A stretch of 64,000 nt of DNA from Candidatus Aminicenantes bacterium (GTDB lineage Bacteria; Acidobacteriota; Aminicenantia; Aminicenantales; Saccharicenantaceae): contig CAWECI010000030.1 in NCBI GenBank assembly GCA_963807525.1, forward strand, positions 33,673-97,672, written 5' to 3'. The notes beneath the pieces are model-generated. The model saw only the letters and a program-made list of their open reading frames with translations. It did no database searches and was not told the DNA's origin. This document shows, one piece after another, positions 1-64,000 of the stretch (its first letter is position 1; every line of letters begins with the position of its first letter). The position numbers and the translations under genes are program-made.

Positions 1-1
1 T

Positions 2-2044
2 TCGGGTATCCACAAGACGGTCGACGGAGGCAAGACCTGGACCCCGTTGACGAAGGGCCTTCCCTCGGGAGTCCTCGGCCGGATCGGCTTGTCCGTTTCG
101 CCCAAGGACCCGAAGATCGTCTATGCCGAGATCGAGAACGCCAACAAGCCCGGGATGTCCGCCGAGGATCGCTACAAGGAGGTCCTGGCCGGCAAGTCGA
201 GCGAGGGCATGATCGACGGCGAGATCTACCGGTCCGACGACTCCGGGGCCAGCTGGACGAAGGTCAGCCCCGACAAGCGCTCGATCGGCGGCAACCCGGG
301 TTATTATTACGGACAGATCATCGTCGATCCGAACGACGCCAACCTCGTCTATGTCCTCAGCGTCGGCGTCCTGGCCAGCAGGGACGGCGGCAAGACCTGG
401 ACGTCGCCGTTCCGCTTCGGCGGCGATAACCATGCCCTTTGGATCGATCCCGAGGACAGCCGCCATATGCTTCTCGGATATGATCATGGCCTGGGCCTGA
501 CCTGGGACGGCGGCAAGAACTGGTACCACCCCGATTTCCTGCCGCTGGCCCAGTTCTACGCGATCGATTTCGACACGTCCTATCCGTATCGCGTCGCCGG
601 CGGGCTTCAGGACAACGGCAGCCTGGCGGGCCCGAGTACCAAGGTCGGCGCCGGGGGCGGCTACGGCGCGCGGGCCGCTTCGGGTCCGCCCATCCATCTC
701 GAAGACTGGTTCGCCGTGGGCGGCGGCGACGGCATGTACAACGTCTTCGACCGGGTGACCAACAAGACCCTCTACAACGAATCCCAGTTCGGCCCGCTGA
801 CCCGGGTCGATCTGGTGACCGGCGAGGCCAAGGGCATCGCCTACGGCCGGACCAAGCCGGACACGCGCTGGAACTGGTGTTCGCCGATCCTCGTGTCGGC
901 TCACGCCAACGAGACGATCTATCACTGCGGCAACCTCGTCGTCATGTCCGCCGACCGCGGCGAATCGTGGACCGAGGTCAGCCCCGACCTCACGACCAGC
1001 GATCCGTCCAAGCTCACGGTCGACGGCAAGGGAGGCGACGGCAACATCCAGTACTGCACGATCGCGACGTTCGACGAGTCGCCGCTCCTGCCGGGCGTGC
1101 TCTGGGCCGGCACCGATGACGGCAACGTTTGGGTCACCCGCGACAATGGCAAGGCCTGGGCCAAGCTCAACGACAAGATCACGGGCAACCCCGGGTACTG
1201 GGTCAGCCGGGTCGCCGCGTCGCCTTCGGACCCCGCCACGGCCTATGTCGCTTACACGGGCTTCCGGAACGATGATTTCCGGCCCTTCCTATACAAGACC
1301 GCCGATTATGGCGCCACCTGGACGTCGCTCGCGGCCGGCCTTCCGGAAGGGCCTGTCAACGTCGTGAGGGAAGACCCCAAGAACCCTCAGCTGCTCTTCG
1401 CCGGCACGGACTTCGGGGTCTACGCTTCGCTCGACGGCGGCAAGTCCTGGCTGAAGATGGCCGGCAACTTGCCGACCCAACCGGTCCACGATCTCAAGAT
1501 CCAGCCCCGGGAAAGCGACCTCGTCGTCGCCACCCACGGCCGAGGCATTTTCGTCGCCGACATCAAGCCTCTGGAGGAGCTCAACCCGGCCGTCTTCGCT
1601 CAGGACGCCCATCTGTTCGGCGTGGTCCCCAAGCCACGCTGGATCGGCCAGGACCAGCGGGAATCCAGCAGCTCAAACTTCGAAGGCGAGAGCGAGCCGG
1701 CCGGGCTGGCCATCTCCTACCTGCTGAAGTCCAAGCCGAAAGTCGGCCTCAAGATCCAGATCTACGCGGGCCAGCTTCTCCTGAACGAGGTCACGGCGAC
1801 CTCGAACGTCGGTCTCAACACCGTCACCTGGAACATGATGGGTCGCCGGGAACGGACGGCCGACGAAAAGAAAGCCGCCCAGGAGAGCCAGCGCCGGGCC
1901 CGGGAGATGGGCTACGGCGGGGGAGCCGGCGACGCCAATTTCGCCAACTTCCCGGTCCAGCCGGGCGACTACCGGATCGTCCTGACGGTCGACGGCAAGA
2001 GCCAGGAGACCGTGGGCACGGTGCTCAGGGACCCGCGCTATTAG
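2..2044 (+). CDS. VPS10/sortilin-like BNR (Asp-box) repeat beta-propeller protein, 5' truncated by the window edge
   Basis: Frame is open from base 2 (SGIHKTVDGGKTW). Many Asp-boxes (SDDSGASW, SRDGGKTW, TWDGGKNW, TRDNGKAW, TADYGATW, SLDGGKSW) plus GGLQDNG and ATHGRG motifs. Confidence 0.85.
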   Translation, partial: SGIHKTVDGGKTWTPLTKGLPSGVLGRIGLSVSPKDPKIVYAEIENANKPGMSAEDRYKEVLAGKSSEGMIDGEIYRSDDSGASWTKVSPDKRSIGGNPGYYYGQIIVDPNDANLVYVLSVGVLASRDGGKTWTSPFRFGGDNHALWIDPEDSRHMLLGYDHGLGLTWDGGKNWYHPDFLPLAQFYAIDFDTSYPYRVAGGLQDNGSLAGPSTKVGAGGGYGARAASGPPIHLEDWFAVGGGDGMYNVFDRVTNKTLYNESQFGPLTRVDLVTGEAKGIAYGRTKPDTRWNWCSPILVSAHANETIYHCGNLVVMSADRGESWTEVSPDLTTSDPSKLTVDGKGGDGNIQYCTIATFDESPLLPGVLWAGTDDGNVWVTRDNGKAWAKLNDKITGNPGYWVSRVAASPSDPATAYVAYTGFRNDDFRPFLYKTADYGATWTSLAAGLPEGPVNVVREDPKNPQLLFAGTDFGVYASLDGGKSWLKMAGNLPTQPVHDLKIQPRESDLVVATHGRGIFVADIKPLEELNPAVFAQDAHLFGVVPKPRWIGQDQRESSSSNFEGESEPAGLAISYLLKSKPKVGLKIQIYAGQLLLNEVTATSNVGLNTVTWNMMGRRERTADEKKAAQESQRRAREMGYGGGAGDANFANFPVQPGDYRIVLTVDGKSQETVGTVLRDPRY

Positions 2045-2104
2045 GCCGGGCCCGGCTTTCATTCGAGATCGGATTCTGCTAGGCTAAGCCCGGGAGGTGG
2101 GCTC

Positions 2105-3181
2105 ATGGCCTATACGATCCGCGACATCCTGGACCGCGCCGACCGTTTCCCCCATGTCGATATCATCCACCGGCCGACGCCCTTCCGCAAGCTCGACCGG
2201 CTGTCCGCACGCCTCGGCGGGCCGGAGATCTACGTCAAAAGGGACGATCTGACGGGCCTGGCCTTCGGGGGCAACAAATCGCGCAAGCTCGAATTCATCG
2301 TCGGCGATATCCTGGATAAGAAGGCCGACGTCGTGGTCACCTGGGGCAGCCTCCAATCCAACTGGTGCATGCAGACGGCGGCCGCGGCCCGGACCTTCGG
2401 GATCAAGCCCGTACTCGTCCTCTTCAAGCCGGCGGAGACGGCCGCCACGGCCGACGGCAACGTCCTGCTGGATGTCCTTCTCGACGCCGACCTGCGCATC
2501 GTGCCGGCCGAGAAGGGGAGGACGGTCAAGGCCACGCAGGCCATGGACGTCCTGGAAGGTGTGGGGAAGGAGGTCCGGGGCCAGGGCCACAAGCCCTACC
2601 TGGTGCCGGTCGGCGGATCGCTCGTCCGCGGCGACATGAACAAGCCTCTCGGCGCGGTCGGCTACGTTGTGGCCTTCGCCGAGCTCTTGGAGCAGACCCA
2701 GGGCGCCGGCTTCGAGCCGAACTATGTCGTCCATGCCACAGGGTCGGGCGGCACGCAGGCCGGACTGGTCGTCGGGGCCAAAGCGATGAGCCCGGGCTGC
2801 CGGATAATCGGCATCAGCGTCTCGGACCCCAAGGGGCCGTTCGCGGACGACGTGCTGGAGATCGGCCGGGCCACGGACGAGGCGTTCGGCCTGGGGCTCG
2901 ATATCATGCCAGACGATATCTTTGTCTTCGACGAATACCTCGGGGCGGGCTACGGCATCGTCGACAAGGCGGTAGCCGAGACGATCCGCCTGGTCTTCCA
3001 GACGGAGGGGATCGTTCTCGATCCGGTCTATACGGCCAAGGCCATGATCGGGCTCCGGGACCTCATCAAGACGGGTTTCTTCAATCCTAAGGACAAAGTC
3101 GTTTTTATCCATACCGGCGGCACGCCGGCCCTGTTCCCGAACCGCGAAAAGATATTCGATTTCCTGGTGAAGAAGGACTAA
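2105..3181 (+). CDS. D-cysteine desulfhydrase / ACC deaminase family PLP enzyme
   Basis: KRDDLTGLAFGGNKSRKLEF, SLQSN, TGSGGTQAG, LDPVYTAKA, IHTGG motifs; GGAGG RBS. Confidence 0.9.
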   Translation: MAYTIRDILDRADRFPHVDIIHRPTPFRKLDRLSARLGGPEIYVKRDDLTGLAFGGNKSRKLEFIVGDILDKKADVVVTWGSLQSNWCMQTAAAARTFGIKPVLVLFKPAETAATADGNVLLDVLLDADLRIVPAEKGRTVKATQAMDVLEGVGKEVRGQGHKPYLVPVGGSLVRGDMNKPLGAVGYVVAFAELLEQTQGAGFEPNYVVHATGSGGTQAGLVVGAKAMSPGCRIIGISVSDPKGPFADDVLEIGRATDEAFGLGLDIMPDDIFVFDEYLGAGYGIVDKAVAETIRLVFQTEGIVLDPVYTAKAMIGLRDLIKTGFFNPKDKVVFIHTGGTPALFPNREKIFDFLVKKD

Positions 3182-4398
3182 ACGGGGCGGCGGACGAGGG
3201 TTGCCAGGCCGGCCTCGAGATCGTCGAGCGGCCAGCTGTGGACCTCGACGGGATCTGACGCGAGCAGGTGGAGCGTCTTGAGGCCGGTTCCGGTCAGAAC
3301 GCAGACGACCGGGTCCTCTGCCGACGCCACGCGGCCGGAGGCGACCAGCTTCTTCAGGGCGGCCAGCGTGGTGGCCGATTCGGGCTGGCAGAACAGCCCC
3401 TCGGACGAGGCCAGCTCCCGCTGAGCCTCGAGCATCTCCCGGTCGGAGACCGCCAGGATGAGCCCGTCGCGCTCGCGGATCAAGCGCAGGACCGCGTTCC
3501 CGGCCGGAGGCGTCGGGTTGGCGATGGCGTGGGCGATCGTCCGGCCTTCCGCGATGTGCTCGTATTTCGGCAGGCCCTTGTCGAAGGCGCGGGCGAGCGG
3601 CGCGCACTCTTCGGCCTGGACCCCGACGATCTGCGGATAGGCGGGGATCAGGCCCTCCCGCTCGAGGTCCGCAAAACCCCGCATGAGCCCGAGCAGGTGG
3701 CCGCCCGAGCTCAGCGGCACGAGGACGGTCCTGGGCGCGCGGCGGCCCAGACCCAGGTAGATCTCGAAGGCCGTGAGTTTGTAACCTTCCAGGCGGTAGG
3801 GATCGATCGAGTTCATGAACAGGATCCCGAGCTTTTTCCCGATCCTCAAGCTGGCGCTGAACACGGCGCCGTAATCGCCTTCCACAGCGACCAGCCGGGG
3901 CCCGAAGATGCCGGCCGTTTGCAGGCTCGTCGCCGAGGTCCCTTCCTTGAGCAGGACGAATGTCTCGAGCCCGGCCCGGGCGCCGTAGGCCGCGGTCGAA
4001 GCGGCCATGTTGCCGGTCGAGACCGTGCCGATCCGCCGGGCCCCGAGCTCCGCCGCCTTTTGGACCGCCACGGCCGTGCCCCGGTCCTTGAAGCTGCCGG
4101 TCGGGTTCTGGGCCTCGTTCTTGGCGTAGAGGCCGCGGAGACCCATCGCGCGGCCGACCCGGTCCAGCCTGACGAAGGGCGTCCGGCCTTCGCCCAGGCT
4201 CAGGGCCGGATCGATCTTCGCGAGCGGCAGGAACGCGGCGAACCTTTCGAGCGCCAGGGTTCCTTCGTCACGGATGGACCGGCGTCCGGGCGGCGCCGTC
4301 GGGGCGACGAACAGAGGCTCGCCGCAGCCGGGACAGAACGGGGAGTAGAGGTCGCGCGAATCGAGCGTGCCGCAGGACAGGCATTCAAAACGGTCCAT
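3178..4398 (-). CDS. thrC: Threonine synthase with N-terminal zinc ribbon
   Basis: LGEGRTP, NPTGSFKDRG (PLP lysine), STGNMAAS; CxxC..CPxC N-terminus. Start moved to ATG 4398, which follows an AAGGAG RBS. Confidence 0.85.
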   Translation of the reverse strand: MDRFECLSCGTLDSRDLYSPFCPGCGEPLFVAPTAPPGRRSIRDEGTLALERFAAFLPLAKIDPALSLGEGRTPFVRLDRVGRAMGLRGLYAKNEAQNPTGSFKDRGTAVAVQKAAELGARRIGTVSTGNMAASTAAYGARAGLETFVLLKEGTSATSLQTAGIFGPRLVAVEGDYGAVFSASLRIGKKLGILFMNSIDPYRLEGYKLTAFEIYLGLGRRAPRTVLVPLSSGGHLLGLMRGFADLEREGLIPAYPQIVGVQAEECAPLARAFDKGLPKYEHIAEGRTIAHAIANPTPPAGNAVLRLIRERDGLILAVSDREMLEAQRELASSEGLFCQPESATTLAALKKLVASGRVASAEDPVVCVLTGTGLKTLHLLASDPVEVHSWPLDDLEAGLATLVRRPV

Positions 4399-4518
4399 GA
4401 CGTGCTCCTTCCTTTGAGAACGGAGATTATAATCCGAAAACGCCGGCCGGGCCATCCGTTTCCTCGCAGCCCGGGGGCGATTGCGCCCGGATCCCCGCGG
4501 GAGTAGAATCATGCGGCC

Positions 4519-4980
4519 ATGGACGACCCGGGCTTCATGAAAGTCGCGCTGGCCGAGGCCGCCAAAGCCGCGGCCCGGGGCGAGGTGCCCGTCGGCGCAG
4601 TCCTGGTGAAGGACGGGCGCGTCATCGCCCGCGGCTCCAACCGGCCGATCGGCGCGCATGACCCCACGGCCCACGCCGAGATCGTGGCCCTCCGGAGAGC
4701 GGCCAAACGGCTGGGCAATTATCGCCTGACCGGGGTCGATCTTTACGTCACCGTCGAGCCCTGCGCCATGTGTCTGGGAGCCGCGGTCCAGGCCCGCCTC
4801 CGCCGGATCGTCTTCGGCGCGCCGGACCCGAAGGCCGGAGCGGTCTCGTCGACGATGACGTTCCCCTTCGAGCGCCTCAATCATCGGCCGAAGATCGCGG
4901 GCGGCGTCCTGGCCCGCGAGAGCGCCGAGGTCCTGCGGACCTTCTTCAGGCGGCGTCGGGCGGAGCGTGGAAACAAATGA
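4519..4980 (+). CDS. tadA: tRNA adenosine(34) deaminase
   Basis: GEVPVGA, DPTAHAE, EPCAMC, DPKAGA, FFRRRR motifs. Confidence 0.95.
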   Translation: MDDPGFMKVALAEAAKAAARGEVPVGAVLVKDGRVIARGSNRPIGAHDPTAHAEIVALRRAAKRLGNYRLTGVDLYVTVEPCAMCLGAAVQARLRRIVFGAPDPKAGAVSSTMTFPFERLNHRPKIAGGVLARESAEVLRTFFRRRRAERGNK

Positions 4981-4996
4981 TGATTTCGGCTATAAT
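4968..4996 (+). promoter_or_regulatory. Putative sigma70 promoter for tRNA-Ser(CGA)
   Basis: TGGAAA-17 nt-TATAAT about 30 nt upstream of the tRNA. Confidence 0.55.
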
Positions 4997-5025
4997 GCGG
5001 CTTCCGTTTCGCGTCCCCGTATTGC

Positions 5026-5117
5026 GGAGAGGTGGCCGAGTGGTTGAAGGCGACGGTCTCGAAAACCGTTATCTCGAGCAATTGGGATCGCGGGTTCGAA
5101 TCCCGCCCTCTCCGCCA
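5026..5117 (+). tRNA. tRNA-Ser(CGA)
   Basis: GGAGAGG/CCTCTCC-G-CCA acceptor, anticodon arm ACGGT-CT-CGA-AA-ACCGT, long variable arm, GGTTCGAATCC T-loop. Confidence 0.97.
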
Positions 5118-5131
5118 TGGTCCCTTCATCG

Positions 5132-6166
5132 ATGAAGCGCATCCCCCTGGTCGTGACCGGCTTCGGCCACGTCGGCCGGGCCTTTATCTCCCTGCTCCGC
5201 GAAAAGACGTCCGATCTTGATCGCCGCTACGGCTTGGGCTTCGAGATCCTGGCCGTGGCCCGGGCCGGAGGCTGTTTTCACACCGGCGGACCTCTCGACG
5301 TCCGCCAGCTTTCGCGGTCTGGTGACGTCTGGACGGCCGGCAACCCGGCCTGGCACGAGGGCTCGAGGATCGACGAGGTCCTCCGCGGTCTCGGCCGGGG
5401 CGGCTGCCTGGTCGAGTGCACGCTTTCGAATCTCGAATCCGGCGAGCCCGGCCTGTCCTATATCACGACGGCCTTCCGGGCCGGCTGGCACGCCGTTGCG
5501 GCCAGCAAGGGTGCCCTGGTCGTAGGTCTGCCCGCCCTCAGGGCGCTGGCGGGGGAGAACGGCGTGTCCCTCAAGTTCAGCGGAGCCACGGCCGCCGCCC
5601 TGCCGACGCTTGACGTCGGCCTGGTCTCCCTGGCCGGAACGCGGATCGAGGGCATCCAGGGGATCCTCAACGGGACCTCGAACTACATCCTGACGCGCAT
5701 GGGCGAGGGCCTGGACTACGCCGAGGCCCTCAAAGAGGCCCAGGACAGGGGCATCGCCGAGCCCGATCCGGCCCACGACGTCGACGGTTGGGACAGCGCC
5801 TGCAAGATCCTGCTCATCACCAACGCCTGTCTCGATACGGAATACGTCCTCAAGGACGTTCATGTCGCGGGCATCTCGGGCCTGGATATCGAGTTCGTGC
5901 GGTCGGCCCGCCGGGAAGGCCGGTCCGTCAAGCTCCTGGCCACCGCGGCGCCCGGGCGGCAGGGGGGACGCTGGAGCCTGGACGTCCGGCCCTCGCTGAT
6001 CGACGCGTCGCATCCGCTCGTCCACGTCAACGGCACGGAGAAGGGCATCACGTTCCTAACCGATTCCATGGGCTCCGTGACCGTGACCGGCGGCCGGTCC
6101 AGTCCCCGCGGCGCCGCCGCGGCCCTCCTCAAGGACATCGTCAACATCTACCGCCCCCCGTTCTGA
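5132..6166 (+). CDS. hom: Homoserine dehydrogenase (short form, no ACT domain)
   Basis: GFGHVG Rossmann motif, ASKG, GILNGTSNYIL, GIAEPDPAHDVDGWD. Confidence 0.88.
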   Translation: MKRIPLVVTGFGHVGRAFISLLREKTSDLDRRYGLGFEILAVARAGGCFHTGGPLDVRQLSRSGDVWTAGNPAWHEGSRIDEVLRGLGRGGCLVECTLSNLESGEPGLSYITTAFRAGWHAVAASKGALVVGLPALRALAGENGVSLKFSGATAAALPTLDVGLVSLAGTRIEGIQGILNGTSNYILTRMGEGLDYAEALKEAQDRGIAEPDPAHDVDGWDSACKILLITNACLDTEYVLKDVHVAGISGLDIEFVRSARREGRSVKLLATAAPGRQGGRWSLDVRPSLIDASHPLVHVNGTEKGITFLTDSMGSVTVTGGRSSPRGAAAALLKDIVNIYRPPF

Positions 6167-6267
6167 TCTTCCGCTCTTCCGATCCTGGCCGGCCTCGCAC
6201 GTCCCCGTCTCCGCTTCTATTCGGAGAATTTGCACGGATCGTGACCGCGACTTGGATCTCATGTCCA

Positions 6268-6433
6268 AGGCCGCGGATGAGGGGGTCGAGGGGTATCATC
6301 GGAGGGAACATAAAGCGGTGATTTAGGCTTCATCGGGAGTGAGACGCGGCGTCTTTAACCCGGCTCACGAGCGGGAAGCCGTGAAGAATCACCGCAGTGA
6401 ACGGAGATGATCCCCGAGAGCCCGCCGCGGCCT
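6268..6433 (+). repeat. Structured rod-like intergenic element, copy 1 (candidate ncRNA or structured mobile repeat)
   Basis: Nested inverted repeats. The 131-nt core aligns without gaps to 42633-42763 (115/131 identical by manual count), with compensatory changes. Confidence 0.85.
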
Positions 6434-6494
6434 CAGGGCCCAGGATGGTTCTTGAGTGTCCCGGAATCGCCCGAAGGGCGAGGGGGGATGTGCG

Positions 6495-6523
6495 TTGACC
6501 AAATGGCTCTTTTTTGGTAACGT
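6495..6523 (+). promoter_or_regulatory. Putative sigma70 promoter for tRNA-Ser(GGA)-rocD
   Basis: TTGACC-17 nt-TAACGT with extended -10 TG. Confidence 0.55.
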
Positions 6524-6563
6524 TAGCATCTCCATTCGATTCCGTCAGTCCGGCCTTAGGAAC

Positions 6564-6655
<92 letters not shown>

Positions 6656-6683
6656 TCGAACGTCGGCCTAAAAGGAGCGTCTC

Positions 6684-7889
6684 ATGGACAGCAAAGACCT
6701 GATCCTCGTTGAAGATCTCTACGGCGCCCATAATTACCATCCCCTCGATGTCGTCGTCTGCAAGGCCCAGGGCATCTGGATGGTCGACGTCGAGGGCCGG
6801 AAGTATCTCGATTTCCTGAGCGCCTATTCGGCGGTCAATCAGGGCCATCGGCATCCCCGCATCGTCAAGGCCCTGATCGATCAGGCCCGCAAGCTGACCT
6901 TGACCTCGCGGGCCTTCCGCAACGACCAGTGGCCCCTGCTCGCCAAGGAGATCTGCGACCTGACCGGCTACTCCATGGTCCTGCCGATGAACTCCGGCGC
7001 CGAGGCCGTGGAAACGGCCGTCAAGACGGCCCGCAAGTGGGCCTATCAGAAGAAGGGCGTGCCCCAGGACAAGGCCGAGATCATCTGCTGTGCCAACAAC
7101 TTCCACGGCCGCACGGTCACGGTCATCAGCTTCTCGACCGAGCCCCTCTACCGGCAGGATTTCGGTCCCTTCACCCCCGGCTTCCCGATCATCCCCTTCG
7201 GCGACGCGGACGCGCTCGAGAAGGCGATCACCCCGAATACCGCGGCCTTCCTGGTCGAGCCCATTCAGGCCGAGGCCGGCATCCTCATTCCGTCCGACGG
7301 CTTCCTGAAGCGGGCCGCCGAGATCTGCAAGAAGAACAACGTCCTGCTCATCGCCGACGAGATCCAGACCGGCCTGGGCCGGACCGGCAAGCTCTTCGCC
7401 TCCGAACATGAGGGCGTTCGTCCGGACATGGTCATCGTCGGGAAGTCCCTGGGCGGCGGCTGTTATCCCATTTCGGCGGTCCTCGCGGACCGGGAGATCC
7501 TGGGCGTCTTCAAGCCCGGCGAACACGGCTCGACCTTCGGGGGCAACCCGCTGGCCTGCGCCGTGGCCCGGGAGAGCCTGCGGGTCACTCAGGAAGAGGG
7601 CCTCGTGGCCAACGCCGCCGCCCGCGGCGCCTATTTCATGGACAAGCTGCGCAAGGTCCGCAGCCGTCACATCAAGGAAGTCCGGGGCCGGGGCCTTCTC
7701 ATCGGCATCGAGCTTTATCCGGCCGCCGGCGGGGCGCGCCGTTTCTGCGAAGAGATGATGAAGGAAGGGCTGCTGTGCAAGGAGACGCACGAGAACGTCA
7801 TCCGCTTCGCGCCGCCCCTCATCATCCGGGACAAGGACCTCAACTGGGCCCTCAAGCGCATCAAGACCGTCTTTAAGCGGCTGGCCTGA
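6684..7889 (+). CDS. rocD: Ornithine--oxo-acid aminotransferase
   Basis: GAHNYHPL, LSAYSAVNQGH, LTLTSRAF, DEIQTGLGRTG, HGSTFGGNPLA; AAGGAG RBS. Confidence 0.95.
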   Translation: MDSKDLILVEDLYGAHNYHPLDVVVCKAQGIWMVDVEGRKYLDFLSAYSAVNQGHRHPRIVKALIDQARKLTLTSRAFRNDQWPLLAKEICDLTGYSMVLPMNSGAEAVETAVKTARKWAYQKKGVPQDKAEIICCANNFHGRTVTVISFSTEPLYRQDFGPFTPGFPIIPFGDADALEKAITPNTAAFLVEPIQAEAGILIPSDGFLKRAAEICKKNNVLLIADEIQTGLGRTGKLFASEHEGVRPDMVIVGKSLGGGCYPISAVLADREILGVFKPGEHGSTFGGNPLACAVARESLRVTQEEGLVANAAARGAYFMDKLRKVRSRHIKEVRGRGLLIGIELYPAAGGARRFCEEMMKEGLLCKETHENVIRFAPPLIIRDKDLNWALKRIKTVFKRLA

Positions 7890-7970
7890 GCGTGACGGCC
7901 CGGTGACGGATGTCCCTTTTTCAGGACGGGCATCCGCCCGGCAGGCCTGGCCCTGCGACTAAAGCTTGCC

Positions 7971-7986
7971 TGGCATGCTATTTGCA
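7971..7986 (+). promoter_or_regulatory. Sigma54-type -24/-12 promoter
   Basis: TGGCATGCTATTTGCA has exact GG-N10-GC spacing, 25 nt upstream of ATG 8011. Confidence 0.7.
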
Positions 7987-8010
7987 TTTCCGAGGTTCAG
8001 GAGGATGAAG

Positions 8011-9216
8011 ATGAAGAAACCCGTCGCCTTCGCGTTCCTGGCTATCCTGCTGGTCCTGGCGGGCAGTTCCTGCATCCGATACTACGGCCCCTACGGCGAA
8101 CCCGGGGCCGCCGTCGAGCCGCCCCCGCCCCCCCCGAACGAGCCGGCCTACCACAACGGCAATAACGACCTCGATAACACGTATTTTTATAACGAACTCG
8201 AGCCGTATGGGATCTGGGTCTCGTACCGGCCCTACGGTTATGTTTGGGTCCCCCGGAATGTGGGATACAGCTGGCGCCCTTACGCAAGCGGCCACTGGGC
8301 TTGGACAGATTATGGCTGGACCTGGGTCTCGCTCGAGCGCTGGGGCTGGATCGCTTTCCATTACGGCCGCTGGGGATTCGACCAGGCCTTGGGCTGGTTC
8401 TGGGTGCCTGACATCGTCTGGGGCCCGGCCTGGGTGGCCTGGCGCTGGGGCGACGCCCATATCGGCTGGGCCCCTCTGCCGCCCGGCATCGATTACGTCC
8501 CCGGTCGCGGCTTCGGCCGCCGCGACTGGCAGATCCCCGGCCATTTCTGGAATTTCGTCCGCGGCCGGGATTTCATGGACCATCAGATCGACCGCTGGAT
8601 CCTGCCGTCCGAGCGGAACATCACGATCATCAACATGACCAGGTTCGAGGTCAATATCGATGAGCGCGACCGGCACGTCTTCAACGGCGGCGTCGACACC
8701 AATACGATCGAGCGCTGGGCCGGCCAGCCCGTCCACAGGTACAGTCTCAAGGATGCCGGTCGTCCGGGCCCGGCCCGCGAGGAAGGGTCCGATCTGGTCA
8801 TGTCCCGGCCGGTCATCAAGCGCAATGAAGCGGCCCGGCCTAAGCAGGTCGTCGATCAGAACGCGGCCGAGCGCGAGCTCAACACCGAGACCGGGAACCG
8901 CATCTATCGACCGGCCGCCGGGAACGAGGCGGAGGTCGTCCGCCGGGCCCACGCGCAGGAACTGACCCTGATGAAGGAGAGTCAGCAGACCGAGATCAAC
9001 GAGGTCCAGCGGAAGGCCAAAGAAGACACGGCCCGGGTCCAGAATCCGGTCGATAAGAGGAAGTTCGCCGATCAGGCCGCCGCCCGGGTCGAAGAGCTGA
9101 AGAAGAAGCACGCCCAGGAAAAGGCCGATCTCGAGAAGAGACAAAAGGCCGAGCAGGACAAGGCCAAGCAGGCCCCGGTCCGACGCAAGGTCCAACCCGA
9201 TAAGGAAAAAAGCTAG
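8011..9216 (+). CDS. Lipoprotein with Trp/Gly-rich domain (DUF6600-like) and charged coiled-coil tail
   Basis: Lipobox-like AGSSC; repeated WRPY/GWTW/FHYGRW/WGPAWVAW/IGWAPLPP motifs; AGGAGG RBS before ATG 8011. Confidence 0.75.
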   Translation: MKKPVAFAFLAILLVLAGSSCIRYYGPYGEPGAAVEPPPPPPNEPAYHNGNNDLDNTYFYNELEPYGIWVSYRPYGYVWVPRNVGYSWRPYASGHWAWTDYGWTWVSLERWGWIAFHYGRWGFDQALGWFWVPDIVWGPAWVAWRWGDAHIGWAPLPPGIDYVPGRGFGRRDWQIPGHFWNFVRGRDFMDHQIDRWILPSERNITIINMTRFEVNIDERDRHVFNGGVDTNTIERWAGQPVHRYSLKDAGRPGPAREEGSDLVMSRPVIKRNEAARPKQVVDQNAAERELNTETGNRIYRPAAGNEAEVVRRAHAQELTLMKESQQTEINEVQRKAKEDTARVQNPVDKRKFADQAAARVEELKKKHAQEKADLEKRQKAEQDKAKQAPVRRKVQPDKEKS

Positions 9217-10076
9217 GCCGTCCGCACGGCCCGGGCCGTGGCGGCCAGCGCGGCGGCCAGGACGATGACCCCTCCGGCCACCGTTCTCCAGGAGGGTATC
9301 TCGCCGAGTATTACCAGGGCCAGAAGAATGCCATAGACCGGCTCGAGCGAGCTCAGGACGCTCGCCGTCCGGGCGCCGGCCCCCTTCAAGCCGTCAATGA
9401 ACAAGGCGTGGGCGGCCGCTGTACAAAAGACCCCCAGGGCGGCGACGAGGGCCCAGTCCCGGCCGGAGGAGGGGAGGCCCAGCTTCAAGGCGGCGGGGAA
9501 GAGGCAAAGACAGGCGACGAGATCCTGGTAAAAGGCCACGGTCAGGGTCGCTTGCCGCGAGGCCAGCCCCCTGTTGAGGACCGACAGGACGGCGAAAGAC
9601 AGGCCCGCGCCGAGTCCCCACAAGACGCCCCGGACGACGGCGTTCGAGAGATCGAAGCTCGGCACGATCAGGCCGATGCCGGCGACGCAAGCCAGAGCGA
9701 ATCCCAGGCTCTCGGGCTCCCAGCGGGCCCGCGTGAGAAGCGGTTCGAGGAACGCGGTGAACACCGGGAAGCTGGCGTAGGACAGCAGCCCGACCGCTAC
9801 GGACGAGACCTGGATGGACTTGAAGAACATGGTCCAATGGGCGGCCAAGATGAGGCCGCAGAGGGCGAGCAGAACGGCGTCGCGCTTCGACGCGACCCGG
9901 AACAGGCCCCGCCGTCCCGGGGCCATGACCAAGGCCAGGGCCAAGCTGGCGAACAGGACGCGGCCGAAAACGATCAGGACCGGAGGCCAGGGCAGCCACT
10001 TGGCGAACAGCCCGGGAAAGCCGAACAGGAAAACGGCCAGGTGGATCTCGGCCAAGCTCCGTGTCCGCGAAAGCAC
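9213..10076 (-). CDS. EamA/DMT family transporter
   Basis: About 10 TM helices in two repeats; LEPVYGILLA...GE motif. GTG start lies 6 nt after TATAAT. Confidence 0.85.
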   Translation of the reverse strand: MLSRTRSLAEIHLAVFLFGFPGLFAKWLPWPPVLIVFGRVLFASLALALVMAPGRRGLFRVASKRDAVLLALCGLILAAHWTMFFKSIQVSSVAVGLLSYASFPVFTAFLEPLLTRARWEPESLGFALACVAGIGLIVPSFDLSNAVVRGVLWGLGAGLSFAVLSVLNRGLASRQATLTVAFYQDLVACLCLFPAALKLGLPSSGRDWALVAALGVFCTAAAHALFIDGLKGAGARTASVLSSLEPVYGILLALVILGEIPSWRTVAGGVIVLAAALAATARAVRTA

Positions 10077-10165
10077 CGGCCCATTATATTACTTTTCTTT
10101 CTTCCCGGTCCGGATTGTGCTAAGATAAATCTTACTTTTCTTCCGTCCCCGGACGGCAACAACCC

Positions 10166-11908
10166 ATGTCTTACGAGATATTCGCGCGGAAATACAGGCC
10201 GCAGACCTTTGAGGAGGTCATCGGCCAGAAGTCCGTGGTCCAGACGATCCAGAACGCCATCGCGTCGGGCCGCGTCGCCCAGGCCTACCTGTTCTCGGGC
10301 GTCCGGGGGACCGGCAAGACGACCGTGGCCCGCATCCTGGCCAAGGCCCTCAACTGCACCCGGGGCGCCGGGCCGACCCCGCATCCCTGCCGCGTTTGGG
10401 AGGCCGAGGACCCGCGGGCCAAGACCGAGCCCCCGTGCGACGTCTGCCGCTCGATCTACGAGGACCGGGCCATCGACGTCCTCGAGATCGACGGCGCCTC
10501 CAACCGCCAGGTCGACGACATCGAGCCCATCCGAGAGATGGTCAAGTACAAGCCCGCTTACACGCGGACCAAGGTCCTGATCATCGACGAAGTCCATATG
10601 CTCTCGACGCACGCCTTCAACGCTCTCCTGAAGACGCTCGAGGAGCCGCCGCCGAACACGGTCTTCATTTTCGCCACGACCGAGTTCCAGAAGGTCCCGG
10701 CGACCATCGTCTCGCGCTGCCAGCATTTCGAGTTCCGCAAGATCTCGCACAAGGACATCATCAACCACCTCATGGAGATCACCCGGAAGGAGGGCATCAC
10801 CATCACGCCGGCCGGCCTGGCCCTCATCGCCGAGGCCGCCGACGGGAGCATGCGCGATGCCCAGAGCCTGCTCGACCAGGCCGTGGCCTTCAGCGGCGTG
10901 AACATCGGCGACGAGGACCTCAAGACGATCCTGGGCACGATCGGGCAGGACCTGCTGACGCGCTTCTCGTCGGCCGTCCTGGACGAGAAGCCCGATGAGG
11001 TCTTTGGCCTCGTCGAGAGCGTTGTCGCCGCCGGCTATGACCTGCGCTTCGTCTTCGGCAAGCTCATCGAGCACTTCCGGGCCCTGCTCCTGGTCCGTTC
11101 CGTCGAGCGGCCGGAGGACCTTCTGGCAGTCAGCCCCGAAGGCCTGGCGGCCCTGCGCCGCGAGGCGGGCAAGGCAGGTCCCGAGGATCTGCTTCGTTAT
11201 CTGCTGGCCCTTCAGCAGGCAGAGTCCGGGCTGAAGTTCTCGGCCCTGCCGCGGATCTACCTCGAGGCCTTTCTGGTCAAGCTCTGCCATTTCCGCAAGA
11301 TCGTGCCGATCCGGGAGCTGATCAAGGACGTCGAATCGCTCCGGGAGGCTCCCGCCCGGACGTCGGCCGCCCGGCCCGCAGGACCGGCGCCCCGGGGAGT
11401 TTCGCCGGCCGCGCCGCCGAGATCCGCACCGCTGGCCGGACCTCCCGCGGCCGCCCCCGAGCCGGCCGCGCCGGCCAAGCCCGCCCCGGCGCCGACCGGG
11501 AAGGACATCTTTCTGAGGGTCCTGGAAAAGCTGGCCGTCGAGCGGGCGCCCCTGGCCGCGCTTCTCGGGCAGTTCTCGTCGGCCTTGGTCAAGGACAACC
11601 TCCTCGAGGTCTTCTTCGGGAGCGGCCGCGGCTTCTTCGTCGCCGGCATCCAGGACAGGGACCTGCGGGCGGTCGAGAAGGCCGCCTCGGACGTCCTGGG
11701 CCGGGAGACCAAGGTCCGCTTCGCCGAGGAGAACGCGAGCGATGGCGGCCCGATCCGGCCCGGCCGGGAGCTCGAGTCGGCCATGAAGGACCCGGCCGTT
11801 CAGTTCTTCATGAACACGTTCAAGGCCCAGGTCCTGTCCGCCGATCCCATGCCGACCGCGCGCGAGACCGCCCCCAAGGACCGCGGACCGACAGAGAAGG
11901 ACTCATGA
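10166..11908 (+). CDS. dnaX: DNA polymerase III subunit gamma/tau
   Basis: ARKYRPQTF, GVRGTGKTT, EIDGASN, IIDEVHML, FNALLKTLEEPP, SRC; Pro/Ala-rich linker. Confidence 0.97.
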   Translation: MSYEIFARKYRPQTFEEVIGQKSVVQTIQNAIASGRVAQAYLFSGVRGTGKTTVARILAKALNCTRGAGPTPHPCRVWEAEDPRAKTEPPCDVCRSIYEDRAIDVLEIDGASNRQVDDIEPIREMVKYKPAYTRTKVLIIDEVHMLSTHAFNALLKTLEEPPPNTVFIFATTEFQKVPATIVSRCQHFEFRKISHKDIINHLMEITRKEGITITPAGLALIAEAADGSMRDAQSLLDQAVAFSGVNIGDEDLKTILGTIGQDLLTRFSSAVLDEKPDEVFGLVESVVAAGYDLRFVFGKLIEHFRALLLVRSVERPEDLLAVSPEGLAALRREAGKAGPEDLLRYLLALQQAESGLKFSALPRIYLEAFLVKLCHFRKIVPIRELIKDVESLREAPARTSAARPAGPAPRGVSPAAPPRSAPLAGPPAAAPEPAAPAKPAPAPTGKDIFLRVLEKLAVERAPLAALLGQFSSALVKDNLLEVFFGSGRGFFVAGIQDRDLRAVEKAASDVLGRETKVRFAEENASDGGPIRPGRELESAMKDPAVQFFMNTFKAQVLSADPMPTARETAPKDRGPTEKDS

Positions 11909-12216
11909 AGAACGTCATGGACCTCCAGAAGATGCTCAAGTCGGCCAAGGAGATGCAGGACCGTCTCCAGAAGGAGATGGCGGACCTGCGGATCGAGGGC
12001 TCGAGCGGCGGCGGCATGGTCACGGTCGTGCTCGACGGGCACAAGTCGCTCCAGTCCATCCGCATCGATCCGGAGGTCGTCAACCGCGACGAGGTCGAGA
12101 TGCTCCAGGACCTCATCGTGGCCGCCTTCAACGACGCGGCGGCCAAGGTCGATGACACCCTGGCCCAGAAGCTCGGCGGCCTGGGCGCCGGCCTGAAGAT
12201 CCCGGGGCTCGGCTGA
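11905..12216 (+). CDS. ybaB: Nucleoid-associated protein YbaB/EbfC
   Basis: GSSGGGMVTV, EMLQDLIVAAFNDA; lies between dnaX and recR. Confidence 0.95.
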   Translation: MKNVMDLQKMLKSAKEMQDRLQKEMADLRIEGSSGGGMVTVVLDGHKSLQSIRIDPEVVNRDEVEMLQDLIVAAFNDAAAKVDDTLAQKLGGLGAGLKIPGLG

Positions 12217-12821
12217 TGTTCGAGTACGCCCAGCCTCTTCACGACCTCATCGAGGAGCTCCGCCATATCCCCGGCATCGGGGCCAAGACGGCCCAGCGCA
12301 TCGCCTTTTATTTCCTTGGCCTGCCGGCCGAGGACACCGACCGCCTGGCCGAGGCCATCCGGGAGGCCAAGCGCAGGATCTTCTATTGCTCCCGCTGCAA
12401 CAGCATCACCCACGTCGACCCCTGCCAGTACTGCACCGACCCGCAGCGGTCCGACGAGTCGCTCTGCATCGTCGAGGAGCCATTCAACATCGCCTCGATC
12501 GAGCGAACGGGCGCCTTCAACGGCCGCTACCACGTCCTCCTGGGGGCCCTGTCGCCGCTCAAGGGCCGGGGGCCGGACGAGCTCCGGCTGGGCAAGCTGA
12601 CCAAGCGGATCGAGGAGGGAGCGTTCAAGGAGATCATCATCGCCACGAACCCGACGGTGGAAGGGGAGGCCACGGCCCTGTACCTCCTCCGGGAGCTCAA
12701 GGAGTACGGCCTCCGCATCACCCGGCTGGCCATGGGTCTGCCGGTCGGATCGGACCTCGACTTCGCCGACCAGGTGACCATCAAGAAGGCCCTGGAAGGG
12801 CGGACCGAGCTCAAGGAATAG
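12216..12821 (+). CDS. recR: Recombination protein RecR
   Basis: PGIGAKTAQR HhH, C4 zinc finger, YHVL, ATNPTVEGEATA Toprim. Confidence 0.97.
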   Translation: MFEYAQPLHDLIEELRHIPGIGAKTAQRIAFYFLGLPAEDTDRLAEAIREAKRRIFYCSRCNSITHVDPCQYCTDPQRSDESLCIVEEPFNIASIERTGAFNGRYHVLLGALSPLKGRGPDELRLGKLTKRIEEGAFKEIIIATNPTVEGEATALYLLRELKEYGLRITRLAMGLPVGSDLDFADQVTIKKALEGRTELKE

Positions 12822-12872
12822 CCCGACACGTCGCCCGCGGACGTTCGACCATATCGCACAAAGGAGTTGTCC

Positions 12873-15800
12873 ATGGACGGAAAGACCAAGAACATGCAGA
12901 CGATCGACGGGAACCAGGCGGCGACCCATGTCGCCTATGCGTACTCCGAGGTCGCGGCCATCTATCCCATCACGCCCTCGTCCACGATGGGCGAGCTGGC
13001 GGACGAGTGGTCGGCCCACGACCGCAAGAACATCTTCGGCCAGCGGGTGGACGTCATCGAGATGCAGTCCGAGGGCGGCGCCTCCGGCGCGGTCCACGGC
13101 TCGCTCTCGGCCGGCGCCCTGACGACGACCTTCACGGCCTCCCAGGGCCTGATGCTCATGCTGCCGAACATGCACAAGATCGCCGGCGAGATGCTGCCGA
13201 CCGTGTTCCTGGTCTCGGCCCGCTCGCTGGCCTGCCAGTCCCTGTCGATCTTCGGCGACCACAGCGACGTCATGGCCGCCCGGAACACCGGCTTCGCCCT
13301 GACCTGCGCCGGATCGGTCCAGGAGGCCCAGGACCTGGCCATCGTCGCCCACCTGGCGACGCTGCGGACCAAGATCCCGTTCCTGCACTTCTTCGACGGC
13401 TTCCGGACCTCGAACGTCCTGGAGAAGATCGATGTCGTGTCCCTCGACACGCTGCGCGACCTCTTCGAGCCCCAATACCTCGAGGAGTTCCGGATGCGCT
13501 CGCTCAATCCCGAGCGGCCGATGCAGAAGGTCGGCCAGCAGAACCCCGACGTCTACTTCCAGGGCCGCGAGACGGTCAACAGGTTCTACGCGGAGTGCCC
13601 GGCCATCGTCCAGCACTACATGGACAAGGTGGCCGCCGCGATCGGCCGCCAGTACCACCTCTTCGACTATTTCGGCGCCCCCGACGCGGACAAGGTCATC
13701 GTCATGATGGGTTCCGGATCCGAAACGGCCGAGGAGACCATCAACTACCTCAACTCCCACGGCGCCAAGCTCGGCCTGGTCAAGGTCCGGCTCTACCGGC
13801 CGTTCGACGCCAAGGCCCTGGCCGCGGCCCTGCCCGCCTCGGCCAAGAAGGTGGCCGTCCTCGACCGGACGAAGGAGCCCGGCTCGATCGGCGAGCCGCT
13901 GTACCTCGATATCGCCCTGGCCCTGTCGGGCCGGCCGGTCAAGGTCATCGGCGGCCGCTACGGCCTGTCGTCCAAGGAATTCACCCCGGCCATGGTCAAG
14001 GCCGTCTACGACCACCTCGACGGCCCGGCCTTCCACGGCTTCACCGTCGGCATCAACGACGACGTCACCCACACCTCGATCCCCGTCGGCCCGATCCTGG
14101 ACACCGAGCTCGCCGGGACGGTCCGCTGCAAGTTCTTCGGCTACGGCTCCGACGGCACGGTCGGCGCCAACAAGAACTCCATCAAGATCATCTCCGACCA
14201 CACCGAAATGTACGGCCAGGGCTACTTCCAGTACGACTCCAAGAAGTCGGGCGGCGTCACGATCTCCCACCTGCGCTTCGGCAAGCACCCGATCCAGTCC
14301 GAATACTTCCTGAACACCGTCGATTTCGTGGCCCTGCACAAGCCGTCTTACATCGGGCGCCTCGATATCCTCGAGGGCATCCGCGAGGGCGGCACGTTCC
14401 TCGTCAACTGCGATTGGAAGGCCGCCGAGGTCTTCGAGCACCTGACCGAGGACATGCAGCGGACGATCATCGACAAGAAGGTCAAGGTCTACGCCATCGA
14501 CGCCCTCAAGATCGCCGGCGAGCTGGGCCTCGGCGTTCGCATCAACTCGATCATGCAGGCCTGCTTCTTCAAGCTCTCCGGGGTCCTGCCCGAGGCGGAA
14601 GCCATCACCTTGATGAAGAAGGCCGTCGAGAAGACCTACGGCCGCAAGGGCCAGGAAGTCGTCCAAATGAACTGGGACGCCATCGACCGGTCCGCGGCGG
14701 CGCTCGAGGCCGTGCTCATCCCGGCCAAGATCACCAAGTCCGCCCCGGTCACCAAGATCGTCCCCGACGATGCCAGCGCCTACGCCAAGGAGGTCATCGA
14801 CCCGGTGACCCGGTTCAAGGGCGACCTGCTGCCGGTCTCCAAGATGCCGATCGACGGGGCCACTCCGACGGCCACGGCCCGCCTGGAGAAGAGGGGCATC
14901 GCCACCGAGTGCCCGAAGTGGCTCCCCGAGAACTGCATCCAGTGCAATCAGTGCAATTTCGTCTGCCCCCACGCCACGATCAGGGCCAAGCAGGTCGCTC
15001 CGGCGGACCTGACCGGCGCGCCCGAGGGCTTCGTCACCATCAAGTCCAACACCAAGAACGACCGCGGCCTCCTGTACCGGGAGCAGTGCTACATCGAGGA
15101 CTGCGTCGGCTGCGGCTCCTGCGCCCAGGTTTGCCCGGCCAAGAACAAGGCCTTGGTCATGACCCCGATCGCCGAGCTCCGGGCCGCCGGCGAGGCCCAG
15201 AAGGCCGAATTCTTCGACCGCCTGCCCGATAACGTCCTGGATGGCGTCAAGGCCGACACCCTCAAGGGCAGCCAGTTCCTCCGGCCGCTCTTCGAGTTCA
15301 GCGGCGCCTGCGCCGGCTGCGGCGAGACGCCCTACGTCAAGCTGGCCACCCAGCTGTTCGGCGAGCGGATGATCATCGCCAACGCGACGGGCTGCTCCTC
15401 GATCTACGGCGGCACCTTCCCGACCTGCCCCTATTGCGTCACCACGGAAGGCAAGGGCCCGGCCTGGGGCAACTCGCTGTTCGAGGACAACGCCGAGTAC
15501 GGCTTCGGCATGCGCTTGGCCGTCGACGCCAACCGGCGGCTCCTGGCGGCCTCGATCGACGGCGCGCTGGCGGCCGGGACGACCCCGGCGCTGGCACAGG
15601 CCCTGGGCCAGATGAAGGCCGCCTGGACGGACGCCGGCGAGGCGGCCAAGGCCGCGGCCAAGGCCGTGCGGGCCGCTCTGCCGGAAGCCGTCAAGAGGGC
15701 CAACGGCGCCAAGCCTTATCTCTCCAAGATCGACGAGCTCAAGGACTTTTTGGTCGAGAAGAGCGTGTGGGCCATCGGCGGGGACGGCTGGGCCTACGAC

Positions 15801-16397
15801 ATCGGCTACGGCGGCCTGGACCACGTCCTGGCCATGAACCGCAACGTCAACGTCCTCGTTCTCGACACCGAGGTCTATTCGAACACGGGCGGCCAGGCCT
15901 CCAAGTCGACCCCGACGGGGTCCGTGGCCAAGTTCGCCTCGTCCGGCAAGCGGACCTCCAAGAAGGACCTCGGCCGGATGGCCATGACCTACGGCTACGT
16001 CTACGTCGCCTCGGTGGCCATGGGCGCCAACATGAACCAGTGCCTTAGGGCCTTCCTCGAGGCCGAGTCCTTCCCCGGGCCGGCGATCATCATCGCCTAT
16101 TCGCCCTGCATCAACCACGGCATCGACATGAGCAAATCCCAGGCCGAGGAGAAGCTGGCGGTCGACACCGGATATTGGACCCTGTACCGATTCAACCCCC
16201 GGCTGGCCCAGGAAGGCAAGAACCCGTTCCAGCTCGATTCCAAGGAGCCCAAGCTCGAGTACGAGGCCTTCCTCAGGAACGAGGTCCGCTACAAGACGCT
16301 GGTCCAGCAGTTCCCCGAGATCGCCAAGGAGCTGTTCGCCAGGGCGGCCGTGGAATCCCGGAAGCGCTTCGAGACCTACAAGAAGATGGCGGAATAA
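12873..16397 (+). CDS. nifJ: Pyruvate:ferredoxin (flavodoxin) oxidoreductase, homodimeric type
   Basis: IYPITPSS, MQSEGGA, two ferredoxin-type Cys motifs, GACAGCGE, GGDGWAYDIG, NTGGQASK; AAGGAG RBS before ATG 12873. Confidence 0.97.
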   Translation: MDGKTKNMQTIDGNQAATHVAYAYSEVAAIYPITPSSTMGELADEWSAHDRKNIFGQRVDVIEMQSEGGASGAVHGSLSAGALTTTFTASQGLMLMLPNMHKIAGEMLPTVFLVSARSLACQSLSIFGDHSDVMAARNTGFALTCAGSVQEAQDLAIVAHLATLRTKIPFLHFFDGFRTSNVLEKIDVVSLDTLRDLFEPQYLEEFRMRSLNPERPMQKVGQQNPDVYFQGRETVNRFYAECPAIVQHYMDKVAAAIGRQYHLFDYFGAPDADKVIVMMGSGSETAEETINYLNSHGAKLGLVKVRLYRPFDAKALAAALPASAKKVAVLDRTKEPGSIGEPLYLDIALALSGRPVKVIGGRYGLSSKEFTPAMVKAVYDHLDGPAFHGFTVGINDDVTHTSIPVGPILDTELAGTVRCKFFGYGSDGTVGANKNSIKIISDHTEMYGQGYFQYDSKKSGGVTISHLRFGKHPIQSEYFLNTVDFVALHKPSYIGRLDILEGIREGGTFLVNCDWKAAEVFEHLTEDMQRTIIDKKVKVYAIDALKIAGELGLGVRINSIMQACFFKLSGVLPEAEAITLMKKAVEKTYGRKGQEVVQMNWDAIDRSAAALEAVLIPAKITKSAPVTKIVPDDASAYAKEVIDPVTRFKGDLLPVSKMPIDGATPTATARLEKRGIATECPKWLPENCIQCNQCNFVCPHATIRAKQVAPADLTGAPEGFVTIKSNTKNDRGLLYREQCYIEDCVGCGSCAQVCPAKNKALVMTPIAELRAAGEAQKAEFFDRLPDNVLDGVKADTLKGSQFLRPLFEFSGACAGCGETPYVKLATQLFGERMIIANATGCSSIYGGTFPTCPYCVTTEGKGPAWGNSLFEDNAEYGFGMRLAVDANRRLLAASIDGALAAGTTPALAQALGQMKAAWTDAGEAAKAAAKAVRAALPEAVKRANGAKPYLSKIDELKDFLVEKSVWAIGGDGWAYDIGYGGLDHVLAMNRNVNVLVLDTEVYSNTGGQASKSTPTGSVAKFASSGKRTSKKDLGRMAMTYGYVYVASVAMGANMNQCLRAFLEAESFPGPAIIIAYSPCINHGIDMSKSQAEEKLAVDTGYWTLYRFNPRLAQEGKNPFQLDSKEPKLEYEAFLRNEVRYKTLVQQFPEIAKELFARAAVESRKRFETYKKMAE

Positions 16398-16417
16398 TCG
16401 GATCGGCTCGTTCGTTC

Positions 16418-16457
16418 AAAGGCCCCAGAGGGACGATCTTCCGGGGCCTTTTTTTTT
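16418..16457 (+). terminator. Intrinsic terminator
   Basis: AAAGGCCCC...GGGGCCTTT stem followed by a T run just after the PFOR stop. Confidence 0.85.
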
Positions 16458-16538
16458 CGATCGCCCCGGCGCGGGCGTTTGACAGGGCCCCGGACACGGG
16501 CGTATAAGCCGTCTCAAATGGGTCCTAAGGAGCCGCGC

Positions 16539-17168
16539 ATGCGTTTTCACAAGTCTCATACCCTCGGGGCGGCCATGATCGCGGGCTGTCTGCTCTCCGC
16601 GAGCTGCGCCACGCTCAACAACATGGCCGCGGCCCTGGCGAACCTGCAGCGGTTGAAATTCAAGATCGGCAGCGTCAGGGAATTCCGTCTGCTGGGGCTC
16701 GATATCAGCGCCAAGTCGAAACTCAGCGACTTCGGCGCCACGGACATCTTAAGGGTCGTTCAGTCCTACACCGCCAAGACGCTCCCGGTCTCGTTCGTCC
16801 TGGACGTGCTGGCCGTCAATCCCAACGATGGCACCGGCGGGACCACAAAGACCGTCAGCACGCTGACGTCCCTCGAATGCCGCCTGCTCATCGACGGTCA
16901 GCCCACGGTCATGGGGAATATCGACAACCCCGTGGAGATCCCCGGGACCGGACAGGAATCCATCATCCCGATGCGCCTGTCCCTCGACCTTTTCGAGTTC
17001 TTTGCCGGTAAGCGCTACGAGGACCTGGTCGCTCTGGCCCTGACCCTCGGCGGCCGGAGCGGCTCGCCGGCCCGTTTGTCGTTGGACGCCCAGCCGACCG
17101 TGTCCACGCCGATCGGGCCCATCACATACCCGGGCCGGGTGACCATCGTCAGCACGGATTTCCGGTAG
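16539..17168 (+). CDS. Putative lipoprotein, LEA_2/WHy-like
   Basis: Lipobox LSASC; V.NPN motif and beta-rich fold pattern; AAGGAG RBS; upstream TTGACA-18-TATAAG. Confidence 0.65.
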   Translation: MRFHKSHTLGAAMIAGCLLSASCATLNNMAAALANLQRLKFKIGSVREFRLLGLDISAKSKLSDFGATDILRVVQSYTAKTLPVSFVLDVLAVNPNDGTGGTTKTVSTLTSLECRLLIDGQPTVMGNIDNPVEIPGTGQESIIPMRLSLDLFEFFAGKRYEDLVALALTLGGRSGSPARLSLDAQPTVSTPIGPITYPGRVTIVSTDFR

Positions 17169-17170
17169 CC

Positions 17171-18520
17171 TCAGCGCAGAGTCGGGGCCTGCGGGGCGGG
17201 GCCGACCGTGACCTTCAGGGCCCGGGCGGGATCGAGGACCTCCCGCATGAAGGCCTCGAGATCCTCCCGCGTGATCGCGACTGCGGCCGCTATAAGATCG
17301 GCCGCGGCGCCCGGCTCCAAGCCCAACGACTGGTAGAGCCCCAGGGTCCGGAGCCGCGAGCTCTTCATTTCGGTGGCCCGCAGGAGCCGGGTCCTGGCCA
17401 TGGTCCGGGCCGCCTCCAGCTCGCCCGGGATCAGTCCCTTCTCGCGCAGGCTGTCGATCACCCGTCCGAGCCCGGCCGCCGCCTCCGCGACGCGAGCCTG
17501 GCCGGTCTCGAGATGCGCGATCAGGACCGCGCCGCCCCGGGTCCAAGTCAGGTCGGCATCGACGTCATAGGCCAGCCTCTCGTCGACCCTCAAGGACCAG
17601 AGCCGCGAGCCGGGACCCTTGCCGAGCACGGTCTCGAGCAGGAAGGCCTTGGCCATGTCGGCCAGGCCCCTGCGCGGCAAGATATAGGCCTGTCCGACCG
17701 AGCTCTGCTTGGTGTCCCTGGGGACCGCGAGCTCCCGGTCGTCAGGCAAGGCGGCATTCTGGACGGTCGTCCCGGGCGCCGCGCCGTCGGGGATCCCGTC
17801 AAAATATCTTTCCAGCAGGCTCCGGACCGCCTTGGGATCAAGGTCCGACTGGACGCCGAAAAAGACATTCGGCTTGACCACGAGCCGATGAACGAAGGCG
17901 ACGACATCCTTGCGCTCGATCGCCGCCAGGCTGGGCTCGGACCCGTAGAGGAGCGAGCCGCAGCCGCGGCCGCCGAAGAGCGCGGAGAACACGGCGTTGC
18001 GGCCGGCCGCGACCGGGTCGTCCTCGTCCATCCGCCCGTAGGCCGTCATGAGGTCCTTGGCCCGGCCGACGCGGAGACCCGAGATGAGGGGGTCCTGGAC
18101 GATCTTGGAGGCCACCCGCAAGGCCTCCTCGAGGTGCTCGCTCAGGCATTCGATGACCACGATCGAGACATCCTCGAGGCACACATAATAAAGCCGCGTG
18201 GCCTGGGCCATGAGGGCCTGGACCTTGCCCTCGTCGGGGATCTCGAGCAGGATCCGGGTCGAGATGGCGGCCAAGCCGTCAAGTCCGGGCGGTACCGCGG
18301 ATTTGCCGCCGGCGATGAAAAGCCCGATCACGGTCGTCGGCGACGAGGCGTCCTTCTGGTAGGTGCAGGGAATGCCGGTGGCCAGGACGAACCGCTCGGG
18401 GGCGTTCTGCCAGAGCCCGGTCTGTCCCGCGGCCAGATTGCTGACGCTCAAGACGTAGAGGATCCCTGCCGCGGCCCAGACCGGCAGATCCCGGGTCATC
18501 GCCCCGGGCGTCCGTCTCAT
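17171..18520 (-). CDS. M16B peptidase family, non-catalytic subunit
   Basis: M16 fold motifs (SRLWSLRVDERLAYDV), no HxxEH; signal peptide; ATGA overlap with partner. Confidence 0.8.
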   Translation of the reverse strand: MRRTPGAMTRDLPVWAAAGILYVLSVSNLAAGQTGLWQNAPERFVLATGIPCTYQKDASSPTTVIGLFIAGGKSAVPPGLDGLAAISTRILLEIPDEGKVQALMAQATRLYYVCLEDVSIVVIECLSEHLEEALRVASKIVQDPLISGLRVGRAKDLMTAYGRMDEDDPVAAGRNAVFSALFGGRGCGSLLYGSEPSLAAIERKDVVAFVHRLVVKPNVFFGVQSDLDPKAVRSLLERYFDGIPDGAAPGTTVQNAALPDDRELAVPRDTKQSSVGQAYILPRRGLADMAKAFLLETVLGKGPGSRLWSLRVDERLAYDVDADLTWTRGGAVLIAHLETGQARVAEAAAGLGRVIDSLREKGLIPGELEAARTMARTRLLRATEMKSSRLRTLGLYQSLGLEPGAAADLIAAAVAITREDLEAFMREVLDPARALKVTVGPAPQAPTLR

Positions 18521-19905
18521 TTGGCCTTCCCCTTGATCGGGACCACGGAAACCGCGGCGCATTCGCCACGCGCCAGGTAGCGGCCGGCCGCCTTTCGCAG
18601 GTCGGTCGAATCGACCCGCCCGATGCGGTCGAGATAGCGGCCCGGGTCCGCCCGGGTGCTGAGCAGCATGTGACGGACGAGCGACGCGGCCAGCTGCAGG
18701 CCGGATTCCTCGGCCTGACCCGAAGCGAACCGGATCTGGTTCTTGGCCATCTCCAGGTAGTCAAAGGCCGCGTTCTGCTCCTCGGGCGCGGCGAAATCGT
18801 TCTTCGAGTACGATTCGTTGCGGGCCCGGTTGAGGAACGAGACGGCGGCGCGCTCGACGGCGGCCAGGTCCTTGGGATCGGCCCGGACCGAGACGATGGC
18901 CGCCCCGCCGAATCGCAGAGGTAGGGCGACCATCGTGACGTTCTGGACGGAGTCGCGAAAGCCCCGCAGGTATCCGCCGAGCAGGGGATTGACGCCGCGT
19001 CCCAGGGCCTCGACCAGGACGTTCATGGCGTACATGTCCGGGCTATTGTAGTCCGGGGCGGCGAAGGCGATATACAAGTAACCTTCGCGAACGTCGCGCT
19101 CGAGACGCCGAGAGCTCGATCGCTTGGGGGGGGCCGCCATCGGGAAGGCGGTCGCCTGAAAGCCGGTCCTGGGCAGGGAGCCAAAGATCTCGCGGACGCG
19201 CGCCTCCACGTCGGCCGTGCTGAAATCGCCGACCACGGCCATGGCGCAGTTGTCGGCCACGAAGTATTTGCGGTAGAACGCGCCCAGCGTCTCGCTCGTG
19301 GCCGCCTCGACCACCTCGCGCCGGCCGTAGACCGAGCGGCCGTAAGGATGCCCGGGGAAGAGGGTCTGGAGGACGAGATCGACGGCGCTGCGCTCCGGGT
19401 CGTCCTCCATTTGCGCGAGTTCCTCGAGGATGATGGACTTCTCGGCGTCGATATCCGCCTGGCTGAGGGCCAGCCCGAACAGGATATCCTTCTGGTTGCG
19501 GAGCCCGAAGTCGGCCTGGTCCGACGCGAGCGAGATCTCGAAGGCGGCCAGGTCCTGGCTGGTGTTGCCGTTGACATAGGCCCCGTGGCGCCGGATGTCG
19601 GACATCACCTGGCCGCCCGTCCGGGTCTGGCTGCCCCGGAAGAGCACACAGTGCTCGAGGAGATGGACGAGGCCGTTCGTGGCCTCGGTCTCGTCCTTCG
19701 AGCCGACGTCGAAGCCGCAGACGATATTGACCAGAGGGACGTCGTGTTTCTCGTAGAGGAAGACCCGAAGTCCGTTATCAAGGATGAAGCTGCGCTCCGG
19801 GCCGGCCGCCGCCAGAGGGCCGACGGCAAGGCCAAGCAGGGCCAAGGCGACGGCCGCCAAGAGGGAAGTCCCGGGGAGACGCGGCATAAGGGGCTTCTTG
19901 ATCAC
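18517..19905 (-). CDS. M16B zinc peptidase, catalytic subunit, secreted
   Basis: LDNGLRV, GSKDE, HLLEH (HxxEH), EKSIILEE, HPYGR; signal peptide. Exact start uncertain. Confidence 0.88.
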   Translation of the reverse strand: MIKKPLMPRLPGTSLLAAVALALLGLAVGPLAAAGPERSFILDNGLRVFLYEKHDVPLVNIVCGFDVGSKDETEATNGLVHLLEHCVLFRGSQTRTGGQVMSDIRRHGAYVNGNTSQDLAAFEISLASDQADFGLRNQKDILFGLALSQADIDAEKSIILEELAQMEDDPERSAVDLVLQTLFPGHPYGRSVYGRREVVEAATSETLGAFYRKYFVADNCAMAVVGDFSTADVEARVREIFGSLPRTGFQATAFPMAAPPKRSSSRRLERDVREGYLYIAFAAPDYNSPDMYAMNVLVEALGRGVNPLLGGYLRGFRDSVQNVTMVALPLRFGGAAIVSVRADPKDLAAVERAAVSFLNRARNESYSKNDFAAPEEQNAAFDYLEMAKNQIRFASGQAEESGLQLAASLVRHMLLSTRADPGRYLDRIGRVDSTDLRKAAGRYLARGECAAVSVVPIKGKAK

Positions 19906-20059
19906 GTCCGGACCTGGAGCAATCCCAATGCCAGTCTAGCACAACCGCCCGGGGCCCTCCACCGCCCCGGCGCGTCCGCCGTCAGCGGTCTCCGGCCCGG
20001 CCCTTGGCCCCTTTGGACGGGGGGTGGATGTGTGCTAAAATCCGTGGAAGAGGTCCCCC

Positions 20060-21515
20060 ATGAAGCCCGAGAGGAAGGCCCGCATCCTGGTCATCGACGA
20101 CGAGGAGAACATCCGCAAGTCCCTGAAGATGATCCTCGAGTACGAGGGCTACGAGTTCTTCGAAGCCGCGACGGGGGAGGACGGGCTGGAGATGCTCCAG
20201 GAGACCGTCGGCATCGACCTGGTCCTCCTCGACATCAAGATGCCCGGCAAGAGCGGCCTCGAAGTCCTGGCCGAGCTGCGGACGCGCCCGTACGTGCCGG
20301 AGGTCATCATGATCTCGGGGCAGGGGACGATCCAGGCCGCGGTCGAGGCCACCAAGCTCGGGGCCTTCGATTTCCTGGAAAAGCCGCTCCACCGCGAGCG
20401 GGTCCTGATCAGCATCCGCAACGCCCTCAAGCAGACGGACCTCAGCCGCGAGTGCCAGGACCTCAAGAAGAAGGCCGAGAAACACTACGAGATCGTCGGC
20501 CATCACCCCCTGATCCAGAACCTCTGGAAGGAGATCCTCAAGATCGCCCCGACCAACGCCACGGTCCTGATCCACGGCGAGAGCGGCACCGGCAAGGAGC
20601 TCATCGCCCGGTCCATCCACGCCCACAGCCTGCGGGCCCGCGAGCCCTTCGTCCAGGTCAACTGCGCCGCCATCCCCGAGGAGCTCATCGAATCCGAGCT
20701 CTTCGGCCACGAGAAGGGTTCGTTCACCGGCGCGACCGAACAAGAAGACGGGCAAGTTCGAGCAGGCCGACGGCGGCACGATATTCCTCGACGAGGTCGG
20801 CGACATGAGCCTGCGGACCCAGTCCAAGGTCCTCCGCGTCCTCGAGGAAGGGGAGGTCCAGAAGGTCGGCTCGAGCAAGATCTCCAAGGTCGACGTCCGG
20901 GTCATCGCCGCGACGAACAAGGATCTGCGCAAGGAGATCCAGGAAGGCCGCTTCCGGGAGGACCTGTTCTTTCGCCTGAACGTCGTCCCTCTCTATTCGC
21001 CAGCCCTGCGCGAGCGGGCCGAGGACATCCCCGTGCTCATCGATTATTTCTCCCGGACCTTCGCCGAGGAGAACAACTTCAGGCCGCGCCAGTTCTCCCC
21101 GGATGCCCTGGAGGCGATGACGTCCTATGCCTGGAAGGGCAACGTCCGGGAGCTCCGGAACATCGTCGAGCGGCTGATGATCATGACCGACAAGGACACC
21201 ATCGGGCGCGGGGACCTGCCGGAACCCCTCCGGGAGAAGGCCGGGGCCGTCCTGCCCGAGACGGCCGGGGTCAAGACGCTGCGCGAGTTCCGCGACCTCG
21301 CCGAGCGGGATTTTCTGCTGGCCAAGCTCGAGGCCAACGCTTGGAACATCTCCCAGACGGCCCGGGAGATCAACACGCCGCGGTCGAACCTCTATAAAAA
21401 ACTCGAGCAATACGGTATAAAGATAACGGCCGGAGTGGGCGAGACGGTCGTCTCTCCTTCCCGCGAGGGGGGAGAGGAGGAAAGTCCGGACTCCGAAGGG
21501 CAGGATGATCGCTAA
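20060..21515 (+). CDS. Sigma54-dependent response regulator (NtrC/NtrX family); single frameshift near 20745
   Basis: Receiver (IDDE, LDIKMP), [21 protein letters not shown] in frame 1; [35 protein letters not shown] and Fis HTH in frame 2. Confidence 0.9.
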
Positions 21516-21808
21516 CAGCGATCCCGGGCGACCGGGGGAAAGTGCCACAGAAAAGACACCGCCCCTTGGGAGGCGCAAGCCTTCCGGGGAGCAAGGGTGA
21601 AATGGCGAGGTAAGAGCTCACCGCCCCGGCGGCGACGCCGGGGGCAGGGCAAACCCCATCCGGAGCAAGGCCAAACGAGCCCCATTTTGGGATGGCCCGT
21701 CCCAGGGGGCGGGTCGGCCGCTGGATCCCGGGAGCAATCCCGGGACTAGACAAATGACCGTCGCCCGCGCAAGCGGGGACAGGATCCGGCTTACGTCCCG
21801 CTCCGGCC
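21428..21808 (+). ncRNA. rnpB: RNase P RNA, bacterial type A
   Basis: GAGGAAAGTCC, AGTGCCACAGAAA, GGTAAGAGC, GGCAAACCCC..GGAGCAAG, ACAGGATCCGGCTTA motifs; P1 GGCCGGAGTGGG/CCCGCTCCGGCC; followed by a T tract. Confidence 0.97.
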
Positions 21809-21845
21809 GTTCTTTTTTCTTTCTTTTCATGCTATAAACGGGTCG

Positions 21846-22088
21846 ATGGTTCAGATTCCCTATTCAGCGATAGGAATCGGGATCGCCGTGATCTTCGGCA
21901 TCTGGGCCTTCATCGTTTCCGAGACGGTCAAGGAGAAGGCCGTCATCGCCGGCATTTTCATCCTCGTATTCCTCATCGGGGCCATTTGCCGCTCGCCGGC
22001 CGGACAGCTCATCGCGCTCATCGGCTGGGTCGTTTACGGGGTCGGCTGCATCGTCTTCTTGCGATTGAACGGGATGGAGATCCGCTGA
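21846..22088 (+). CDS. Small membrane protein (3 TM), unknown function
   Basis: 80-aa hydrophobic ORF; TGnTATAAA 7 nt upstream; TGATG coupling to the MFS gene. Confidence 0.7.
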   Translation: MVQIPYSAIGIGIAVIFGIWAFIVSETVKEKAVIAGIFILVFLIGAICRSPAGQLIALIGWVVYGVGCIVFLRLNGMEIR

Positions 22089-23317
22089 TGGCCCGGTTCG
22101 GATGGTGGAAAGAGGCTTCTCCGGCGGCCCGCCGGGCCCTCGTGGCCGCATCGTTCGGCTGGATGCTCGATTCGTTCGACGTCATGCTCTGGGCCATGGT
22201 CCTGGCCTCGCTGATGTCGGAGCTGGGCTTGAGCAAGCCGACGGCGGGACTCCTCGGCTCGCTGACGCTGGCCGCCTCGGCTGTGGGCGGCCTTGTCTTC
22301 GGCCTGGTCGCCGACCGCTTCGGCCGGCGCCGGGCCCTCATGGCCTCGATCGCCATCTACTCGGTTTTCACGGCCGCCTGCGGCTTGGCCACGGGGGTGG
22401 CGATGCTGGCCGTCTTCCGCGTCTGCCTCGGGCTGGGCATGGGCGGCGAATGGGCCAGCGGCGCCGCGCTCGTCTGCGAAACCTGGCCGGCCGCCCATCG
22501 GGGCAAGGCCCTGGGCATCGTTCAGAGCTCCTGGGCCGTAGGCTACGCCCTGGCCGCGGCCGTCGCCGCATTGGTCCTGCCGGTCTGGGGCTGGCGCGGC
22601 GTCTTCTTCATCGGCGTCGTCCCGGCCTTCTTCACGCTCTGGATCCAGAAGAAGGTCCGTGAGCCTGAGATCTGGAGAAGCACCCGGGCCTCAGCGATCA
22701 GCGGGAGGCAGCGACTGGCCCAGATCTTCGGCCGCCGCCAGCTTCGCCTGACCGTGCTGATCACTCTGATGAACGCTTGCACCATGTTCGGCTGGTGGGG
22801 TTTCAACCTGTGGCTGCCGGGTTATCTGTCCCTGTCGGCGGGGGAGGGCGGCATCGGGCTGGGCCCCCGGACGATGTCCGCTCTGGTCATCTTCATGCAG
22901 GCCGGGATGTGGCTGGGCTACATCACCTTTGGCTTCATCAGCGACCGGCTGGGCCGCAAGAGGTCCTACGTGATCTTCCTCGTCGCGGCCGCGGCCTTCA
23001 TGTTGCTTTATGCCCGGACGCGGCAACCCCTGATCCTGTTCGCCCTCGGCCCCTTCGTCGCCTTCTTCGGGACCGGCTATTTCACCGGCTTCGGGGCCTT
23101 GACGGCCGAGATCTATCCGACCGCCGTGAGGGCCACGGCCCAGGGGCTGACGTACAACGCCGGCCGCATCGCCAGCGCGATCGCGCCCTTGACGGTGGGG
23201 GCACTGGCGGAGACAAGAGGCTTCCCGTTCGCCTTCACGGCTATCGCCGCGGCGTTCCTGGCCGCGGCGCTCTTATGGTGGGGCATCCCGGAAACGCGGG
23301 GCCGGGCCCTCGAATAG
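22088..23317 (+). CDS. MFS transporter (NanT/aromatic acid-like)
   Basis: GWMLDSFD, GLVADRFGRRR motif A, GLGMGGEW, EIYPTAVRATAQG. Confidence 0.9.
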   Translation: MARFGWWKEASPAARRALVAASFGWMLDSFDVMLWAMVLASLMSELGLSKPTAGLLGSLTLAASAVGGLVFGLVADRFGRRRALMASIAIYSVFTAACGLATGVAMLAVFRVCLGLGMGGEWASGAALVCETWPAAHRGKALGIVQSSWAVGYALAAAVAALVLPVWGWRGVFFIGVVPAFFTLWIQKKVREPEIWRSTRASAISGRQRLAQIFGRRQLRLTVLITLMNACTMFGWWGFNLWLPGYLSLSAGEGGIGLGPRTMSALVIFMQAGMWLGYITFGFISDRLGRKRSYVIFLVAAAAFMLLYARTRQPLILFALGPFVAFFGTGYFTGFGALTAEIYPTAVRATAQGLTYNAGRIASAIAPLTVGALAETRGFPFAFTAIAAAFLAAALLWWGIPETRGRALE

Positions 23318-23330
23318 CCGGCGCGGCCCG

Positions 23331-24758
23331 TCAGATCAGCCCGGCCAGAGCCTGCCGGATGAGAACGAGCAGGTGGCCGGGCCACACGCCCAGCTGGATG
23401 ATCCCCAAAAGGCAAAGGACGATGGCCAGGACCAGAGCCGGGTTCTTCTTTCCGAGGACGGGTCCGGTCTCGGCGTCCTGCATGTACATGGCCCCGATGA
23501 CCTTGAAGTAGTAGGCGACCGAGACGAGGCTGGCCAGGACCGCGGCGACGGCCAGGAGCACGCGCCCCCGGGCGACGGCGGCGCTGAAAATAAAGAACTT
23601 GGCCAAGAAGCCGGCCGTGGGCGGGATGCCGGCCAGAGACAGCAGGAACACGGCCAGACAGGCCGCCAGCCAGGGATGGCGGCGGCCCAGGCCCGAGAGG
23701 TCCGCCAGGGTTGTGTTATCTTCGCCCCGGCCCGAAAGCGCGGCCAGGATGGCAAAGGCCCCGGCGTTCATGAACGTATAGGCGACGAGATAGAAGACCA
23801 AGCCGGGACCGTCCCCGGCGATCACTCCGACCAGAAGATAGCCCGAATGGGCGATGGCCGAATAGGCCAGCAGCCTCTTGATGTTCTTCTGGCGCAGGGC
23901 GGCCAGGTTCCCGGCGAACATCGTCAGAACGGCGGCCACGCTCAGGACCGGGATATAGAGGGCCGCCGCGCGGCTCGCGACGGGCAGAGGCCAGAGCAGG
24001 CGCAGCAGGACGGCCAGCCCGGCCGCCTTGGGCGCTATCGTCAGGAAGGCCGTCACGGGGGTCGGGGCGCCGTCGTAAACGTCAGGCGCCCACATGTGAA
24101 AAGGCGCGACGGCGATCTTGAAGAGGAGCGCGGCCACGATGAGACCCAGCCCCGCCAGCACCGTCACAGGCGGACCTCCAGGCCCGGCGCCGCTCGGGAC
24201 GCCGGCGGCAAAGCTCAGGTCCCCGGTCGTCCCGAACACCAGGGCCAGGCCGAAGACGAAAAAGGCGCCGGCGAAGCTGCCCATGAGGAAATACTTGGCC
24301 GCCGCCTCGCGGGAGCGCGGGTCGCTCCGACGCAGGCCGGCCAGGGCATAGGAAGCCACCGAGAGGACCTCGAGGCCCAGAAAGACGATGAGCCAGTCCT
24401 TTGAAGAGACCATGATCATCAGGCCGGCCACGGCCAAGAGAAGGAGTCCGGAGAGCTGACCGAGGTTGATCTCCCGAAGGGGGGCGTAGGCCAAGCTCAT
24501 GAGCAAGACCAGGGCGGCGACCAGAACGAAAACACCCATGAGAAGGAGGGCCAGCGCGTCGAGGATGAGCCGTCCCCCGAAATAGGCCGGCTCGAGCGGC
24601 CAGGCCCGGGCGATAAAGTACGCCGCCGCGGCCAGGGCCAGGATAGCCGCCGTGGCCGAAAGCTCATGGTCGCGACGCCGTATAAAAGCCTCGAGAAGAA
24701 GCGCCGTCAGGGCGCCGGCGACGACGGAGAGGAGAGGGGCCAGCGCGAGGATGGACAT
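23331..24758 (-). CDS. nuoN: NADH-quinone oxidoreductase subunit N
   Basis: FLGLEVLS, EAAAKYF, FKIAVAPFHMWAPDVYDGAP, KRLLAYS, SLAGIPP. Confidence 0.93.
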   Translation of the reverse strand: MSILALAPLLSVVAGALTALLLEAFIRRRDHELSATAAILALAAAAYFIARAWPLEPAYFGGRLILDALALLLMGVFVLVAALVLLMSLAYAPLREINLGQLSGLLLLAVAGLMIMVSSKDWLIVFLGLEVLSVASYALAGLRRSDPRSREAAAKYFLMGSFAGAFFVFGLALVFGTTGDLSFAAGVPSGAGPGGPPVTVLAGLGLIVAALLFKIAVAPFHMWAPDVYDGAPTPVTAFLTIAPKAAGLAVLLRLLWPLPVASRAAALYIPVLSVAAVLTMFAGNLAALRQKNIKRLLAYSAIAHSGYLLVGVIAGDGPGLVFYLVAYTFMNAGAFAILAALSGRGEDNTTLADLSGLGRRHPWLAACLAVFLLSLAGIPPTAGFLAKFFIFSAAVARGRVLLAVAAVLASLVSVAYYFKVIGAMYMQDAETGPVLGKKNPALVLAIVLCLLGIIQLGVWPGHLLVLIRQALAGLI

Positions 24759-24759
24759 G

Positions 24760-26331
24760 TCAGCGCTCCGTCCCCGCCGTCACGCTCCTCCCGAACCCAG
24801 GCGGGGAAACCTCGTTCAAGGTCAAGCTGGCAGCCGGCTTGGAGTTAACGACCCCGAGATAGCGCGAGACGGCCCCGTCCGTCTTTCTCAGGATCGATCC
24901 CGGAAAGAGCCCCAGGAAGACCATCAAGACGATTATGGGAACGAGGCAGGCGAGCTCGCGCCGGTCGAGGTCCCGCAACCGGACATCCGCCGGATCCTTG
25001 AGCGGGCCTTGCATGACGCGCCGATAGAGCCACAAGAGATATGCGGCCGAGAGGATGACGGTCGTGACCCCGAGGACGCCAAGGACCTTGTTGGCCGCGA
25101 AAACGCCGAAGAAACATAGGATCTCGCCCACGAATCCGTTGAGCCCCGGCAGTCCAGCGGAGGAGAGCATGGAAACGAGGAACAGACCGGCGAAGACCGG
25201 CATGCGCGCCGCCGTGCCCCCGTAATCGGCGATCAGCCGCGTGTGGGTCCGCTCGTAGAGTATCCCGACGCAGAGAAAGAGCGCCCCCGTGCTCAGGCCG
25301 TGGTTGAGCATTTGAAATAGGGCGCCCTGGGTGGCCTCGAAGTTGAGGGAGAAGACGGCCAGCATGATCAGGCCCATGTGGCTGACGCTCGAGTAGGCCA
25401 CGAGCGACTTCATGTCCTTCTGGACGAGCGCCATCAGGCCGCCGTAAATGATGCCGATCGCGGCCAGGATGGAAAGCGCCGGGGCGAAGGCCGCGGCCGC
25501 CCGCGGGAAGAGGGGCAGGCCGAGCCGGATGAAGCCATAGGCGCCCATCTTCAGAAGCACAGCCGCCAGGAGCACCGAGCCGGCCGTCGGGGCCTCGACA
25601 TGCGCGTCGGGAAGCCAGGTGTGAAGGGGGAAGAGAGGGACCTTGACGGCGAACGCCAGCGCGAACGCCAGGAAGAGCCAGGTCTGCAGCCCCGGGGCGA
25701 GAGGGACCGCAGCCAGGTCGGCGATGGCCAGCGAATAATGGCCGGTGGCCTGGAAATAGGCATGATGGAGAGCGAAGATGGCGACCAGCATCAGCAAGCT
25801 GCCGAACATGGTGAAGAGCACGAACTTCATGGTCGCATAGACGCGGCGACGGCCGCCCCAGATGCCGATCAAGAAATACATCGGGACGAGCATGGCCTCC
25901 CAGAAAACATAGAACAGGAACAGGTTCAGGGAGACGAAGACCCCGATCATGCCGGTCTCGAGGACCAGCATGAAGATCGAGAATTCCTTGACCCGCCCGT
26001 CGATGGCCTTCCACGACGACAGCAAGGCGATCGGCGTCAAAAAGGCCGCGAGAAGGACCAGGAAGAGACTGATGCCGTCGACGCCGACCTCGTAATCGAG
26101 GCCGCGGCCGAGCCAGGACGCCCGCTCGGCGAACTCCGGCAGGCCGGACACGCCGCGGAATCCGAAAAATAGGAGCAGCGCCGCGGCGAAAGTCAGCAGC
26201 GAAACGGCCAGCGCCACTGTCCGCGAGGTCCGGCCCGAGCCCTCGTGGAAGAACGCCAGAAGGATGGCCCCGGCGAGAGGCAGGAAGGTCACGATCGACA
26301 CAACGGGCAGACCGGCCAGGAGAGCGCTCAT
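24760..26331 (-). CDS. nuoM: NADH-quinone oxidoreductase subunit M
   Basis: GVDGIS, FYVFWEAMLVPMYFLIGIWG, PLHTWLPDAHVEAPT, LLKMGAYG, GLPGLNGFVGE. Confidence 0.95.
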   Translation of the reverse strand: MSALLAGLPVVSIVTFLPLAGAILLAFFHEGSGRTSRTVALAVSLLTFAAALLLFFGFRGVSGLPEFAERASWLGRGLDYEVGVDGISLFLVLLAAFLTPIALLSSWKAIDGRVKEFSIFMLVLETGMIGVFVSLNLFLFYVFWEAMLVPMYFLIGIWGGRRRVYATMKFVLFTMFGSLLMLVAIFALHHAYFQATGHYSLAIADLAAVPLAPGLQTWLFLAFALAFAVKVPLFPLHTWLPDAHVEAPTAGSVLLAAVLLKMGAYGFIRLGLPLFPRAAAAFAPALSILAAIGIIYGGLMALVQKDMKSLVAYSSVSHMGLIMLAVFSLNFEATQGALFQMLNHGLSTGALFLCVGILYERTHTRLIADYGGTAARMPVFAGLFLVSMLSSAGLPGLNGFVGEILCFFGVFAANKVLGVLGVTTVILSAAYLLWLYRRVMQGPLKDPADVRLRDLDRRELACLVPIIVLMVFLGLFPGSILRKTDGAVSRYLGVVNSKPAASLTLNEVSPPGFGRSVTAGTER

Positions 26332-28226
26332 AGCATCAGCGCTCCCAGGAAGAGGACGGCCCCGAGCAGGAAGGCCAGGGCATAATCGCGGACCAGGCCG
26401 CTTTGGAGGAAGCTCAGGCCCCGGCCGGCCAGGCCCGCGGTCTTGGCCGATCCGTTGAGGGCGCCGTCGATGACCCCGAGGTCAAAATGCCGGTAAACCA
26501 GTTCCGAGCCGCGGAGGAGCGGCCGTATGAGGACCGCGTCATAGGCCTCGTCGACGTAATACTTGCCGGCCAGAAGCCGGTAGATCCCGGGAAACCGCCG
26601 GGCCAGCCGCCCGGGGATGGACGGAGACCTCAGGTAGAACCAGAAGGCCAGTGCGATGCCCCCCAGGGCCGACAGGATGGCCGTCATGATCAGGCTGATC
26701 TCCGTCGACGGGATCGGGTGATGGACGGCCGGGGGCAGGACATCTTCGAGGAAACTTGCGAAGATGTTGGCCCGCTTTCCGAGGAGGACCGGCAGACCCA
26801 GGAATCCGGCCACGGCGGAGAACACGGCCAGGACGATGAGGGGCAGGGTCATGACCCGGGATGATTCGTGGACCGGGTGTCCCGCGGGCCGGGCCTCCCG
26901 GGACGCGCCGTAGAACGTCAGATAGATCAACCGGAACATGTAGAAGGCGGTCAGCACGGCCCCGGCGAGGCCGAGGCCGTAGAGGACATAGTGACCGCCG
27001 GCATAGGCGCTCGTGAGGATGGCGTCCTTGGAGAAGAACCCCGATAGGAACGGCACGCCGGAGATGGCCAGGGCCCCGACCAGGAAGACCGGAAAGGTCA
27101 CGGGCAGGCTTTTCCGGAGCCCGCCCATCCGCCGCATGTCCTGTTCGCCGCCGAGCGCGTGGATGACGCTGCCCGCGGCCAGGAACAACAGGCTCTTGAA
27201 GAAGGCGTGGGTGACGAGATGGAACAGGCCCGCGGCGTAGGCCCCGACGCCGCAGCCGAGGAACATGTACCCGATCTGCGAGATCGTGGAGTAGGCCAGG
27301 ACCCGCTTGATGTCGTTCTGGACCAGGGCGATGGTGGCCGCATAGACGGCCGTGATCCCGCCGACCCAGGCCACGACCGAGGAGGCCGCCGGCGAGGCCG
27401 CGTAAAGGGGACTGAGCCGGCAGACCATATAGACGCCGGCCGTGACCATGGTCGCCGCATGGATCAGGGCGGAAACGGGGGTCGGGCCCTCCATGGCGTC
27501 CGGGAGCCAGACATAGAGCGGGATCTGGGCCGACTTGCCCGTGGCGCCCACGAACAAGAGGATCCCGATGAGCGTGACCAGGGCGGGGGAGAGGATCCCG
27601 GCGGCCGGGGCGGCGACGATCGCCGCGAATCCGGAACTGCCGACGGTCGTCAGGATGAACAGGATGGCGACGATGAAGGCCGCGTCGCCGACGCGATTGA
27701 CGACAAAGGCCTTCATGCCTGCCCGGGAGGCCGCCGGGCGTTCGAACCAGAAGCCGATCAGCAGATACGAGCACAGCCCCACGCCTTCCCAGCCGACGAA
27801 CATCAGGACGATATCCGAGGCCAGGACCAGGACCAGCATGAAGAAGGTGAAGAGGTTCAGGAAAGCGAAGTACCGGGACAGGGCCTTGTCGCGGGCCATG
27901 TACCCTACGGAATAGACATGGATGAGGAACCCGACGCCGGTGACCACCAGGGTCATCACCGCCGCCAGTTGGTCGAAATGGAACGCGATCGCGGTCGAGA
28001 ATCTCCCCGACACGATCCACGAGAAGAGGGTCCGGGAGAGGCCGGCCGGCGGCGCAGCGGCCCGCGTCAACTGAAGAAAAGCGGCTAAAGAAAGCAGGAA
28101 CGAGGCCATCACCGCTGCCGAGGCCTGGACGGCAACCCAGCGGCCGGACATCCTCCGTCCCAGAAGAAGCAAGGCCAAGGCGCTGGCCCCGGGCAGAAGC
28201 GGGATGAGCCAGAACAGCCCGGCCAT
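26328..28226 (-). CDS. nuoL: NADH-quinone oxidoreductase subunit L
   Basis: IHVYSVGYM, GWEGVGLCSYLLIGFW, GKSAQIPLYVWLPDAMEGPTPVSALIHAATMV, HAFFK. Confidence 0.96.
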   Translation of the reverse strand: MAGLFWLIPLLPGASALALLLLGRRMSGRWVAVQASAAVMASFLLSLAAFLQLTRAAAPPAGLSRTLFSWIVSGRFSTAIAFHFDQLAAVMTLVVTGVGFLIHVYSVGYMARDKALSRYFAFLNLFTFFMLVLVLASDIVLMFVGWEGVGLCSYLLIGFWFERPAASRAGMKAFVVNRVGDAAFIVAILFILTTVGSSGFAAIVAAPAAGILSPALVTLIGILLFVGATGKSAQIPLYVWLPDAMEGPTPVSALIHAATMVTAGVYMVCRLSPLYAASPAASSVVAWVGGITAVYAATIALVQNDIKRVLAYSTISQIGYMFLGCGVGAYAAGLFHLVTHAFFKSLLFLAAGSVIHALGGEQDMRRMGGLRKSLPVTFPVFLVGALAISGVPFLSGFFSKDAILTSAYAGGHYVLYGLGLAGAVLTAFYMFRLIYLTFYGASREARPAGHPVHESSRVMTLPLIVLAVFSAVAGFLGLPVLLGKRANIFASFLEDVLPPAVHHPIPSTEISLIMTAILSALGGIALAFWFYLRSPSIPGRLARRFPGIYRLLAGKYYVDEAYDAVLIRPLLRGSELVYRHFDLGVIDGALNGSAKTAGLAGRGLSFLQSGLVRDYALAFLLGAVLFLGALML

Positions 28227-28227
28227 G

Positions 28228-28530
28228 TTATCCCTTCAGTTCCTTGAGGTCGTCGGTTCGGATCGACTTGCGGGCCCGGAAGACAAGGACGATGATGGCC
28301 AGCCCGATCACGGCTTCGGCCGCCGCGACCGTGATAATGAAAAGGACCAGGGCCTGGCCCTCGGCCCGGACGGCCGCTTTGCTCAGAGCCAGGAAGGCGA
28401 GATTGCCGGCATTGAGCATGACCTCGACGGCCATGAACTGGGTCAGCAGGTCCTTCTTGACGAAGAACGCGACCACCCCGAGGACGAAGAGGAGGGCGGC
28501 CACGCCAAAGAAGGCGCCGGGAGGGATCAT
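28228..28530 (-). CDS. nuoK: NADH-quinone oxidoreductase subunit K
   Basis: EVMLNA, GQALVLFIITVAAAEAVIGLA, C-terminal LKG. Confidence 0.93.
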   Translation of the reverse strand: MIPPGAFFGVAALLFVLGVVAFFVKKDLLTQFMAVEVMLNAGNLAFLALSKAAVRAEGQALVLFIITVAAAEAVIGLAIIVLVFRARKSIRTDDLKELKG

Positions 28531-29021
28531 TCCCGCTCCTTGGGGCCGGCCAGAGCGAGCGCCCCGACCAGGGCCGCGACGATAAGCAGCGAGGTGATCT
28601 CGAACGCATACAGATAGTCTTTGAAGAGAAGCTGCCCGAGGCGGGCCACATCTCGCCCGGTCGAGACCCCGGTCGGCCGGCCCGAAAAGGCCCGGAAGCC
28701 GGCCAGGAGCAACTGGGCAAGAAGGACGAGACCCAGCCCGCTTCCCAGGATCGCTTGGACGCGCTTCTTATCGGGCGGTTCGGGCCGTCGCAGATTGAAC
28801 ATCATGATGGCAAAGAGGAAGAGGACCATTATGGCCCCGGCATAGACCAGGACTTGGACGACGGCGGCGAAAGGGGCTTCGAGCAGCCCGAAGATCCCGC
28901 CCAGGCCGGCAAAGGACAGGACCAGGAAGAGAGCATTGTGGGCTTGGTTGCGCGACAGGATCATGGCCACGACCCCGCCAAGGCACAGAAAAGAAAGGAC
29001 AATGAAGATGATCCAAGCCAT
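28527..29021 (-). CDS. nuoJ: NADH-quinone oxidoreductase subunit J
   Basis: QVLVYAGAIMVLFLF, YLYAFEITSLLI. Start set at ATG 29021. Confidence 0.92.
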   Translation of the reverse strand: MAWIIFIVLSFLCLGGVVAMILSRNQAHNALFLVLSFAGLGGIFGLLEAPFAAVVQVLVYAGAIMVLFLFAIMMFNLRRPEPPDKKRVQAILGSGLGLVLLAQLLLAGFRAFSGRPTGVSTGRDVARLGQLLFKDYLYAFEITSLLIVAALVGALALAGPKERE

Positions 29022-29031
29022 GGGAACCCTA

Positions 29032-29060
29032 TATTTATTTGCCCCCAGGCCCCTTGTCAA
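29032..29060 (-). promoter_or_regulatory. Putative promoter of nuoJKLMN
   Basis: TTGACA-17 nt-TAAATA(T) on the minus strand about 10 nt upstream of the nuoJ ATG. Confidence 0.5.
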
Positions 29061-29083
29061 GCCGGAAAATAGGGAAGGAGGGC

Positions 29084-30166
29084 TCAGACGGCGAAGCGGA
29101 AGTTGATGATGTCGCCGTCCCGGACGGAATAGGCCTTGCCCTCCAGGCGGAGGGTGCCCTCGGTCCGGCAGGCGGCGATATCACCCTGGGCCACGAAGTG
29201 CTCATAGGAGACGACTTCGGCCCGGATGAAGCCGCGCTCGATGTCGGAATGGATGACCCCGGCGGCCCGCGTGGCCACAGTCCCGTCGCTCACGGTCCAG
29301 GCCTTGACCTCGTCGCTGCCGACGGTGAAGAATGAGATCAGGCCCATCATCCGGTAGGCCGTGGCGATGAGGCGGTCCAGGGCCGAGCGTTCGATCCCGA
29401 AATCAGACCGGAAACCGGCCGCGTCCTGGTCCGCGAGCTGACGGATCTCGCTTTCGAGACGGGCCGAGAGCCCGACGACGGCCTTGCCGGGGCCGGAAGC
29501 CCAGTCCCCGAACGAGGACAGGATCTCGGCCTCGCGGCGGATCTCCTCCTCGTCGAGATTTACGGCCGCGATGATCGGCTTGCGGGTCAGGAAGCGGAAG
29601 CCGCGGAGGAGCGTTTCCTCGTCGTCCGTGAGATCAAGGGCGCGGAGGGGAAGCTCGGACTCGAGCTGGGCCTGGCATTTCTCGAGGGCCGCGAGCTCGC
29701 GCACGTCCCTGTCGCTTTTCTTGGAGGCGATCTGCTTGCGCAGGCGGTCGACGCGGGTCTCTACGATGGCCAAGTCGCTCAGCAGGAACTCCGTCTCGAT
29801 CGCGGCCAGGTCCCGGCGCGGGTCGATCGTCTTGAGGGGATGGGCCACGGACGGATCGCGGAACGAACGGACGACGGCCAGCAGGGCGTCGGCCGTTCGC
29901 AGCTTGCCCAGGAACTGTTCGCTGAAGGAGGCCAGCTTGGGGTCTCCGGCCGACAGGCTTTGCAGCTCGACGAATTCGATCGAGGCGGCCGTCTTCTTCT
30001 TGGGCTCGAAGATCGCGGCCAATTTCTCGAGCCGCGGATCGGGGACCTTGACGACGGCCACGGGATCGGCCCCTTTGGCCAAGGCGGACTCGGTCGATGC
30101 CCCCGTCAGGGCGGAAAAGAGCGAGCTTTTCCCTGACTGAGGCAAGCCGACGATACAGATCTTCAC
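29084..30166 (-). CDS. ychF: Ribosome-binding ATPase YchF
   Basis: IVGLPQSGKSSLF, VPDPRL, FFTVGSDEVKAW, AGVIHSDIERGFIRAEV, GDIINFRF. Confidence 0.93.
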   Translation of the reverse strand: MKICIVGLPQSGKSSLFSALTGASTESALAKGADPVAVVKVPDPRLEKLAAIFEPKKKTAASIEFVELQSLSAGDPKLASFSEQFLGKLRTADALLAVVRSFRDPSVAHPLKTIDPRRDLAAIETEFLLSDLAIVETRVDRLRKQIASKKSDRDVRELAALEKCQAQLESELPLRALDLTDDEETLLRGFRFLTRKPIIAAVNLDEEEIRREAEILSSFGDWASGPGKAVVGLSARLESEIRQLADQDAAGFRSDFGIERSALDRLIATAYRMMGLISFFTVGSDEVKAWTVSDGTVATRAAGVIHSDIERGFIRAEVVSYEHFVAQGDIAACRTEGTLRLEGKAYSVRDGDIINFRFAV

Positions 30167-30248
30167 GTTCGTTTTCCTTCGGGGGATCGACCTGACGAAG
30201 AAAAGAAGGACTTATTATAGCGGGATCAGGGCCGCGTTTCAAGAATCG

Positions 30249-30276
30249 TTGACATCCCGGGGCGATTTGATATAAT
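30249..30276 (+). promoter_or_regulatory. Consensus sigma70 promoter of the initiator tRNA
   Basis: TTGACA-16 nt-TATAAT with extended TG. Confidence 0.85.
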
Positions 30277-30286
30277 GACGCCGTAC

Positions 30287-30363
<77 letters not shown>

Positions 30364-30390
30364 ACGACATTCCAGATATTCCCCCATATC

Positions 30391-30421
30391 AGCGAGGCTT
30401 CGGCCTCGCTTTTTCATTTTT
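30391..30421 (+). terminator. Intrinsic terminator
   Basis: AGCGAGGC-TTCG-GCCTCGCT followed by T tracts. Confidence 0.9.
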
Positions 30422-30538
30422 CATCCCTGAGCCTTAACGTCCAGGCCTTTCTGTTTATTCGGGTCCGGTCCTGCGCCCGCGCTTCCTCGAGGATGGTCCT
30501 TCCTTGCGGAAATCCTGATATATGAGCTAGCATACTCC

Positions 30539-31984
30539 TTGGGAGGACCGAAGATGGCTGGATCATCGAGGAAACGCGGCCTCAAGGAAATTCCCGGGAT
30601 CCAGCTTAAGCTGATCTCGACGATATTCTGCCTGGGAATGTCAGCCATTCTGGCTGCCTGCAGCAGTGGCGAAGGCGGTTGGAGTCCATTTGTCCTCGGT
30701 GAGTGGACTTGGATGTCCGGCGACCGCGGCAATAACAGCGTCGGGGCCTACGGGACCAAGGGCACGCCTTCAGGCTCGAACGTCCCGGGGGCGAGAGAGG
30801 GGGCTGCATCGTGGGTCGACTCCCAGGGCAAACTCTGGCTTTTCGGGGGCCGCCATTCGCTTGGCACCATAAATTTCTTCAATGATCTCTGGCGGTACGA
30901 CCCCCCGACAGATGAATGGACCTGGGTATCCGGCAGCAGCCTGACCAATCAGCCGGGCGTTTATGGGACCTTGGGCACGCCCGCTTCGTCAAACGTCCCA
31001 GGGGCCAGGGAATGGGCCGTCTCTTGGGTTGATGCCTCGGGCAGGTTTTGGCTTTTTGGCGGGGGAGGCTACGATTCGGCCGGCCGCAACGGCTTTCTCA
31101 ATGATCTATGGAATTATGATCCGGCAACGAATGAATGGACTTGGGTGTCCGGAAGTGAGAACGGCGGCCAGGATGGCGTCTACGGGATCAAAGGGACCGC
31201 CGATCCCTCCAATGTTCCAGGATGCAGGGAGAGGGCCGTTTCTTGGATCGATCAGGCCGGCAAGCTCTGGCTCTTTGGGGGATACGGCGCGGATGGTTCT
31301 GGAGGGGCAGACATAGATCTCAATGATCTGTGGAAGTACGATCCAACGACTTCAAATTGGACCTGGATCTCCGGAAGCATAATTGGGGATCAGGCGGGTG
31401 TCTATGGATTGAAAGGGACCTCCGATCCGTCGAACGTGCCGGGCGCGCGGCGGAGCTCTGTTTCGTGGACTGGTTCCAACGGGGAATTTTGGCTTTTTGG
31501 AGGGCACGGCCATGTTCCGGCAGCCAGCGTCGATGTCGATCTCAATGACCTTTGGAGGTACGACCCCACGACCGATGAATGGACCTGGGTATCCGGCGGG
31601 GACACGGGAAACCTGCCAAGTGTCTATGGACTGAAAGGCATAGCCGCCAGAGCGAACGTCCCGGGCGCCAGAGCGGGCGGCGTGTCCTGGGTCGATTCGC
31701 AGGGCAGGCTCTGGCTCTTTGGAGGACAGGGCAGCGCGCTCAATGACCTATGGACTTACGATCCGGCGAATTCTCAATGGACTTGGATATCCGGCAGCGA
31801 TACGGGAGACCAGATGGGTTTCTATGGGGAGAAGGGCACGTCAAGTCCTTTGAACGTCCCTGGTGGAAGGCTGTATGCCGCATCCTGGACGGACCCCGAG
31901 GGAAACCTCTGGCTCTTCGGAGGGGTAGGTTATTCAGCGGGTGATGTAGGCGACTTGAATGACCTCTGGCGGTTCATTCGCTAG
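30539..31984 (+). CDS. Kelch/galactose-oxidase-like repeat beta-propeller, probable lipoprotein (start uncertain)
   Basis: About five ~75-aa repeats GVYG.KG....NVPGAR....W.D..G.LWLFGG.G......NDLW.YD....WTW.SG; ILAAC lipobox. Confidence 0.8.
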   Translation: MGGPKMAGSSRKRGLKEIPGIQLKLISTIFCLGMSAILAACSSGEGGWSPFVLGEWTWMSGDRGNNSVGAYGTKGTPSGSNVPGAREGAASWVDSQGKLWLFGGRHSLGTINFFNDLWRYDPPTDEWTWVSGSSLTNQPGVYGTLGTPASSNVPGAREWAVSWVDASGRFWLFGGGGYDSAGRNGFLNDLWNYDPATNEWTWVSGSENGGQDGVYGIKGTADPSNVPGCRERAVSWIDQAGKLWLFGGYGADGSGGADIDLNDLWKYDPTTSNWTWISGSIIGDQAGVYGLKGTSDPSNVPGARRSSVSWTGSNGEFWLFGGHGHVPAASVDVDLNDLWRYDPTTDEWTWVSGGDTGNLPSVYGLKGIAARANVPGARAGGVSWVDSQGRLWLFGGQGSALNDLWTYDPANSQWTWISGSDTGDQMGFYGEKGTSSPLNVPGGRLYAASWTDPEGNLWLFGGVGYSAGDVGDLNDLWRFIR

Positions 31985-32106
31985 CTATCCAGCCTCCAGA
32001 TCCCCGCTGCCGAGCTAATTTTCTGCCGAGCGCCAGCCCGTTTCTCCTGAGGGCTTGCATATCCCGGGTCGATGCATTAAGTTGGGGATAGAGACCCGCA
32101 GGTCCT

Positions 32107-32820
32107 ATGGGCAGCAAGCGTCAGAGTACCGCAGCAAAGCGGGAGAAGAGCGTCTTCCGCGAATACTTCGAGCTCATCGTCGAGACGGCCGTCTTCGTCT
32201 TCTTCGTCCTGACCTTCGTTGTTCAGGCCTTCCAAATACCGACCGGCTCGATGATCCCCAAGCTTCTCGTCGGTGATTTCGTCCTGGTCAACAAAATGGT
32301 CTACGCCCAGCCTCGCTGCGCCCTCGAGGGGTTTCTTCTGCCCGATAAGCCCATCGAAAGAAAAGACATCATCGTCTTCAAATGGCCGGGAGACCTGACC
32401 AAGGACTATGTCAAACGGGTCATCGGCCTGCCGGGCGACAAGGTCGAGATCCGGCTCAAGCAGCTCTACGTGAACGACGCCCCTGTCGACGAGCCCTATA
32501 AGATCCACACGGACGGCCAGGCCTACGCCAGGGACGACGCCTATCATTACGACCAGGCCATCCGCGATAACTATGGCCCGATCGTGGTGCCCGCGGGAAG
32601 CCTCTTTGTCATGGGGGACAACCGCGATGACAGCTTGGACAGCCGGGCTTGGGGCTACGTCCCCCTGTCCTATATCAAGGGGAGGCCCTGGCTCATCTAT
32701 TTTTCGTATGAGGCCGAGCGCGGCGCCTATACGCAAACGGGCTTTCGCGACCGGCTGAGAAAAGCCGGGCGCTTCATCACCAAGGCCCGTTGGGGCCGCC
32801 TCCTTAAGGTCATCAACTGA
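32107..32820 (+). CDS. lepB: Signal peptidase I
   Basis: IPTGSM (catalytic Ser), GDFVLVNK, YVKRVIGLPGD (Lys), MGDNRDDSLDSR. Confidence 0.95.
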   Translation: MGSKRQSTAAKREKSVFREYFELIVETAVFVFFVLTFVVQAFQIPTGSMIPKLLVGDFVLVNKMVYAQPRCALEGFLLPDKPIERKDIIVFKWPGDLTKDYVKRVIGLPGDKVEIRLKQLYVNDAPVDEPYKIHTDGQAYARDDAYHYDQAIRDNYGPIVVPAGSLFVMGDNRDDSLDSRAWGYVPLSYIKGRPWLIYFSYEAERGAYTQTGFRDRLRKAGRFITKARWGRLLKVIN

Positions 32821-32847
32821 CCGAGGGCGCCGGACCCTTTACGAGGA

Positions 32848-34254
32848 TCAGTCCGTCCCGACCGCGTCCCAACAATAGGTGCAGAGCTTGTCCTTGGGCA
32901 GGCCGATGGCCTCGACCAGGTCCTCAAGCCTCTGGTAGCGAAGTGTCGTCAGGCCGAGGGTGCGGGCCACCCATTCGACCATGGCCTGGTACTTGGGCGT
33001 GCCGGCCTGGGTGTAGTCCTCGAAGTGGCGGAAATCCGGCCCCTCGAGCGCGGCGATGGCCCGGCGGGCAGCGAGATCGAGCTCGGACCGGGACCGGGAG
33101 AAGTTGAGGAACTTGCAGCCGTAGGCGAGGGGAGGGCAGGCCGGCCGCATGTGAACCTCGACCGCGCCGGATTCATAGAGGCGCTTGATCGTGTCCTGGA
33201 GCTGGGTGCCGCGGACGATGGAATCCTCGCAGAACAGGAGCTTGTGCCCCTGGATGATCTCCCGGATGGGGATGAGCTTCATCCGGGCCACCTGGTCGCG
33301 GACCGTCTGATTCTGGGGCATGAAGCTCCGGGCCCAGGTCGGGGTGTACTTGACGAAGGGACGTCGGAAGGGAATGCCGGCCTCCGCAGCGTAGCCGAGG
33401 CCGTGGCCGATGCCGGAATCGGGGATCCCGGCGACGAGATCGATCTTGACGTTGTCGTTGCGGGCCAGGAAGGCCCCGCAGCGGTTGCGCACCGTCTCGA
33501 CGTTGATGCCCTCATAGCTCGAGGCCGGATAGCCGTAATAGACCCACAGGAACGAGCAGATCCGGAGCTTTGGCCCGGGCTTGGCCACGGTCTCGCTGCC
33601 GTCGGGCGTGATCTTGACGATCTCTCCGGGACCGAGGTACCGGTCGATCTCGTAGCCCAGGTTGGGGAAGGCACAGGTTTCCGTCGAGACCGAGAAGGAG
33701 CCGGGCTTTTTCCCCAGCACGAGCGGCGTCCGGCCCAGCTTGTCCCTGGCCGCCAGGATGGCCCCGTCCGTCAGGATGAGGATGGACGAGGACCCCTGGA
33801 TGAACTCCCAGACGGCCCGGATGCCGTCCTCGAAGGTGTCCTCCCGGTTGATCATGGCCGCGATGAGCTCGGTCGGGTTGATCTCGCCGCCGCGCATCTC
33901 CGAGAAATGGAGGCACTTGCCGCGGAAAGCCCGGTCGACGAGCTCGTCGATGTTCTTGATGACCCCGACCGTGGCGATGGCGTAGTTGCCCAGGTGGGAC
34001 CGGATCAGGAGCGGCTGGTCTTCATAGTCGCTGATGACGCCGATCCCGCGGTCGCCGTGGAGCTTCGTGACATCTTCGGCGAATTTGGAGCGGAACTGGG
34101 CGTTCTCGATGTTGTGGATGTAGCGGGTGAGGTTCGCGCCGTTGCCGGCCGCCAGGCCACCGCGCTTCGTGCCGAGATGGGAATGGTAGTCCGTGCCGTA
34201 GAACAGGTCCTCGACGATCTCGTTCTTGCCGACGACGCCGAAAAGTCCGCCCAT
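32848..34254 (-). CDS. purF: Amidophosphoribosyltransferase family protein lacking the N-terminal Cys
   Basis: GIPDSG, EDSIVRGTQ PRPP motif, C-terminal CTYCW; begins MGGLFG after a GAGGAG RBS. Confidence 0.85.
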   Translation of the reverse strand: MGGLFGVVGKNEIVEDLFYGTDYHSHLGTKRGGLAAGNGANLTRYIHNIENAQFRSKFAEDVTKLHGDRGIGVISDYEDQPLLIRSHLGNYAIATVGVIKNIDELVDRAFRGKCLHFSEMRGGEINPTELIAAMINREDTFEDGIRAVWEFIQGSSSILILTDGAILAARDKLGRTPLVLGKKPGSFSVSTETCAFPNLGYEIDRYLGPGEIVKITPDGSETVAKPGPKLRICSFLWVYYGYPASSYEGINVETVRNRCGAFLARNDNVKIDLVAGIPDSGIGHGLGYAAEAGIPFRRPFVKYTPTWARSFMPQNQTVRDQVARMKLIPIREIIQGHKLLFCEDSIVRGTQLQDTIKRLYESGAVEVHMRPACPPLAYGCKFLNFSRSRSELDLAARRAIAALEGPDFRHFEDYTQAGTPKYQAMVEWVARTLGLTTLRYQRLEDLVEAIGLPKDKLCTYCWDAVGTD

Positions 34255-34410
34255 GTGCAACTCCTCTCGGGATTATTCCGGCATCTTAACATCGCCTCTG
34301 GCGCATTTCAATTCTTATCCCTGAACGGGGCGCCGGGCGGCCAAGCGAAGGAGAGGAAAACCGGCCGAGATATGATAGAATCCTTCCGTAACGACCTCAA
34401 GGAGGGCCAC

Positions 34411-35799
34411 ATGTTCAAAGCCGCGACCTATGTCGAACGACGGAAGCTCCTGAAAAAGTCGGTGGGCTCGGGCCTGCTGATCTTCCTGGCCAACGAAGAA
34501 GCCCCGATGAACTACCCCGCCAACACCTATCACTACCGCCAGGACAGCTCGTTCCTGTATTTCTTCGGCCTGGCTTCGCCGGGACTCGCGGCCGTCATCG
34601 ATGCCGACGCGGGCACTGACACGCTCTTCGGCGACGACATCGGCATCGAAGATATCATCTGGGAAGGCGAGCTGCCCAAACTCAAGGACCGGGCCGCGGA
34701 GATCGGCGTCCGGCTGACCAAGCCCCGGGCCGCGTTCGCCGAGACGGTGCGCCAGGCCCTGACCGCCGGGCGGACCGTGCATTACCTGGCGCCCTATCGG
34801 GCCGACAACAAGATCGTCCTGAGCGACCTTCTCGGGATCCCTATCGGCGAGCTCAGGGCCAAGGCTTCGCCGGCGTTCATCAAAGCGTCGGTCGATCAGC
34901 GGATCATCAAGTCCAAGGAGGAGATCCGCGAGATCGAGTCCGCCGTGGCCGTCAGCCGGGAGATGTACCTGGCGGCCATGAAGTCCGCCAAGCCCGGCCG
35001 CTATGAGTTCCAGGTCTCCGGGGTCATGGAGGGGATCGCCCTGGCCTACGGCATGCACATGGCCTTCCCGCCCATCGTCACCGTCAACGGCCAGATCTTC
35101 CACATGCATTCGCACGACAACGAGCTGGCCAGGGGCCGGATGCTCGTCTGCGACTGCGGCGCCGAAGCGGCCAGCGGCTACGCCTCCGACATCACCCGCA
35201 GCGTGCCTGTCGGCGGACGCTTCAACGCCCGTCAGAAGGCCGTCTATGAGATCGTCCTGGCCGGCCAGGAATCGGCCATCAAGTCCATCAAACCAGGCGT
35301 CAACTTCAAGGATATCCACATGCAGACGGCCCGCGTCCTCACCGACGGCCTCAAGGCTCTCGGCCTGATGAAGGGCGGCACGGACGAGGCCGTCGGCGCC
35401 GGCGCACACGCGCTGTTCTTCCCGCACGGCCTGGGCCACAACCTCGGCCTGGACGTCCACGACATGGAGGATTACGGCGAGAACAACGTGGGCTACGGCG
35501 AGAAGGTCGAGCGCAGCGGACAGTTCGGGCTGGCTTATCTGCGCATGGCCCGCGTGCTCAAACCCGGCCACGTCATGACGGTCGAGCCGGGCGTCTACTT
35601 CATCCCCGCCTTGTTCGCGCTCTGGAAGAAAGAGAAGAAGCACAAGGATTTCATCGTTTATGACGCCGTCGAGAAGTTCCTGGACTTCGGAGGGGTCAGG
35701 ATCGAGGACGACGTCCTGGTCACTGACAAGGGCCGCAAGGTCCTCGGCCCGCCCATCCCGAAGACGGTCGCCGACGTCGAAAAGGCCTGCCGGGCTTGA
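34411..35799 (+). CDS. pepP: Xaa-Pro aminopeptidase (M24B)
   Basis: RQDSSFLYFFG, DCGAE, YASDITR, HGLGHNLGLDVHD, TVEPGVY, GVRIEDD; GGAGG RBS before ATG 34411. Confidence 0.92.
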   Translation: MFKAATYVERRKLLKKSVGSGLLIFLANEEAPMNYPANTYHYRQDSSFLYFFGLASPGLAAVIDADAGTDTLFGDDIGIEDIIWEGELPKLKDRAAEIGVRLTKPRAAFAETVRQALTAGRTVHYLAPYRADNKIVLSDLLGIPIGELRAKASPAFIKASVDQRIIKSKEEIREIESAVAVSREMYLAAMKSAKPGRYEFQVSGVMEGIALAYGMHMAFPPIVTVNGQIFHMHSHDNELARGRMLVCDCGAEAASGYASDITRSVPVGGRFNARQKAVYEIVLAGQESAIKSIKPGVNFKDIHMQTARVLTDGLKALGLMKGGTDEAVGAGAHALFFPHGLGHNLGLDVHDMEDYGENNVGYGEKVERSGQFGLAYLRMARVLKPGHVMTVEPGVYFIPALFALWKKEKKHKDFIVYDAVEKFLDFGGVRIEDDVLVTDKGRKVLGPPIPKTVADVEKACRA

Positions 35800-36638
35800 G
35801 GATCGCGCTCGTTCAGCAACGGGCCACCGACGACCCAGCCGAGAACCGGGCCCGGGGCGAAAGGGCCTTTCTCGAGGCCGTCCGGACCGGGGCCAACGTG
35901 GTCGCCTTCGCCGAGCTGGCCTTCACCCGGTTCTATCCGCAGGTGCCGGCCTCGAGCGGCAGCGCGCTTCTGGCTGAGACCATCCCCGGCCCCACCACCG
36001 ACCTGTTCAGTGCCCTAGCCCGCGAAACGGGCACCGTGGCCGTCCTGAACCTGTTCGAGCGGGACGGTGACCGGACCTATGATTCCTCGCCGGTCATCGA
36101 CGCCGACGGCAGCCTCCTCGGGGTCACGCGCATGGTCCATATCATGGAGGGCCCGGGCTTTCACGAGCGGGGCTACTACGCGCCGGGTGACCGGGAACGC
36201 TTTGTCTTCTCCACGGCGGCGGGCCGGGTCGGCGTGGCCATTTGCTATGACCGCCATTTTCCCGAATACATGAGGGGGCTGAGACTGGCCGGCGCCGAGC
36301 TTGTCGTCGTGCCCCAAGCCGGGACCGCGGGGGAGTGGACCCCGGGTCTTTTTGAGGCCGAGCTCCAGGTCGCCGCCTTCCAGAACGGCTACTATGCCGT
36401 GCTGGTCAACCGGGTCGGCCGCGAGGACGATCTCGAATTCGCCGGGGAATCGTTCGTCGTCGATCCCGACGGCCGGGTCATCGCCAGAGCGCCGGCCGGG
36501 CAGGATCATATTCTCTATGCCGATTGCGACTTGGCCAAGAACGCGCTGTCCCACGCCGCCCGGCACTTCCTCGAGGACCGCCGGCCCCGTGTCTATCGGG
36601 CCATGGGCCTGGCGAGCGACGCCCCGAAGGAGCGCTGA
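35796..36638 (+). CDS. Carbon-nitrogen hydrolase (nitrilase family; N-carbamoylputrescine amidase/beta-ureidopropionase-like)
   Basis: FAEL (Glu), AICYDRHFPE (Cys), NRVG, FAGES. The usual RKxH lysine reads RMVH. Confidence 0.8.
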   Translation: MRIALVQQRATDDPAENRARGERAFLEAVRTGANVVAFAELAFTRFYPQVPASSGSALLAETIPGPTTDLFSALARETGTVAVLNLFERDGDRTYDSSPVIDADGSLLGVTRMVHIMEGPGFHERGYYAPGDRERFVFSTAAGRVGVAICYDRHFPEYMRGLRLAGAELVVVPQAGTAGEWTPGLFEAELQVAAFQNGYYAVLVNRVGREDDLEFAGESFVVDPDGRVIARAPAGQDHILYADCDLAKNALSHAARHFLEDRRPRVYRAMGLASDAPKER

Positions 36639-36647
36639 TGCCGCTCA

Positions 36648-36831
36648 GGCCTGGATTATTCACGAATCGAGGCGGCCCCAGATGCGAGGCCCGAGGGGTA
36701 AAGCTGTACTCGTTGGTACTGCGAACCCCGAGAACGAAGCAGATGGGGCCGGATCGGTTCGCCCGCAGGGTAAGAACGCCCGAGAGGGGAGAGCCGGAGA
36801 AAGAGGGGCGTTCTTATGAATAAGTCAGGCT
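36648..36831 (+). mobile_element. Composite MITE-like inverted-repeat element overlapping the start of the NusG-paralog gene
   Basis: Imperfect terminal IRs CCTGGATTATTCA / TGAATAAGTCAGG enclosing two hairpin modules; a related short element is at 61461-61530. Confidence 0.6.
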
Positions 36832-37298
36832 GGTACGTCATCAATACAAAGCCGAAAAAGGAGAGCCAGGTCGAGCGGCTTTTTGTCGAGGGCGGCTTTA
36901 CGATCTACTGCCCCAAATACCTGCGCGAGAAACGGGTCGTTCCGTTCTTTCCCGGCTACGCCTTCCTGCGGTTCTCGTTCCCCGAAGAGTTCCAGATGGT
37001 CAAGTACACGCGCGGGGTCAAGCGGGTGGTCGGGAACGACGCCGGCCCGACCCCGATCCCGGCCGAGGTCGTCGAGGGCATCAGGACCCGGGAACGGGAC
37101 GGGCTCATCGTCTTCGAGCGCTACGGCCAGGAGCCGGCGGTCGGCGACGAGATCGAGGTCGTCGAGGGACCTCTCAAGGGCCTGAAGGGCGTCTTCCGCA
37201 AGGAAGTCGGCGACAGCGAGCGGGTGATGATCCTCCTGAACTATGTCTCCTACCAGGGCATGCTGCTGATCGAGAAGGACAAACTTAAAAAGCTCTAG
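36816..37298 (+). CDS. Transcription antitermination factor, specialised NusG paralog (RfaH/UpxY-like)
   Basis: WYVINTKPKKE, PFFPGY, TRGVKRVV NGN domain; KOW GDEIEVVEGPLKGLKGVF; ERVMILL. Confidence 0.88.
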   Translation: MNKSGWYVINTKPKKESQVERLFVEGGFTIYCPKYLREKRVVPFFPGYAFLRFSFPEEFQMVKYTRGVKRVVGNDAGPTPIPAEVVEGIRTRERDGLIVFERYGQEPAVGDEIEVVEGPLKGLKGVFRKEVGDSERVMILLNYVSYQGMLLIEKDKLKKL

Positions 37299-37305
37299 GC
37301 CAGGA

Positions 37306-37458
37306 GGGAATCCCTCTCTTCGGCTTTGCTCAGGATATCGACCCCTGTCCCCGCGCCCCGGAAATCTCGTAGCTGGTTTCCCCCGGCCTTCGGCCGGGCC
37401 CCCTTTCCATTACGGGGGCCTGGGGTCGACATCCCTCGCCGCCTCACGCGGGATTCCC
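37306..37458 (-). other. Branched structured intergenic element
   Basis: GGGAATCCC/GGGATTCCC outer stem, 13-bp inner stem, three internal hairpins. Confidence 0.65.
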
Positions 37459-37477
37459 GGAGATTACGTGCTAGGTC

Positions 37478-38590
37478 CTATTTGAGTGTCTTGAGGGCAT
37501 CGAGGAACGGCTGGTTCAGGCTGTTCGAGGAAAAATAAACCACGCCGTCGGCGCGGGCGGCCTTGCTGATGCGCATCTCTTCGATCATGCCCTCGGGCGT
37601 GTTCTGGTTGTGCGACGTGCCGATGCCGATGCCCGGGCAGACCAGGGCGTGGCCGGCAGCGTGGCCGACAGCCTCCCGGGTCAGCTTCTCGTAGAGCTTG
37701 ACGTCGTTCGTATAGAGCATCGGATTGAGCATGTCGACCAGGCCCTCGCGGCCCCAAGATGCCCAGTCCTGGCCGATCGCGACCCTGGCGTTAACGGCGT
37801 CCGGAAAGACGGCCGCGCTGATCTTGACCTTGCGGCCCGTGGCCTTGAGGGCGTCCCGCAGCTCCTTGACGAACAGCGTGACCCGCTCGGTGTTCCAGCG
37901 CAGCCAGACGTTCCAGGCCGGGTTGCCCGTGTCCCGGGCCTTGACCGCCGCCATGTCGATGCCGGTATCGGCCTTGAACAGTTTCAGCGTTTCGGCGTCG
38001 AAGCTGAAGAAGGGCTCGGTCGGCTCGCAGGGGTAGCGGATGTAATCGAGGTGGACCCAGCCGACGTCGTACTTGCGGACGACCTCGAGCATGAGGCTGG
38101 CCTCGTACGCCCGCACGGCCGGCAGGGCGGGGTTGGCCGCCGCGACCATCTCGCGTTTGGGGGAGACGATGAGCCACTCCGGATGCTGCCGGACCTGCCC
38201 CAGGATGGCCGATTCCGGGAAGACGCAGAACCAGGGGTGGACCTCCATCTTGCGGGCCTTGGCCTCGGCCAGGAAGGTCCCGAAGAAGTCCCAGTCGTAG
38301 GCCGGATCGCGGACCCCGATCTCGCTCGGATAATAGACGTATCCCGACGTCGTCTTGACCAGCATGATCAAGGTGTTGATGCCGGCCCGGGCGTATTCGT
38401 CGAGGGTCGCGCGCATTTTCGCGACGGCCGCGGCCTTGTCCGGGCCGAAGAGCCCCGGGTGCATCCAGACGCCCCGGACGGGCATGGCCAGGGAGGCCCC
38501 GCCTGCGGCGCCGGCCGAGCATGGGGGGGCCGCGGCCAGGACGAGCGTGATAGTCAACAAGGACAGGACGGCGAGCGATCGGATCCTCAT
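37478..38590 (-). CDS. Secreted glycoside hydrolase family 10-like (GHL10/DUF187) protein
   Basis: Signal peptide; VRGVW, GINTL, YYPS, VHPW, HLDYIRYP, ISAAVF, QDWASW, PMLY. Confidence 0.85.
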   Translation of the reverse strand: MRIRSLAVLSLLTITLVLAAAPPCSAGAAGGASLAMPVRGVWMHPGLFGPDKAAAVAKMRATLDEYARAGINTLIMLVKTTSGYVYYPSEIGVRDPAYDWDFFGTFLAEAKARKMEVHPWFCVFPESAILGQVRQHPEWLIVSPKREMVAAANPALPAVRAYEASLMLEVVRKYDVGWVHLDYIRYPCEPTEPFFSFDAETLKLFKADTGIDMAAVKARDTGNPAWNVWLRWNTERVTLFVKELRDALKATGRKVKISAAVFPDAVNARVAIGQDWASWGREGLVDMLNPMLYTNDVKLYEKLTREAVGHAAGHALVCPGIGIGTSHNQNTPEGMIEEMRISKAARADGVVYFSSNSLNQPFLDALKTLK

Positions 38591-40182
38591 CGCGCAGACT
38601 CCTTATGGCGGTTTTTTCGGGATGGGCGGCCGTGCCCGCCCCCTCCGGGTGTCTCGATCCTCAGACGATCTCCGGTCTCGAGCCGGACATTGGCCTTGGA
38701 GCCCAGGACCTTGATGCGGCCTCGGGAAAAGACCAGGTTGCGGCCCTTGGCCCCGGGGCCGCCGCCGCGCGCCCCATAGGGGGCGAACCGGCGCCTCTCG
38801 GAGATGACGGTCAGATCGACGGGAACACAGAACTCGTACTCCCGGACGATCCCGTCGCCGCCGCGGCGGGCGCCGCGCCCTCCCGACCCCTTCCGCAGAC
38901 CGTAGGCCCGGATCTTGAGCGGCAGATAGTTCTCGAGCGCCTCCACCGGCGTGTTGAGGGAGTTGGTCATGTGGGTATGGACCCCGCTCAGGCCGTCCGA
39001 CCTCGGGCCCGCCCCCATACCCCCGCCGATCGTCTCGTAATAGGCGAAGCGGCGATGCCGGCCCGGGTCCCAGCCCCCGAAGGCGATATTGTTCATCGTG
39101 CCCTGGCTGGCCGCCGGGATCCGGTCCGGCAGCGCCTTGGCCAGGGCGCCCAGGAGGATGTCGACGATGCGCTGCGACGTCTCGACGTTGCCTCCGGCGC
39201 AGGCGGCCGGGAATTCGGCGTTGACGATCGAGCCCCTGGGCGCGATGATCTCGAGCGGCCGCATCAGGCCGGTGTTGAAGGGGATGTCCTCCTGGACAAG
39301 GGCACGAAAGACGTAGAGGACGGCAGAGCAGGTGATGGCATAGTTGGCGTTGACGCCGCCAACGGTCTGGGGAGCCGAGCCGGTGAAATCGATGACAGCC
39401 CGGCTGCCGCGGATCCGGATGTTCACGGCGATGCGGATAGGCCGGCCGGCAATGCCGTCGTCGTCGAGAGCGTCCGCGAAGGCGTAGGAACCGTCGGGGA
39501 TGCCGCGGATCGTCTGCCTCAGGAATCTCTCGGCATAATCCTGGATCAGGCCGGCATAAAGCCGGACGCGGCCGGCGCCGAAACGTCCGACGGCCTCCTC
39601 GAGCCTGGACCGCCCGACCTCGTTGGCGGCCACCTGGGCCAGGAGGTCGCCGCGGCGCTCGTCGGGAGTGCGCACGTTGGCCAGCAGGAGATCGAAGACC
39701 TCCCCGTTCAGCCGGCCCCGCGCATAGAGCTTGAGCGGCGGGATGATCAGCCCTTCCTGGAAGAGCTCGGTCGCCAGCGGCATCGACCCCGGCGTCATGC
39801 CGCCGACGTCGGAGTGATGGGCCCGGTTGGCCACGAAGAAGGCCAGGCGGCCGCCGAGGAAGACGGGCGAGATGCAGGTGATGTCCGGCAGGTGCGTGCC
39901 GCCCCGGTAAGGATCATTGAGGACCACGAGATCGCCGGGCTCGAACGATACCGCAGCAAGCGCCGCCTGGACCGACAGGGGCATGGCCCCGAGATGGACC
40001 GGGATGTGAGATCCCTGGGCCAGGGTCCCGCCGGCATCGTCGAACAGGGCGCAGGAGAAATCCTTGCGCTCCTTGATGTTGGGCGAGAGGGCGGTCCGGC
40101 CCAGCACGGCGGCCATCTCTTCGGAAATGGCCACGAAGACGTTCTTGAAGAGCTCGAGCTCGATCGGATCGACCTTCCTCAT
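38587..40182 (-). CDS. Hydantoinase B / 5-oxoprolinase family subunit
   Basis: SPNIKERKDFSCA, HIPVHLG, NDPYRGGTHLPD, HHSDVGG, QGTMNN, YETIGGG, ETPGGGG. Confidence 0.92.
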   Translation of the reverse strand: MRKVDPIELELFKNVFVAISEEMAAVLGRTALSPNIKERKDFSCALFDDAGGTLAQGSHIPVHLGAMPLSVQAALAAVSFEPGDLVVLNDPYRGGTHLPDITCISPVFLGGRLAFFVANRAHHSDVGGMTPGSMPLATELFQEGLIIPPLKLYARGRLNGEVFDLLLANVRTPDERRGDLLAQVAANEVGRSRLEEAVGRFGAGRVRLYAGLIQDYAERFLRQTIRGIPDGSYAFADALDDDGIAGRPIRIAVNIRIRGSRAVIDFTGSAPQTVGGVNANYAITCSAVLYVFRALVQEDIPFNTGLMRPLEIIAPRGSIVNAEFPAACAGGNVETSQRIVDILLGALAKALPDRIPAASQGTMNNIAFGGWDPGRHRRFAYYETIGGGMGAGPRSDGLSGVHTHMTNSLNTPVEALENYLPLKIRAYGLRKGSGGRGARRGGDGIVREYEFCVPVDLTVISERRRFAPYGARGGGPGAKGRNLVFSRGRIKVLGSKANVRLETGDRLRIETPGGGGHGRPSRKNRHKESAR

Positions 40183-42200
40183 CGGGACGCCGCCTTGCGG
40201 ATGACGAGGTTCAGGAAAGGGTCGACGACGGCGCCGATGCCGGGGGGAAGATAGGCCGTCGATTCCGGATCGATGATCAGGGCCGGCCCGGCGAGCCTGT
40301 TCCCGGGACCGAGCCTGGACCGGTCGTAGACCCGGCCCGCGCGGAAAGCCCTGCCCGTGTGGATCCTCTGTGTTTTTACGACCGCCCGGGGATCCAGCGA
40401 GGCGACGCGCGGGGCGCGTTCGAGCGGGAGCTTCGGGGTGACGGCCACCGCCTTGACGCGCAGGTTGACGATCTCGACGGGACGGCCGTCATGACGGTAG
40501 GAATAGAGCTTCTTATGGCGGCTGTGGAAGGCCTCGAGGAAAGCCTGGGCCGGCGTCGAGGCCCGCCGATAAGGGACCTCGATCTCATAGGACTGACCGA
40601 AATAGCGGCAGTCGAGCGACCGCTCGAGGACGAGGTCCGAAGCGCCGAAGCCGTCCTCGGCCATGTCCCGGCTGGCCTTGTCCTCGAGCCCCCGAAACCC
40701 CTTTTCGAGCCCGGGGAGGCCGATCTCGGCATCCGTCCGCATCAGGGACCGGGTGAAGTCCTTGACCGGATCGGACATGAGCAGACCGAAGGCCGAGAGG
40801 ACGCCGGCATGGCGCGGCACCAGGACCGCCGGCATGCCCAGGTGAGCGGCCATCTCGACGGCGTGCATGCCTCCCGCGCCGCCGAACGAAAGCAGGGCGA
40901 AACGGCGGGGATCGATGCCGCGTTCGACCGAGATGACCCGGATGGCCTTTTCCATGTTGGCGTTGGCGATGGCCACGATGCCGAGAGCCGTCTCGGTCGG
41001 GGACTTGCCGATGGCCCGCCCCAGCCGCGAGACGGCGTCGAGGCTGCGCCCGGGTTGGATCCGCATGCGCCCGCCCAGGAAGAAGTCGGGATCGAGACGG
41101 CCGAGGCACAGATCGGCGTCCGTCACGGTCGGCAGGTCGCCTTGGCCGTAACAGGCCGGACCGGGGTCCGCCCCCGCGCTCTGAGGACCGACCCGGAACG
41201 AGCCGCCCCGGTCGGTGGTGGCGATCGAGCCTCCGCCGGCCCCGACCGAGTGGATATCGATGATGGGCAGGCGGATGGGAAAGTCGCCCACCCGGCTCTC
41301 ATGGGTCCGGCGGATGCCGCCTTCGACGAGGGAAACATCGGTGGATGTGCCGCCCATATCGAAGCTGACGATGTTGGCGAACCCCGCGGCTCGGGCGATG
41401 GCCCGCGCCCCGACGACGCCTCCGGCCGGGCCGGATAGGGCCGTCCGGATGGGCTCGACCCGGGCCCGGTCCGGCGAGAGGTAGCCCTCGTTGGATTGCA
41501 TGATGCGCAGCTCGGCCCGGCCGATGCGCCGGTCGAGCTCGCCGATGTAGCGGTCCATGACCGGCATCAGATAAGCATTGACGGCGGTCGTCGAGGTGCG
41601 CTCGAACTCGCGGTGCTCGGGCAAGAGCCGGCTGGAGATCGTGAAGAGCAGCCCGGACCTCTCGAGCTCATTGGCCACCGCCTCTTCATTACGGGGATTG
41701 GCATAAGAATGGAGCAGGCAAACGGCGACGGCCTCGGCGCCGGACTTCTCGATCTTCCGGATGACCGAGCGGACTTCGGCGCGGTCGACCGGCCTCTCTA
41801 TCCGTCCTGAAGCCAGCGTTCTCTCCCGCAGCCCGAAGCGGCGGCCGGCGGGAATGAGCTCGAACCGGCTCTCCGGCTCGAGCCCATAAAGCTCGCGGCG
41901 GGTCTGCCGGCCTATCGCCAGGACGTCCTCGAATCCGGCCGTGGTGATCAGGGCGATGCGACCGCCTTTCTGCTGCAGGAGCGCGTTCGTGGCCACGGTC
42001 GTGCCGTGGATGATGAAGAGTCCCAGGGAAACGTCCAACAGATCGCCGAGACCTTCGATAATGGCCAGGGAGGGATCCCGGGGGGTCGAGAGGACCTTGC
42101 GGTTGGAGAGACGGCCGCCCTTCCAGACGACGAAGTCGGTGAAGGTACCGCCGGTGTCCACGCCGATGCGGCAGATGGCGGACTTTAAGCGGCGTTCCAT
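40179..42200 (-). CDS. Hydantoinase A / 5-oxoprolinase family subunit (ATP-binding)
   Basis: GVDTGGTFTD, HGTTVATNA, SGPAGG, DMGGTSTDVS, GAGGGS, SAGADPGPACY. Confidence 0.92.
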   Translation of the reverse strand: MERRLKSAICRIGVDTGGTFTDFVVWKGGRLSNRKVLSTPRDPSLAIIEGLGDLLDVSLGLFIIHGTTVATNALLQQKGGRIALITTAGFEDVLAIGRQTRRELYGLEPESRFELIPAGRRFGLRERTLASGRIERPVDRAEVRSVIRKIEKSGAEAVAVCLLHSYANPRNEEAVANELERSGLLFTISSRLLPEHREFERTSTTAVNAYLMPVMDRYIGELDRRIGRAELRIMQSNEGYLSPDRARVEPIRTALSGPAGGVVGARAIARAAGFANIVSFDMGGTSTDVSLVEGGIRRTHESRVGDFPIRLPIIDIHSVGAGGGSIATTDRGGSFRVGPQSAGADPGPACYGQGDLPTVTDADLCLGRLDPDFFLGGRMRIQPGRSLDAVSRLGRAIGKSPTETALGIVAIANANMEKAIRVISVERGIDPRRFALLSFGGAGGMHAVEMAAHLGMPAVLVPRHAGVLSAFGLLMSDPVKDFTRSLMRTDAEIGLPGLEKGFRGLEDKASRDMAEDGFGASDLVLERSLDCRYFGQSYEIEVPYRRASTPAQAFLEAFHSRHKKLYSYRHDGRPVEIVNLRVKAVAVTPKLPLERAPRVASLDPRAVVKTQRIHTGRAFRAGRVYDRSRLGPGNRLAGPALIIDPESTAYLPPGIGAVVDPFLNLVIRKAASR

Positions 42201-42245
42201 GGGCGGACGCCTATTTAAGCGTCAATAGAGAGATGAAGTCAAGAA

Positions 42246-42281
42246 AAAGAGGGACAGTCCCTCTGGGGACAGTCCCTCTTT
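42246..42281. repeat. REP-like doubled palindrome GGGACAGTCCC
   Basis: AAAGAGGGACAGTCCC-TCTG-GGGACAGTCCCTCTTT; near-identical element at 62718-62759. Confidence 0.7.
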
Positions 42282-42285
42282 GTCC

Positions 42286-42507
42286 TTAATGGCAGGTGCT
42301 GCAGGACTTGGACGAGCAACTGGTGCAACTCGAGGACGAGGAGGCCTTGAGGCGGCTCGAGCCGCCGCCGATACCGAAGCCCGAGATCATCTTCCGGACG
42401 TCGGCCGCGCCGCACTCGGCGCAAACGACGTCCTTTTCTTTGCCTACGGCCACGAGGCACTCGAACCTCTTGCCGCACTTCTGGCACGCAAACTCATAGA
42501 GTGGCAT
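42286..42507 (-). CDS. FmdB family zinc-ribbon protein
   Basis: MPLYEFACQKCG..FE, CAECG, Cys-rich tail; GGAGG RBS. Confidence 0.88.
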   Translation of the reverse strand: MPLYEFACQKCGKRFECLVAVGKEKDVVCAECGAADVRKMISGFGIGGGSSRLKASSSSSCTSCSSKSCSTCH

Positions 42508-42614
42508 TTCCTCCCTATTTTACACCAGCCTCTCGTCCTGGTCTATAAGGCTTCCGGCTCCCGTGCCTCATCCCCATCAATTGAGGCATGCTCGAGGCAA
42601 ACAGACTGGCGTGA

Positions 42615-42777
42615 GGCCGCCGTAGTGAGGCTGAGGGGTTTCATCGGAGTGAGCATAAAGCGGTGATTTAGGCTTCATCGCGGCTGAGACGCGGCGCTCT
42701 TAACTCGGCTCAGAAGCGTGAAGCCGTGAAGAATCACCGCAGCGAGCGGAGATGAACCCCGAGGCCTCTCGGCGGCC
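42615..42777 (+). repeat. Structured rod-like intergenic element, copy 2
   Basis: Homologous to 6268-6433 with the same nested stems. Confidence 0.85.
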
Positions 42778-42827
42778 GGGCGAGCGCTAAGTCGGAGAGA
42801 GGGGCTTGCCCGGAATGGGGCGGCCCC

Positions 42828-43295
42828 CTACTTGACGAGAGCGATCGCTTCGATCTCTACCTTGACGTCGCGCGGCAGCCGGGCCACCTGGACGGCCGCC
42901 CGGGCCGGGTTCGGGGCTTTGAAGAACTCGGCGTAGACCGCGTTCATCTTGCCGAAGTCGTTCATGTCCTGCAGGAACACGGTCACCTTGACCGCCTCGT
43001 CGAGCGACGAGCCGGCCGCCTCGAGCACGGCCGAGACGTTCTTGAGGACCTGGCGGGTCTGCTCCTCGATCGTGCCGGTATTGAGGTCGCCCGTGGCCGG
43101 GTCGATCGGGATCTGGCCCGAGCAGAACACGAACCCGTTGGCGATGATGCCTTGGGAATAAGGGCCGATGGCCTTGGGCGCCTTGTCGGTTTGCACTTGC
43201 TTCTTCATGGTTTTGCTCCTTGCGAGGCCGGCCCGGGCGCGCGAGGCGAAAGCTGCCGCGAGCCCGAGCATGGCGATGAATCGGCGTCTGGTCAT
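42828..43295 (-). CDS. ridA: RidA/YjgF enamine deaminase with an in-frame Tat-like leader; internal start at 43208
   Basis: [36 protein letters not shown]. Confidence 0.9.
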
Positions 43296-43308
43296 GCCGT
43301 TACCTATG

Positions 43309-43372
43309 AAATGGGGACGCTTCTATTTTCTAAATTCATGAATGAATAAATAAAATAGAAACGTCCCCATTT
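43309..43372. repeat. AT-rich inverted repeat (REP-like; possible terminator)
   Basis: AAATGGGGACG(C)TTCTATTTT ... AAAATAGAA(A)CGTCCCCATTT, 21 bp with one mismatch. Confidence 0.7.
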
Positions 43373-43375
43373 TTT

Positions 43376-44831
43376 TCAGGACGAAAGACCGTCGATGGCG
43401 GCCGTGAGGAATTGCCAGAACTTCTCGACCGCGCCGATGTGAACGTGCTCCTCCGGCGAGTGCGGGTTCTTCAGCGTCGGCCCGAAGGAGATCATGTCCA
43501 TGCCCGGGAACTTCTCGCCGATGATGCCGCATTCGAGGCCGGCATGAATGGCCTCGACTTTGGCCTCCTTGCCGAAGGACTTGAGGTAGAGCTCCTTCAG
43601 CTTCTTGAGCAGCGGCGAGTCCAGGTTCGGCATCCAGCCAGGATAGCCGTCGTGAAGCTCGGCCTTGGCTCCGGCCAGGTCGCAGACGGATTTGATGACG
43701 TCGCGCGTCGCTTCGAGGGCCGAGGCGACGGAGCTGCGGCTGCTGCACAGGACCTCGAAGCTCGACCTGGCGGTCTTGACGATAGCCAGGTTCGTCGAGG
43801 TCTCGACGAGGCCCGCGATCTCGGGATGCATGGCGATGACGCCGTGCGGCAGGGCCAGCAGGAAATCGATGAGGGTTTTCTGGCAGCCCTGGGTCATGGC
43901 CACGTCCCGGCCGGCCACGGCCTCCAGGGTGTAGGCCGCGCCAGGTTCAACGGCCTTGTATTCGACCCTGATCTTATCGAAGGCCTTCTTGAGCGCCGTG
44001 GTCAGGGACCGGACCTGCACCGGCGGGCAGGCCAGCAGGGCCACGGCCTCGCGCGGGATGGCGTTGCGCTTGTTGCCGCCCTCGACGCTGACGAGCTCGA
44101 ACTTGGCCGAGGCCTGGGCCTGGCCGAGCATCCGGGCCAGGAGCTTGATGGCGTTGCCCCGGCCCTGGTTGATGTCGATGCCGGAATGGCCGCCGCGGAA
44201 GCCGCGGACCTGGAGCTTATAAAGGTTCTTTGAGGCCGCCTTCTTGCGCTCAAGCGGCAGGGCGAGCGTCGCGTCGGCCCCGCCGGCGCAGCCGATGGTG
44301 AAGGCCCCCTCCTCCTCGCTGTCGAGGTTGAGGAGCATCTTGCCCGCGAGAAAGCCCTTCTGGATCTTGTTGGCCCCGGTCAGGCCGGTCTCCTCGTCGA
44401 CCGTGAACAGGAACTCGAGCGGGCCGTGGACGAGGGACTTGTCCTCCATGACGGCCAGGGCGGCCGCGAGGCCGATGCCGTTGTCGGCGCCGAGCGTCGT
44501 GCCCTGGGCATGGACCCACTCGCCCTTGATCTCGGGCTGGATCGGGTCCTTGGAGAAGTCGTGGGCCACGTCCGAGTTCTTCTCGCAGACCATATCGAGG
44601 TGGCCCTGGAGGATGGCGCCCGACCGCGCCTTCGCGCCCGGCCGTGGCCGGCTTGCTGACGAGGACGTTGCCGACCCGGTCACGCTTGGCGGGCAAGCCC
44701 AGGGACGCCGCGACGGAGAGGACGTAATCCCCGAGGGGTTTCTCGTTCCCCGAGCAATGGGGGATGGTCAGGATCTTGGCGAAATGCTTCCAGAGAAGAC
44801 TGGGTTTTAGATCTTGGAGCGACGAGGCCAT
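43376..44831 (-). CDS. pepD: Aminoacyl-histidine dipeptidase (M20C); frameshift near 44620-44650
   Basis: IPHCSGNE, LQGHLDMVCEK, TTLGADNGIG, DEETGL, NLDSEE, GGHSG, HAGLECG, HSPEE across two frames. Confidence 0.92.
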
Positions 44832-44925
44832 GGCATTCTCCTTATATGACGGGGTTCGCCGAGACCGGCATGATGACATAAAAATCCGGTGGATTCAAGC
44901 CGGCCCCGAGGGTATAATCAGAGAG

Positions 44926-45864
44926 ATGAGAGCCTTTATTCGCCGCGCCTCCGGCCGCCTGTTGCTCTTGGCGCTGGCTTCCTCTTGGGGTTGCGGCTCG
45001 CCCGGCCTCGGCCGCGCCGGCCAGGATCCGGATCCTGACGACGGTCTTCCCCCTCAGCAGTTCGCCGCGGCCGTGGCCGGCGACAGGGGAGAGGCCGACC
45101 CTCTTACTGCCTCCCGGGGCCGGCGTCCATACCTGGCAGCCCCGGCCCGAAGACATCGTCCGGCTGTCCTCATGCGATCTTCTCATCTATATCGGTTCGG
45201 GGCTCGAGCCGTGGCTGCCGGACATGCTCAAGGCCTTCCCCAAAGGCCGGATCCGGACAATGGAAGCAGCGGCCGGACTGGCCGTCAGCCGACGCCGACG
45301 AGCCGGAGGCCGGGCACGAGCACGGTCCGGAAGGCCTTCGACCCGCATGTCTGGCTCGATTTCGGCATCGACCAGCGCATCGTCGACCGCATCGCCGCCG
45401 AGCTCACCCGGATCGATCCCGCCGGCGGGCCCACGTTCGCGGCCAACGCCGGGCGCTGAACGAGAGTCTTCGGGGGCTCGACGCGCGAATTCCGGACCGG
45501 CCTCTCCGGCTGCCGCGGCAAGACCATCGTCCTGGCCGGCCACGCCGCCTTCGGCTACCTGGCCCGCCGCTACGGGCTCGTGCAGATCGCCCTCTTCGGA
45601 TTGAGCCCGGACGCCCTGCCAAAGGCCAAGGACCTCATGAAGGTCGTCGATCTCTGCCGGGAGAAAGGGATCCGGACGGTCTATTTCGAGAATTCCGTGC
45701 CGCCCGACCTGTCCGTGACGCTGGCCAGGGAGATCGGCGGCCGGGTCCTGGTCCTCCGGGCCGGCCATAACCTGACCCGGGAAGAACAGGAGAGGAAGGT
45801 CGGCTTCTTCGACCTGATGAGGGACGATCTGGCCCAGCTCCGGGAAGGGCTGGGGTGCCGGTGA
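44926..45864 (+). CDS. znuA: Zn/Mn ABC transporter substrate-binding protein (multiple frameshifts)
   Basis: PPGAGVHTW, DPHVWLD, GHAAFGYLARRYGL and IRTVYFE fragments in shifting frames. Confidence 0.75.
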
Positions 45865-45868
45865 GACC

Positions 45869-46617
45869 ATGAGCCTGGCAGCGCTGCGCGGCGTCGCCTT
45901 CTCCTACAATGGCGACCCCCGTCCTGATCGACATCGATCTGACCATCCGAGGCAGGGGATTTCCTGGCCATCATCGGCCCCAACGGATCGGGCAAGACGA
46001 CCCTCGTCAAGATCATTCTCGGCCTTCTCCGGCCCTCGTCCGGCCAGGTCGAGATCATCGGCAAGTCCCCGGCCGAATTCACCGGTTGGGACCGATCGGC
46101 TATGTGCCCCAGAAAGCGACCCATATCGACCCGTTTTTCCCGGCCTCGGTCGAGGAGGTCGTCGGCATGGCCCTGCTCTCCGGACGGCGGTCCGGCGGAG
46201 CGTCCCCGCCCGCGAAGCGCGGGCCCGGGTGCGCCGGGCCCTGCGAGCTTGTCGGCATGGCCGAATTACGGCAAAGAGCCCATCGGCCAGCTCTCCGGCG
46301 GCCAGCAGCAGCGCGTCTTCATCGCCCGGGCCCTGGTCACGTCGCCGCGGGTCCTTTTCCTCGACGAGCCGACGACCGGCGTCGACGCGGAGACCCAGGC
46401 GGCCTTCTACGACATGCTCGACCGGCTGAACCGGAGCGAGGGCCTGACCATCGTCCTGGTCACTCACGACATCGGCATCGTCAACAAGCACGTCAACCGG
46501 GTCGCCTGCCTCAACCAGAGGCTCATCTACCACGGCGACCATGCCGGGTTCTGCCGCTCGGACGCGTTCCGGGACCTGATCGGCCACGGCGACCATCTGA
46601 TCTCCCACGAGCACTGA
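45869..46617 (+). CDS. znuC: Zn/Mn ABC transporter ATP-binding protein (frameshifted)
   Basis: [43 protein letters not shown]. Confidence 0.82.
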
Positions 46618-46625
46618 GCCCGCCG

Positions 46626-47454
46626 ATGCACGCCCTCCTCGCTTACGGGTTCCTCCAGCGGGCCCTCCTGGCCGGGATCTTCATCGCCGTCGCCTGCGCC
46701 GTTCTCGGCGTTTTCCTTGTCCTGCGCAAGGACGCCATGATCGGGCACGGGCTGTCGCACATCGCGTTCGCCGGCGTGGCCCTGGGCCTGTTCTTGAACG
46801 TGCTGCCCTTGATCGCGGCGCTGGTCGTCTCCGTCGCAGGGGCCTTGGCCGTCGTGCAAGCTCAAGGGCCGGGCCGGCCTTCACGGCGACACGGCCATCG
46901 GGATCTTCAGCAGCTTGGGGCTGGCCCTGGGGATCCTGCTGGCGTCCCTGGCCCGCAGCTTCAACGTCGACCTGATGGCGTATCTCTTCGGCGACATCCT
47001 GGCCATCGAGCCGGTCGAGGTCTGGCTTTCGGTCGGCTTGGCCGCGGCCGTCCTTGTCGCCGTCTGGTTGAATTACGCCAAGCTGTTGTTCATGACCTTC
47101 GACCGGGAATCGGCCCGGGTCGCCGGGGTCAAGGTCGGCCGTCTGGATACGCTGCTGATGGTCTTGACGGCGGTCACGATCGTCCTGGGAATGAAGGTGG
47201 CGGGCATCCTGCTCGTGGCCGCCCTCATCGTGATACCCGGCCGCGGCGGGTCTTCAGGTGGCCAGGAGCTTTCGCACCGCCGTCCGGGCTTCCGCCGCGG
47301 CCGTCGCGATCGCTGCCGTCGCCGGCGGCCTGGCCGCGTCCGTGGCCCTCAATATCCCGGCCTCGGCGGCGATCGTCATCCTCTGCTTCATCGCCTTCGC
47401 GGGCGCCTCTTCGTGCTGAAACGGGGCCGGGGCGTGCCGCCGGCCGCGGAGTGA
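46626..47454 (+). CDS. znuB: Zn/Mn ABC transporter permease (frameshifted)
   Basis: FLQRALLAG, LGVFLVLR, LSHIAFAG, YLFGDIL, TFDRESAR, GILLVAALIVIP. Confidence 0.8.
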
Positions 47455-47459
47455 GCGGT

Positions 47460-49149
47460 CTACTTCGGCGCGGCCAGAGCCTTGGTCACCAGGTCCCGCA
47501 CGGCCCGGCCGTCCTTGTCGAGGTCCTTCCGTAGGCCCGCCGCGCGGCGACGCACCTGGTCGACGAACTTGGCGTCCTTGATCGCGCCGAGGTTGATGAG
47601 GACATTATAGTAGGCGCCTTCGCCGGCGGTCTGCGCGGCCAGCCCGCCGACACCCGCGTCGCTCAGGGAGTTCTTGTTGCCCTTGGCCGCGGCCGTTTTG
47701 GCCAGGCGGGCCGCTTCGACGGCCTTCTCCAGGACCTCGAGCGGCACCGAGCGTGGCTTCTTTGTTCGCCGCCTCGACGGCCCGCTCTTTGTCCTCGGCC
47801 TGCTCCGGGGTCGTTTTGGGCAGCCGGAAGGCCTCCATGACCTTGTTGAAGGCCTTGGTGTCGCGGTCGACGGCGTCGAGCAGGAAGTCCTTGAGCGCCT
47901 GGGCGCTTGACGGCCGAGTCCGCCATGTCGTCGTGGACCGCTTCGTAGCCCTTCTTGCCGACGGTCAGGTTCGAGACCATGGCGGCCAGGGCCGGCCGAC
48001 AGGGCGCCGCAGAGGGCGGCGACGCTGCCGCCGCCCGGGCGCGGGGGAATCCATGGACAGCTCGTCGGCGAAGTCCGCGCAGGCTCATGCCGACCGAGGG
48101 AGCCAGCCCGCGCTCACGGAACTGGTACTCGATGATCTTCTTGTCCGGGTCGAACGGCACGACGTCGCTGAGGCCCGAGGGAGCGGACGGCCATGCGGAT
48201 GAGCTCCTCTCGGGCACGCCGGGGCTCTTGCCCTGCTTTTCGAGATAATAGCGGCCGGCCATGAGCAGGGCCTCCTTGGGGATGAGGCCGACGAGCTCGC
48301 TGCCGGTGACCCGGAGCCCGAGCTTCCCGGCCAGGCGCAAGGCCTCGTCGAAGACCACGTGGACGGGGGACTTCTTATAGTTCGTGAAATTGACCGAGAT
48401 CTGGGCCACGCCGTAATCCTCGACATACCAGCCGACCGACTTGACCTCCTTGAACTTGCCCGGCGACCTTGACGGGTTTGCCCCGGGCGTCCTTGACCGG
48501 GTTGCCGTCCTTGTCGCGCTTGGCCCGGCCGCTTTCGCGCAGGCTCAGGGCGATCTCGTTGGCCAGCTTGCGGTCCCGGGTATTGAGGTTGATATTGTAG
48601 GCGATGAGGAACTCCCGGGCCCCGATGATCGTCGCGCCGGACCTGGGATTGAAGACGGGCTTTCCGAAATCCGGCGCCCAGGCGCGGGTCCTTGAGCTTC
48701 TCGGACAGGCCCTCGTATTCGCCGGCCCGGACCGTGGCCAGGTTCCGGCGCTCGGGCTTCCGGGCGGCCGCCTCGTAAAGATAGACCGGGATGCCCAGCT
48801 CCTCGGCGACCCGGCGGCCGAGCTCGGCGGCCAGCCGGACGCAATCCTCCATGGTCACGCCGGAAACGGGCACGAAGGGGCAGACGTCGGTCGCGCCCAT
48901 GCGCGGGTGAGCTCCCTTGTGCGCCCTCATATCGATGACCTCGGCAGCCTTGGCGATGGCCCGGAAAGCGGCTTCCGGACCGCGTCGGGCGGAGCCGATG
49001 AAAGTCACCACGGTCCGGTTGGTCGAGGCCCCGGGATCGACGTCCAGGAGCTTGACCCCGGGGACGGCCTCGATCTCGCCGGTGATGGCCCGGATCTTCT
49101 CCAGGTCCCGGCCTTCGCTGAAATTGGGAACGCATTCGACGAGCTTCAT
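47460..49149 (-). CDS. ftcD: Glutamate formiminotransferase-cyclodeaminase, fused (frameshifted)
   Basis: LVECVPNFSEGR, NRTVVT, HPRMGATDVCPFVP, GSELVGLIP; C-terminal GNKNSLSDAGVG, YNVLINL. Confidence 0.9.
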
Positions 49150-50629
49150 CGCCCTTCTCCTTTGCGCCAGGTGTGCTTGAGCTTGCCGCTGGTATCGTAG
49201 ACTTCGATGGTGTCGAATTCGTTGAGATAAGCGCTCAGCCATTTCGGCTGGCCGACGACGACCACGACCGGCGTCGCGGTGAGATATTTCCGGGCCACCT
49301 CGCGGATCTTTTCCGCATTGATGAGCTTGAGCTCCTCCGGGCCCCGGTCCCATTGGCTCTGGTCCAGCCCCAGGGCGACATAACGGGCCAGCCAATCGGT
49401 GAATCCTTCGCGGGTCTCGAACCGCCGGGGCAGGCTTCCGACGAGATAAGACTTGGCTTCCTCGATCTCCGAAGGCACGGCCGGACCCGCCGCCAGGGCC
49501 CCGATCTCGCCTTTGATCTCGGCCACGGCCGGGGCGATCGATTCGGGCTTGACCTGAGCTCGGACCCAATAGACCCCGCAGGAGTCATAGACCTCCATTT
49601 CGCTGAAGGCGTAACTCGCGTAGTCCTTGTCCTCCCGGAGGTCGACGAACAAGCGGCTCTGCGTCGTCCCGCCCAGGATATGCTTGAGCACCAGAAAGGG
49701 ATAGAAGTCAGGGTCGGACGATCCCATGATGACGTTGCCGGCCAGGACCGTCGCCACGGGGACCTCGGGCGCCTCGACGAAGAGGATCCGCTCGCGCGTG
49801 TTCTGAGTCGGCCGCGGCGGGGTCGTCCGGTCAGGAGGCTGGCCGTGCCAGGCCCCGAAATGGCCGGCGATCTTCTGGGCCAGGGCCGGGCCGTCGACGT
49901 TTCCCGTGACGACGACGGCCGCGTTGGCCGGGCGGTAGAAGCGGTCATAGAAGCCGGCCACGTCTCGCGTCGAAATGTCCCTGATGACATCCTCGCTGTA
50001 GCTTGCGAGCCTGTAGGGGTGGGACCCGAACAGGACGCCGAGGAGCTGCTTCCAGCCCAGGACCTCGGGGTCCTTCTTGCTCTCGAGGATCTGCCAGTAA
50101 GCAGCCCGTCGGACGGCCGCCAGTTCACGCTCCCCGAATGTCGCCTCGAGGGCCATCAGGCGAAGGATGTAGATCGCCCGATCGATGTTCTCGTCGAGCA
50201 CGGTCATGGTGAGGACCGTGTAGTCCATGAAAACGGCCGCCGAGAACTGGGCGCCCAGCGATTCGACCATGTTCTCGAGGTAATCGGCCGAAAGCTGTTT
50301 CGTCCCCTTGCCGATCATCCGGGCCGTGATCGCGGCCAATCCGGGACGGTCCGACGGCGAATCCGCTTCCCCGGCCTTGATGATGAGCTGGATCGTGACG
50401 ACCGGGGTCTCGGACCGACGGACCGCCGCCACGGTCAGGCCGTTGGCCATGGAGAACGTCTCGACCGCCGGCAGCTTGAGCTCCAGGCGTTGGGCATCCG
50501 GCAGCGGCGGGGTCCGGCGGAACCTCTCCTGAGCCAGCCCTGTCCGGGCAGCCGACAGCGTCAGGACCAGGATCATGAGCGGGACGCCGCCGGACCGGAT
50601 GCGGAGACCCGAGGCGCGCGTCTCGAAGC

Positions 50630-50633
<4 letters not shown>
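49146..50633 (-). CDS. M16 family non-catalytic subunit, secreted
   Basis: NGLTV, GLAAITARMIGKGT (no HxxEH), ILGG..QSRLFVDLREDKDY; signal peptide. Confidence 0.82.
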
Positions 50634-53359
<2,726 letters not shown>

Positions 53360-53404
53360 TCGTCGGCGGCTCCGGCCGCGGCCTCGCCCCTCAGCGATCG
53401 CCGA

Positions 53405-54157
53405 TCAAGCCGCAGGTACCGGGTCGAGCGCTTCTTTCGTTTCCGGGTCCGTGATCCGGCTCTGGACCTTGAGGAAATACTCCTTGGCCTGGCTGTATTC
53501 CCCGTTCTTGAAGTAGGCGACGGCCAGGTTGTAGTTGAAGAGAACGTCGTCAGGGACGATCCTGACGGCGGCCTCATAGGAGGTCACGGCGTCGTCGATG
53601 ATGTTCTTCTTTTCATAGATCTGGCCCCTGAGGTTATAGGCCATGGCCAAGCGGGGCTTGATCTGGATGGACTTCTGGATGTTGTCCATGGCCTCGTCGA
53701 GGCGGTTCTGGAGGACGTAGAGCCGGGCCAGATTGAAATAGGGCAGCTCCCGGTTCTGGTAGGTCAGGTCGGTCAGGGCCTTGCGGAACTCGGCCTCGGC
53801 CTTGTCCATCTGGTTCATCTCCTGATAGACCGTCCCGAGGTTGTTGTGCGCTTCAGAGAACTGGGGATTGATCTCCAGGCATTTCTCATAGGCCTTGGCC
53901 GCCTCGTCCAGACGGCCCCGCATGGAATGGGCCAGGCCCATGGCGTTCCAGGCCAGGTAATATCGCGTGTCGAGCGCCAGGGCCATGACGAAATACTTCA
54001 TGGCGTTCTCGGCGTCGTTCTGGTTGAGATAGAACAGGCCGAGGTTGTACTGGTATTTCGGGTCCTTTTCCCGCGCCCGCTGCTGCCGGGCCTGCGAGGA
54101 CGCGCAGAAGGCCAGACTGGCGCAGATCGCCACGACGGCGATGGCTTTGGTTCTCAT
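53405..54157 (-). CDS. TPR-repeat exported protein (PilF/PilW-like)
   Basis: Signal/lipoprotein-like N-terminus; tandem TPRs (AHNNLG, YFNLA, AYNLRG). The C-terminus may be frameshifted. Confidence 0.8.
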   Translation of the reverse strand: MRTKAIAVVAICASLAFCASSQARQQRAREKDPKYQYNLGLFYLNQNDAENAMKYFVMALALDTRYYLAWNAMGLAHSMRGRLDEAAKAYEKCLEINPQFSEAHNNLGTVYQEMNQMDKAEAEFRKALTDLTYQNRELPYFNLARLYVLQNRLDEAMDNIQKSIQIKPRLAMAYNLRGQIYEKKNIIDDAVTSYEAAVRIVPDDVLFNYNLAVAYFKNGEYSQAKEYFLKVQSRITDPETKEALDPVPAA

Positions 54158-54186
54158 CCGTCACCTCCTTGCAATGGTCTCCCCGG

Positions 54187-55187
54187 TCACGACTCCGCTT
54201 TGAGCGCCCGGGTCATCAGATCCGCCACGGCCATCTTGGGGGACTTGCCGCGGTAGAGGACCTGGTAGATCTCCTCGGAGATCGGCATCTCCACGCCGAG
54301 GGCGCGGGAGATGCGGCGGGCGGCCACCGTGGTGTGCACGCCCTCGGCCACCATGCGCATGCCGGCCAGGATCTCGCGCAGGGTCCGCCCCCGGCCGAGC
54401 TCATGGCCGACGCGGTGGTTGCGGCTCAGCTCGCCCGTGCAGGTCAGGACGAGGTCGCCGACCCCGGCCAGGCCCGAGAACGTCTCCTTCCGGGCGCCGA
54501 GGGCCAGGCCCAGACCCGTGATCTCGACCAGGCCCCGGGTGATCAGGGCGGCCCGCGTGTTGAGTCCGAAATTCATCGCGTCGGCGATGCCCGCCGCGAT
54601 GGCGACCACGTTCTTCAGCGCGCCGGCGATCTCGACGCCTGTCACGTCGGTCGAGGTGTAGGCCCGGACCGTCAGGCTGGAGATGAGATGCTGAACCTCG
54701 CGGGCCGCGGCCGGGTCCCTGGAGGCGACGACCAGCGCGGTCGGATGGCCGGCCGCCACGTCCTTGGCGAAGCTCGGACCGGACAGGACGGCCAGCCGGG
54801 GCCGGACCGTGCGGCCGGAAGACTTCCTCCATGACCTGGCTCATGCGCATCAGCGTCTGCTTGTCGAATCCTTTGGTCAGGCTGACGATGATCTGGTCTC
54901 GCCGAAGGACGGGGGCGATCCGGGCATAGACGGCCCGGCAGTACTGGGACGGCACGGCAATGAAGACGACCTCCCCGAAGGCCGCCGACCGGCGGAGGTC
55001 ATCCGTGAATTCGACGGTCTCGGGGAACTTGAATCCCGGCAGGAAGCTCGCGTTCTCCCGGGTCCTGAGCGCGTCGTTATAGATGTCCGGCTCGCGGATC
55101 CAGAGCATGCGCCGGAAGGCCGATCGAGCCGAGGTAGCGGGCGAAGGCCGACCCCCAGCTTCCGCCGCCGATCACGGAGGTGGTCAT
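54187..55187 (-). CDS. gpsA: NAD(P)H-dependent glycerol-3-phosphate dehydrogenase (frameshifted)
   Basis: GGGSWG, AVPSQ, SLTKG, SGPSFA, GALKNVVAIAAG, GLAGVGDLVLTC, SRN, VAEG. Confidence 0.93.
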
Positions 55188-55775
55188 GTCGTTCTTTCTC
55201 CGAGCTTCCGTTCCGTGCCGTGGAGCAAGCGCCCGATGTTGGACTTGTGCCGGAAAACGACGACGGCGCTGATGGCCAGGGCGACCGCCGCGGCCTCTCC
55301 CGGCCCGCCGCCGGCGAAGATAGACCGCCGGGAACGCGACGACGGCCAGGATCGAGCCGAGGGACACGAAGCGCGTCAGGCTGACGACGACGATAAAAAC
55401 ACCGAGGCTGGCCAGGCAGGGGGCCCAGGCGATCGCGGCAAAGGCCCCGATCGACGTGGCCATGCCCTTGCCGCCCCGGAACCCGATGGCGAACGGGAAG
55501 CAATGGCCCAGGACCGCGAGGAAGCCGCACAGGGCGGCGAACACGGGATCGTCGAACCACGTCAGGGCCAGCATGACGGGCAGGAAGCCCTTGAGGACGT
55601 CGAAGACCGCGACCGGCAGGGCCGCTTTCCAGCCCTTGACCCGGAGGACGTTGGTCGCGCCGGTGCTGCCGCTGCCCATCTCCCGGACATCCCGCTTGGA
55701 CCCGAGACGGACCAGAAGGTAGCCCGTCGGCACGGACCCCAGAAGATAGGAAAGGACGGCGAAAAGGATCTTCAC
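55184..55775 (-). CDS. plsY: Glycerol-3-phosphate acyltransferase PlsY (frameshifted near the C-terminus)
   Basis: [43 protein letters not shown]. Confidence 0.92.
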
Positions 55776-56326
55776 GATAAGGGCACCTCGAGAACGGTCC
55801 TGTACTCGGCCCCCTCGGGGTGGAGAAGGCTCTCGAAGAGAGTGATCCGGGTCGCGACCATGGATCCGAAGGATTCGTCGCGGTGCTTGGCCAGCTCGGC
55901 CATGGCCCTGGGCAGGCGGTCCGGCCCCTTGACCCGGCCGAGGGTCAGATGGGGCCGGAAGTCCCGTTTTTCCCGCTCGAAGCCCTCGGCCTCGAGCGCG
56001 GTGTCCAAGTCGGCCTGCAGCGCGGCGAGCTCGTCCGCGGCCGCGATGCCGACCCAGAGCACCCGGGGACTTCCTTCGCCGGGAAAGGCCCCCGTGCCTT
56101 CGAGCTTGAGCGGGAACGCATGGTGCCGGCCGGCCGCGCGGACCATAATGTCCTTCACCCGAAGGGCCTGGGCGTCATCGATGGGGCCCAGGAACTTCAG
56201 GGTCAGGTGCATCCCGGCGGGAGCGACCCAGCGGACGTCCGCCCGCGTGGCCCTGAGCTCCCGGACGAGCCCGATCAAGGCCTCCTTGATCGCCCGGTCG
56301 AGGTCGATGGCGATGAAAGCTCTCAT
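55772..56326 (-). CDS. thpR: RNA 2',3'-cyclic phosphodiesterase
   Basis: [15 protein letters not shown] and PHLTLGR (two HxT motifs). Confidence 0.92.
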
Positions 56327-56345
56327 GGGCGCTCTTGGCCTATCA

Positions 56346-57612
56346 TTATAGGCTTTTTCGCCGTCTCGGGGTAAGCGCTTTGCGGACCATGTCGAGCGCC
56401 TTCTGGGAGGACTGGAACTTGACCTGGGCCCGGCCGCCCGGAAAAGAGGCTGCGGACGACGGCCGCTGCCCCGGTCCCGGGCCAAGGCGATGTAGACGAG
56501 GCCGACGGGCTTGCGCGGCGTCCCGCCGCCGGGACCGGCGATGCCGGTGACGGCGAGGCCGAGATCGGCGCCCGAGGTCGCGGCGGATGCCCATGGCCAT
56601 GGCCCGGGCCACGGCCGCGCTGACCGCACCGTGCTTTTTGATGAGGCGCCGCCGGGACGCCCAAGCCGGCGGGTCTTCGCCCGGTTGCTGTAGACGACGG
56701 CAGACTCGAGGAAATAGTCGGAGCTGCCGCGGGACGTCGGTCAGCCGGTGGCCGATGAGGCCGCCGGTGCAGGATTCGGCGCAGGCCAGGGTCAAGCCTC
56801 TGGCCCTGAGCAGGCCCCCGACGACCGCCTCGAGGCTTTCCCCGTCCGGGAATAGATCCAGGGCCCGAGGAGCCGGACGAGCTCCCTTTCGAGCGCCTCG
56901 AGCCGGTGGTCGGCCAGCGCTCTCGGGCCCCGGCCGGAATAGTCAGCTGGATCGAGAGGTCGCCCGGGCGTGGCCAGCGTGGTGACGGTCACGTCCGCGG
57001 GGACCGTCCGTGTAGAAGTCCTTGATCTCGGTTCCATGGCCGATTCGCCGATGCCCGTCAGCCGGAGGATCCGGCGCACGGTCATGCCGCGGCCGAGGCG
57101 CGCCAGCCGCGGCAGTACGTGCTTCTCGAACATGGGCAGGATCTCGTGCGGGGGTCCCGGCAGGAGAGCGATCAGGTTGCGCCGCGTCTCGAGCCACAGG
57201 CCGGGCGCCGTGCCGTTGGGATTCTCGCAGGACCTCGGCGCCCTCGATGACATAGCACTGCTTGAGGTTCGATGCGGTCATGGGCCAGCCGCGGCGCCTG
57301 AATCGCTCCCGGATCGCTGCCGGATCTCCGGCGTGGAAGACCAGCTTCCGGCCCGAGCGACCGGGCCAGGGTCTCGCGCGTCCGGTCGTCCTCGGTCGGG
57401 CCGAGGCCGCCCATGCACAGGACCAGCCGCGAGCGGGCCAGGGCGGCCTTCAGGGCCGGACGGAGGTCCCGCGTCGTCGTCGCCGACGATCGTCTTGAAG
57501 TGACAGCCGCAGCCCGATCCCGTTCAGGCCGGCCGGCGAGGTGCAGGGAATTCGTGTCCTGGAAATCGGGGGTCAGAAGCTCCGAGCCGACGGCGACGAT
57601 CTCGACCTTCAT
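56346..57612 (-). CDS. cinA: CinA (MoeA-like domain plus NMN deamidase; multiple frameshifts)
   Basis: [52 protein letters not shown]...KPVGLV. Confidence 0.88.
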
Positions 57613-57625
57613 GGTCCTCCGGGCC

Positions 57626-58077
57626 TCAAATGATGAGCGAAGACCAATCGGGCCACGACGGCGGCGGCGATCCCAGCGCCGAGGTCGTCGGCCATGATGC
57701 CCCAGCCGCCGCGCAGGCGCTCCAGCCTGCGGATGGGGCCCGGCTTGATGATATCAAAAAAACGGAAGAGGGCGAAAGAGAGGCCGACGGCGACCCAGCC
57801 GCCGGGAAGGAACGCCAGAGCGACGAGCTGGCCGCAGACTTCGTCGATGACGATGCGGCCCGGGTCGGGGCGGCCCAGCTCGGCCGCGTAAAGTCCGGCG
57901 GCCTTGACGCCGACGACGACCAGGATGACGAGGATGAGGACATAGAGCGGCCAAGGCAGGCGATGGAGTGCAAGCTTGTAGGCGACCGCCGCGACGAGCG
58001 CTGGCCGCCGTGCCCGGAGCGAGGGGGATAAGACCGAGGCCGAACACCGTCGCCAGAACGCGGGCCAGGGCCTTCAT
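57626..58077 (-). CDS. pgpA: Phosphatidylglycerophosphatase A (frameshifted)
   Basis: APGTA, DPGRIVIDEVCG, FRFFDIIKP, GGWGIMADD. Confidence 0.85.
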
Positions 58078-59420
58078 CGGACGAGCCTTCCGGCGAGATC
58101 ATAGGGGCCGGCCGAGGCGACGGCGACGCGGACGATGGGCGCCGGCGGCTCGGCCAAGCCCCGCGGCAGGCTGAACCGGACGACAGCCGTCGACCTCCGG
58201 CGCCTGGAACCGGCCATGGCCGATCCAGCGGCCCGGCTTTTCCGGATCGGCGCCTTCGACGAGGACGTCGATGGTCTGACCGACCCGGCGCCGGTTATGG
58301 GCGAGCGAGATCCCGGCCTGAAGGGCCATGATCTCGCGCCGGCGGTCTTCCTTTTCGTCCGGGGGAACGCCGTCGGGCAAGGCGCGGGCCGCTGTGCCCT
58401 TCTCCGGCGAATAGGCGAAGACGCCCAGGTGATCGAAGCGGGCTCCGCGGACGAAACGCTTCAGCGCCGCGAATTCCTTCTTGCCCTCGCCGGGGAAGCC
58501 GACGATGAGCGAGGTCCGATGGCGGCGCCGGGCAGCCGGGTCCTCAGGCGCTCGATCAGGCGGAGCGCCCGGGTGCCGTCGAGGCCCCGGCCCATGGCCT
58601 TGAGGATGCCGCGGGTCGGCGTGCTGGAAAGGGATATCGAGGTAGCGGCAGATCTTCGGGCTCGGCCATGGCGTCCAGAAGCGCGTCGGTGATCTCCTCG
58701 GGATAGCCGTAGAGGAAGCGGAGCCATTCGAGGCCGGGGACGCGGCCGAAGGCGGTCGAGCAGCCGGGCCAGCCCGTTCTGTATGCCGCTGTCGCGGCCG
58801 AACCAGGTCGTGTCGTGGGAGATGAGGTCGATCTCCTTGATCGCCCTGACCGGCCAGGGCCCGGGCCTCGCGGACGATGGACGCGACGCTCCTCGAGACG
58901 GTACGGGCCCTTGATGAGCGGGATGGCGCAGAAGCCGCAGCGGTGCGAACAACCCTCGGAGATCTTGACATAGGCCCAGGCGCCCGGGGTCGTGACCAGG
59001 CGCGGGCGTCGCGTCGGAATAGAGGAAGGTCCCTGCCGGGCGGGGGACCCGGCGACCCTCGACGAGGTCGGCGATCCGGTCGAAGCTCCGGACTCCGGTC
59101 CAGACATCGACCCCGGGAAACCTGGCCTCGAGCGCGGTCCTGTCGCGCTCGACGTAGCAGCCGGCGGCGACGACCGTCTTCGCAGGGAGCGGCCCGCTTG
59201 AGGTCGAGCATCGCGGCCAGGGTCTCCTCGGCCTCGTCCCGGGCCGGGCCGATGAAGCCGCAGGTGTTGACGATGATCGACGTCGGCGTCTCCGGGCCGG
59301 GAAGCAAAGCCGTAGCCGGACTTCTTGAGGGCGCCCGAGCATGACCTCGCTGTCGACCAGGTTCTTGGCGCAGCCGAGGCTGATCAGGGCGACCTTTTTC
59401 GGGGACCGCCGGAGGATCAG
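58074..59420 (-). CDS. rimO: Ribosomal protein S12 methylthiotransferase (multiple frameshifts; start approximate)
   Basis: SLGCAKNLVDSE, VNTCGFI, AYVKISEGCSHRCGFCAIP, YGYP, IVGFPGE, APEVDG. Confidence 0.9.
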
Positions 59421-59441
59421 AGCGCCGCGCCTCGGCCGGGG

Positions 59442-60741
<1,300 letters not shown>

Positions 60742-60902
60742 AATGCGCTCATTATAAGGAAATCCACGCATTTATTCAATTCGGTCAGCTGAGCCGACTC
60801 GGAACATGGTCGATCTCTCGCTCATGAGGGACTGACTGAAAGCGGGACAGTCCTCCCGGCTGAGGTCCGATATGGTCCTATTACTGCGAGTCGTGAGTGA
60901 AC

Positions 60903-61444
60903 ATGGCTCAGCCGAGGGAATTCAGTCCGGTCAAGCTGATCTGCGGCGTCATCTACAGAGACGACGCGCTCTACGACGAGGTCAAGGAGCGGCTCGAGGC
61001 CGAGTGGGGGAGGGTCGACTCGGAGAGCGCGGCCTATCCCTTCGACCTGACGGACTATTACGAGGACGAGATGGGCGGGGGGCTCGAGCGCCGCTTCATC
61101 AGCTTCGAGACCCTCGTCCCGCCGGAGCTTGCCGGCGGCCAAGCTCGGGACGAACGAGCTCGAGTCCATGGTCCGGCAGGAGCGAGGGGTCACCGGGCGC
61201 CCGGTGAACATCGATCCCGGCTATCTCACCGCCTCGGCGCTGGTCATGGCCACGGCCAAGGACTTCGCCCACCGGATCCCGCTCGCCGGCGGCATCTACG
61301 CCCATCTCGAGTTCCTGTTCACGAGGACGGGCGTCCGGACGCTGGACTGGACCTATCCCGACCTCCGGCGCGAGCCCGCCCAGGGATATCTTCGAGCCGT
61401 CGGGAGAGATCTACCTGCGGCAGCTTCGGGAACGCCGGGGCTGA
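60903..61444 (+). CDS. DUF4416-like protein (frameshifted; end approximate)
   Basis: TDYYEDEMG, RPVNIDPGYL, ATAKDFAHRI, WTYPD motifs. Confidence 0.7.
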
Positions 61445-61460
61445 AACCGGGCTCAGGCGC

Positions 61461-61530
61461 CCGACCCATTCATAAAAGCGCCCTTCTTCTCCTCTCCGTT
61501 TCTATCGGGGCGCTTTTATGAATAGGTCAG
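61461..61530 (-). repeat. Short inverted-repeat element related to 36648-36831; may act as a bidirectional terminator
   Basis: Perfect 16-bp IR ATTCATAAAAGCGCCC/GGGCGCTTTTATGAAT with a 24-nt loop, between convergent genes. Confidence 0.7.
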
Positions 61531-62685
61531 ACGGGGTGGAAGGCGGAGATCGTGCGCAGCTTGGCGACGATCTCGGGCAGCTCCTTCAGGACGACGTCGA
61601 TGTCGGCGTCGGTGTTCGAGCGGCCGAGGGACATGCGGATCGAGGAGCGGGCGATCTCGGGCCGCAGGCCGATGGCGCGCAGCACGTGGGAGACCTCCTC
61701 GGATTCCTCGCTGCAGGCCGAGCCCGTCGAGACGTAGATCTCCTTGGTGGCCAGGGCCAGCAGGATGGCCTCGGCCTCGAGGCCGGGGAAGGCGAAGTTG
61801 AGCGTGCTCTTGACCCGGTCCTCCGGGTGCCCGTTGAACCGGGCTCCCGGGATCCTCTCCTCGATGCCCCTCTTGAGGCGTCTCGGCCAGCTTTTCGATC
61901 CGGGCGCGTGTCCTTCTTGCCCGCTTCCTCCAGGACCCGGACGGCCTCGCCGAAGCCGACGATGCCGGCCGTGTTCTCGGTCCCGGCCCTCAGGCCGCGC
62001 TCCTGGTGGCCGCCGTGGAGGAAGGGGCAGATGGTTCGACCCGCGCCGGACGTACAGGGCGCCGATGCCCTTCGGGCCGTAGATCTTGTGGGCCGAGACC
62101 GTCAGGAGGTCGACCCCGAGCTTGCGGACGTCGACGTCGATCTTGCCGAAGCTCTGGACCGCGTCGGTGTGGACGGGGACGCCCTTCTCGTGGGCGATGC
62201 GCGGCGATCTCCTCGATGGGCTGGATCGTGCCGATCTCGTTGTTGGCGTGCATGACCGAGACGAGGGCCGTCTCGGGCGTCAGGGCGTCGCGGAGGGCGT
62301 CGAGATCGACCGTCCCGTACCGGTCGACCGGGACGATAGGTGACCTTGACGCCCCTGCGCTCCGAGGGACTTGGCGGACTCGAGGACGGCCGGGTGCTCG
62401 ATCGCCGAGATGATGAACTCGTTCCGCTCGGGACGGGCGTCGAACGTGCCGAAGATGGCGAAGTTGTCGGCCTCCGTGCCCGAGCCCGTGAAGAAGATCT
62501 CGCCGCGGTCGGCGCCGAGGGACTCGGCGACCCGCTCGCGGGCCTCGTTCATGAGCTCCTTGACCTTGCGGCCGATGGGGTAGAGCGAGGAGGGATTGCC
62601 GAAATGTTCCTTCAGGAACCGGGCACATCTTGTCGGCGACGGCCGGGTCGACCGGCGTCGTGGCGTTGTGGTCGAGGTAAATCAT
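61527..62685 (-). CDS. iscS: Cysteine desulfurase IscS/NifS (frameshifted)
   Basis: [62 protein letters not shown]. Confidence 0.92.
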
Positions 62686-62717
62686 GGAGTTATTTTAGCA
62701 GAACGCGCCATATAAGA

Positions 62718-62759
62718 AGAGAGGGACTGTCCCACGCGAGCGAGGGACCGTCCCTCTTT
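62718..62759. repeat. REP-like doubled palindrome GGGACWGTCCC
   Basis: GAGGGACTGTCCC...GGGACCGTCCCTCTTT, similar to 42246-42281. Confidence 0.65.
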
Positions 62760-62774
62760 GACTGTTCTTGAAGT

Positions 62775-63681
62775 CTAAGCCAGCTTCTCTTTGAGGATGC
62801 GGACGACCTCGAGCCCGGCCCGCTGCTGGCCCTCCTCCGCCGCCGCGCCGAGGTGGGGGATGGGCGATGACGTTCGGATGGTCGATGAGCGAGAAGTCCT
62901 CGGGCGGCTCCTTGTCGTAGACGTCGAGCGCCGCGGCCCGGACCTTGCCGGAGTTCAGCCCGGCCAGGAGGGCCTTCTCGTCGACGACGCCGCCGCGGGC
63001 GACGTTGACGATGATGACGCCCGTCTTCATCTTCTCGAACTCGGCCTCGCCCAGGATCGGGCTTGGGCTGCTTGGGGACGTGGAGGGTGATGAGGTCCGC
63101 CTGCGGCCAGCAGCTCGTCCAGCGGGACCTGCTTCACGGCGAGGTCGGTCTTGATCGGGATGACGTCGTAGGCCAGGACCTTCATGCCGAAGGCGAGGGC
63201 CCGCTCGGCGACGGCCATGGCCGATCCGGCCGCAGCCGATGATGCCGAGGGTCTTGCCGAAGAGCTCCGTCCCTTCGAGGGCTCTTCTTCTCCCACTTGT
63301 GCTGCTTCATCGACAGGATGGCCTTGCCGTGGTTGCGGACGGCGCCGAGCATGAGGCCGAAGGTGTGCTCGGCGACCGAGATGGACGTCGCCGCCGGCGT
63401 GTTGGCGACGGCGATGCCTTTCTCCTTGGCCGCGACGCGGTCGATGTTGTCGAGGCCGATGCCGGCCCGGACGAGGAGCTTGAGGTCCTTGCCGGCCTCG
63501 ATGACGGGCTTGGTGATCTTCGTCGCGCTGCGGACGACGATGGCGTTGAAGCCGGGGACGGTCTTGACGAGGTCGGCCTCGCCCATGCCCGTTTTGACGG
63601 TGACCTCGAAGCCCGGAACGGCCTTGAGCTGCGTCGAGGGCCTCTTTGTCCATGCGAATCGGCGACGAGGATCTTGGTCAT
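62775..63681 (-). CDS. serA: D-3-phosphoglycerate dehydrogenase-like D-2-hydroxyacid dehydrogenase (frameshifted)
   Basis: [45 protein letters not shown]. Confidence 0.8.
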
Positions 63682-64000
63682 TGCCAATTCTCCTTGAGGA
63701 CGGCCTGGGCCGCCTTGATGCCGGCCCCGGCCTCGAACTTGTAGCCGAGGTCCATGAGGGTCATCTCCAGGGCCGACAGGGCCGTGATGATGTCGAATCC
63801 GCCCATGTAGCCGAGGTGGGCGATGCGGAAGAACTTGCCCTTGTGGGGGTCCTGGGCGCCGGCGATGTAGGCCATGTACTTGCCCTGCATGGTCTTGACG
63901 AGCTTGCCGCCCTCGATCCCGGCGGGGGTCTTGACGGCGGTCAGGATGTTGCCCGGCTTCTTGGCCAGGAGCTCCAGGCCGAGGGCCTTGACGCCGGCCC
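63678..64000 (-). CDS. Class V PLP aminotransferase (serine-glyoxylate/phosphoserine type), 3' part only
   Basis: AGAQ...[12 protein letters not shown]; coupled to the serA-like gene; runs off the window end. Confidence 0.75.

Follow-up and report, generated by a model that had tools for sequence, protein, structure and literature searches.

What is a rod-shaped element of about 165 nt that recurs with compensatory base changes in a bacterial genome: the gene of a structured RNA, or a piece of mobile DNA? The question arose from a 64,000-nt stretch of a Candidatus Aminicenantes contig (CAWECI010000030.1, positions 33,673 to 97,672), referred to in full as the window. The original prediction, made from the letters alone, described an element present twice and offered either a 6S-like multi-copy non-coding RNA or a structure-dependent, non-autonomous mobile element. 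Our analyses favour a small piece of mobile DNA over an RNA gene.

Two copies of the repeat in the window

The core of copy 1 (6288-6418) aligned without gaps to 42633-42763 of copy 2, with 16 differences in 131 nt. All four compensatory changes named in the original prediction were recovered on realignment: the outer stem changed from G-C in copy 1 to C-G in copy 2, A6295/T6411 to T42640/A42756, A6308/T6398 to G42653/C42743, and G6339/C6368 to C42684/G42713. As predicted, both copies folded into the same long rod, with energies of -89.5 kcal/mol for copy 1 (z -5.88) and -95 kcal/mol for copy 2 (z -5.13), and 0/200 shuffles were as low in either case. The copies and the parts of copy 1 are as follows.

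6268..6433, + strand: copy 1, short subtype (S), a rod of 166 nt (alignment, fold; covariance model R1, 180 bits)
42614..42778, + strand: copy 2, short subtype (S) (alignment, fold; R1, 175.5 bits)
6268..6326, + strand: basal 5' arm of copy 1 (alignments A2 and A3; pair counts)
6327..6379, + strand: apical module, the exchangeable part of copy 1 (subtype comparison)
6380..6433, + strand: basal 3' arm of copy 1 (alignments A2 and A3)

The rod consists of short helices separated by tandem G.A pairs and bulges. The 5' arm, common to the S and long A subtypes, comprises an outer GC stem, a tandem GA, a GGAG loop, a 5x1 loop and a terminal, near-invariant TAG (6324-6326). A near-invariant CGT (6380-6382) opens the 3' arm, and a variable bulge comes next. 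The apical module is branched and ~112 nt long in subtypes A and B; the sequence of its loop is specific to the lineage.

Copy 1 has a homoserine dehydrogenase gene as its upstream and a tRNA gene as its downstream neighbour (the hom-tRNA site), and copy 2 lies antisense between ridA and a zinc-ribbon gene, with the ridA stop codon 49 nt from its 3' end. All neighbours of repeat copies in the source genome resembled ordinary cellular genes.

5117..6166, + strand: homoserine dehydrogenase gene, upstream neighbour of copy 1 (NCBIfam NF005290, over cut-off)
6167..6267, no strand: 5' flank of copy 1, missing from empty alleles (allele comparison)
6434..6494, no strand: 3' flank of copy 1, missing from empty alleles and reaching the -35 box (allele comparison)
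6495..6523, + strand: putative tRNA-gene promoter (TTGACC, 17 nt, TAACGT), conserved in filled and empty alleles, scoring under the promoter-scan threshold
6564..6652, + strand: tRNA gene (Ser, anticodon GGA from the sequence), downstream of copy 1 (Rfam RF00005)
about 42290-42507, - strand: zinc-ribbon gene (PF09723)
42517..42545, - strand: sigma-70-like promoter of the zinc-ribbon gene, on the 5' side of copy 2 (similar spacer in other filled alleles)
42828..43187, - strand: Rid family hydrolase gene, ridA (TIGR00004, over cut-off)

Around 42510-42560 and in its orthologues, the zinc-ribbon promoter was present in filled and remnant alleles. Many relatives had the whole spacer cut to 3-13 nt, joining the zinc-ribbon gene to ridA. 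Another structured repeat, with terminal inverted repeats, CTAG-like ends and the look of a classical MITE, was seen upstream of the zinc-ribbon gene in one relative (L138, genome G034), and a short GGGAC-type palindromic repeat lies at 42251-42284 of the window. Rfam also located the following RNA genes elsewhere in the window.

21432-21808: RNase P class A RNA (Rfam)
5026-5114 and 30287-30360: two further tRNA genes (Rfam)

The start of the RNase P gene lies within an open reading frame called at 20805-21515. Another open reading frame, at 30539-31984, consists of about six 73-codon repeats with GC lower than its surroundings.

Family size and host range

Both copies were real, but the genome does not hold only two: a profile search of the source genome found 24 loci, namely 3 full S copies (~165 nt), 8 long A, 7 near-full long B (~225 nt), 1 inverted doublet and 5 partial copies. 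The basal arms were common to S and A and the branched apical module was common to A and B, and in all subtypes the foot of the apical hairpin was marked by TAG on its 5' side and CGT on its 3' side.

BLAST detected the repeat in 34/36 genus relatives and in 0/24 genomes from other families. With covariance model R1 it was found in 35/35 genomes of the genus, at 1 to 30 matches per genome, and in six other genera of the family at frequencies of 1/1, 4/8, 0/8, 0/26, 0/1 and 0/1, while 0/149 genomes of other families in the phylum had a match. The record titles of pattern matches were mostly Ca. Aminicenantes; those titled Eubacteriales or Chloroflexia carried the same elements at 60-72% GC and are probably mislabelled records. 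Viral contigs, phages and plasmids gave no match. The repeat thus occurs only in a few genera within a single family of Ca. Aminicenantes.

The prediction that the element belongs to no recognised family held up against Rfam. At gathering score nothing in the window matched the element, at E up to 10 nothing matched copy 1, and a search of six loci (short, long and composite) at E up to 10 returned ten weak matches, all off the elements. We found no description of the repeat in the main texts of the open literature; supplementary motif lists could hold one.

Covariation and mismatch spectrum

Alignment A2 kept 37/40 short copies (three atypical rows excluded) and A3 kept 62/71 long copies (nine rows excluded). 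Both sides varied in 24/44 pairs of the short copies (102 cells vs 27 shuffled) and in 32/61 pairs of the long copies (242 cells vs 67 shuffled), counts that were reached by 0/500 shuffles in either set, with controls that ignore kinship. Slid pairings fell to half or less paired, and the internal loops were the best conserved columns. The covariation in both sets agrees with the original view that the structure is under selection.

The + strand had been proposed as the folding strand. Its fold was more stable (-83.9 vs -71.8 for the - strand), and it folded better in 37/37 short and 30/30 long copies with RNA and DNA parameters alike. Since the - strand also beat its own shuffles (z -5.05), the folding strand is settled by the mismatch spectrum and not by stability alone. 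In 50 interior columns, isolated mismatches flanked by Watson-Crick pairs numbered 49 G.T, 31 A.G, 10 G.G, 7 A.C and 1 A.A, and 0 T.C, C.C or T.T; by column type, A.G stood at 14 vs 0 for T.C, all of these counts being dependent on ancestry, with lineages sharing mismatches. The mismatches were therefore purine-rich on the + strand only, and the lack of any pyrimidine pair identifies the + strand as the folding strand, in line with the proposal.

In the energy model G.A equals U.C in RNA, and in DNA G.A is 1.3 kcal better than T.C. Together with the A.G excess, this difference leans towards single-stranded DNA, so that the folded molecule may be DNA rather than RNA, as judged from sequence comparison. 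Natural RNA helices tolerate A.G too, and G.U pairs and 3x3 purine loops suit RNA thermodynamically just as well. One tandem G.A lay in a GGAC context in 25/37 short copies.

Two candidate structural roles were rejected. The bulge letters at the TAG/CGT joint vary freely, which excluded a K-turn, and a CsrA sponge was dismissed as no CsrA was found in the 85%-complete genome and the GGA motifs sit in internal loops. Separately, a 105-nt two-hairpin insert was observed at the same 3'-arm bulge in several genomes (L319, L350, L356, L216, L472).

Turnover at orthologous sites

The original prediction called for copy numbers and empty sites across the genome and its relatives; besides the 24 loci, empty alleles were found in relatives at both window sites. 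At the hom-tRNA site, 5/30 genomes had a full copy (S three times, B once and one composite) and 25/30 had none. The ridA site held a copy in 11/30 genomes, of four subtypes in one orientation; the other genomes comprised 13 with 3-35 nt spacers, 3 with remnants and 3 that were not scorable. Filled and empty states were scattered on the host tree, and sister genomes differed.

Globally, 160 copies fell into 81 flank clusters, 56 of which were singletons; one cluster of 30 members was inflated by doublets. The 39 short copies clustered by genome (8 changes vs 21 when shuffled, 0/200). The best within-genome identity was 80-95%, with no young burst. Since several empty alleles resembled deletions, the lineage clustering and the singleton sites are the grounds for inferring gain at a naive site. 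Like a MITE, the repeat has no coding capacity, is dispersed, and has filled and empty sites.

A comparison of four sites in five near relatives showed how copies change in place. The tip was replaced between TAG and CGT, with arms ~90% alike. Copies were also inverted in place, carried an internal deletion across a short repeat, or had been cleanly lost; some formed divergent doublets, and in a nested arrangement another repeat had inserted into the element. Two modules, the basal arms and the apical hairpin, meet at TAG/CGT and occur in different combinations.

A second repeat ("C"), with long terminal inverted repeats, enters or replaces the apex at eight loci (L091, L119, L304, L323, L364, L492, L493, L495), and the S-subtype loop resembles a remnant of its end. 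At one locus (L273; G113:C2:375678-376115), two near-identical short copies stand in tandem 273 nt apart, a local duplication.

Ends, polarity and flanks

No target duplication was found in 92 short copies, whose spectrum matched that of shuffled pairs. The ends had no fixed outer tetranucleotide tag, no sharp boundary and no fixed terminal inverted repeat. In the test for a GTAG/GTGG or CnGA foot, an inner T-T-A-G was found before the apical hairpin, and the outer end carried no fixed tag.

Polarity was measured from the symmetric outer G.A pair, with one value per site. The distance to a convergent stop was 30 nt for the 3' end (21 sites) vs 107 for the 5' end (29 sites), and the distance to a start was 95.5 for the 3' end (45 sites) vs 154 for the 5' end (39 sites). 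The repeat is thus polar: its 3' end sits tight on a -35 box or convergent stop, and its 5' side keeps 60-75 nt more. Some copies end directly at a stop codon or -35 box. TTGAC was considered as a target motif, being present at 17/41 convergent sites vs a 13% background, but these cases stem from a few recurrent sites with Val-Lys ends. No bias was detectable with respect to the replication strand, where the count was 10 vs 6 and the skew very weak.

At the hom-tRNA site, the sequence of the 3' flank and promoter edge recurs in inverted, decayed form as the 5' flank: 6196-6206 can pair with 6484-6494 beside the tRNA promoter. This inverted flank was seen in 4 full-length filled alleles and one scar. 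A general inverted target duplication was considered, on counts of 23/164 inverted vs 8 direct over control and, in a second count, 12/54 vs 5, and was rejected after trimming the outer 22 nt, when the excess was gone (8 vs 7 direct of 66, p 0.28). The inverted flank is a site-specific observation, not a general one. At L309 and in the ispF-peptidase gap (G000:C9:132416; L436, L480, L482), the neighbour's promoter region resembles the inverted 3' end of ispF, at about 70% over 66 nt.

Signs of an RNA gene

A sigma-70 motif was present in 0/43 of the 5' flanks vs 47/75 in the positive control, and a U-tract in 0/54. Among 127 scored copies, 37 were same-sense with their neighbours, 31 antisense, 49 divergent and 10 convergent (33/160 copies were not scorable with the home-made gene caller), and there was no link between the repeat and the direction of transcription. 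In one metatranscriptome (5% of words; contigs that carry no strand, end or level information), contigs from relatives covered the element, 17 of them at position 6298.

The 6S family RF00013 matched 0/1 source genome and 0/61 genomes of the order, and the positive control matched in 5/14 genomes; 6S is thus simply undetected in this order. The centre of the repeat is closed by conserved G.A and G-C pairs, with no open bubble of the 6S kind. The zapA-rny gap is a frequent 6S location. In this genome (L253:1809-1927; G000:C9 near 206900) it is only ~115 nt long, folds no better than shuffles (z -1.45) and does not hold this repeat. 6S may have been lost or have strongly diverged in this order. 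Of the two options first proposed, a non-autonomous mobile element fits the empty or differently filled sites, the lineage clustering and the range of 1-30 matches per genome, while a 6S-like multi-copy RNA was not borne out, having neither an RF00013 match nor an open bubble, promoter, terminator or link to transcription direction.

Search for an enzyme and an IS1111-type passenger

No cognate enzyme was found: none of 67 loci around Y1 transposase and reverse transcriptase (RT) genes, a subset of roughly 180 Y1 matches, contained a copy. Y1 genes were equally common in a genus without the repeat (23/26) and in the genus with it (31/35), and RT genes occurred in 5/35 genus relatives. The Y1 genes of the source genome stand between short inverted repeats of their own, an arrangement described for TIRtrons (PMC3733652). 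Five of them (G000:C13:71483, C15:68675, C25:166124, C9:22622 and C7:136412) each have their own inverted repeat family, with top 18-mers in 12-52 copies. A scan of the genome, loci L001-L141 and 80 metagenome loci with arms other than those of long subtype B brought up no autonomous parent, in the sense of an arm pair enclosing an open reading frame; the one exception was an IS1111-type passenger with its own ends.

This passenger lies at the TAG joint in L447 (genome G004), L317 and L326. The L447 element matched PF01548 and PF02371 over cut-off (DEDD transposase) and has 16-nt subterminal inverted repeats and a downstream non-coding region. It fits the definition of the IS1111 group in PMC11187229, in which the subterminal repeats are extended by 7 and 3 nt; members are reported there to insert in REP and attC sites. 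Its downstream non-coding region carries a stretch matching the insertion site. Among copies (the L448-L456 set) this stretch differs, tracking the target in L447, L448, L450 and L454 and less well in L449 and L455. The element occurred in 7/81 genomes, mostly at other sites, and is therefore a passenger.

Competing explanations

The repeat has a one-strand fold under selection, a modular build, turnover at its sites and polarity. With a probability of roughly 60%, we regard it as a non-autonomous, dispersed repeat of the ERIC/bcr1/REPIN kind in which the single-stranded DNA fold of one strand is the unit of selection. A trans-acting strand-transfer protein would recognise the shape of the single-stranded DNA; most simply this could be an HUH/Y1-type enzyme, or host recombination at exposed single strands might do the work. 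The fold would be copied or transferred to sites between genes, frequently within or next to older hairpins, with no target duplication. Recombination between copies would exchange tips and arms in place, and deletion would remove copies and trim the 3' side to the first essential base. If only fold-competent variants were copied again, covariation would follow without any RNA function. A bolder version, which we hold to be unlikely, would make the repeat a new class of mobile DNA, with recognition of a long single-stranded shape, fixed polarity, no duplication, cargo-like exchange of tips at TAG/CGT and re-occupation of sites by different subtypes; its enzyme would be one not yet linked to any repeat, refilling a few dozen promoter and gene-end sites.

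The fold might be selected in RNA instead, as a co-transcribed protein-binding or nuclease-modulating module that spreads via an RNA intermediate in a SINE-like, 3'-primed manner, like bcr1 or TwoAYGGAY. The + strand RNA fold is stable and rich in G.U, a tight 3' junction combined with a loose 5' side is reminiscent of target-primed copying, the 5' sides of the hom-tRNA site and L309 carry decayed inverted copies of 3'-side DNA, RNA-library contigs of relatives cover the element, and TwoAYGGAY is described with similar copy-number variation and divergent doublets (bioRxiv 10.64898/2026.09.22.753630). We nevertheless consider this reading doubtful: the few RT genes (5/35 genus relatives) never stand beside a copy, promoter and terminator are missing, in about half of the co-directional copies it is the non-folding strand that is read, A.G is far commoner than U.C against RNA parameters, the inverted flanks are not general (8 vs 7 direct of 66), and no CsrA was found in the 85%-complete genome. 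Improbable, too, is a domesticated border element of transcription units (an insulator, a supercoil-driven cruciform, or a BIME-like nucleoid-protein or gyrase site) that no longer transposes and that gene conversion renews at a restricted number of old sites. Such an element would explain why the same sites recur across the genus in one orientation, why the repeat is present in 35/35 genus genomes, why neighbours look like ordinary cellular genes, why arms are orthologous though the tip differs, and why the 3' end abuts -35 boxes and stop codons; the spread of 1 to 30 matches per genome, the loss of each site in most relatives and the 56/81 singleton flank clusters argue against it.

Two further readings have very little probability. 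Compensation could be mimicked with no selection at all if template switching in a quasi-palindrome copied arm onto arm, a process suggested by the decayed inverted flanks at some sites and the many double transversions between copies. Copying of this kind would remove the internal loops, which are in fact the best conserved columns, so plain arm-copying does not explain the pattern; it is also strand-symmetric, whereas the purine-rich mismatches are restricted to the + strand. A multi-copy 6S RNA, or a substitute that binds sigma-70 RNA polymerase, is the most far-fetched reading. It draws on length, rod shape and the missing canonical 6S (RF00013 0/61 genomes; zapA-rny gap ~115 nt), and is contradicted by the lack of any Rfam match at E up to 10, the centre closed by G.A pairs, the exchangeable tip, the missing promoter, and the absence of the repeat from 26/26 genomes of the sister genus, which shows no 6S need met by the repeat.

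Comparison with known systems

Long covarying bacterial hairpins are usually filed as candidate non-coding RNAs, and this repeat covaries without a promoter, a terminator or a fixed position. Tolerated single mismatches offer a simple sequence test, which here leans to single-stranded DNA. For studying the spread of ERIC-, bcr1- and TwoAYGGAY-like repeats, it supplies hundreds of diverged copies, filled and empty alleles, a defined swap joint and a targeting RNA-guided IS, within the limits of the missing enzyme, an uncultured host and its being one of several palindromic repeat families in these genomes.

ERIC/IRU of Enterobacteriaceae and other MITEs are likewise described as gene-less, dispersed, intergenic elements of 100-250 nt that form a long imperfect hairpin, with filled and empty sites (PMC3184786). 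Unlike them, the Aminicenantes repeat has no target duplication or fixed terminal inverted repeat, its apex is exchangeable, and its ends are ragged and polar. The same account describes bcr1 of the Bacillus cereus group, also ~155-165 nt long, with non-conserved positions between relatives and compensatory changes, and gives its cognate transposase as not known (PMC3184786). In contrast to bcr1, for which 5-bp direct repeats, a cruciform fold and transcription are documented there (PMC3184786), our repeat forms a single rod or a rod plus branch, without duplication.

REPINs and BIMEs with RAYT (TnpA-REP), and TIRtrons, share with the repeat inverted doublets, a short conserved motif at the hairpin foot and the role of IS110-group target, according to PMC3116915, PMC6006769 and PMC3733652. 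The hairpin of the Aminicenantes repeat may likewise be read as single-stranded DNA, to which the mismatch spectrum leans. However, no Y1 gene is flanked by the Aminicenantes repeat, its outer end carries no fixed GTAG/GTGG tag, copies are only 80-95% alike, and the unit measures 165-230 nt, compared with two REPs of 20-65 nt in a REPIN (PMC3116915, PMC6006769, PMC3733652). TwoAYGGAY (RF01731; PMC2864571) is reported as similarly structured and multi-copy, with variable copy number and divergent doublets, and its mechanism of spread is presented as not known (bioRxiv 10.64898/2026.09.22.753630). Unlike TwoAYGGAY, the Aminicenantes repeat has no AYGGAY loops and no RF01731 match, and belongs to a different phylum.

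The likeness to 6S RNA (RF00013) ends at length and rod outline, since the repeat is many-copy, has no match, open bubble or promoter, and is not at zapA-rny. The Aminicenantes repeat works like ERIC, bcr1, REPINs and TwoAYGGAY but departs from each in a defining feature, and what it adds to them is a test based on tolerated mismatches, a polarity, the exchange of tips and an IS that targets it.
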